From the NCBI RefSeq assembly GCF_963506605.1, contig NC_083281.1, positions 42,904,001-42,968,000 on the forward strand: a stretch of 64,000 bases of DNA, written 5' to 3'. Under the pieces are notes generated by a model. The model searched no databases and was not told where the DNA came from. It saw nothing but the letters and a program-made list of their open reading frames with translations. The stretch is from Zootoca vivipara. Taxonomy: Eukaryota. A program made the translations under genes and the position numbers. Shown piece by piece: positions 1 to 64,000 of the stretch. Positions within the stretch are counted from its first letter, which is position 1; every line of letters begins with the position of its first letter.

Positions 1-433
1 ACTTCCCTGGGGGTTTGGAGGGAGGTAATAGAATGTAGATCAAAATGTACATGTCTAAAACCAGAGTAGCACAACTTGGCAACCAGGACATACTTTTTCT
101 GTTACTTTCAGCACTTTAACTTCAGCTGAACCTTGCAGGTTTTTAAACCCTGGAATCTTCCAAGGCTCTTGCATCTCCAAGCTTACCTAAAGTTTCTCCT
201 GAACGTGGGCAGAGTACCATTCTCACATCTTTTGCCATAACCCAGCCCTTTTGTGTGAGCACATGGGACAGAAGGGCATGTATTCCAAGCAAGCTTGAGT
301 TACTTACCTCTCCACCCCCCACACTTGAAACTGTTACATAAATTTGACCTGAACTTCAGCCAGTAATGTCTGCCTGTTTTGGTTTGGTTTTGAGCATAGG
401 TGAAGTTCTGAGCATTTGTGTTCCCTTTCTCAG

Positions 434-1676
434 GTATTTAGTCAACCTTGGCTGCATCAAACCCCTGTGTGACCTTCTGACTGTCATGGACTCCAAGATC
501 GTTCAAGTGGCCCTGAATGGCCTGGAGAACATCTTGCGACTGGGCGAGCAGGAGGCCAAGCAGAATGGCTCTGGCATCAACCCCTATTGCAGCCTTATTG
601 AGGAAGCGTATGGTGAGTTGGCCAGTCTGAAATCTTGAAACTATTTTCCCGAGGCAACTTAATAAGTATACCCTCATTTGCAAACACTTCCCAATAAATT
701 GTCAGTGATTCTTCCTTCACATCCTCACACATACCTGCATGGGACCTCGGCTCCTCCATCTCCACTAGACTCAGCCACCTGCAAGTCCTTCCTCTTCTTG
801 CTTGCTTCTCTCTTAATGGCCAGAACCGCCTCCCAGACTCACTGGTGTGATGGAAGCTTCCTCAAAGGTCCAACTTTTCCTTGAACTTTTTGACACACTT
901 TAGCCCTCCATAAACCCTATCACAACTTTGCCAACCTTCAGCTGTTTGAGACTACAGCTCCCATCCGACAAACAAGATTTGAGCACAAGACCACTCTCTC
1001 CTCCTCCTGTGGTTTCCAGCAGCTGTTATTTAGAAGCATTACTGCCTCTGAGCACGAGGGCAGATGACAGCTGTTTCCTCCATTAATTTGTCTGTGCTCT
1101 TTAAGCCATCCAGGTTGGTGGCCATCTCTGCCTCCTATGGGAGTGAGTTCCATAGTTGTAGCTATAGCATAGCACAGGGGTCAGCAAACTTTTTCAGCCG
1201 TGGGCCGGTCCACTGTCCCTCAGACCTTTTGGGGGGCCGGACTATATTTTGAAAAAAATATATGAACGAATTCCTATGCCCCACAAATAACCCAGAGATG
1301 CTTTTTAAATAAAAGGACACATTCTACTCATGTAAAAACACGCTGATTCCCGAACCATCCACGGGCCGGATTTAGAAGGCGATTGGGCTGCATCCGGCCC
1401 CCGGGCCTTAGTTTGGGGACCCCTGGCATAGCACCAGGTGGTGGAGCTGTGTATGCATAATAACAAGGACCATCTGTTTCTCCTCCAGGCTTGGATAAAA
1501 TAGAGTTTCTCCAGAGCCATGAAAACCAAGAGATCTACCAGAAAGCCTTTGATCTGATTGAGCACTACTTTGGCATTGATGACGATGACTCCACTTTGGC
1601 TCCCCAGGTAGACGAGACCCAGCAGCAGTTTATCTTCCAGCAACCAGAGGCCCCCATGGAAGGCTTCCAGCTATAA
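434..1676 (+). CDS. KPNA6: Importin subunit alpha-7 (karyopherin alpha 6), last two coding exons: 434..612 and 1489..1676; gene starts before the window
   Basis: Exons translate to [60 protein letters not shown] / [61 protein letters not shown], the importin-alpha C-terminus. Splice sites ctcag|G at 433/434, G|gtgagt at 612/613 and ctccag|GC at 1488/1489 keep phase. Position directly upstream of TXLNA matches KPNA6. Confidence 0.95.
1175..1425. mobile_element. Non-autonomous hAT (Charlie-like) MITE in the last KPNA6 intron
   Basis: TIRs CAGGGGTCAGCAAACT ... AGTTTGGGGACCCCTG; perfect 8-bp TSD GCATAGCA at 1167-1174 and 1426-1433. Confidence 0.9.
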
Positions 1677-3680
1677 CGTGTGTGCAGAGTGGGGGAAGGG
1701 GGGAGAACATCGTAACTTTGTTGGAAAGTTAACTGCAGAGAGCCTTCACACCCCCAGCCGTGTTCTCTTCTCAGCCAAACAGAAGGCTGCAAAGTGCCCA
1801 CTCCACCTGTTACAAAACAGCTTTCTCCTTCACTGACACATGGCAGCAGTAGTTCGTGCTCATGATGAAGAAGAAGCAGAAGAAGAGAGATTCTTACACA
1901 CAATACATTTTTTTCCTTTTTGCTGCTGCACATGTGTGTCAAAAAAGCAGGTGCTGAGGTGGATGAAAGTGGAGGTGTAAATCAGTTACACCTTCTAGTG
2001 TGTGGTTTTCCTCTGGGGTTTTTTGTGTTGGTTTTTTCTCAAATTGTATCTTCACTTGGGTACTTGAGAAATGACTTTTTTTCCAGTGGGAGAAGGCAAA
2101 ATAACGTAGATCACAACCAAGGAATTTAATCCTGGATGCTTGGGTTCAACTATTTAAAAAAAATTCTTTTTTGCACATCTTGATTTTTATTAAAGACTCT
2201 TGATTGATCTGCCAAAAGCAGCACTTTGGCCCTCATTGTTCTGTGTCGTGTCCCCCCCCCCCCGGAAACCCTCTTGCCAAACAGCACCTTTCCAAGGGAT
2301 TTGGGCCAAGTTGCTGCTGCTCCTGCCCCCTCCTCAAAAATATTCCTGTACCCAGATGCAGGAAAAGTTGGACAGCCCCATCCCACCAGGCATCGGAAAG
2401 ACTGTCCTTCATGGAGGGATTCTTTTTTGAACTGCTTCAGAATTCAAACAGTGCAGCAGTTCCCACTGTCTCCTGGAGGCCCAGTCTAAGGAAGAGGAAG
2501 AGGCCTAGGATAAAAGGACTCAAAGCACAGCTAACCATGAAGGTGGGCTTCTCTTACATTTGCTACTGACTGAAGTGTTGAACTGGTGGAGGAAACCTCA
2601 TCCTGCATCTTTACTTGAAGAAAAATTTCAAAACTTATTGAAGCCTTTTGGTTCCATGTCATTTATTTTGAAAGAGATTCTTTCCCTTTTTAGGGTCTAG
2701 GCTGGCTGGGGTGGGGACAAACCTGACACGTTTCCTGGAGCAGGTCTTGTGCCTGCACTTGGTGCACAATCTGCTCTCAGCTCAAAGAGTCAAGTGGCCT
2801 GTGTTTTCTCAGAATTACCTCCTGCTCAACTGTGTCGTATACATTCTACTTCAAAATGAAGAAGAGAAAGCTCTGTATTTTTTATATATTATATATACAC
2901 GTAGATATTTGTCTAATTTGGTCTCCAGAGGGGGGAAACTATAATTCTTCTAAGGTATATATATAGGATACTGTGTGGCAGGCCTGCCTAGGAACACATG
3001 GCCATGGAAACCTCTTTGGTTATCTTGAGTTCTCCTTTTACCTACTGTAGGAAGTGCCAGATTAGTTGAACTCCCTTTACCAGGTATAGATTACTTGGCC
3101 AAGGCAAACTATAAGCTTATTTCTGTGATGGGGAATGGCCCCTTCAGATTGCTTAAATGCTTACGGTATGCACATATCCCCTCCCCCTTTTCTTCTCACT
3201 CTCCGACATTTGAATTCAGGGTTCCCAAAGCATTCAAGAAGAGACATTCAGGCAGGTGTGAAGCTGGATGCGAAACCTTGGGCTGCATTTTGTAATAGAG
3301 ATTTGCTCTTTGTTGTTTAAAAGGGAAAAAAATGAAACAAATGCCAAGGAAACTAATAAACTACATCTGTGCATTCAGTGATTGCAATCCAGATAAGACT
3401 GGAGTGAAGACTCTTTTCCTTAACATAACACTAGCAATATCCAGGATCCAATGTGCAAGATGGCATGGATGCTTTTATTTGTGTCTTGCAATGACCCTGC
3501 AAGGTAGGTTAACATCATTTTTACCGTTGAAGGGGAATGGAGGCAAAGTACTCCTGACTGAGGCCACAGTGTTTTCTTGATGCAGCTGCGGCTTTGAACC
3601 TACTCGGCAGTCATAGGTGGGTTGGCACTCTTCACTGCCGGGCAGCATTGCTTTCTACAGTTGGTCGCATAGTTTTAAAA

Positions 3681-3726
<46 letters not shown>
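3681..3726. repeat. (ATT)n microsatellite
   Basis: Uninterrupted attattatt run. Confidence 0.95.
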
Positions 3727-3728
<2 letters not shown>

Positions 3729-6609
3729 TAAACTAATTACTGATTTTAGAGATGCTTGCATAGAGAGCATTGAATTGAAGGACCCCCACTGTACAGGCAT
3801 AGATCAGGGCATATAAAGGGGTGGGGGATAAGGAGAGCTTCACTATTTCCAGCAAATATACGGGGTTCTTAGTTCTTGCTACAAGAAAGAAAGTTAAACA
3901 AGAATTCTGCCTGTTGAAATAACCCAAAAAGTTCATAAAAAGTGCCTCTCCTGGTTCTCAGTCTAGGTTATACAAGCCGTGTTGCAGCATGTAGATGAGT
4001 CTGCTTTACTGACACACCAACCTCATCCTCCTGGTGCAGTTTTTCCTTTTTTGTTTTTGTTTCCATGTAATATAATTTGGAGTGGGAAACTTGTGGCTCT
4101 CCAGATGTTTGGACTACAGCTCCCATCATCCCTGACAATTGGCCATGCTTTCTTGGTTTGGTAGGAGCTTGAGTCCAATGCTGTCCAAAGGGTGACAAGT
4201 TTCCCGATTTAAATGAACCAAAGGCTCAAGCACAAGCAAAGCAATATGAATGCCTAGACATATTCCTGCAAAAGGGTTAGTACAAGTTAAAATTGAATGT
4301 GGGGAATGTGTACCGTGCAGGTGCAAGTTCTTAGTTAACATGTTCTTCTAGGGTCCAGCTAAAGTGGAAAAGTTCAAGAAGAGGAGGAGCCAAAAGCTGC
4401 TGTTCTCTGAGCTGTGCTAATGAAGTGGCCCTGCATCCCTTCTTTCCATTATTTTATTTTGACCTGATGTTGTGGCTGCTATGAAGTGGCAGAAGGGAAA
4501 GAAGCTGGCTTGTTAACAGAACTGGTGGTGACCTTCTCTTGCTTCTTACTTAACTACATCCTCGTCTCTCTGAATTTGTACTGGTCTGATGTCGTCCTGT
4601 GACCACAGGCTGAGCTGCTAGGGGATGCAAGAGGAACATGGAGTGATCTGAGGCCTGGAAGCTGGCCTTTGCAGGAATCCACCTTAGCGCCCAAATGGGT
4701 CACCAAGGGAGAGGGAGGTGCCACTATAATGTGCTTGGGAGGGGGAACTTCCTCCCTGCTGCTCTTGTTCCCAGCTACTGAGGGAAGCTTTTCCAGTCAG
4801 GTGTGTGAGAGAATTTGAGGTGCATGGAGAGAGATTGTCCTTTTGATGGGAAGTTGCATGGGTGGGTGGAGATATTATGACCTTTTATGTAGATTTAGAA
4901 GCTGAGAAAGAAAAAGCACATTATGGTTATTGGGAGGGAAACTGAGGCAAGGAGATGGGGGTTGGGAGCAGAGTGAACGAGGGGAGGAAGCCCCAGGTAC
5001 CTCGATTATGCAAATATAAGTGGATTTATACATCTTTTATCTATATGCTTATGTCTCTGTACAATCTTTGTAATACACGCAGCTGATGGTATGAAATTCC
5101 TGTGCCACACAACTCCTACCTATATTCTTTCCCCACTTGTTAAGAATTCCAGTCAGGCAAGGGCTGATTTTAATATGTCTGTTTACAACTAATAACTATA
5201 CTGCCTTGTCTCAAATACAAGCATATCAACAAAGGCAACTGTTGCTCACATTGAGAAATTTAGGTGGGGCTGAATGATATGCATCCAATAACCAAGCTCT
5301 TCTGTTCTCTCACCCTCCTAATAAGACGTTAGCTACACGAGGGGCAAATGTACTTTCCCTTACAATCCCAATGATGTGAAAGTAGAGTTGGTCCGCTTTG
5401 TTTGCTTTAAATATATTCATGAAAATATGCAGACTCCTTGAACCTTAAGTAGGTATCCAGGTCTACTTGGTCTGTAAAAAATATGTACAATTCCCTTGCC
5501 AACTCATCTACCTCTTGTTCTGAAGAATACTGTTTTTTGGAAAAGGACAAGGCCACTGTGACCAGGACCTGGACTACTGAAAGCATAAGTTCTGAAATTA
5601 TGTGACCCATCACATCTCAAAGGACATAATCAGAAATAGATGCTTCTTTTAAGGCAGGCTTTGCCCACCTGGTGCCCTCCTCAGATGTTATTCCACTGCA
5701 GCTCCCATCAACCCTAGCCAGTACTGAATGGTGCTGATAGTTGTGGTCCAGTCCAGCAACTTCTAGAGGACACCAGGTGGATGAAAGCCGCTTTAAACCT
5801 TCCAGCGAGTAATTGTGATGCAACTTTGTTGTGGTGATAGAAAACTTGGTTTATATCTCTTAGCATGATTTTTTTTAAAATCAAATTAGTGTGAGGCATA
5901 ATGTATATGCCCCTTATTTGAACATCTTGGTGAAGGATCTTATTACAGCTGATCTGATTTCTCAAAGCAGACAAAGCTAGAAGTATTTGGTGGTGTTATT
6001 GTTGTTTTTACTATGGAAGTGTCATTTGGCTAATTTGTCATCAAACTGGGGCAGAAAACTTATTACTGTATTATTACTGTGTAGAAGACTAAATTCTTTT
6101 GATAACAAAAAGCCCAAGACCTCTGATTAATAGAAGGAAAGGGGACTGCAATATATAATGTTCCAAGGATTAAGTTAGAGGTTGTTGACTGTCATTTTAG
6201 GTTGATATTTGGATTTCTGAGTGACATGGGTGCCATCCCCTCTGGCCACTTTTACCCAGATCTCTTATAAAAGCAACTGTGTGTATTCATGTATGCACTT
6301 CCTCTCTGTGAGGGAGCGGCCTAATCCAGGGGAAAAGTTGGATCCAGTAGAACTAATCTAGTCCTTGAAAATCTCAGAGTATGTATCACTGTTCCAGTTT
6401 CCTCCTTCAGCTCTGCACTTTTTAGGGGGGGGGAGTTCACCATCCACATAACCACAGAACATAAAGTGGCTTCATAGGAGGGTTGCTATGTTGGTGAACT
6501 GAATTAATGTAGAACGGTGATAATATACTTGAGATTTCCAACTGAAATCTAGAACAATTATTTCTGGCATGGATAGTCTAGTAAATTTAAGGAAACCTAA
6601 TTCCTACCT

Positions 6610-6727
6610 AGAATCATAGAATCATAGAGTTGGAAGAGACCACAAGGGCCATCCAGTCCAACCCCCTGCCAAGCAGGAAACACCATCAAAGCATTCCTGA
6701 CAGATGGCTGTCAAGCCTCTGCTTAAA
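6610..6727 (-). mobile_element. CR1 LINE 3' end fragment
   Basis: tagaatcatagaatcatagagttggaagagaccacaagggccatccagtccaacc is the reverse complement of the CR1 3' terminus with its (ATTCTATG)n tail. Confidence 0.75.
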
Positions 6728-7214
6728 GAAGCTTTACCTAGAAGCCTACCTAGAAGCTTTATACTGCTATATGGATAAAACTAGACTAATGCACTGCAAT
6801 GTGCACTTTTATTTCTCTCTGGGGTTTTAACAATATATCTGCTCGCCTTTCAGACAGAATAAATCACGTTGATGAAAACAACATAATTAGCAAACAGGAT
6901 AAAATAAGGGAATGCAATAATAACTGCATTAATCTGATAAGTTTTGTAGAATTGGTGCTACTTGTGCAACCATGCTTTTTTTACTGTCCATATGTTTAAT
7001 TCAGATTTCCTCATACGGCAGAAAACCTGTTAAGTAAAAATATGGTGCACATTAGAAGTCATGGATGTGGTGGAAGCTTATTAGCATTTTAAAATTTTAA
7101 TTAATTTATTTTTGAGTGAGTTGCTTGTCACGCCCATTTGCTCCTTGCCTGAATAGCCCAACAACATCTGCTAGCCTTTTTTTCAATTGCTGCGTGTTGG
7201 ACTCTCATTATTCA

Positions 7215-7439
7215 AGTTACAGGTAGGTAGCCGTGTTGGTCTGAGTCGAAGCAAAATAAAAAAACCTAAGTTTTTATTTTGGTATGAGCTTTCGTGGGCA
7301 TGCACACTTCTTCAGATACAGTACACACTTCTTCAGATGTGTACTGTACTGTATCTGAAGCAGTGTGCATGCCCACGAAAGCTCATACCAAAATAAAAAC
7401 TTAGTTGGTCTTTAAGGTGCTACTGAAGGAATTTTTTAA
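7215..7439. mobile_element. Penelope-like element remnant (inverted pseudo-LTR) with 12-bp TSD
   Basis: About 60-bp inverted arms at 7266-7325 and 7345-7404; direct repeat TCTCATTATTCA at 7203-7214 and 7440-7451. Shares ttacaggtaggtagccgtgttggtc and gaaagctcataccaaaataaaaacttagttggtctttaaggtgctactgaagg with the copy at 48691-48876. Confidence 0.75.
7282..7319 (-). ncRNA. Minimal type I hammerhead ribozyme motif (Penelope-associated)
   Basis: Minus strand reads GUAU-CUGAAGA-A-GUGUGC AU GCCCAC-GAAA-GC-UC-AUAC: stem I GUAU/AUAC, core CUGANGA and GAAA, palindromic AGCU stem III, CUC cleavage triplet. Confidence 0.6.
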
Positions 7440-7799
7440 TCTCATTATTCAGTCTCTCAAGATAGCAACACATGTGAGGGGTTACCTTGGAGACAATAAC
7501 TGTGACACATTGGAACTTTTTTTTAAAAAAAAATGGCACAGGTCTTGTGTAAGACCACTTTATCTGAATTTCCGTATGGTTAAATTTCAGTGTTTTAATA
7601 ATCTAAGGAAGCCTGGCTTGTTTTAAGGCCACGGTAGCAAAGCGACCATTGCCAAGGATGAATCTCAACACACGCACGGAAGGACGAACGTATGCCCATT
7701 CTAATAGGGAGCAAAGTTATCTACCTTCCACGCTTCTAAGTACAACCATATAGCGCATCTGAAGCCCTTTTAGCACTTTAAGTTGAGTGTAAATGTTAA

Positions 7800-8620
7800 T
7801 TATGAAAGCTCTCCCTTGCGTGCCGCCGCCCTACCATTGGGTAAGATCCCTTCCCCTTTGCCACCTTCCTGGGTTTGGGTGGGTGCGTGGAACTAGCCGG
7901 GATTTGTTCTCCAGCAAGAAGCCCTGGACCGCATTCGAGAGGATGCTGGGAGTTGTAGTTTCAACGAGGCTGTATCTTACACCGCCCCGTTCCCCCGGAG
8001 TGATGCATGCCGGGAACTGTAGTGCAGCCCAGACTCCCGCCTCGCGTGCCGCTTTTTTCCACCCCATCGAAGTTTCCCAGCATGCTTCTCTCGGCCGCTC
8101 CCGCTGATTGGCTGGCGGCGGCTGGAGGCGCATGCGCAATTCTGAGACCCGGGGCCGGAGCTGTGTTCTCGAGCTTTTTGGAACCGCTAAATCCAGAGTG
8201 GAAACCAGGAGGAAGCGCTGGCGGCGACTCGTTAAGAAGAGAGTGGCGGCGGAGCAGCAAAAGGGAAAAAGCAAAAGCGAGCAGAGCAGCCCCGTGGGTG
8301 CTGGGAGGTGAGTTTGGTAGGACGCGTCATACCTCTGGGCAGTGACGTCAGAGCACTAGGGGTGACGACAACTCTGAGTGACGTGGTCGTGTGGAGAGCA
8401 GGGAGGGCCGCGGTAGCGCCCTTCCCCGGGGGAGCATTCGTAGTGGGGTCGGCAAGTTGAGGCTGGGGGTCGAGAGGAGTCCCGGGTGGGCCAGGACGGA
8501 GGCTGGGACTGGCTGGAAAGGTACCGGTAGGCAAACTGTATGGGGAGCGGGGCTGGGACTTAGTGGCAGGAGGAGGAGGCCTGTGGGTTTCCATAAGGCC
8601 TCCTTTCCCCGCCCCGCAAA
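7800..8620 (+). promoter_or_regulatory. TXLNA: CpG-island promoter and non-coding exon 1 of TXLNA (donor GAG|gtgagt at 8307/8308)
   Basis: CpG-rich. Two ZNF143/THAP11-type motifs (reverse ACTACAnnTCCC at 7943-7959 and 8005-8023), CCAAT box (ATTGG at 8107), NRF1 GCGCATGCGCA at 8128-8138, CRE TGACGTCA at 8343-8350. Confidence 0.85.
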
Positions 8621-9844
8621 GTTGCAAAGGTAAACACAGCAGCAACTCAAAATACATAAAAGGAAACTTGCGGCAGCAGCCATGGGCTGGTAAAAGCTGT
8701 AAAACCCACGCCGGGTATTTGGGGTGTTTGACTGAGTGGCAGAGAAACGGGGGCTGAGGTCAGTAGACTGCACAGATGAGGGAGAAACAGTAGTGCTGTT
8801 TTCTTGAGGGGGCCTTTTGGGGTATATTTGTAGGGTTTGGTGTGGGAGGTGAACAGGCAAAAATTTGGAGCCAAGCAGGGAGCATCTGGGGCCTGAGTTC
8901 CCAACTCATGTAATAACGAGGTGTTAGGGCTGAGGGAATAAAAATCATAGGTGGTGTTGAGCTAAGGGAAGGAGGGGTCCCGTGAGTTGCTGATGTCCTA
9001 AGGTAACTGGTTGTATTGGGAGCAAGGAAGGGCTGGCCCAAGACAGTTTGACACCTGAGACAAACCACAAAATGGCACAAAGCTGCCCACAAGAGAAAAA
9101 GAGGTGTGTGAAGATCTGCATCAGGAACAAGCGGGGGTCAGGGTGGAAAGGAATAAAGTGCTACATCGGGAACAAGAGTGGGAGGAGACCAGCAGTGCCT
9201 CCTATTCACCGGGAGGCCACTGTAGAGGCAACATTGGGGAGGGGGGCAGCAATGCATTCCTTGGGGACTGGATCTGCTGTCCCTGTGGACCCTGCCGCCT
9301 GAGGTGGGCCTCATGGGTGGTTCCAACCCTGGAGTGGGGCTTGGCTGATAAGGCAGAGGTAAGTCACTTGGTGGGGTTCGTAGGGGAACATCTGAGAGCA
9401 TTTTGTTTTCTTGTAAGGGACTGGCAATGTTCTCTGGGACTGTGTGGAAATGTGCCACATATTTTTTTTGCATAGGAGAGGCATAATGGGAATGGGCTAG
9501 GAGTTTGAGGCTCCCTCAATTGATAGGGTTCACATGTTAGCTTTTAACAGGCCTCTCTTACCTTGTTGCTGATGGGGATGGGTGTGGCCAGGGCAGGAAG
9601 ATAAATCAGGGGTGTGCTGAGAGAAAGCAACCATACAAATTTTCCCAAGCTGTAATGAATGATACATGATTTCAATGACTGCATCAGCGGCTATCCTTTC
9701 TCCTGAATGTGGTGTTTTCTTAGCTAGTAATGACTTTTAATTTCCATTGAAATTGCCAGTCATCCTCTGAACTTAATGCTAAACAGAGGGCCACATTTTT
9801 CTTTTACTAGACGCTGTTGGAAGTGGCTTGGAAGGTGACTTACA

Positions 9845-18586
<8,742 letters not shown>

Positions 18587-20751
18587 AGATGGAGGAAGGG
18601 GGAGAGGCAGGCATACCTCTCCAGAGACTGGGCCCCAGGCCTGGGGTGACAAAGCTCAGTCCCCCACCCCCCAGGCACTTAAGGTGTCCCAGTTTAAGCT
18701 TGAAGGCGTTTTTCTTTTCTTTTTTGCTTTATAAAAATTATCTCACTATATATTACACGATATGATGTGCAGGGCAACTCCCACTTTTTATATATAGGCC
18801 TAGGAACTAGATTGAAACACATCCTTGTGTGTCGTGCGAACATCTCGATAAGTGTGTGGCAGTTTCACCAAAATACCTTTTGAAGTATGGGTGTGGGGGA
18901 ATCTTGCCAACCCTAACCCTATCCCCCTCCCCCAAACACAGTTCGGCTGCTACATCTCACTGTGGGTGCTATGCCATGAATGCAAATTTAGGAGGTTGGC
19001 ATCAGGGCGGCCCTTGGAGGATTTGTTTCTTTTTCTCATATATTGACCAGACCCAGAGGCTTAAAACCAGAACAGGAGACTCGGGAGTTTGCTATCTAGT
19101 AGGTTATTTTTAGCATGTAGATTCCCCCAAGAAAGTGGAGAATAAAGTAGATGTGACTTTGCTTCACGGGGACAGGAGACTGAGAGTCCTGTTGGTTTGA
19201 GGAGAGGGTGGGTGGGGAGCATCCTCTCTGGGACTTTGCTACTTCCAGAATCTATGTTTCAACAGCCTTACGACTTCACCGTTGCCTCTATGCTTATACA
19301 CGCACAAGTGTATGTATTAAAGATTTAATCCAAAGGTTTTCCTTCCTTAAGTGTTTTGCACATGATGAGCACCCGTGCACATGGTTGCATGTGGGAAATG
19401 CTCTGGGGGTGGGGGTGGGGCGGGCAGGGGGAGTGAATCCCCTGCATGTGTTATATACTCCTCTTTGGGATACTTTGGTATTGAACGTCTCCACAGTCCC
19501 AGAGGCTCAGGGAGACAAACCCTAATCTCCCAGGCAGCAAAGCCCAATAACTAGAAACAAACTTAACACACATCAGGAGCTGCCTGGAGATTGTCCTCCG
19601 TGACCGGACTCCCGTTTCCTTATCTTAACAGCACTTTTCCTTGAGCCACCTTCTCCATGAGCCACAGAGTTCCATGTCAGTAAAAAAGAGGTTTCCTATT
19701 TAGTCCTCAGTGCTGCCATGGCTAGTTTAAAAGCATAGAGGCTTTTTCTGTTTGTGATTTCAACTTCTGCTGCTTCTTTGGCTTGAAACCCAACTACAGA
19801 CTTCTTTGCGTTTTAGTAGCTGCCTTTGCTTTTAAAACTTTGCATCCCTCCTCACTGGGGCCATGATTAGCCTTTATTATAATTCCTGTCTTGCTGAGCT
19901 GCCTATTCCTCAGTTGTGTTTTGAGCTGTTGAGTGTTGGTGTTTGGGAACAGCTGTGGTCCGGCACCATTCAGGCCCAGCCCTATATACTTCAAACACTC
20001 TGTGTTAAAGGAAGCTGGGCTTTAGGAAACAGGATTAGCAATGCATTTTGTACGATCTGACTTCTCACTCAGGTTGGCAGATTTCTTGCAGAGCTGTTTT
20101 GCTTCCTTGTTTCTCTTACTGGGTGACATCCAGCATTGCACCAGCAGATATGGCAGGACTTCACCTTTGCCACAGCCCCTGTCCCCACGCACACCCAATC
20201 TGCTCTGGAGGGTCCATCAACCCTTGAGCAATTTCAAGGGTGATGGGGTGGCTGGGGTGGGGCTGGGGAGAGCAAGTCCATGCTATGAATGGGCCGCCTC
20301 CCATCCTCTTCCTCGTACTTTGCAGGGCTTGGCCGAAAGCTGATGAATGTAAATGGGAGATAGAACTTTAGTCTTGGAGCGGGACAGAACTGAACACCGG
20401 GATGTTTCAAGAAAACCTTCCAATTTTTTTTAATGCAGTGGTACAGGCAATATCTAGATCTGTTATATATATCTTTGTATCCAATACAAATGAACATAAA
20501 CTTGACTGCATGTCTGTGCTCCTTTTTTTCTCCGCTACCATCATGGATATTGAGGCAGGCTATTGAGCTTGGCACACGGCACCAATTTCCAGATTCCATC
20601 CTAATTCGCTAAAAAGGGTATTTTGGCCCTTTTCAAGGGGCTTGGGACAGTTTTTGTATCACTTTCATGTGTACTGTAAGCGGTGAAAATGGGTCTGGGA
20701 AATATTTTTCACTTGCTTAGCTTCAAAATCATTTTTTGGTTAGGATTCAGA

Positions 20752-20757
20752 AATAAA
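20752..20757 (+). terminator. TXLNA: Candidate TXLNA polyadenylation signal
   Basis: AATAAA about 2.2 kb after the stop and before the CCDC28B CpG island. Confidence 0.45.
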
Positions 20758-21799
20758 ACCAATGTAGTGCTTTAGAGGGAGTGTTAGACTTCTTAAGCAT
20801 TAACACCAGACTTTCAGGTCCCAGTTCAAGAAGACAACTCAGATTTTTTCATTGGTCTAGAATACTGAAGACTGAAGTTACAAGGGGTAGTCCTAATTTG
20901 TATTATAATTTAATTTGAACTCTAGTTACATTTTTTAAAATGAAACCATAGAGCTGTGAGGGACCTCAAATACCATCCAATGTACTGTTACAGCAGCCTT
21001 GTGGAGGTGTGGGCCATTCAGCTTCTGTTTAAAAACCTCTTAACCAAAAAGAGTGTCCACCACTGTTCCAGATTGAATATCTTGTGCTGTTAGCATGGCA
21101 AGTTCTTCCCAATGCTTTGTTGAAACCATGTACTGTATGTAAATTTGAATGAACTGGTGTGGAACGTGGGGTGACCTGACACCCCTCTGATTCTGACCAT
21201 TGGCCAGGACCGATTTTGAGTCAGATCCAACAAAATCTGGAGCATAGATGAAGCAGCACCTGTATCTCCAGTTATACAACTGCCATGAGGCATCCTAGCC
21301 CCTGTTCAGGCTTTTGGGGGGGGGTGCAGTGTGCTTTCATGAATTGTACTCCTTCAGCAACACTTGTGATAAAGGAATTGTAGCTGTGTGCCCTGCCCCA
21401 AAGCCTAGGCTATGAATATGACCAAACGCAGATCCACCCCCACTGGGGAGGTTCTGCAGGCCATCATATGTCAGGCTTAAAAGCTTCTGCTTGGGGCAAG
21501 CAGCTAAACTTCTAATTTACATTTTTCAAAGGATGGGGGCTCCACCTCTCCTTTTCTTTCTTTATAAAGGTCCTGCTTCTACCCTGGATAAATGTACCAG
21601 GTCAAGCTATCCTGGGCGTGAAGGGAGGGAAGAAGTCTAATGTACTACTTGGGCTGAATGGACGCTGTGGGGTCAGGAGGGGGAAGATGGGCAGAGGAAG
21701 GCCTACCTAGGTGGAATCCGATGCCTTCTGTCCATGCCCAGAGACCTTTTCCCGTCTACGTGCTCTTGGGCTACTGAAGCCTATCCTCCAAAACGGGTT

Positions 21800-22450
21800 T
21801 AAGAATTCGGGCGTTTGCAATGGGCTAGCTCGGAACACGGGTGGGGAGCAAGCTAGTTTTCCAAGGGCCCGGATCTGAGCGATGGAGCAGCGGCTGCTGT
21901 CCACGAAGGCGGTGGCAGCGTCGGATCCAGTGAAAAGGCATGTCATTCTGGCCGGCGCCAAGCCTCCCTCCGCCCGAGCCTTGGGATACCAGCTGCAGCC
22001 GACCCCAGGCGGAGCGGACCCTGAGCATCGGGCCGCCGTTTCCACAAGCCCCTGCCTGGCCACCGCCTCTCCGAGAGGGTGCGCGCGCACGCGCTCGGCG
22101 CTTCTCGGGCGCGCAGCAGCAAGAACAGCCGCCGCGGGAGCGTCCCCCATGGCCCTTCTCCGCAGCAGAGGTCAGTGTCTCCGCAGCGCGTCCTCCACTC
22201 CATGCGGTACGAAGTGGGGGGAGGGGGCGCGTGGAACCTCGGCGAGGAGAACGTTCCGATTTGGAACGCGGAGCGAGGAATCAGCGTTCCAAATCGGAAC
22301 GTTGGCTGTGGCATCTTTTGTTGCTGGCAGATGGCGGTGGGTGGGAAATTAACCGGCCTTTTAAGATTGCCGGCGGAGAGCAAGACCTTTCCTCCTTTCG
22401 CCCCGGACCCCGTTTCTAAGGCAGCAACCTCTTCTTAGAAGCCAGGCAGG
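21800..22450 (+). promoter_or_regulatory. CCDC28B: CpG-island promoter / non-coding exon 1 of CCDC28B (candidate donor GAG|gtcagt at 22170/22171)
   Basis: CpG-dense stretch 3.3 kb upstream of the CCDC28B ATG exon; NRF1-like GCGCGCGCACGCGC at about 22081. Confidence 0.7.
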
Positions 22451-23364
22451 GCTGTTTGTTAAGGCGCTGCATCATCGCCTCCTCCTCTTCACGGTCTTGT
22501 TTATCGATCTATTTATGTGAGCTCCTTCTGTGATGCAAGGGCGCAAATAAGAGAAGGTCGATGAGCAGGGGAGGGTTCAGATTAGCACTTCAGTGTTTGT
22601 ATATGCGGGAGGGCGGGGTGTGAGGTGACTTACTCTTTCTAAAGTGTTGCTACCTAAATGAGATGCACAGGGCATTTCTCATAGCGGGAGAACCAGTCCT
22701 CACCCAAGCAGCTGACAACCCCCAGCAGCTACTGCCGGCCCCAGCGCTAAATGCTCCCGTTAGAGAAGGAGCCCTTGCACCCATCACTCACCCCACCGAC
22801 CCACCTCTCTGATAATTGGCCCTAAACCAAGAGGTGTCCCTGATGGGACCATGTGCCGTAACAGAGCAGGGGCTGCAACACCGGGGAGCAGTTAGCTTTG
22901 GAGAACTGGGCGGAGGGAGGATTACCACCCCTCCTCAAAATGTCCCTTCTGGAATATTAACACATTTATTTATGAATCAATTTAAATTCTACCTTATTTT
23001 CTTACACAGAGCTAAGGGGTGTAAAATACATACCCCACCCTCACATGGACGCAGCCAGGATTTTTGTTGGGGGGGGGGGCAGGCTTTTGTGAGGAGGACT
23101 GGACAACCTCAGATTTGTATTGATTCTTATTGATTTTGATTGATGGGGGGGAAGCTGCCCCCTGCCTCTCCTGGCTATGCCCATGCATTCTCATTTTATT
23201 CTCAAAACAAACCCTGAGAGCTAAGTTAGCTTAAGCAAGCAAGACATCTTCCCAACACCACCTGGTGAGCTTTGTGGCTGGCTGGGGACTGAAGCTGTCT
23301 CTCCCTAGCGCCAACACTGATCAGCGATGCCATTTTCTGGGTTGTATCTTCTGGTAGTGCGGTG

Positions 23365-23965
23365 AAGAAGGCTAGTATTATTCTAGGCTGCATCAACAGA
23401 AGTATAGTGTCCAGGTCAAGGGAAGTAATAATACCACTTTATTCTGCCTTGGTCAGACCACACCTGGGATACTGTGTCCAGTTCTGGGCACCACAATTTT
23501 AAGGAGGATATTGACAAGCTTGGAATGTGTGTGGAGGAGGGCAGCCAAGATGATCAGGGGTCTAGAAACCAAGTCTTAGAAGGAATGGTTGAGGAATCTG
23601 GGTAGGTTTAGCCTGGATAAAAGGAGACTGAGAGAATATATGATAGCCATCTTCAAATATCTGAAGGGCTGTCACATGGAAGATGGAGCGAGCTTGTTTT
23701 CTCCTTGTCCAGAGGATAGGACCCAAAGCAATGTATTCAAGTTACAAGAAAGGAGTTTCTGACTAAACATCAGGAAGAACTTTGTGATGGTAAGAGCTGT
23801 TTGACAGTCGAACAGCCTCCTTCGGGAGGCTGTGGACTCTCCTTCCTTGGTGGTTTTAAAGCAGAGATTGGATGGTGTTCTGTCATGGATACTTTAATTG
23901 AGATTCCTGCATTGCAAGGGGTTGGACTAGATGACCCTTGGGTCCCTTCCAACTCTACAATTATA
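23365..23965 (+). mobile_element. CR1 LINE 3' fragment (end of ORF2 plus 3' UTR)
   Basis: Typical CR1 sequence ggctgcatcaacagaagtatagtgtcc...tgtgtccagttctgggcaccaca...ggttggactagatgacccttgggtcccttccaactctacaatt. Related pieces lie at about 12140-12265 and 63180-63350. Confidence 0.85.
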
Positions 23966-25319
23966 TGGCTCTAAGAAGGGTACCTAGGTATCTCCACTGA
24001 ACCAAAAACACCCAGCACCTCATTTTCTCATCATATTGTCTCCAAGTAATGAGAAACTCAAGGGGTAATGCAACCCATGCATGATGTACTTTTGAAGGGG
24101 AGAGCAGTAGAGACTTACAGTAGGCTGCATCCAAACTTACTGAGCAGTCACCTTGATTTGTTTGTGGGAAGGTTGTACAATCTTGCATCGAGCAAATGTT
24201 TTCCCAACACTTTCCCGTGCATTTTCCCCATCACTTTTTTTATCACCAAAACAATCTTTTCTGTAGGGGGAAGCAAAATTGTTGTGCCCAAGCATTTTTT
24301 TTAAAAAACAACCTGTGCAGCCTGGATTTGCCAGTGACTGAATCCTACCTGAAAATAGTAAGTCAGAAAGTGTTCTCACATTGTACTTACACAGTTCTCA
24401 CTGTACTCAAACAACAGCAGAAATCTGAGTAAAGCGGGGTTGGAGACATTGAGGCAAAAAAACGTAGTTTTAATGATGACAGAGGCTTGAGTGCAGCAGA
24501 GATGAGGGGGTTGTTATTTTTAAAAAACAAAGCTGTTTTAACAAGGAGAAGTAGCAGAAATGGGTGCATCATAGCAGCTAACACAACAGAGCCTTCCCAC
24601 CTCCCTTCTTCTTGTATTCAAACCTTTTTCTAATATGCCACTTCCCCCCTCTTAATGTCACCTTGACTCAAACCTCTGACACTGTTTAAAATAACCATCC
24701 CCTGCTCTACTTCATTCCGCCCCTGCTTTATTCAGACCTGCACTGCTGTTTAAAACTACTGTTTCCCTACTGTGTTCTTCCAGCCCCACTTATGCGGTTT
24801 CCCCCCTTCAGTGTTTTTCCCTTCTCGCTGTACTCAAACTTCTCCTTCTGTTCCTCACCTGACTCTTGTGTGTGAGAGAGAGGATGAGGAGCTCTCAAAG
24901 ATTTCACTATATGGAAGGTTCTTTATTCAAACCTTTGCTGTTGTTTGCTAGATCCAGTTCCCCACCTCTGATTCAAAGGGTTGGAGATGGGACAACCTGC
25001 CTTCTCTTTTCCTCCCCTACCCCACCACAACTTCCTGCAAATCCAGGATTGTGATGAATCCTTCAGTGGGGGCTGTGCAATGACATCCTTACATATCTAT
25101 GTATATAGGAAGACATATTTATTTGTCTCTTACTGTCTTGTTTACTGTTGGGGTTATAAAAAAAATATTTGCAAGCTGTGTGAAGAGTTTTATTAAAAGT
25201 TTTGTACACCCTGCAATTTTCTGATGAAGAAATGGGTTTTTAAAAATAATAATAATAAAGAATGTCTGTTCCAGCCTTTTATTTTCACTGAAGGCCAGCC
25301 AGATTCCTCTGGAAGGTGC

Positions 25320-25518
25320 AAGAGTCATAGCTCAGTGGCAGAGCATCAGCTTTGCCTGCAGACAGTCCCAGGTTCAGTTCCCCTATGGCATCTCCAGGTA
25401 GGGCTGGGAGAGACCCCTCCCGGAAACCCTGGAGAGCTGCTGCCAGTCAGTGCAGGCAGTACTGAGCTGGATAGACCAAGGAATTGACTCGGTATAAGGC
25501 AGCTTCCTGTGTTCCTAT
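25320..25518 (+). mobile_element. tRNA-derived squamate SINE
   Basis: tRNA-like head tagctcagtggcagagcat...gtcccaggttcagttccc followed by body and cttcct-type tail. Reverse partial copy at about 42338-42480. Confidence 0.65.
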
Positions 25519-25755
25519 GGAAGCCCCCTGCAGAGCATGGCAGGACTGGCCACTGCCATGTTGTTTGCCCCAGCACCTGATGTTCAGAGATAGACTGCCT
25601 TGGAGCACAGGAGGGTCCATCTAGTTATGTTCATGGCTGAAAGCCACCAATAGGCTGTTGCTATCTCTTTCTCTTTCTAGCTTATCTTTAGGTTCATTCT
25701 CGGTTCCCCTGAGTGGTTTCCAGTGTGTGACTAAGAGAGACCTGCTGCTTCCGGG

Positions 25756-29896
<4,141 letters not shown>

Positions 29897-32801
29897 AACA
29901 AGGAGGAGGAGGAGGCTGCCTGGTTTTTCTCTTGACTTTTCATTAAGAAGCCTCAAAAAGAAAAACAAAGGAAGCAAAGAAGAAGCTGCGGAGCTGAGCA
30001 AAGAAGACCCTCGTGCAGAACTACTTCTGGACTGTACACGGAAAGGATAAGTTAGATGAAGCCTGGTGGAAAAGGATACGACTCCTGGGTGTCAGTGCCC
30101 TGGGGACACCCTGCAGATGCAGCCTGGAAGCCAGCCCCCAGCGGAGACTCCTGTGCCCCACGCCCAACAGAGGGCAGAGAGCTCCACTGCAGGGCCCTGG
30201 GTGATGTGGCAAGGGATGCTGGGGGAGCCCTCTTGGGCCATGCAGAGCAAAATGTCCTGTGCCAACACAGAGAGATGCAGGCTCTAGGGCTTCGCTGCCT
30301 GCAGACAGTCCTTAAAACCAGGATCTGCTGTCCCCCCCCCTACAGCTCCAGACCAGTTTGCACACATGCCATGTGTGTACACACACAGTTTGACAGGCAG
30401 AAGGCCAGCAAATTGAATGGTGATGTATTCCATCAGTCTTGCCGCTTCTGCCAAGAGTTGTCTGCCTCCAGTTTTAATATGTTTTTTTTTTCAGCATAGC
30501 ATGAATGCTCATTTTCATGACTATTTGTTTGGTGCCCCATCAACATTTTTTTTAAATGCCAACTGTTTAATAGGAAACTGCTCCTGGGGTTTCCCAGGGA
30601 AGGCCAAATTTATCAGAATTTCAGTTGAATTCTAATTATACACTGTTTTCCATAACCACATTTTTGCAAGCAATTTTCCCTAATGCATTTTTGTATGTTA
30701 TTTTCATTAATGTATGCATTTTATGCACACTTTCCCCTAACATACACATTTTAAAAACATTATTTGGTTGGAGAACTCTGTTAGACTTCAGAGGAGTGCG
30801 AATTTTGAAGAATAGCTGTATATTTATTTACACATTGTTTTAATAAGCACAACTTGCGGAGTTCTGCATTAAAATGCAATCCAGACCCAAATTTATCCCC
30901 CAGGCCTATTTGTAGAGAGCTGGTGTAGTGTAGTGGCTTAAGAGACTGACTATGAATCAAGAAGTGTCCAGTTTGAATCTTGCCTCTGCCACAAACTGAC
31001 TAGTTGTCCTTAGTCACTTTCTCTTGGCTTCAGTACCCCCTTCTGCAATACGGAGTACAGTATGATAATATCTTACAGAGCTGTTGCTAAGCTTTACAGC
31101 TAGAGAGAGTACATGTGAAGGTGCTATATGAATGTTAAGTGTTGTTATTTTTATTATCCTCATCGTTGGTATCATCCAATCCTTGGTCTGCGTGTTTCAT
31201 TTCTGCCACGAAAAGGAGGACCCAGTTCCCCGATACCAGATTTGAAGGACAGGTTGTGGAACTGTTCAGGGAACCACTGTCACTTGAGGAGGGGAAGTTT
31301 CCTGGCTCCTGCCAGGTGAACTTCTGCACTCTCTCTATTCAGGATGTAGCTGCCCCTTGCAACTGCACACAAACAGCTGATGTGCTAGAGGTGTAGAAAT
31401 ACTATTCCTGGGGTACCTCCTTTCTCTTCCCTGGGGCTTATCCCTCATTTCTTGCCCCCGCTCCTGCCCCCACAACCCAGCCCTAGGAATCCCCAGACAG
31501 GCCTAATCCAAGACTATGCTAGGTTACCCCTACATCACATGTAGGGGCTCTGGCGGTTGTTCCAAGGCAACAAAATGGAGATGCAAAACTTTCCCAGTGT
31601 TAACAACTTGGGGAATCTAATTAGGGTGAACATTTGCTCAATCAGAACCTAGTGAGACAGTAATGCATAACGAGTGATAAAAGACTCAAGATTATACATG
31701 AAATGAAGGTATATTATTCATTTGCTTCATTTAAGGTATATTATTCATATAGATAACTGTGGCATTTGAAGAAATGTAATATTGCAGTATAGTACTGTTA
31801 GAACTTAATATGGATATCGCCTCCAGATGGCCTCTACATTGGGCATGATTTGCCTACACAATGTTTATGTGGAGGTGATATGGTGTCTGGTTTTTATTGA
31901 GCAAACATTCTGATTTGTTTTCAGGGATGTTATACGACAATGGACATTCCTTGTGATTGCATTGCTTGAGTGATGGTGTTATGCCTTCCTTTTAATCAGT
32001 TGTTTATCCCACACTTTTCAGTGCATTTTTAGTGCATCACTTTCTTAACTGCAGAAAGCTCTTTTTTTTTTTTAAGTGGCTTTGTTGTGCCGAGCAAACC
32101 TAGGTTTCCAGAAAATTTAGCCTCCTGACTTGGAGCCATCTAGTTGTGAAAAAGAATTTCTAAGTTTGATGGCACATGTAGCATTTTGGAATAAAATACT
32201 TAACCATCAATAGCTGTGGGCTAGGATCCTGTGGCCTTTAGCTGGGTGAGAGGATGTAAAAAAAGAATTAGACCCCAAGCAGGCAGGTAGAAAGAAAGAG
32301 ATTCTCTGACCACCTTTTATATACCAGAAAGATTGTGTTCTCTACCTTTTCTATCAGTTTCATTACTTGCTTGGCAGGCCCATATAAGATGTAGATTCTG
32401 GGTGCCCATAATCTGTGAGCCCCTTCCTTTTCCAGCACACCTTTGCTCAGGTCACTTTGACACTCCGTTGTCAATCATGTTATCGATTCCACATTTGCTG
32501 AGGCACTGTGGCTGTTGTTCTCATTGCGCTCTTAAGTATCTTATTTATGCTGATGGGATAATGTTTCCTGTGACGACCTCATCAGGTTGCCAGGGCTTCT
32601 TGTGACTGTCCCTGAGGGTCAGCAGAAAGTTCCAAGCGGCCTGCGCAATGAGGCAGAATTGAGCTTTAGCCCAGCTGCTCTACTGCCTGCTGGCGTTTGC
32701 TCTGCCTGCTGGCTCTGCAGGCCTAGCTAACTCCAGATCAACATCCAGATTTTCCATGTGGATTAATGCACATGGGAGCCACCTCCACCTTCCTGCAGGA
32801 G

Positions 32802-33529
32802 AATTTTTTTTAAAAGATAATTTTTATTAGATTTTTCCAAATAAACAAGAAAGAATAAAACAAAAACAATTATATTCCATCTTAGATTGCCCCTCTCAGT
32901 TCCTTACGCTCTGCCGAGCTGTGACTTCCCTGCCTCCCTCCTGTCATTCAGCTTTATTTCTCACTCTTATCTCACAGTTCCTTTTTACAAACATGTATAG
33001 ATTAAGTTCGTAGGATTTATTTCAGTCCCGCTGGTGTCCTTAAACTTCTACAGTTCTTCTCCATATAGTCAATAAATTTGCTCCATTCCTCCTGGAACTT
33101 TGTCTCTCCCTGGTTTCAGATCCCACAGGTCAACTTTGCCAGTTCTGCATAGTCCATAGTTTTTGTCTGCCACTCCTCAATCGTTGGTATATCTTGTAAT
33201 TTCCATTTTTGGGCTAATAAAGTCCTCGCCGCGGTTGTAGCATACATAAATAATCTCTGATCTCCCTTTGCTATTTTCTCTCCCACTAGTCCCAATAGAA
33301 AAGCTTCGGGCTTTTTGGGAAAGGTATACTTAAACATCTTTTTCAACTCATTATATATCATTTCCCAAAATCCTTTTACTTTCTTGCATGTCCACCACAT
33401 AAAAATTCACCATCTTTATCTTTAAATTTCCAGCATATTTTACTACTCATCCTATACATTTTAGCTAATTTTTCTGGTGTTAAGTACCATCTATACATCA
33501 TTTTCATTACATTCTTTCAAAGTGGTACA
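32802..33529 (-). mobile_element. 5'-truncated L1-clade LINE (ORF2 C-terminus, 3' UTR, polyA)
   Basis: Minus ORF MWWTCKKVKGFW...AARTLLAQKWK resembles the L1 ORF2 C-terminal region. polyA (T-run on +) and AATAAA at the left end; 13-bp TSD CTTCCTGCAGGAG at 32789-32801 and 33530-33542. Confidence 0.85.
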
Positions 33530-35798
33530 CTTCCTGCAGGAGCAATTAGCACTGAGGAGTACTGGGCAGGAATCTCGAGGACCATATTTCTTGGAATTTT
33601 TCTGACACTCAGTTCCACACACACACACACACACACTCCAGTTCTGGTGGTGCTGCAAGTGCTCCCAACTGCCTCCTTCTCCTGATCACCCTTAGCCTTG
33701 AACCCGGAGTCACTGCCAGAGCCATTTGGATAGCTGGACCTGTAGTGCACTGCCCGTCCCTTGAGGCTTGGAGAGGATCTCACATGGCCCAGTTAGTGTT
33801 TGTTTAGTAACTGTCTGATGGTGTAAAGATATGGATTAGTGAGTTGAAGTCCCATGGAAGAATTCTTTGCTAATGCATAGGACTGCTGAAGGCAGAGGTT
33901 AGTGTGGCCTTCACCAACATGGTGCCCTTCAGTTGTTTTTGGCTACGTCTGGAGTTGTATTCAAAAGCATCTGGCTAAGACTGGATAGTGTGTACCCCCC
34001 AAAAGCTGCACTTAAAATCACAAGAAGCAGATAAAGTATGCAAAATTTAATTTGTATTACTAGCTCGCTTCCTCGTGTTCTCTTTCCCTCCCAAGCTCTT
34101 GTAAACCTTTGTGAAAATTGTAGTCTACTGAACAAATGGATGTGGTTTTATAATTTTTTAATGTTATGCTTGTTAACACATGAAATGTTCATTGTGGGAG
34201 GGGATTTATAAAACCAGCTCATAGTTATTAAACTTTCTATAGGACAAAAGGTTTGTGTGTATATTTGGTAGGTAAGTTTATTTTGTGCCTTTGATTTTGG
34301 CATCTAACTTGGCAGCACTGCAATTTAGCAGCACCCAGTCGCTGCTGATGTGCTTTAAGCTGCAAATGGTATCACAACTTGGTTTCCAGACTTCTGGAGT
34401 CCAAATCATATCCTGTAACCAAGTGGACAGTAGGGTTTAATTGGGACGAAAGAGTCAAAATACTTGGACCCCCCCCTCCAGATTCCTAATCATGATTGCC
34501 CTACCCCCCACCAATTTAGAAGGCAGGGGAAGAAAATAAACAGATAGTAAGGCAATAATGTTGGGAAAGGCTGAGATATGTAGTGTATGAAACAAAGTAG
34601 GCTCCCAGCAATCCCACAAAAAGCTTTGGATTACCCCTGATTATGCACCCAGTTCTCCAGAGGAGTGTCCTCTGCCTGGTACCAAACCATCACTTCTGGC
34701 CCAATGCTGCTTTCTGTGGGTGCAAGCAAGATGCTTTGCAACAAGTGGGCCTGCTGTGGTCAGATTTGCCCACATCCTTTGCAAGGTTTATGGCTAAGCT
34801 TTCCCCCCTGCGAAAAGATTCTGGAGAATCTGGATTATGCCCCTTGTGCCACTATCTGCATTTTTTCCTGTTCTTGTACTGAATTGCAGAATACAAACCA
34901 TCCGTGATCATCAGAGGTGGCAGCCACATTCCCTACCTGGCTGGACAGCAATGCCCGATGCAGGGAGAAGGTTATGGAGCACCAGGTTCTGTGAATATTC
35001 ACAGAATATTCTCCGAGAGACAATCTGCTCTGCATCACAGGAGTTATAACACAGCTGTTTGTGACTGCAGTACTTGGTCCTGCCAGGGTCTGCAGAACTT
35101 GCTTTGACAAATAAGCAGCCCTGGGGCAAATCCTGTGGCTTCAGTGGGTAGGCAACACATTCAACCTCTTTTTTCCATCTGTAAATTGGAATTAACAATG
35201 GACTACCTTGCAGAGGTGTTAGGTAGGCAAGCACAGGAAGGGTTGCAAATTCCTTTGCAAAATAAATGTATTGCCTATAGTGCGAAAATACACGTTCTCA
35301 AGCTGTGTCCACCAGTGGCATCACTTCTCAACATAAGTGAGAATGGCCTGGAAGCCTTGCTTATAATCCTAGGTGGGAGGAACACTGCACATGCTCAAGT
35401 GCTTCACATGTTGCTGTCCTGAGAACTGGATAGGTTCTGAAGTCAAAGGAAGGAACCTGGATTATGAATGTTGTTCAAGGGAGGATCGGTGTCCATGGCA
35501 AACCAAAAGTGACTGACTCACTCACTCTCTTCCTCCCTCCCTCTCCTCTTGATGTGGCTCAGCTTCCTGGCCTGACGGAGGATATTTCCTCCTCCCCTGC
35601 TGAGCTGGCAGCTATGGAAACGTCAAGCCTTGCTCTCTCAGAACAGAACTTGGCAAAGAGGCCCTGCTCAGACTGGAAAGGTTTGCAGTGGTGGGAGCTT
35701 ACAAGGATTGTCCCCCACCCCTATTGCTCTGCTTTCCAACTTTGGCCAAGGGGATTGGCAAGATAAGCAACCTGCTGGTACCCACAGGCCAGAGGGAC

Positions 35799-37214
35799 AT
35801 GAGCTCGGGGACAGTGGCAGTGGCCCCTGTGGCTAAGAACGTGATGGTGTATCGCAACGGGGACCCTTTCTTCCACGGCAGGAAGTTTGTGGTGAGCCAC
35901 CGGCGGTTCCTGACCTTTGAGGCCTTTTTGAACGAGGTGACCAGCACAATCCATGCCCCCGCGGCCATCAGAAGCATCTATACCCCCCGGCACGGTCATC
36001 GGGTCTCCGACCTGGGCGAGCTGCAGAATGGGTGCCAGTACGTTGCGGGAGGCTTTGAGAGATTCAAGAGAATGGAGTGAGTAGGCTGGCTGTGTTGCCT
36101 GCCATACTGATGGCAGTAGACTATCTCTCTCTCCCCCCCCCCCAAAAAAAATCCCAGGCTCTCTGCAGAAAATCAGCTGCACCGACTGTTAGCTATGAAC
36201 CTGTTAGTTATGTTGACTGGCAGAGAGGGATGAAGTCAGGTATGAGGACATTGATTTCCTATCAAAAATGAGGGTATCTTCTCACTTGGGGCACCGCAGG
36301 TTGCCAGATTTTTATTTGAAAGGAACTGCTGGGGGTGGGACTGTGTGTAGGGGAGTTAGGCTTTCAACCCTGCCCTCCTGCACCATTTCCCCAGATAAAA
36401 ATTGTCCTCCCAAGCTGCAGTTAGCTCTGTAGGGAAACATGTTCTGGTTCAATGTGCGCGTTGAGCAAATAACAGGATTGGAGGGTGGGAAGGTCATTTA
36501 AATCTGAAAGACCATGCCAAACAGAGTTAACCCTTCGTCCCAGAAGCTGTCCCTGATCCAATTCAGAGCCTTCAATGTTTTTGTTTTCATGTACAGCGCC
36601 TCGTGGCTGTGAGCATTTTAGGACTACCGTATGTTTGGGAGGTGACGAGAAATAGACACCAAATCTCGCTGTTTGGCAAGTTGTCTTATAAAAAAAAACT
36701 CCCTCGGAGAGCTCCCTCTGCTGGCATGTGGTATTTTATTTGTCTATTAAATTTGCATGCTGCCCTATGCCCGTAGATGTCAGGGCGCTTCACATCATAA
36801 AATTCCAATATAAAAACACACACAAAATACATAATAAGCGTAAGAACAAAGACAACCCAATAACCCCCCCCCCAAAAAAGCTACACATTTAAAAGGGCAT
36901 CGGATGTCATTCCGCCCAAGGCCTGGTTGAAGAGGAACATTTTCTCTGGGCACCTAAAAGTTTATAATGAAGGCACCAACTGAACCTCTCTGGGAAGAGC
37001 ATTCCACAAACAGGGAGCCACTGCAGAAAAGGCCCGTTCTCGTGTTGCCACTGTCCAATCTCTTTGTGGCAGGATCTCCTACATGAGTCCTGATGGCATG
37101 AGCGGAAGTTAAGAGCATAAGTAGAGCGAACCTGCTGGATCAGGCCGGTGGCCAATCTAGCCCATCACCCCTTACCCGCAACATTTCTCTGATGAAAATA
37201 GGTACGTCCTATTC

Positions 37215-37260
<46 letters not shown>

Positions 37261-40200
37261 ATACCCCACCCATCTGATTGGGTGGCCCCAGCCACTCTGG
37301 GTAGCTTCCAATGTATATAAAAACCATAATAAAATATTAAACATAAAAAACTTCCCTTTTCAGGGCTGCCTTCAGATGTCTTCTAAAGTAGGGCTGCCAT
37401 ATGTCTGGGTTTTCCTGGACATGTCTGGGAATCAGACTGTCAAAATGGCATCTGAGCAACAAGGGCAATTTCTTAAAAATAAAAATGCTTTTTAAAATCC
37501 CCCCAAAGACCCAAAAACTTACTTATTTTTTGGTCAACAACTTTGTCCAGATTTTCGCTTTTGGGAATATAGCAACCCCATTCTAAAGGTTGTACAGCTC
37601 CCATTGCTCAGTCCCTGCTCCTGCCAACCTAGCAGTTCAAAAGCACATCAAAGTGCAAGTAGATAAATAGGTACCACTCCGGTGGGAAGGTAAATGGCGT
37701 TTCCGTGTGCTGCTCTGGTTCGCCAGAAGCAGCTTAGTCATGCTGGCCACATGACCTGGAAGCTTCTGCCAATAAAGCGAGATGAGCGCCGCAACCCGAG
37801 TCATCCACGACTGGACCTAAGGGTCAGGGGTCCCTTTACCTTTTACCCATACAGGAGGCCCCACAATGGGCTGTGTGTCCCAGGGAGACTCCCCTCCTGG
37901 ATTGTGACAGCAGCAAGTCTGTGATGTCAGCCCACAAACATCACAGGAATTATCCCCAGCAAGTATTGTGTACCTGTGGGCACCTGACTTACAAAGTAGA
38001 TGTGCAAGGTAACGGAACAGCCTGAATTTGTGCCTCTTATCCCACAGTCCGCTGGGAATACAGTCAATCTTCTGGCAGGTAACAAAGGCTGCTTTAAAGA
38101 GTGGTGTATCTGGTGGTCAATGTTTAGTGCAGCCTTCCTCAACCTGGTGCCTTCCAGATGCTTTGGACTACAGCTCCCATCGGCCCCAGCCAACATGGCA
38201 AAAAACAGGGGTGAGAGTGGGGTTCCAAAGTCTAGTGGCTTTTGGAGGGTTCCAGAGAGGTGACTCAGCCCTTTGCCTGAGACTTGTAGAGTGGCTGAGG
38301 TGAATCATGATGATTATTATTAGAAGAGAACTAGAACCTTCTGCAAATGCTTTTGACTTTGGAGGTCATGGCTGAGGTTTCTGAGGGACAGGGCACACAA
38401 GTCTAATGAGGCTTCTATTGAGGGGCTATATTTTGCCAAAAATAATGGGGAGCGGCATGTTGGACTCTGTTTCTTCTTGTCTGTTCAGTCTTCTAGGTGC
38501 TGTGTGTGGAGGGTTGGTGAAGTCACCTGTAAGCAATCTTGCTTGCGGAGGCTTTTCCTCTTGTGATTTGGCTGCCTTTGCTTGCTGATTTGATGGTAGC
38601 ATTTCTTATACTCCATGAAATAAGGACCCCAGCTTGATCACTGACATTAACCAGAGGAGGGCATCCCGAGCCAGTCATTTTTATGATTGTTTTGTACTGT
38701 TTTGCGGCACTTTATGGTGTGTGTGTGTGTGTTGTTGTACATTGCCTTGATATATTTTATGGGAGTAGGCAGTTTATAAATATTTTAAAGAAATAAATAT
38801 TTAACATGCTGTTTTTCCACTTTGGGGGCCTTTGGGCCAAAAAGTGTACAATTTGTAATAGTAGTCATAATCATAGATTAGAGACTGAAATAACGGATAG
38901 AATTCTACAGGATGTGGTATTAGTGTGTGAAAACAATCAAGATCCAATGATCCCCAGGCATGTACCTCCAGATGATGAAGATGTCAGGCGCCATCCTGGC
39001 TCCCTGGCATCTGCATTTATTCACAAGGGGCCAATAGTCAGGTTCAAAATGCTCCTGGCTAATTTTGAACACTGGCAATAAAGCAGCAGATCCAACTAGT
39101 TTTTTAATTAATCACCCAAATGTTGCTGTTTATAAAGATCACATTGGTTTTGTCAGGGGACATTGATTTCACCAAACAAGAAGCTGTAAAGCTAAATTAC
39201 ATGTCCAATCCATAGCAGGGGAGAGTGAGACTTGGCAACAGTAGACTTAACCAGACCCAATCAGTGAGCCTGACTTGAGCTGGGATTTGACCTCTGCTTG
39301 CTCACCCTGTTCATTTTCTTCCCTCATTGCTTGACAGCTATCTAAACCCTGGAATGAGGCAGCTCAATGGGAACCAGAAGAAAGACAGAGTGCAGGTGAG
39401 TTCCAGAGTGGGGCAAGGAAAGGCCTCAGCTGTTTGTAAGCAGCTGATGCTGCTTTAAAGGATGAGCAGTTTAAAGCGGTTTTCACACACACACACAAAA
39501 CACTTTAAAAAATATTTATTGGCACATTAGGCACTGTGGAAGCAAAAGAATAAGCTTACAGTCTGGAAAAGTTACTCTCTCCGCTTGGCCCACCCACTCC
39601 AATATAGTCCAGTCTCTGAGAAGCCAATGCAGTGAAGCTAACCTGCAAGAGGGCTCTGAACTGCTCTGTTTCCCCGTTTTTAGGCTCAGTAGAAAGCAGC
39701 TTTAAGTGATTTTAAATGTTTGGTGTTTTATTATGCTTTTATATTTGTTGGAAGCCACCCAGAATGGCTGGGGCAACCGGTCAGATGGGTGGGGGGTACT
39801 ACTACGGTACTACTAATAATAATAATAATAATGTGTGTGTTTGTACACAAATTGCAATGCCTGGTGGCTGATGCAAGTAAGTTGCATCCACTGATTTTTC
39901 TCTTAAATATAGCAACAAGACCTTGAACTATCTATCACTGTTGTGATTCTACTTAGGTTGAAAGGCAAGCAGTGGTGGGGTACAGAATGGTCCACACATT
40001 GAAGATGGTGATATGAATTATATAGGTTAACCTCTGAAGAGTAAATCTGTGGAGGAAGGTCTGAATCTTGCTAAGGCTGAGTGGAACCCCTTGAGTTAGT
40101 CCCACTCACCTTACAAGGCTAAAAATCATACAATTGTAAGAATTGGAAGGGAACCACATGGGTCATCTTGTCCAACCCCCTTTAATGCAGGAATCTTTTG

Positions 40201-43200
40201 CCCAACATGGGGCTCAAACCCATAACCCTGAGATGAAGAGTTTCATGCTCTACCAACTGAGCTGTGTGTATATACAGCAAAGCTTTAGTCACCGTAGCAG
40301 CAGTATGTGCACTCAGCAAGCCAATGTGAAGGCGGCTTCTTTCTGTGTTGGTGACAACAGAAAGACCTTGTCTTAGCAGTGCCTCTTAGGAACAGGCCTG
40401 ATAAGGCCACAATGACTCACTGCTGTGTGCCATAGTTCTGGGCTTAGCGGGGAGGAGAGCAGCCCATTTAACCTGTTGTTGGCTGTCTGGTTTCAAATTC
40501 TGAGTTTGAACTCTAGGATGCATACACCTGTCAGGCTTTCCTGGGCTGCCTCTGTCTTCTGAGTTACCCCATGTCCGTCGCTTGTCAGACTTGGTCCTCC
40601 CTCCCCTCTTCTGGTCTTCCAAAAATCAGATTGTAAGGTTGCTGGGACAGAGACCCCTGTTGGTTTCTCTTTTCTGTTTATGCTTATCTGCAGAGCACCA
40701 AGAGCACGGCTGGGGATCTCTTGTTGTCAATAACAATTTTGGTGTTTCTGGTCTTCAGAGCTACCCAGTTATTCCCCAGAAGATGCCTGTTTCGACACAT
40801 TGGAAGAAGCAGGTGAACTTGCCCTGCATTATACAGTGAGTGACTCCTTGGTTTCTTCTGACAATTTCCCCTTTGGAGCAGCAGAGAAATAAAACGAATG
40901 TCCTTTGGACAGTGGTGGTGGTGGTGGGGAGTGCAGGGATTATTAGGAAAGGTTGCTGAAGACAGAGCAAGCCCAGTCCCTCACTCCAGGCCTGGTTCAA
41001 GCCATAGGGGTAAACTTCTCCACACCAAGGCTTCGTGCTGCTTTTAGCTGGTGTGTGGTTGGCAAAAATGTATAAATCTGAATTGAGTACCTGTTGGATG
41101 CAAGGTGGCTTAGAGGTTCCTGAAGCAAGAGTGGCATTAAGTGTCTTGTTGTATGTAGTTAGTGGATTTGGTGGTCGTTATTGTATACCATCAGTGTATA
41201 CAATTCATACACTGGTTCATCTTGCTCAGCATTGTCTACAGTGACTGGCAGTGGTTCTCCAGAGTTTCAGGCCAGGTTCTCTCCCAGCCATACCAGGAGC
41301 TGCCACTGGTGTTTCAACTGGGACCTTCCATATGCAACCCTGCCACAGAGCCATGCCCCTTCCAAGAGGAATGGAGAGCTTACACACACAGGTAACTATG
41401 ACAATGATGGCCCAAGCAGCCTGTCCCTTTGCTTCTCTGTTGAAGTGTTTTCCGCAATGGGGACCTGCTAAGCCCCCCCTTCCGCCTGATCCTCAACAAG
41501 AGCACCCTGCAGGAGTGGAGCGCTGTCCTCTCCATCTTGTCAACCAAGGCGAACCTGCGGACTGGGGCTGTTAGAAGGTGAGTACTTTCAACAAGCTCCA
41601 CCCTTTTTGCCTGCCTTTCACTTTCCAGCAACGAGATTCTTTAGGAAACGGACCCGAAGGTTTTTGTCTCCTAGGAGGCACCTCTGTGTGGGATTTATTG
41701 AATTCTGGGACACTGGCTATTTATGTGTTGTTTAATGCCAAAATACTTTTAAGTAGTTTACAAGTAGAAAAACCAGCTGGGAATGAGATGTTTGCAGTAT
41801 GTGGTTGCCTTTCCAAAGGTGCAGTGGTTAAGGCACTGGATAATGACCTGGGAGACCAAGGTTCAAACCCCTACTCAGTCATGAAGCTCACTGGGTGGCC
41901 TTCGGCCAGTCACTCTCTGCCTTTACCTTTTAATTGGCATTGCTAGATTCTTCCTCTGAAAGTGCCCATTCCTAGAAATATGTGCAACCAGGTTTGTTGA
42001 CTGGGGGTTACAAGCAACCACGTGGTCTGTAGAAAGAGATCTGCACTCTGTTTTATATTGGCATCACTGACATCGTTTTCCTCCCAAGGAATTCAGGGAA
42101 CTGTAATTTGGCAATTCTGCTCCAAGTCCCAGGCTGTCAACTCAACACAGTTCCCAAGGAAAGACAGTGACATTTAAACCCACATTGTTTTGTGCTTTTG
42201 GTTTAATGTTTGAATAGAATACCAATTCATCATCATCATCATTATTAGTGATGCAGAAAGGTGAAAAATTCATTCTCAAGGCTTCGTAAACATTCTGGTT
42301 TGCTAGTTTCACTTCAGATTTATAGTGAAGTTTCAGAAACCTACCTTATACCGAGGCAGACTATTAGCCCATCTAGCTCAGTACTGCCCACACTGACTGG
42401 CAGTGGCTCTCCAGGGTTCTCTCCCATGCAAAGGTTCTTTTCTGCATGCGAAGCAGGTGCTGCACCACTGAGCTATGGCCCTTCCCCATTCAAATATAGA
42501 ACTTTCTCTCCATCCTCAATCTCGTTCCCAGTTTAGATTTCCCTACCTGTTATATATATTCACTTTTCTGTCTCTGGCCAGGCTCTGCAAGCTCAATGGC
42601 GATGCCGTCTCCACTGGTGAAGATCTGGTGAGCGGCAACTACTACGTGGCGGTGGGCCTGGAGAAGTACAAAGACCTGCCCTACTTTGAATTGCTGGTGC
42701 CCCCAAAGATAACACACCAGCCAATTCGGTAGGTGGCTGAATTCACTGGGGGCCGGTTCAAGGGCCACTCCTTAGATGGCCACAAGTCCGTAAACACCAG
42801 CCCCTCCCCACTCCTTCGTGGTTGTGTTCATGCTGCTAAAACTAGTTCAGTCCCTCTTGTTCCAAACATAGCCCTTTAAAACAAAATAAAAATCATTCAT
42901 AATCATATTTGTAGGCCGCTTTTTTACAAAATAAATAATGCTCTTACAACCACAGAAACAGGAATGCATTTCAAAATCAAACAGTGCAAAAACAATGTCC
43001 TAATTACATAGTAAAGGTAAAGGGACCCCTGACCATTAGGTCTAGTCGTGACCGACTCTGGGGTTGCGCGCTCATCTCGCAATATTGGCCGAGGGAGCCG
43101 GCGTATAGCTTCCAGGTCATGTGGCCAGCATGACAAAGCCGCTTCTGGCAAACCAGAGCAGCACACGGAAACGCCATTTACCTTCCCGCTGTAGCGGTTC

Positions 43201-46200
43201 CTATTTATCTACTTGCATTTTGACGTGCTTTCGAACTGCTAGGTTGGCAGGAGCTGGGACCAAGCAACGGGAGCTCACCCTGTCACAGGGATTCGAACCG
43301 CCGACCTTCTGATCAGCAAGCCCTAGGCTCAGTGGTTTAACCCACAGCGCCACCACATAGTAAAACAACGTAATAGCAGATATAACAATGTGCCAAAGGC
43401 AACTTTTTAGCATTATAAGAATTATTATTTTAAAATAAATCTTATCTGCCCAGACCCTTTCCCTAACTAAACTTATCCCGGTGTGGGCTGCAGTGAATTT
43501 CCTGCTTCTATGATTACAGGGACCACTCAAATAGCAGAAGAATGAGCCAAAATCGAGGGGTAAGTTTTGCTGACTACCCCAGGGATGGTGCTGACCAGGG
43601 ATTCTGCTGGTTGAAGGGGGAAGGGCGGGGACAAGACTTGCAGATGGGTCAGTGTGTCATATGGTGGGTTTGGTGGTGCTCACGCAAAATAGCCAGCCCA
43701 TGTTTTTTCTCAGATATTTTATAAGAAAAATATTTTATTCTAGGTTTTCCCTTTCTGGGAAAAATCCATTTAAAAAAAGGGTTTCCAGTGACCATCTGGT
43801 AGTACCCAAGGAGATGTTAGATTTCTGCAAAACGCTTGCTTCCCTGTGTGATGTATTGGGCTAGTCCACTCCCATTTCATCAAGTAAAAGAAATCCCAGG
43901 GAAGCTAAAATCTCACATTGCTAAATCTCAGTGCATACGATTTCCTGACGTTGTGCCACAAAAGTCTGCCCTTTCCATTGCCACGGCTCAAAACCCCACT
44001 GAAATGTAGAGATGGACTTTGGTTCCTCTACTTGGAATTCCAGCCCTCTGGGTCTCCCTGTCTTTTTAAAATGAAGCAGCCTTTGGTTAAGTTAACAATA
44101 AATTTGATTAATTCACTAGTACCCTGGTGGGAATTTTGTATCTTCTTTTTTTCCAGTTACCGGTAGCTAAGCTCCACCTGGCTCCGCAAGAGGGGTCCAG
44201 TGACTCAGCACTCCTTGAACCGCCACAACAGGTAGAGAAACACAAACAGCAGCTCTGGGGAAATGGGGGCTTCTCCTCACGCTTCTCTTTCGTGTTGACT
44301 GAAAAAGGGAGCTTGTGATTACACAGTCATCAGTAAAAGTGCACAAATAATATTACTGCAAAGAACTTAACAAATACCCCTAAGGTTTGTGCAGCCTTAA
44401 AATTCATTGATGTCATATTTTTAAAAACATGTTTCTATTGTACGTATCTCTCACAATGACCCTGTGAGGGTGGGAACAGGTGATGAGGCCCACCGGGCCA
44501 GGAAGACTCCACACCCCGATTTGAGATGGTGCGTTTTCAAAGTGCAGAAATCTCCATGAGGTTGCCATCGAGTCCACCCTCTAGAGCTAGAGAGTGATGA
44601 CAAATGATGGATGTGCTGAAAGCACTTGTTCTCTGGCTACCCAAGTCTGCCATTTTATTTTGTGGGGACCCTTTCCCCAAGTTCGCTTCAGCATGAGAAT
44701 ATGGAGTGGGAAAAGTCATCCTGTGGTACAGTATGTCTTCCACCTCAGCAATTGTTGTGTGGAAACAGCCCTGTTTCTCCCTCAAACCCAATGGCCAGCT
44801 CAAAAGTGACAAGGTAGCACACATGGTTCTCTTCCCCATTGTTATCCTCACAACCCTGGGAGGTTAGGCTGGAAAGCTGTGACTGGCTCAAAGTCACCCA
44901 GTGACCAAGTGGGGATTTGAGCCCTAGTCTCCTGGGTCGTAGTCCCATGCTCTCACAACTTTTCGGTGGAAAGAGCCTAGTTGTGTCAGCAGTGAAATGT
45001 GAGTGTAGGAGCTCACAAGTGACAGCCATGGCAACTTGTACAATTGTGAAGAAACACCCGACCTGAGCATCGGCATTCATAAATGTGGAGATGGTGGGGC
45101 TCCCAGCTCAAATAAGGCACCACTCCTAGAAATAATTTTTTCCTGAGAATAAAATTGTCTCACACTTGCAGCTGAATGGAAACCCCCCACCCACCCACTT
45201 ATGAGTTTTTCTTGAATCCGGCTTGCAGATGAACCTTCGGAGAGTGCAGTCCACAGGGATTGTGCAGAAGGAAAGCAGCTGGAATCTTTCCGCAGTGACG
45301 CAGCGCAAGAAAGGCAGGAAGCACCCGCGCATGGAGAAGGCAGACTCCATCTTCCACGCCAAGCCAGGCCAGGCCAGGCATATCAGGAGGAACTCAAACC
45401 AGAATTCTGACCAAGGTAAAAAGGAAAAGGTTTTCTTGCTTGAAATCTCTGCCAGCTAAGCCAGCCCCACCAGACCTCCTTCTCTCCCTCCCCTCAACTG
45501 TCATCCTGGGGGCAGCCATTCTCTCAAGCTGCCTCAGGGGGAGAGATGGGAAGCAACAGGGATAATGTAATCAGCTTTGCTGGAGGATCATTTCCATCAG
45601 GAACCTCCTGCCCCTGAACTGTGCCAGCTGGTCAATATAGAAACAGCTATGTAGTGCCTGAGTTGTTGATTTTCCTCTCCCCTCCCTGTCCCCTTTCCCT
45701 TGCGTGTTGTGTGAATTTTTAGATAAGCCTATCTTGTTTTGATTGCATGTAAGCCACTCTGGGAGCCTTTGGGGCTGAAGAGAGTACAAATGTTATAAAT
45801 GAATGAATGTTGCACATACCGGTAATACAAAGATAGCCTCACTGGCCATTAAAAAACAAAACCCCTATGAGGGTTAATATATTCATTCAGGCCAACCAAA
45901 TGTCTTCATTGGTTGGTTTAATACGGATTGTAGTATCTGTAATACAGTAGTAATAAAGATGGTAGAATTTACATAAAGTCCAACCGCATGTAGTGTGACC
46001 GGTGTGTGTGCTGTGAAGGTTGTGGAAGGTCTCGGGTTGAGCCAGCTTGATTTAAATTTAGGCTGTGCCCCCTGAAGGTTCCATCTTCCTGTCTTCTATG
46101 AATTTGTCCTTAGCTGGTGGCAAGAACTGCGTTTTGGCGTAGTGAATTCCATTCATCGTGTGTGAGAGATGTTGAAAACTTCTCTGGAATATGACGTGGC

Positions 46201-47569
46201 TGTGTTATTCAGAAGTACCTCTTGGGTGAAATGAAAGGGTGCTCCTAATTTTAAGGTGAAAGGTCATAGGATTCCCCCCAAGTGAAGAAGACTTCAGACT
46301 TGCAGGCCATTTGTGTAGGCTGCCTTCACAACCCCATTTCCTCTAGTAAGGAAGCCTCAGGATACGAAAGAACATTTTCTCAAATTGTTTTATTTTCCTT
46401 CAGATGAAGGAAGTGTTTACAAAATAAAAGGTGCAAGGGAAGAGATACAGGATGCCCAGGAAATCAGAGATGATGAAAACACGCAAGTGGAATTGCCCCT
46501 TGACCAGGTATGAGGGGGTTATGTGGGCCTCTCTTTAGGTCAACATCTTCTGGATTTTATGAATGGAAATTGTCACCGCCGCAAGGAATCCCAGTGGATG
46601 TTGAAACTTCAGCCGGAAGAATTCACTCTCAAAATGTGTCTGGGGGAGGAGTTATGGAGAACTCTGAATATTGGGCTGGAGTCTCTTTGCCTTTTCATTG
46701 ACTTGAAGGGCGAAAGCTTTTTTAGATCTTCACCCTCACACAAGGAGCCTGTTGTTAAATTTTATGTTCCAATCGTGGCCACTATTCTAAGCAGCAGCTG
46801 GATTTGTGGCTGTGGCCAACTTATTGTACAGCCCTCTATGCAGAAGCAAGTCCCATTTTCTTCACTGGGACTTACTGCTGTATGGAGCAACAAAGCACTT
46901 CTCCAGCTGTGTGTGTTGTGACTCCTCCTGGGCCTCTTCAATTCCCTCTCTCCCTTTTTCCAGAAAGCTGCAGAGACTGTAGAAGAGGAATTTGTGCCCC
47001 AAAGTGAAGCTTTGCAACGCAGGAAGGTAAGCAGCCATCTCAGAGAAATGAGCATATTGTCTGCAGCACCTTTCACAGAAAAAAACCTATCCATAGTTTA
47101 ACCCAGTCACCTTAGAAAAGGCATTTAATCACGTGAGCACAAAATACCATTTATTCTTGCACCTGTTTCCTTTTTCTAAGATGGGTGGGGTACATCTGTG
47201 GCCCTCCACATCTTGCAGGACTCCCAGGTCTCATTGTCCCCTGCAGGCAGTGTGGCCCAATGGTCAGGAATGATGGGAGTTGTAGTCCATCAACATCTGG
47301 GACACCACAAGTCCCCCATCCCTGTTCTCTTCCTACAGCCCTCCTACTCCAGCAGTAGCACACCAGTTCAACCTTCCTTCCAAAGTCCTCTAGATACTTG
47401 TTTCAATATTTTTGGGAGACAGCACTAGCCTTGTTTTTTAATTTCTAATTCTTTATGCATCAAGAAGGTTGAGAATACTGACAAACTACAGAAGGCCCAC
47501 ACAATCCAGTGTTCTGCTGGTGACTCACAGGAAGAAGTGACAAGAAAGCCTCCTTTCCATCCGGCTTGA
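35799..47569 (+). CDS. DCDC2B: Doublecortin domain-containing protein 2B, about 421 aa; exons 35799..36076, 39338..39395, 40759..40835, 41446..41577, 42582..42728, 43520..43559, 44157..44231, 45229..45415, 46404..46507, 46964..47026, 47465..47569 (last exon uncertain)
   Basis: Two DCX domains ([21 protein letters not shown]...YVAGGFERF and [17 protein letters not shown]...[21 protein letters not shown]) and a C-terminal [25 protein letters not shown] motif. Phases are consistent; AATAAA at 47725-47730. Confidence 0.9.
37214..37260. repeat. (AGT)n microsatellite
   Basis: Uninterrupted agtagt run at the tail of an L2-like fragment. Confidence 0.95.
37389..37580. mobile_element. Non-autonomous hAT (Blackjack-like) element
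   Basis: Termini TAGGGCTGCCATAT ... ATATAGCAACCCCA; 8-bp TSD TTCTAAAG at 37381-37388 and 37581-37588; nested in an L2-like fragment. Confidence 0.8.
37597..37848 (+). mobile_element. 5'-truncated Sauria SINE
   Basis: Matches the 3' part of the copy at 57575-57926 and ends in a cctttacc tail. Confidence 0.85.
43016..43354 (-). mobile_element. Sauria SINE
   Basis: Reverse complement of the 57575 copy (gtaaaggtaaaggg tail, tRNA-like head); TSD ACATAGTAAA at 43006-43015 and 43355-43364. Confidence 0.9.
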
Positions 47570-48690
47570 AGAAACTTTGTTTCACCTGAGAAAAGACTGT
47601 GGTAACACAAAAACCCAGCAAGGCTTTTCCTAGATATGTGTGTGTGTGAGAGAGATCCTAAAACAACCACATGCTGGTTTTGTGCAATCTGCATCTCAAA
47701 TGCTTATCTTATGGATGTTCTTAAAATAAAGATGTAGCATTGGAATGCTCTCTACTTTGGAATGTACATCTGAGGATCACAGAGGTGGGCTGTGGTGGTG
47801 GGATCCAGGAGGGGGAAAGGGGTGCAGACCTCAGTGGGATTTTGTGAGACAAGTGATACTTGCAAGTGACACACACACAAATATGGGAATGGGTAAACAG
47901 GACAGTTAACATCATAGGTACCAGGGGTGTGCAAGAGAAAGTGTACATGCACTCACTTCATGTTTCCAAGGGATTTGTGCAAAAGTTGGGACCAGTAGAA
48001 TTAATCTGAGCCTTGAGAGCACATTGTGCAGGAAGCATGTGCCCAACTGCCTCCTTCAATTCAAAGTACTTTTCAAGGGAGAAAATGGTAAGGAGCCTCA
48101 TCATCTCATGATCAAGGGGGCAGTGAGCCAGGAGTTCAGGGGCTTTATGTGGGCTGGGAGACATCATTGTGGCAGTGCAAGTCAGACTGGCAAACTGTGT
48201 CTTAAAATATTTTTTTCTCAATTCCTGTTCATAGTATAACCACATTTGCTATAAAATTGATTCTGACCCAGATTTCAGATTGAAAATGTCTTGATGGTCC
48301 TGCTAGATGGTCTATACCAGTGGAGGGTGCATGCGAGTATATTGGCTTTTCAGCTTTCAATACTAATAAGTTTTGAAGGGAGGGAACTGGCACTACACTT
48401 TAGTGACCTATCTGGCTGATAGCAATCCTAGGGGACTACTGCTCTACCCCAAGGCTCCTCTTGGCTGTGTCACCCTCGTGTGCCCTCCCCATTCATTTGC
48501 TATGGGGCCCTTTCATTTCTTGGATGGATTTTTAAATTTCATTGTAAGCTGCATTGAGAACTAAGGCTGAGAGATGGTGCACAAATACAGTACATAATTG
48601 CAAGGCTTGATTTAAATATGAGGCAGTGTGGGGAGATATGTGGTGTGTTTAATAATGCAGCTCTATCTTCAAGCAAACTTATACATTAGC

Positions 48691-48876
48691 TCTGGTTACA
48701 GGTAGGTAGCCGTGTTGGTCTGGGTCGAAGTAAAATAAAAAAAAATCCTTCAGTAGCACCTTAAAGACCAACTAAGTATTTATTTTGGTATGAGCTTTCG
48801 TGTGCATGCACACGAAAGCTCATACCAAAATAAAAACTTAGTTGGTCTTTAAGGTGCTACTGAAGGAATTTTTTTA
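48691..48876. mobile_element. Penelope-like remnant forming a spacer-less 122-bp palindrome
   Basis: Arms 48746-48806 and 48807-48867 with one mismatch; 12-bp TSD TTATACATTAGC at 48679-48690 and 48877-48888; same family as 7215-7439. Confidence 0.75.
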
Positions 48877-48921
48877 TTATACATTAGCATTCACCATATA
48901 CAGTACTCTCAGTACAAAACA

Positions 48922-48927
48922 TTTATT
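48922..48927 (-). terminator. Candidate polyA signal of the transposase-derived gene
   Basis: AATAAA on the minus strand about 90 nt after the ORF stop, outside the TIR. Confidence 0.45.
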
Positions 48928-48966
48928 TAGTGTCAACAGTGCACAACACCCCTCTCGGTTCCAGAC

Positions 48967-49004
48967 TAAGGTTGCCATATTTTGAAGAACAAAAAAGGGA
49001 ACAC
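48967..49004 (-). repeat. Surviving 3' terminal inverted repeat of a hAT-Blackjack-like element
   Basis: TAAGGTTGCCATATTTTGAAGAACAAAAAAGGGAACAC resembles the Blackjack-type end TAGGGTTGCCA...AAAAGGGACA and the termini of the 37389 element; it abuts the transposase stop codon region. Confidence 0.7.
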
Positions 49005-49018
49005 ATTTGCCAACTACC

Positions 49019-50965
49019 TCATGGTATGTCACTTTCAAATGCACTTTGTTCTTCTTTCTGATGTTGTCTGGCCCAAGCATATTTCTCCGTAGATCTTATC
49101 TTGTTCAACAACTGCTTATTGCTTAAGAGATAAGCATGAAATTTCTTGCAAGTAAAGTGCTTATAATTGTATTGTACTAGCAATATACTCCGCAGCGATT
49201 CCAAGGATAAGTGGCCTCTTTCTTTGCTCCACCAACTTTGCATCAAAGAGAAAATGTGTTCCATATTTGCATTATCATGTGATGCAACAGCAAAAAAAAA
49301 CTGTGCAATCTTCAAAAGTTCTGAGTGGCACATGTTTTGGGAAGTCTCAAAGTACTTGGTCCACTTCTGATGTGCCTGAAGATTAATGAACTCATCATCC
49401 CCTTTGTATTGATCCACAAACTTCTTGAGGTTGCAGAATTGATCAAAGCACTTCACATCATCTATGGATATATCCCTGTCCAGGAGAAATTTTATAGAAG
49501 GTTCTACCTTGTCCCACTCAAGTGACTCACTAAGAGACATCCACATGAAGCATGAAAACTCTTTCATGGACTCCATCCATTTTCCCAGATATTCTATGCA
49601 GTTGTCATATAAGCTATTTACTTCTGCACAGAATTTGTTACACTCCACACCAAGACCCTCCTTACGCTTTTCTTCTAGAAGACTCTTAACTTTGAGGGGC
49701 ATAAAGTTGTTGCTTTTATGTTCATTGAGCATGTTCTGAACACAAAGCAGAACTTTCAGAACCTCTACAACTGAATTATTTTCCCTTTCGAGTTCTAAAA
49801 TATATGAGTGAAACATACTCATGAGAGACTGCAAGTGCAATAAATAAACCTCACTAAATGCGTGTTCAAAAAACTTTTTTAACACTGTTGGTGGATTATT
49901 CTGTGAGAGAAAAAATGCCTTGACAGCTGGAAACACGCGAATGAGTCTATTGACGCCTGGAAATAATGACAACCACCTTGTCTTGCTATGAGATAGCAGC
50001 TTTTTGTATTCAATATCTACAAATTCACAGTACTCCTTTAACTGCTCCGTTCGGACTGCATAGATGTGAAAGTACTGGTATATCTTGAAAATGATGCTCT
50101 CAACATCGATGTTCAAAGTTTCTGCTGCCTGATGAACACAGTTATTCAAAATGTGTCCTGGACATCCCACACCAATTAACGTTTTGTTATCTAGCTCATT
50201 GTTCAACTTTGCGAACACATTTCTTCCTTCTGAATCCCATCGTATCCCTCCGAACATTGTGCTGCAGTTGTCACCTGTGAATGCTATGCATTTCTTTAGC
50301 AGTCCTTTACTTTCAAGAGTTTCCTTCACGTATGACAAGATTGTATCTGCAGACTCATTGGGTTGGCTTTGCATTTCAATGATTTTGGACTGCAAACCAC
50401 CACTTTTCCAGTCAAAATATTGAATAACTATTGGAAACACCTTTACTGAACCATGGTTACTCCCATCAGTGGAAACTCCACAATAACCTACGTTGTTTTC
50501 TTCAATGCTTTTCAAAACATTTTCCAAACAATCGGGTGCCAAGACAGAATTTACAATTGCCTCTGTCTTGGTTTTTGCACTTGAAAACCTCCTTGCAATA
50601 TCGGAATCTGGGAATGTCGTCTTCAGTAGGCCTGATGTGCATGCCATCACATTATAACTGTTGTGGTGCTTAACAGTGTGAAAAGCAAAAGTTCCTTCAG
50701 CTGCGGTTACTTCGTCTTCCAATCTGCTACATGGTTTTATGAAAAAGTCTGTTAATTGTGCTGAAGAAGCTTCTCCTCGAATTGCTTTTTTGTGTTTTTC
50801 GGACTCCACGTGTGATTGCAGGTCGCGTCCTCCTTTATTTGCCACAGAGACAAATGTACCTGGTTTACATATCATGCATTCACCTTCAAAATCATCTCTA
50901 CCTCTTCTAAAACACGTATACTTTTTCTGCAGCCCACCAGTAAATTTACATTTTCTTTTCGGCAT
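49019..50965 (-). CDS. Intact hAT-superfamily (Blackjack-like) transposase, 648 aa, single coding exon; candidate domesticated gene
   Basis: Uninterrupted ORF from ATG 50965 (ACAAAATG). N-terminal zinc finger CMIC...HVESEKH; catalytic-type motifs GVSTDGSN (D), AFTGDNC (D), CPGH (CxxH), KTRWLS (W) and NANMEHIFS (E); hAT C-terminal dimerization-like region. Confidence 0.9.
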   Translation of the reverse strand: MPKRKCKFTGGLQKKYTCFRRGRDDFEGECMICKPGTFVSVANKGGRDLQSHVESEKHKKAIRGEASSAQLTDFFIKPCSRLEDEVTAAEGTFAFHTVKHHNSYNVMACTSGLLKTTFPDSDIARRFSSAKTKTEAIVNSVLAPDCLENVLKSIEENNVGYCGVSTDGSNHGSVKVFPIVIQYFDWKSGGLQSKIIEMQSQPNESADTILSYVKETLESKGLLKKCIAFTGDNCSTMFGGIRWDSEGRNVFAKLNNELDNKTLIGVGCPGHILNNCVHQAAETLNIDVESIIFKIYQYFHIYAVRTEQLKEYCEFVDIEYKKLLSHSKTRWLSLFPGVNRLIRVFPAVKAFFLSQNNPPTVLKKFFEHAFSEVYLLHLQSLMSMFHSYILELERENNSVVEVLKVLLCVQNMLNEHKSNNFMPLKVKSLLEEKRKEGLGVECNKFCAEVNSLYDNCIEYLGKWMESMKEFSCFMWMSLSESLEWDKVEPSIKFLLDRDISIDDVKCFDQFCNLKKFVDQYKGDDEFINLQAHQKWTKYFETSQNMCHSELLKIAQFFFAVASHDNANMEHIFSLMQSWWSKERGHLSLESLRSILLVQYNYKHFTCKKFHAYLLSNKQLLNKIRSTEKYAWARQHQKEEQSAFESDIP

Positions 50966-51649
50966 TTTGTTGCCTAGAAGCACTAAATTTCAGTTTGAAC
51001 CAGAAAGCAAAAACAGCTCTTGAAAGTAGCATGCAGAACTTAAGAAGTTTATACAATTATCCATTCCTTACGGGCAAAAATTAGTCCATGGTGATATCCT
51101 GAATTTAAGGAGAAGTGGGAGAATTTCAAAAATTCACGAGGTGGGTTCTGCAGACTTCAGAAGTGTTTGAAGTGGAAAAGTGACTGAGCAGGTTATAATC
51201 CCAATTCCCTTTTTAGTCAACGTTTTCCCTTTCAACAGAAGGAGACTCTGCAGGTCAACATCCAGCTACCTTTTCCCCCACAAGCTGAGGCAACAGGTTG
51301 CAAAATATCCAGGCCTCATGTTCAGAATCCAGATCACCTAGAAGGCCAGGCTGTGAAGAAGAGACAAGACACATTGCAATCAATGTTCCTTTCTCCAGAC
51401 GTTTCAGAAATCTGCAACATTACTAATCTGCTCTCGGAAGAATAATGAACACCATGTACGTACTTGGGAACAAGGAAACCTTAAAGTAAGAACATGCAAC
51501 GAAATCCATGCCGATTGCAAAAAGGGAGGGGAGAATGTCTTACTGCAGGGTGAAACGGCGATACAGTACTATCATGGGAGGCAGGCGCGAAGAAAACCGG
51601 AGGAATTAAAACTGCCACCAAGCACGCTCCTTGGCCCAACGAACTAGCC

Positions 51650-52620
51650 GAAGAGAAGACAGTCCTCGGTGAAAGGAGGAGTTGCAGTTGCAACCCCAAG
51701 GCATAAGAGTTACTCGGAGAAAGTCCCCATTACGCACCGTGTGGCTTACTTCCGAGTAAACACGCAACAGGACGGCGCTGCAAACCACCAGATGTGGCAA
51801 GCTCGGATCCGGGACCCGAGGAAAGCAAGAGGGGGCGGGAGGAGGAAAAGCGCCCGCGGATCTCAGCGCCTAACCTGCGAGAGTGCGCGCGTTTCCTGCC
51901 CTCCTCCTCCCCTCCCATTTCATAGCCAGGTAAAGTCGGGTACGACTCCCCCCCCCCGCCCCCCGCTGCAGGTTGCGCTGCAGGTTGCCCTATCTATTCT
52001 CCTTCCCTCCCTCTCAATCCGCCTCCAACTGCCGCCCCTCGACCAAGCCGGGCCCCAACGGAACTTGAGTCGCATTATTTTTTTCCTCTTGGAAGAAGGG
52101 AGCCGGGGGAAGGACGGAGAAGCAACATACTAGAGGCAGGGGGTGAAAGACCGAACTATGGGAGCCTCAGAGCCTGGCATCCTCCCTCTTCTCCCCCGGT
52201 GAAGCGCCCCGCCCCCCACACGCAAACCTCCCTCCACACCGCCTCCTCTTCCCTCAGGCCTGTCGGCGGTGTGGAGGGAGAAGGAGGAAGCGTTGTCGCC
52301 GCCGCGGCTCTCACCTGCCAGCCAAGTTCCGGCAAATCACAGCAGCTCCAGCCGGAATCCCGGATTTTGAAGCTCCTCTTTGCCGCCGTCTCTCCCCCGC
52401 CGCGCCCACAACACCTCGCTTCTGTCAGCCAGCCAGCCTGTTCCAAAATGGCGCGGCTCAGAGGCGCATCCGCGATGCCTTGCGAACAAGCCTCGCGAGA
52501 GTTCGCTGCCATGAGCTGCAGGCGAGACTTGGCTTGAGAGTGGGGCAGGTGGGCTGGAAGAGGGACTGCGCGCGCGCCTGACGTTCTACGACACATTGTA
52601 CATGTGCGAGGGTGGGGGAG
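51650..52620 (-). promoter_or_regulatory. CpG-island promoter with candidate non-coding exon 1 (about 52460..52315, donor CAG|GTGAGA) pointing at the transposase ORF
   Basis: CpG-dense. YY1 motif CGCCATTTTG on the minus strand at 52444-52453, BANP/ZBTB33-like CCTCGCGAGA at 52491-52500, GC-rich NRF1-like run near 52567, strong minus-strand donor at 52315/52314. Confidence 0.75.
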
Positions 52621-52934
52621 ATTATATTACATTAAATATATGATCATATCATACCGGTATATCAACCTGCATCTTTCCGTTATAACGGATTAGAGTATAG
52701 GGTGAGCGCTAAAATAAGGGGCAGTTATTTGGAGAAGCAGCGGACTAAAAATGCAGTGAACTATATTATAGGCGCTTGCTGAGAAACCCTCGACCGATGG
52801 AAGTTTTGACTTCCTGTTTCCTTCAGGGGGTTGAAGGGAGTTTCCAAACCTGCCTCTTTTTTTTTTTGGCAGTTTGCATATCATGGTACCCTCCTAAAGA
52901 ATAGATGTCACTTGATACGTGGTATGTTCTATGG

Positions 52935-53198
52935 CAGTGTTTCTCAACCTTTTTTGGGCCACGGCACACTTGTTCCGTGAAAAAAATCACGAGGCACACC
53001 ACCATTAAAAAAGTTAAAAAATTTAACTCTGTGCCGCCCTATATTATAATTATGACTGTTCTCACTTGCCAAATATTGCTTTCTGGCGGGTCAGTGGTGC
53101 GTATTAGCGGCCGCCAGGCACGTGACAATGCAAATCGCCCTTCTCGTCGCTGTATGTCGCGGCACACCATGCCGCGGAACAGTGGTTGAGAAACGCTG
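52935..53198. mobile_element. hAT (Charlie-like) MITE
   Basis: TIRs CAGTGTTTCTCAACC / GGTTGAGAAACGCTG; 8-bp TSD TTCTATGG at 52927-52934 and 53199-53206. Confidence 0.9.
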
Positions 53199-53412
53199 TT
53201 CTATGGCAGGTGCCTTTGTTTGTCCGGCTCGTAACCCTAAAGGGACTCAAGGAGGCTGGTGAGTAGAGAGAGAATGTTTAACACTGTTTGGGGTCTCATC
53301 AACCACACCTGTAGGGATCAAGACATTTGCCCCCTTTCAAGGGAACGGAAAGAAATTCACTTAGCCAGGACCTTTAGGCTCTTAGCTCTGGCACAACCGG
53401 AACCTCTTAGAC

Positions 53413-53547
53413 CAGGCTTCCTCAACCTCAGCCCTCCAGATTATTTGGCCTACAACTCCCATGATCTCTAGCTAGCAGGACCAGTGGTCAGGGATAATGG
53501 GAATTGTAGTCTCAAAACATCTGGAGGGCCGAGGCTGAGGAAGCCTG
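53413..53547. mobile_element. hAT MITE (URR1-like hairpin family)
   Basis: TIRs CAGGCTTCCTCA / TGAGGAAGCCTG; 8-bp TSD TCTTAGAC at 53405-53412 and 53548-53555. Confidence 0.9.
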
Positions 53548-56500
53548 TCTTAGACTCTTGCAGACATACATTTTATTTGTGGGGCCCTCCTTTCTATTCC
53601 CCCACCCAAATTGAATTGGGTAGGTCAGGTTTTGCTTTCAACAGTAATTGCCAGCTAAACGATGTTTGTTTTGGTGGGGTGGTCATAAGCCTCATTAACT
53701 TCCCCCTTACACCAAAGAATATAAGGAAAATGATATTAAGCCTCACTTAAACCCAGGATAAGGAACACCTTTTAGCATTCATTGCCGACCTTTAGAAGTA
53801 TCCACATCATGAGAACTTCTTTAGCCTAAGTTTTGAGCTAATACTATTTAAGTGGGATCCTCCCCCCCCCCTTTTGGGGGGCGTTCTATAACTTAGGTTT
53901 GTAAACCCTTCCTGAGTTTTACAATGAATTATTATTAATTTAGTTTTTTGAAACCTCTTCTCAATTTTCCTTCGAGGAACTGATTCCTCTAGCCGGCAAC
54001 CTGTCAGGTTTATTTCATTTCATTTCAGAAAATCCCTATTTAGGTTTATGACTAGGGTATTTTCCCTTTTCAAAGAATTCTTATTTAGGTTTATTATGTA
54101 TAGTTTCACGTCAGGCACTTTTAAGTTAGGTTAAGTTTGTTTCACTCTTTTCATATAGAATTAGGTACCGGTATTAGAATGACTCGTTCTAGAGTTTTTC
54201 ATGGCTTTTACTCTTTTTTTGTTTTTGAAAAAATGTGAGGCAGGATAGGTAGGACGCAGAAAGATTTCAGGGTGACTGGAGACCCTGGCCTTGGAGATGC
54301 TGTGTGCTTGAAATCCCAACACAGTTGATGTGGATACAAAAAACAGATGTCACATTCCTAACTTTCAACAGATGGGAACAGGGAAGACCCTGAGCTGGCA
54401 CAGGCTCTCTTTGGGGCATCGGGACCCAGAAGCCTCGCCTTTCCCCCCACTCCCTAGATGCAGGATGGCTTCCTTCCCCCAACACCCTTTCTCATCCCCT
54501 CATCCACTGCATTCCAGGCAACTTCCTGCCCGCGCCCCCCCCCCCCCACAGTAAAACATCTGGCTCCAATTAGAGCAGCAGTAGGAGGAGAGAACAGGCT
54601 ATTTTTATCAAGCCAAACCAGGGAGGAGTGGTATAAAGAGCAAAAGGAGCAGGGAGGAAGGGGTATGTGCCTTGAGCCCTTTTTGTCCAAGGACCAATGA
54701 CCCCAAAAGCCCTACCAGATGCTGTCGGGGGTGGGGTTTGTTTTCTTGGATGGAAGAATTGGTTGCTTTCCCTAATTGCAAAATAAACTCTTTAAGCATC
54801 TGATTTTCAGCTGTGCTTGTCCCTGCTCCGCACTGCCCATTCCCAGCCCAGACATATTTACTCTGCTCTCACTCTCCACCCCTCCCACATCACCAGTGCT
54901 GTGTCTCTGGGGGAAAGCATGCAGCTACTGGACAGAGGCTGTGACCCTGGGAAGCCAACCCCAAACTGACCCCCCCCCCCGCCCTTCCCACCAGCCTGTT
55001 ACTGCTTTCCAAGATTCAGTCAAGGGACAGGCAGGGGTGGGGTGGGGAGGAGGTTTGTGGGAACCAAGCAGACGGCTCACAAAAAAGGAGGGTCAGTAAG
55101 AGCCTTCAAGTAGCATGGGTACAAAAAGCTTTTCTTCCAACAATACAGGGAAGGTCTGGTGCAGAGGAGAACCAGCCTTTTTCAGGAAAAGACTAGACAT
55201 ACTTCATGTTGGTGGATCTGTGTGTGTGTGGATGGGGACAGAGAGAAAGTTAAAGGAAGTTATACTACCAAAATATGCTTGGAACATGGCCAAGAGTCTC
55301 TCAGACTCCTCCGCCCTCTCAAACCTCCCATCTGGCTCTTTCCTGTACATTAGGGGGCTTAGAGGGAGAGGCATTGGCAAAGCATCTCGACCAAAGGAGG
55401 TTCCACCAAGGGCAGAGGAAAGCTAGCCTTCCTGACTGCTTCCCCCATTTTCCTTGTTACCCAGATAAAATTAGGCAGAGGACCAGAGGTGAGACCAAGA
55501 CCACAAGGCACGTTGTGGAAAACTGGAATGAAGTTTATGAAAGATAAGGCACATTTTTACACAAAAGTTTACCGGCCTGTTATAAACCAAGGTTGTCCTG
55601 TATGCAACATGGGTCTGTGCAAAGTTGAAAGAGTCCCCCTCTGGGGTACATGGGCACCAGGCACAAAGCCCCACAGGACCAGTGGGAGGGTTGCTAACCT
55701 CCCCCCTTTTTCCATCTGGGGAAAGAGCCATAAAGGCCACTGGACAAGGCTGCTGCTTGATAATACTTGGCCAAATCACACCCTGTTTGTGGGATGAGAG
55801 GAGTCAGGCAGCAAAGGAAGGGCTGGGGTCATCCCCAAGCTGCCTCCTTGCAGGATGCGCCCCAGTTGTGCATCAACCTGGCAGAAGGTGGGATGAGATG
55901 AAGTGCTGCACCCTGAGAATTCACTGGGAGTTTCCTGGTAGTGTGGAAAAATACCGTAGATGGCACTTACCTGTTCCCTATGCAACTCCTTGAAATAATA
56001 AGCACCATTTGGGAGGGGTAGGAGAAAAACAGGCTTCCAACACAGCCAGGAAAAAAGGGAGATACAGAACTTTGTCACGGTTGATCTGCCTCCCTTGGTA
56101 TGTGGTTGTGTGTAAGCACAGGTGGGTTTAAGGTCCTTGCAGTCTATTGCCTCCAACCCATCCCTTTAGAGGTACCTGGACAGGTGCAACAAGACCTGCC
56201 GCCACAATCCTCCCCAAGAGCACCATATTCATTTTTTTGCCTACTAAATCAGTTAAGCACAATGCAAGCCAGAGTCCTGCATGCAAGTCTGCTTCTGTTC
56301 AGGCTGGTGAACTGCAACCCCCGTACCTTTCTGTTACTGCAGTGGGCACTGCTACACCACTTTCCATGTTCCCTACACATGTCCATTGTGAAAATCAGGA
56401 ATAGTCCTCCCACGTAAACAGAGGAACTGGCATTAGTTCTGTGTGCTGCTCCTTTACTTTGCCTGCACTGCCTTCCCTCTCTAGTTCCCAGGAGGAAAAG

Positions 56501-56763
56501 GAGCAGAGTCCTTGAATTTGCTGTCCAACTAACTAAGTCATCTTGGTCCTTCTTGCCATTTTATCACTGTCACTTGATCCTCTCTCACCCCTGTGCAAAA
56601 CCGCTGCCTCTTATCTGGCATAAGGGCAGGTCTCGCAACGTTTGAGATACTGGCTGGGTGAAGTGATTAACCATAAATCCCTTGGGGTGAGACAAGGGGG
56701 TTTAAGAGTCCAGTAGCAGTCCACCCTGCCCGGGTGAGGAATGTGACTATGGCCAACCATGGG

Positions 56764-58645
56764 TCAATAGTAGTGGACTCTGCCAATGGTGCCAGTGCCT
56801 GTGCCCAGTATGTCAGGCTGCCCGTTGCGCCAGATCTCGCGGAGGATGCGTTCCCGCTCCTCCAGCCGCTGGGCACGCTCCAGCTCTTCTGCCGAGGCAA
56901 AGACGTTGACAGTGAGGGTCCCATCAGGGGTGGAGTGGGCCTCCAGCGGCAGCTCCGTCATAGCCAAGGGGGGCTCAGAAGCCGCTTGGTCAATGGTGTC
57001 TTCCTCCTCATCGTCATCGTCCTCCTCCTCATCGTCCTCATCTTCACTGAAGTCGCGTAGGCTTTTTCGGGGCTTGCGGGGGATGGCCTGAGGCTGCCAT
57101 GAGATATGGATGACCAGCAGGCAGAGGGTCAAGACAAGGCCAAAGCAGACCCCCAGCACAAAATAAAGGCCAAAGCTCTCAGGGTGATCTAGATGAGAGA
57201 GACATGGAGGAGAGGGTCAGAAATAGGCTAGGAAGATCACCGAGGAGACCGGCTTTAGAGATTCAAATGGTAGTGAAGGGGACAGAAATGGTTAAGAGCT
57301 GGGGCTCCCACAGATGCTGTAGACATTAGGCGGTAAGAAACTGAGTTGATTTGCCATTTCTTTGTGGATGCTGGAATTTTAGTAGCCCAAAACTGAAGAC
57401 ACCAGAGATTTAAACTATTGGGCAGCTGGCGGTGAAGGGCTGTTCAGTACTAAATGCTTAAAACATAGATAAATACTTTGGTGTAGGGAAAGTAGAATGA
57501 CGTATATAGAAAATATAGGGATATAGTTTCTTCTGTGTGAAATAAAGAAATAGCCTTTGAATAGCTGGGATGTAGGGACCCAGATGGCGCTTTGGTTAAA
57601 CCACTGAGCCTAGGGCTTGCTGATCAGAAGGTCGGCGGTTCAAATCCCTGTGACGGGGTGAGCTCCCGTTGCTTGGTCCCAGCTCCTGTCAACCTAGCAG
57701 TTTGAAAGCACGTCAAAATGCAAGTAGATAAATAGGAACCGCTACAGCGGGAAGGTAAACGGCGTTTCCATGTGCTGCTCTGGTTTGCCAGAAGCGGCTT
57801 TGTCATGCTGGCCACATGACCTGGAAGCTATACGCCGGCTCCCTCGGCCAATAATGCAAGATGAGCGCGCAACCCCAGAGTCGGTCACGACTGGACCTAA
57901 TGGTCAGGGGTACCTTTACCTTTACCTAGCTGGGATGTAATAAGGGAATACGGAAGTGGGTACAGGAAGAAGGCAAATAATTTGACATGGTAGTCTTTCT
58001 CTGAGGTTTCTTAAATTGTTATCAATTATTTATTTCACATTGTAAATGCTCACTTTCAGGCATTTGTGAATTGCACATCAAGGGATGGAAAGCCTTCATC
58101 CTCAATGACACAGCGGTATACAAATTAGTTTATAAATGAATGAATGGAAGAGCACGGTGTTGAATGCCTCCCACTGTTTTCCATTATGAAGTCAAGGAGG
58201 TATCCTAAATCACACTGCACTGTATGGAGCACTATAACTTTTATGATGCAGTTGATCAAGAGGGTTCCTGAACTTGAAATGCAGTGGACTATATTGGCTT
58301 CTGAGAGAAGAAATCCAAAGGCTGGTGGCTAAATTGGCCAGTCAGTTCATAAATGCAGGTAAACCAGACTCCCTTCTGGGGATGAGAAAGAAGGAGGCTG
58401 GTCTGCCATTTTGAAACAGGAGGAAGAAGATCCTCCATCCACATCCCAAGATAGTGTGCTGAGGACGGATAGTGGGAACAAGATGCCACCTTCAAGATGC
58501 CACCTCTGGCCAAGTGCCAGAGACTGCCATTGCTCACATACAGTATATGTCCGCCCCTGCCCCCATTTCCTGACCTACCTCGGATGTGTGCATAGGCTGC
58601 CATGCTGTTGCTCAGCAGCTCCATCTCCCGCTTGTGGGTCTCCAT
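56764..58645 (-). CDS. EVA1B: Protein eva-1 homolog B, 163 aa; exons 58645..58579 and 57188..56764
   Basis: METHKREMELLSNSMAAYAHIR / DHPESFGLYFVLGVCFGLVLTLCLLV (TM), acidic tract, NVFASAEELERAQRLEERERILREIWRNGQPDILGTGTGTIGRVHYY*. Kozak GCCACCATGG; phase-1 intron with G|gtaggt and ctag|AT. Confidence 0.95.
57575..57926 (+). mobile_element. Full-length Sauria SINE in an EVA1B intron
   Basis: tRNA-like head with B-box ggttcaaatcc, (acctttt)-type tail, 13-bp TSD TAGCTGGGATGTA at 57562-57574 and 57927-57939. Confidence 0.9.
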
Positions 58646-58689
58646 GGTGGCTCCTCAGTGGCACCTGGGAGGACAGGGAGGAGGGGTCA

Positions 58690-59590
58690 TTATTAGCATA
58701 TTACTCCTGCCCAATTCCTAGAATTAGGAGATATGGTTCTTCTAACAATTTGTTCAGACAGGAGGCAGCTCAACTGGAAAGAGGACTAAATGACAGAGGG
58801 TGTCCATGAAGAATTGCAGAGAACATCAGGCTAAGGCCCTTCAGAAAGAACACAGAGGACCTTCTATCAATATCCCTGCTGAGGAGCAAGGACAGAATTG
58901 TTTGTGGTCTGAGATAGGACAGTGTCACCAATGGTCTTCAGAATCGTATTCAGAAACATTGGCATCTCAAGATGATGTTCTAGGTTTAGAGAGCAAACTT
59001 TTAATCACAAAAGAACAAGGAACTTAGACTGGTTGGTCCACAGCGACTCTAGTGTAAAATCCACAACAGTCCATTATCTTGGGAATATCTAAGCCAGGCA
59101 TCCCCAAACTGCGGCCCTCCAGATGTTTTGGCCTACAACTCCCATGATCCCTAGCTAACAGGACCAGTGGTCAGGGAAGATGGGAATTGTAGTCCACAAC
59201 ATCTGGAGGGCTGAAGTTTGGGGGTGCCTGATCTAAGCCCTCTGGCTACCATCCCTGTAGACAGTGCATTCACTGTAATCATACAAGTAAATTTTACACG
59301 TTCACAAATTCAACAGTTTATACCAGCCAACATTTCTCCATGTGCAGTAGCATTTATGTAGTATATGCCATTTGGTGTTCATGCAGGAAACTATATGTGG
59401 GTCAAACACAAAGACCACTACAGATGAGCACCTCAGTAGCATGTGGGATAAAAACAAGGTACACCGCCCCCATTGTGAATCATTTCTTAGAACCAGGTCA
59501 CATAAAGCTGAATGCACACAAGTTAAATGCATGTGGGTTGCAGTTCTACTGTATCTCTAAGATGCCTCCAACAAAGGAATTTCTCTAAAA
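58690..59590 (+). mobile_element. Decayed Penelope-like retroelement (RT C-terminus to GIY-YIG endonuclease), interrupted by a MITE
   Basis: Frame-broken peptides RIRRYGSSNNLFRQEAAQLERGLNDRGCP, RIQKHWHL, RNLDWLVHSD and GIY-YIG-like VVYAIWCSCRKLYVGQTQRPL...PIVNHFLEPGH. Confidence 0.7.
59095..59230. mobile_element. hAT MITE (same family as 53413-53547)
   Basis: TIRs CAGGCATCCCCAAACT / AGTTTGGGGGTGCCTG; 8-bp TSD ATCTAAGC at 59087-59094 and 59231-59238. Confidence 0.9.
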
Positions 59591-61114
59591 TGGGTCAGGC
59601 TTTGATCGTGGCACTCCTGAGAACTCCTCTCTCTTGGTTTTGCTCACACTATTGGGTGCACAGCCCCAGAACACTTAAGCTTAAAAGGCAAACAGCCAAA
59701 TAAAAGAAACCTTGGGGGCTTGACTGTGCCAAACAACTGCCCCCCCTGTTAATTAGCAAAACAGCTGCCTTGCTTCCCTCAGGCCCCCAGGCCTGTCATG
59801 GGGTTGCTGGACAGGACAGCCTCTCAGGCTACAAAGTCCTGTGACAGTCATCCCTCCCAGGGGGCCTCTTCCGACATGCGTCACACACCACACCCCGGGC
59901 AAGCTTGGATGGAGGCATATGTCAGTGACACTGCAAGCTGAAAAGAGGGGCGCCAAAGGATACAAAGAATTTCCTGTGGCATTTAATCCTCTCAATGACC
60001 CAGGCCTTTTGAGTTTCATGCCTGAACAGGGTTTGAACCCAAGTTTCTCCAAACCCAATGCATTATTCACACTACCTTGTCATGCACAGAGGCCCAGTGT
60101 TTAATTTTCGCTTGTGCATGACCCTGGGAACTGAGTCCCAGCAAATGTTTCCTGTCTTCCCCATCCCTTAAGCCCCCCAGCCCACCCCCAGGGCACTTCC
60201 TGCCACTGTCACAGGAAAAGATGCATCCTCAGTGGTGGGAAGATGGCTTGTTGTTTGGAGACCGGATGTTGCCTTTTCCTCTGCCCCCCTGCACTCAGGA
60301 GTCTTCCAGGTCAAGGCTATTTCTGGCAGGTTGAAAGGATGTTGCAGAGGGTCCAGAAGACACACTCCAGGGTGGAAGGAACAAGGGCCAGGGAAGAAGC
60401 TGATAGTCATAGAATTGTAGGTGCTGGAAGGAACCCAGAGTATAATCAGTCCAAACCCTTGCAATGCAGGAATATGTGGCTGTCCCATAGGGGGATCAAA
60501 GCTGCAACCAGAGCAAAAAAAGTATTGGGAACAGAAGGACAGATTGGGTCTGAGACTCTCAGGTTCAAACTAGTTCTGAGTCAAAAGCTTTGAAGATTCT
60601 TAAGCCGCACGTGGACAGGAATTTTCACCGATATTACTACCCACAGCACTAACTCCTTAAACAGGGCCTTGGGCAAATAATTATTCCTGGCTCCACTTCT
60701 TCTGCTGAATAATAGGTAGAAAGCCTGCCCCCTACTCCCCCTCCATTCAGGACAACATGCTGGATTGGATGCCCCCCAGGCAGATGCCAGCCTCATCTGC
60801 AAACAGAACTCTCCCCCCTCACCCCACAAGATTTTCATGAGTCCAGGATTTCCTAAAGCTCTGAGCAACCCTTTGATGAGAGCCAGGCAGCTGGGCTGGG
60901 CAGCAGGCCAGAGAAGAAAGAGGGGGTTGTTTTTTTGGGGGGAAAATACCTCCTCCTCTGAGCATGCTAAGGATAAACCATGCAAAGTTATGGGCCCCAA
61001 ACATAACAACGTAAGACCAGCCTGCTGGATCAGGCCCATGGCCCATCCAGCCCAGCATTCTGTTCTCACAGTGGCCAATCGGATGCCCTAAAGGGGAAAC
61101 AGCAACCATATTTT

Positions 61115-61248
61115 TAGAAGACATCTGAAGGCAGACCTGTTTAGGGAGGCTTTTAATGTTTAATAGATTATTTTATTTTTCTGTTGGAAGCCGCCCAGAG
61201 TGGCTGGGGAAACCCAGCCAGATGGGCGTGGTATAAATAATAAATTAT
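61115..61248 (+). mobile_element. L2-like LINE 3' end fragment
   Basis: agacatctgaaggcag...ggaagccgcccagagtggctgggg...gtataaataataaa. Reverse-oriented relative at about 37262-37388. Confidence 0.55.
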
Positions 61249-63875
61249 TCTCATTATTATAAAAAGCAACCAGGATTTTTCCTGTGGTTTCCAGCAACTG
61301 GTATTCAGAAGCATTCTGCCTCTGACTGGTCATGGCTAGTAGCTATCATGGTTGTTAGTCATCCATAGCCCTCTCCTCCATGAATTTGTCTAAACCGCGT
61401 TTAGAGGCATCTAGCTTGGTGGCTTGCTGATCTGGGGTGTGAGTTTGGTCACTTCTGCTGTGAAGGAGAGCACCTCCTTCCTGTTACCTCCCACTGTTCA
61501 TCTCTACAAGGAATGCAGAGAAGGTCCTGCGTCAGGGGGTCTGTTCAGCTCCTACCAGACTGGCTAAGCAGTATTTCCACATAAGTCGTGGATAACAACA
61601 AAGTTGTAAGGGAGGGAACCAGGGGGTGTTGCTGCTAACTTCCACCAAAGGTGAGAACTGCCGGTTCTCATTTGTCTGTGATGTTGAAAAATACGCACAC
61701 GCCCGTCGACCAACCCCATGGCAGTACAGCAGGGAAGGAATGGGAAAGGGAGTCTAAAAACCACTTGCAAAAATATTTGTAAAACTCGGAAATGAAAATG
61801 AGACATTTGGGCACAGAGCATGAAACCCTTAAAAAAACCCCAAAAAATGCAGAAAAACAGACTTGTGCTATCGATAACTAACTGGAGTGCAACACACACA
61901 CATATTGGGGCGTGGGTAGGAAAGGGGTTCCCCCCCATGGCCTGTTTTTCTTCTGTTTTAGCTAATAAGCATAGAGGTGAATGTTACGGAAAAAATCTAA
62001 TGCTTCCATAATCTGATCAAAATAATTTGAGATAACGGAATAATTTTTAAAATAGAGATTTCTGTTATAAAACCAATCTCACCAACAAAGCCCAGCTTTG
62101 TCCTATTTTTTCAAATATCAAGCAGGGGAGAATAAAGAAAAAAGAAAGGAAAAGATTGTAGAGGAAGCTTTTGTCAGTAGGGAAAGCAATTTAGAAGGTG
62201 CCTCAGATTCTCTCCCATCCCCACTGGTACTTTCTGGGGAACTATCCTAGATGGTTCCCCCCCCTTTTCTTTGGAGGGTGGGTGAATTTCAAAGAAGGAC
62301 CAGGCAGTTCCTCCTCCAGTTGAGCCTGAAATTAAAATGGAAACTGGCTTGGCTTGGCTGGAGTCTCTCCTGTACTGACCAAATTGCCCAATGATGCCTG
62401 GCCTGTTGCAGCAGGAAGCCAAGAGTGCAGGAATGCGGGGGGGGGGGAGGGGGGAACCAGCATAAGCCAGACACAGACGCAGCTTTAGGCACAGTCCTGG
62501 TGCTCAATGTTCTTTTAAGTGCATCTCCGGGAATGTGGTAGCTAATAACAAAGGCAAGAATAACCAAAAGCATGCACAGAGTGCATCCTTCACGTTGAGG
62601 AAACATTGCCTGTTATTTGGGGGAGGGGTGGGGGAGAGCAAATCTAGAAAGTTAATTTTTCAATTTCAAACCTTGGGCTGTTTATGGGTTCTACATAACA
62701 TCAATTTTTTAAAAATGGAAGAGTTGGGGGGGGGAGACTTTGTGAATATGTTACGGTGAACTGCAGCTTTGGCTGAAGACATAATGTTAGTAGGAACTGG
62801 GAAAGGCTCCATGAAATGGGATTTTCCACAGAGCTTTAAAGATGTAGAAACTGATCTCCCCAAGAACAACAGGATATTAAGATGTTACTGGGGGACTTGA
62901 CTGGAGGTACAAGTCATTGGCAAGACTCAGCCTAGAATTTAATAATGAATTATTGTCTCTAAGCATGGACAGAGTGCTCTTGCAACCACAGCAATTCCCC
63001 TCCTCCAATTTGGGATAAGAGAGATGATACCGTAGCTAGCCAGGTCTGCTTTGTGAAATTAAGAGTAGTTACCCCATCCATTGGTGAAAGTGAGCCATGC
63101 AGGTTCAGGAGCTACACCTGAGTAGGTTATTCATGCCGCTACAGTAAAGGATGCGAGGAAGATTCAGTGGAGGCCAGAGATGGAGCCAACAGGGCTGTCC
63201 CTAGAGGTGGCCTCTCCTTCACTGGAAGTTTTAAAGCAGAGGTTGGATGGCCATCTGCCAGAGATTCTTTAGCTGTGATTCCCGCATTGCAAGGGGTTGG
63301 ACTAGATGACTCTTAGAGTCTCTTCCAAATCTAGAATTCTTTGATTCTAGGAACAAGCACGGCTTCTTCTAAAGGAACAGTTGCCAGAGTAGAATCGGAC
63401 TGGAATCCCAAGGCTTGTTCACTCACTATTTCCACTGAGAAGCTCCTTCCACAAAGCTCCTTCTATCAGCCCATCCTTCCCAAATGGCACAGGGACAGGA
63501 TCCCCACTCAGGCATCACCCAAAAAGGATGAGATGCAACACCAAAAGAGGGGCAAAGAGGATGCAATTGCACAAAATTTGCATGCACTAATTCATGAAAG
63601 CTTGCAAGTATTTACTGTGCCTTAGATGGAAATACAGTACATCTCACCCTGGCAGGGAAGTTTGTGGGTCGGGCAACCTGTGCCCCTGTGCTTGGTCTGC
63701 TATCCAAGTGCATAGATGTGGATGGGCAACTTCCATCTCTCCTTTCTGAAAAGTTTGCTAACTTCAGAGCAGATTTGAATGGGACCGTTACAAAGGGGCT
63801 CATGCAATTAGCAGCTTCTGGGCAGCCACAGAATCCAGCTATGAGACCAACATTGAGAAAGGGTGCCAGGCTTAC

Positions 63876-63929
63876 CGAGCGCAGGGTCCGTCCAATTTCA
63901 AGGCTGCTGCTCTGCCTCCATTGCAGTCC
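63876..63929 (-). other. EVA1B: Candidate 5' UTR exon of EVA1B
   Basis: Minus strand ttttcttctgacag|GGACTG...GCTCG|gtaagc gives a good acceptor and donor 5.2 kb upstream of the ATG exon. Confidence 0.4.
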
Positions 63930-64000
63930 CTGTCAGAAGAAAGGAGCCTCTGAGGAGGAGGGGAGAAAGGGAGCCCCCCTGCTTGAGCGGGATCTTACAG

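Follow-up and report, generated by a model that had tools for sequence, protein, structure and literature searches.

The window, the 64-kb stretch of DNA analyzed here, carries a copy of a hAT transposon (c1) that we regard as domesticated. With a probability of approximately 0.8, c1 is a fixed host gene of lacertid lizards in which an exon from a CpG island is spliced to the transposon. An earlier note on this DNA had proposed an immobilized, host-expressed transposase-derived gene, and this proposal is borne out by intact orthologues in at least four lacertids, by signs of selection, by a degenerate or missing 5′ end, and by RNA joints. In the history that we favor, an autonomous hAT element of ~2.4–2.5 kb would have inserted downstream of a CpG-island promoter in the lacertine ancestor, lost its usable 5′ end, and turned into a fixed host gene. 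Transcription would start in the island near CGCG and YY1 motifs (~52465–52500). Exon 1 would end at the donor at 52315 and join the acceptor at 51350, at or in the 5′ subterminal region of the transposon. The 2.5-kb terminal exon would then comprise a uORF-rich leader, the complete transposase ORF, and a 3′ UTR that includes the old 3′ TIR. The coordinates of all features are listed in Table 1.

Table 1. Features of the c1 locus (positions within the window)
Feature	Position	Strand	Remarks
Second AATAAA, likelier poly(A) signal	48873–48878	minus	reads cover 48884; X13 contig to ~48842
First AATAAA (that of the earlier note)	48922–48927	minus	transcripts continue through
8-mer TTCCAGAC flanking the 3′ TIR, half of a target-site duplication	48959–48966	plus	no partner found
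3′ TIR and subterminal region (TAAGGTTGCCATATTTTGAAGAAC...)	48967–49004	plus	resembles 3′ ends of L001, L003, L006, L011, L012, L014, L018
CDS, hAT transposase-derived protein, 648 aa	49022–50965	minus	stop at 49019–49021; identical to database protein P0122
E569 codon, catalytic Glu	49259–49261	minus	aligned with Glu of Hermes SERTFS
D232 codon, second catalytic Asp (TGDNC)	50270–50272	minus	
D167 codon, first catalytic Asp (STDGSNHG)	50465–50467	minus	
N-terminal CCHH zinc finger (C30, C33, H52, H58)	50792–50878	minus	columns invariant or nearly so family-wide
Alternative acceptor within CDS (aaataaag/GA)	50832–50834	minus	removes codons 1–44, start codon included
5′ leader within exon 2	50966–51350	minus	5 upstream ATGs opening short uORFs
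Terminal exon 2: 385-nt leader, whole CDS, 3′ UTR	48842–51350	minus	3′ end approximate
Intron, 964 nt, GT..AG	51351–52314	minus	joint 51350<>52315 'CT..AC' in X17 (B) and X19 (C)
Weak candidate for a degenerate 5′ TIR (TAAGGTTTCCTTGTTCCCAAGTAC)	51460–51483	minus	17/24 identical to 3′ TIR
CpG island (GC 0.61, o/e 0.79, 74 CpGs)	51601–52600		window background o/e 0.28
Non-coding exon 1	52315–52465	minus	3′ edge exact, 5′ edge approximate (longest contig to 52463)
GCCATTTT, YY1-type motif just within exon 1	52445–52452	minus	
CTCGCGAG, palindromic BANP-type CGCG element	52492–52499	minus	direct sequence reading

The c1 protein and its relatives

The uninterrupted 648-codon hAT ORF that the earlier note had described is present, starts with an ATG, and is the sole ORF of at least 200 aa in the entire window. 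A second copy of the gene does not occur in these 64 kb. Pfam returns no match above threshold for the protein, and PF05699 does not appear even at E ≤ 1; the sole sub-threshold match is zf-DBF (14.6 bits against a cutoff of 24.8). Because Pfam is empty on the window protein, its hAT identity was taken from relatives, from a profile search of the PDB, and from the fold. Relatives do carry PF05699, the C-terminal hAT dimerization region (P0085, for example, with 26.5 bits). A profile of the family matches Hermes (E 4e-4), with the C-terminal region and the catalytic Glu in alignment. The AlphaFold model of the window protein has a pLDDT of 79.7, and in a Foldseek search of the PDB every one of the top 10 matches is a Hermes structure (E 2e-8 to 2e-7, TM up to 0.70). 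By fold and family motifs, the protein is a hAT transposase, and the model predicts a Hermes-like RNase H DDE core with an all-helical insertion domain. The Hermes transposase of Musca domestica (PDB 2bw3, 4d1q, 6dww), which is active and whose termini are known, shares with c1 the overall fold, CxxH, and the catalytic Glu block, at an identity of only 13–16%.

The zinc finger, D167, D232, E569, CxxH, and RW are all kept in the window protein. E569 lies within an altered block that is specific to c1 (DNANMEHIFSLMQSWW) and is the same in 4/4 species. Pfam finds no BED-type zinc finger (PF02892) in the protein, though the CCHH finger is present. After domestication, c1 would have retained this finger and the DDE triad, along with an RNase H core of the Hermes type that includes a helical insertion, and dimerization helices at the C-terminus. 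Such a protein may well be a dimerizing factor that binds DNA at specific sequences, such as relics of its own transposon family.

Gap-free 648-aa orthologues of c1 are found in P. raffonei, P. lilfordi, and P. muralis (31, 27, and 26 residue differences, respectively). The P. raffonei gene is LOC128418927 and that of P. muralis is LOC114601727. Together with two paralogous groups, c2 and c3, they form sets with one member per species each, on chromosomes of similar size. The c1 orthologues are probably syntenic, to which the chromosome sizes and the exon 1 in transcripts of organisms B and C (see below) point indirectly. The tree (c4,(c1,(c2,c3))) has 100% support, and the c1 clade follows the species. 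The closest relatives beyond lacertids are fish-type copies rather than copies from other squamates, and as far as seen the c1 gene appears to be restricted to lacertids. The earlier note had called the gene possibly squamate-specific and uncharacterized. The second term holds, and among the papers searched there was no description of this lacertid family. As for the first, the gene was seen in lacertids only. It has an annotation already, that of an uncharacterized LOC, and is one of three paralogues.

In c2, Gly has taken the place of the catalytic Glu and an adjacent stretch of 5 aa is deleted, and in c3 the first catalytic Asp (D167 position) has become Gly. Since both paralogues lost a catalytic residue, catalysis looks dispensable for the family overall; in c1 it may be retained. 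It is conceivable, but distinctly unlikely, that c1 is a stationary, catalytically competent transposase under selection that acts together with the catalytically dead c2 and c3. If so, c1 might mobilize or cut at non-autonomous hAT relics of its own family, and c2 and c3, with zinc finger and dimerization region still in place, could be its dimer partners or inhibitors. The three genes would then be a lineage-specific recombinase–regulator system derived from one transposon family.

Transcript structure and promoter

RNA data came from the window's species (organism A; X13 and X21, a raw run), from organism B (X17), and from organism C (X19); B and C are related species. The CpG island contains YY1- and BANP-type motifs and a same-strand donor, as the earlier note had read from the sequence, and this donor (CAG/GTGAGA at 52315) is used in RNA in two joints, 52315>51350 and 52315>50832. 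In X19, a 640-nt contig joins 52315–52463 to 51350–50859, and the exon 1 found in transcripts of organisms B and C is homologous to the island of the window. We infer that the island is of host origin and serves as the main promoter. The acceptor at 51350 lies within or at the edge of the transposon 5′ region. The spliced 5′ UTR proposed earlier stands with respect to its donor; its acceptor is 51350, and there is one intron rather than two. The acceptor previously placed at 50973 exists as a motif (cttctag/GC), yet splicing at this site is seen in none of the reads or contigs, and two contigs cross this position unspliced (X13, 50805–51308; X19, 50859–51350).

Downstream of the intron, minus-strand RNA runs unbroken from ~48842 to 51350, with strand-specific depth over 48876–51350; first mates on the plus strand were read as minus-strand RNA, which assumes the usual stranded library. 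X13 contigs cover 48876–49835 (plus 34 nt beyond) and 50805–51308, and X21 depth is absent over 51466–52205. The AATAAA noted just outside the TIR is present, but the transcript does not end there, as reads and a contig reach at least to 48842. The frame of the ORF is closed across exon 1 and the leader, with a stop 7 codons upstream of the ATG. Isoform X1 of the P. muralis c3 protein has an N-terminal extension that matches the window in the 7 codons before the ATG only and has no match to exon 1, so at the protein level this paralogue is without the shared exon 1.

In X21 and X13, both from the window's own species, the productive joint 52315>51350 did not appear, and the only joint from this donor leads to 50832 (50831/2<>52314/5; one X13 contig with a depth of 6.4 and one X21 read). 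X21 depth is ~10–13 over 50911–51280 and 0.3–0.4 on exon 1, approximately 30-fold below exon 2. Autonomous hAT elements bring a promoter of their own, located in the 5′ region. Because the depth of exon 1 is low and the productive joint is absent, a promoter inside the transposon 5′ region could supply most of the transcripts in this species. According to this explanation, c1 is domesticated, but its ORF transcripts in this species mostly start in the 5′ subterminal region (~51350–51480), and exon 1 is a minor or alternative exon, spliced here mostly to 50832 with destruction of the ORF. We consider this explanation unlikely. In organisms B and C, contigs that connect exon 1 to 51350 are as deep as those of the CDS (in X19, a depth of 18.2 for the joint-bearing contig and 15–16 for c1-type CDS contigs). 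Many X21 leader reads differ from the window at 5–10 places, and exon 1 reads from the X21 haplotype may therefore miss the 90% threshold. GC-rich 5′ exons are under-sampled, and the depth falls at the acceptor at 51350.

Selection and the transposon ends

Comparison of coding differences, in line with the dN/dS check that had been suggested by the earlier note, gave an excess of synonymous changes. Twelve nonsynonymous and 15 synonymous changes correspond to an omega of ~0.3 (P = 0.005 against neutrality), a rough estimate that uses the 27 best-supported among the coding differences listed and mixes orthologue with paralogue differences. The variable positions of c1 avoid columns that are conserved in the family (P = 0.002). 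The leader has 3 indels in 494 nt (X19 contig) versus none in the 1944-nt CDS of four orthologues. On these sequence comparisons, the c1 protein appears to be under moderate purifying selection (omega ~0.3).

One could object that c1 is a fixed but functionless transposon, with an ORF that is intact through the youth of the insertion, accidental transcription from the neighboring promoter, and no selection at the level of the host. The intact DDE triad and zinc finger are indeed what a recently active element would have, and a 192-bp MITE of the family type, which lies in the window and has a perfect duplication, indicates that the hAT family was active in this lineage. Furthermore, a sub-estimate from contigs of organism B (N:S 13:10 if B has the Podarcis residues) is not significantly below neutral (P = 0.12). 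Against this objection stands a 648-codon ORF that is gap-free in 4/4 species at ~4% synonymous or UTR divergence, beside a leader that did acquire indels. The N:S ratio of 12:15, the substitutions that avoid conserved columns, the single copy per species in each group, and the decayed 5′ end also make a functionless copy very unlikely.

Only the 3′ TIR of the copy can be recognized, as the earlier note had stated. From 48967 onward (TAAGGTTGCCATA...), the sequence resembles the 3′ termini of complete family members (TAGGGYTACCATA; shuffle P ≤ 0.001), and its TAAGG start fits the YARNG consensus of hAT elements. No convincing 5′ TIR, duplication, or partner of the flanking 8-mer was found. A 21-mer search of the window with up to 3 mismatches for a strong 5′ TIR recovers the 3′ copy only, and an inverted-repeat search around the gene gave nothing meaningful across the ORF. 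The weak candidate at 51483–51460 is identical to the 3′ TIR in its first 7 nt and has no matching target-site duplication. Its distance to the ATG is 518 nt (540–605 nt in complete relatives), and in an anchored comparison with the 5′ ends of the family the similarity is not significant (P 0.01–0.9). A second weak candidate lies at 51422–51403; neither candidate is accompanied by a partner for TTCCAGAC. The sequence GTCTGGAG at 51400–51393, which matches this 8-mer at 7/8 positions, was rejected because, relative to the TIR-like sequence at 51422, it is on the wrong side, and because GTCTGG is found again among the subterminal motifs of the family MITE. The 192-bp MITE itself, at 37389–37580, shows both a YARNG TIR and a perfect 8-bp target-site duplication. 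Its alignment with the c1 copy, made to fix the 5′ boundary, gave a similarity no better than chance.

That c1 is a still mobile autonomous hAT element next to a CpG island by chance is extremely improbable: its ORF and catalytic residues are intact and its 3′ TIR is well preserved, but it has no usable 5′ TIR and no target-site duplication, and the window contains it only once. In the database, each group has a single protein per species instead of swarms of near-identical copies, and the upstream exon also occurs in transcripts of other species.

Related elements and domesticated genes

Active, complete elements of the same family come from metagenome contigs, for example L001 and L004, which are probably animal DNA within the samples. 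L001 is a 2711-bp element with the TIR TAGGGCTACCATA (TAGGG...) and a perfect 8-bp duplication (GGTACATA), and the total size of complete elements is 2.4–2.8 kb, with a 5′ region of about 520–600 nt upstream of the ATG. Their proteins are 56–64% identical to c1 over the full length, the TIR core is TAGGGYTRCCATA compared to TAAGGTTGCCATA in c1, and the 3′ subterminal sequence is similar. In contrast to c1, these elements have both TIRs, and L001 has its perfect duplication; c1 is spliced to an outside exon and probably occupies one place across species.

That vertebrates have domesticated hAT transposases is well known, but most of the described cases are old, with the steps of their birth erased. 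c1 is a good but not unprecedented case. Several of its birth steps can still be read from the 3′ TIR in the 3′ UTR, the decaying 5′ end, and the splicing of a non-coding exon from the CpG island to an acceptor at the 5′ edge of the transposon. Three sister genes also preserve three states: DDE triad kept, Glu lost, and first Asp lost. Many lacertid species have been sequenced, and the order of events could therefore be dated branch by branch, including insertion, promoter capture, loss of the termini, loss of catalysis, and duplication or repeated capture. Lacertids would also allow a test of what catalysis contributes in a young domesticated transposase.

The ZBED genes are domesticated hAT genes of vertebrates (PMC3606216). 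Like the ZBED family, FAM200A/B, GTF2IRD2, and ZBED9/SCAND3, c1 has a transposase ORF in a single coding exon, conservation between species, and, probably, a host promoter. Unlike these genes, c1 has no Pfam zf-BED, is found in lacertids only as far as seen, and has a full DDE triad; mammalian proteins are absent from its best 120 matches. Cosby et al. described transposase capture by splicing with acceptors that pre-exist in the transposon (bioRxiv 10.1101/2020.05.07.082677). In c1 an upstream exon is likewise spliced to a transposon acceptor, but in contrast to those fusions the exon captured by c1 does not code for protein. Upstream of the ATG the reading frame is closed, so c1 is not fused to a domain of any host protein. 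Blackjack, the hAT group to which the earlier note had assigned the copy, is listed as an autonomous human hAT family (PMC5753468). Some relatives have been named automatically as 'FAM200B-like' or 'SCAN domain-containing protein 3-like', and in one public annotation the sister genes carry the wrong name 'golgin subfamily A member 6C'.

The hAT transposase gene and the ends of its transposon

We read c1, the minus-strand hAT-derived gene of the window, best as a lineage-specific domesticated hAT transposase. Its frame runs unbroken from the ATG at 50965 to 49022 (stop at 49021-49019), in agreement with the uninterrupted 648-aa ORF of the earlier note. In the window ORF listing it is the sole ORF of ≥200 aa across the entire 64 kb, and no further copy or fragment of it was found within the window. 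A Pfam search with the c1 protein gave no match above threshold. A database search with the same protein returned hundreds of full-length relatives from fishes, snakes, lizards, a caecilian, turtles and insects, several of which contain the hAT dimerisation domain PF05699. A profile built from 19 members of the family matches Hermes, the hAT transposase of Musca domestica, and aligns the family block NANVERIFS with SAASERTFS, which holds the catalytic Glu of Hermes, and the family CxxH motif with Hermes CSSH. The ten best PDB matches of the AlphaFold model (mean pLDDT 79.7) are all Hermes chains (E 2e-8 to 2e-7, TM up to 0.70). The CCHH finger (C30, C33, H52, H58) is retained, as are D167, D232, C268/H271, R330-W331 and E569. 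The relatives with PF05699, the Hermes profile match and the Hermes-like model bear out the proposal that the c1 protein is a hAT transposase.

Environmental or gut metagenome assemblies contain complete family elements of 2.7-2.8 kb with both TIRs (contigs L001, L003, L004 and L012). Such contigs are probably animal DNA within those samples; the proteins of these complete relatives are 56-64% identical to c1. The element on L001 (2711 bp) has 13-nt TIRs TAGGGCTACCATA and an exact 8-bp duplication, GGTACATA, and those on L003 and L012 measure 2.76-2.78 kb. In such complete elements, 540-605 nt separate the 5' end from the ATG. Aligned to the 3' termini of seven complete elements, the 3' end of c1, TAAGGTTGCCATATTTTGAAGAAC... 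starting at 48967, scores far above shuffled sequence (P ≤ 0.001). Therefore, the 3' TIR recognised by the earlier note (48967-49004) is real and ends exactly at 48967. That note had found neither a matching 5' TIR nor a partner for the flanking 8-mer, and we arrived at the same result: the window holds no second copy of the 3' TIR 21-mer with ≤3 mismatches. The best 5' candidate, 51483-51460, is identical to the 3' TIR at 17/24 positions, including all of the first 7 nt, and its distance of 518 nt to the ATG is as expected. It has no significant match to family 5' ends, and its flank (TCTTACTT) offers no partner for the 8-mer at 48959-48966. Under either this candidate or a second TIR-like stretch, the transposon-derived part seems to end at ~51420-51490, upstream of the acceptor at 51350 and outside the CpG island.

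Features of the c1 locus (window positions)
Feature	Position	Strand	Remarks
CpG island	51601-52600		upstream in c1 sense; GC 0.61, CpG observed/expected 0.79
Palindromic CTCGCGAG	52499-52492		inside CpG island
GCCATTTT	52452-52445		inside CpG island
Splice donor CAG|GTGAGA	52315		inside CpG island
Non-coding exon 1	~52465-52315	minus	
Single intron	between 52315 and 51350	minus	964 nt
Terminal exon	start 51350	minus	2.5 kb; gtcttgtctcttcttcacag|CC
Second TIR-like stretch	51422-51403		candidate 5' end
Flanking 8-mer TTCCAGAC	48959-48966		outside 3' TIR

Transcripts and splicing

CpG observed/expected is 0.28 in the window as opposed to 0.79 in the island. Transcripts were sought in X21, a raw stranded RNA run labelled as organism A (the species of the window), and in three presumed RNA sets of Logan contigs, X13 from organism A, X17 from organism B and X19 from organism C, the latter two being related species. 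In X21, first mates map almost exclusively to the + strand, as expected of minus-strand RNA if the library is stranded in the usual way. Depth in X21 is unbroken from 48876 to ~51350 and zero across 51466-52205. A joint 51350<>52315, present in X17 and X19, skips 964 nt and has CT..AC borders in + orientation, corresponding to GT..AG in a minus-strand transcript. The 640-nt X19 contig that bears it covers 52463-52315 followed by 51350-50859. At 18.2, the depth of this contig is close to the 15-16 of c1-type coding contigs in X19 and unlike the 34-53 of the paralogue.

The upstream CpG island and its same-strand donor, both noted from sequence, are confirmed, the donor being joined in RNA. Of the junctions proposed by the earlier note, that from this donor to 51350 was observed, but none into 50973: neither X21 reads nor X13, X17 or X19 contigs are spliced at 50973, and contigs continue through it. 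The core of the domestication proposal stands with the acceptor moved from 50973 to 51350. The 5' leader contains five upstream ATGs with short uORFs. The AATAAA noted just outside the TIR exists (48927-48922), but transcripts pass through it, and a second AATAAA at 48878-48873 with a contig end near 48842 fits the 3' end better. Transposase capture via an acceptor located in the transposon is the closest described mechanism (Cosby et al., bioRxiv 10.1101/2020.05.07.082677), from which c1 differs in that its captured exon is non-coding.

The productive joint 52315>51350 was not seen in the organism A data (X21, X13). There, donor 52315 is joined to an acceptor within the CDS at 50832 (one X13 contig of depth 6.4, one X21 read), which deletes codons 1-44 and with them the start codon and the cysteines of the zinc finger. 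Exon 1 has a depth of just 0.3-0.4 in X21 compared with ~10-13 over the leader. Most X21 reads across 51068-51242 carry B and C alleles, plus 5-10 other differences each. Loss of exon 1 reads of a B/C-like haplotype at the 90% threshold may be a technical cause of the low depth. These leader reads could reflect a diverged haplotype, an additional copy or mixed labelling. Over the CDS, X21 reads hardly differ from the window, and in the leader the X13 contig resembles the window, unlike the X21 leader reads.

Lacertid paralogues and selection

Database protein P0122 (NCBI, UniRef), placed on a 97-Mb record, is identical to the c1 protein of the window, and the gene is therefore already annotated. 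A limited literature search found no published description of this lacertid hAT family. Clustering at 90% divides the lacertid proteins into groups that each have one member per species.

Groups of the lacertid hAT proteins, with sister group c4
Group	Length	Location	Members
c1	648 aa	chromosome of 85-97 Mb	window; Podarcis raffonei LOC128418927; P. lilfordi CAI5781830; P. muralis LOC114601727
c2	643-656 aa	chromosome of 40-43 Mb	P0002, P0125-P0128: Lacerta agilis LOC117038958; Zootoca vivipara LOC118076111; P. muralis LOC114586650; P. raffonei LOC128403691; P. lilfordi CAI5798373
c3	625-681 aa	chromosome shared with c2	P0003, P0130-P0133: P. muralis LOC114586556; P. raffonei LOC128403661; P. 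lilfordi CAI5798191 and CAI5798192
c4	up to 663 aa, mostly 648, partial ones shorter	Logan/ENA contigs ≤3.7 kb	P0004, P0134-P0146

In a quick maximum-likelihood analysis the groups form a clade (c4,(c1,(c2,c3))) with 100% support, and the branching within each group follows the species. The earlier note had considered a squamate-specific gene. Outside the lacertid groups, the closest sequences are fish-type and unnamed copies rather than those of snakes, skinks or iguanians; the family therefore seems to have arrived, or been kept, in the lacertid lineage alone. As far as seen, c1 would belong to a lacertid-only family and not to an old squamate-wide gene. The c4 protein, from a sister group to every lacertid copy, is 78% identical to the window protein and has a normal catalytic block; c4 could be an active element or the expressed orthologue of a more distant lizard. 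It was seen solely on short Logan/ENA contigs, at least 136 of them, with several one-residue variants.

In c2, the catalytic Glu is replaced by Gly next to a 5-aa deletion in 5/5 species (Lacerta, Zootoca, Podarcis), and the first Asp of c3 is Gly in 3/3 Podarcis species. Judged by these residues, c2 and c3 are predicted to be catalytically dead though their long ORFs persist. The triad is retained in c1. Beside E569, c1 has a derived one-residue insertion, ER>EH and Q>W, and the surrounding 38-aa block is identical across 4/4 c1 species. All three P. lilfordi paralogues (P0121, P0128, P0130, P0131) are labelled "golgin subfamily A member 6C", a misnomer.

The four c1 proteins align without gaps, with 26-31 residue differences from the window and 8-12 among Podarcis. 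CDS differences were counted within the best-supported 40 of 334 differences, which makes all figures derived from them rough. The 27 CDS differences in this subset comprise 12 non-synonymous and 15 synonymous changes, compared with a neutral expectation of 70-79% non-synonymous, which yields omega ~0.3 (P = 0.005). From the same 40 of 334, omission of seven differences exclusive to the c2 paralogue leaves 8:12 (P = 0.005), and window versus X13 gives 5:8 (P = 0.018). Organism B contigs give a non-significant 13:10 (P = 0.12), assuming that B carries the residues common to Podarcis proteins. Three indels occur in the 494 nt of leader on the X19 contig, versus none in the 1944-nt CDS in four species. 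Family columns that hold the 37 positions varying within c1 are on average less conserved (0.46) than those of random positions (0.58, P = 0.002). This contrast is borderline in c2 (P = 0.05) and absent in c3 (P = 0.64). Together, the substitution counts, the indel contrast and the placement of changes point to moderate purifying selection acting on c1 since the species split.

Other repeats in the window

A 192-bp non-autonomous MITE at 37389-37580 has family-type TIRs (TAGGGCTGCCATA / TGGGGTTGCTATA), a perfect 8-bp target-site duplication (TTCTAAAG) and a 5' end like those of the complete elements L001 and L003; aligned with the c1 copy, it has no DNA similarity outside the TIR. Directly after the c1 3' end lies a near-perfect palindrome (48738-48875, 72-nt arms, 97% complementary), into which c1 transcripts extend. 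A related copy is located 41 kb off at 7221-7440. The stretch 53316-53685 is a very high-copy repeat with an RNA contig depth of up to ~1e5, reads on both strands, numerous "opposite strands" joints and loose ends in the hundreds, features by which it looks like an abundant inverted-repeat element. The adjoining 52761-53315 is repeat-like as well, on both strands.
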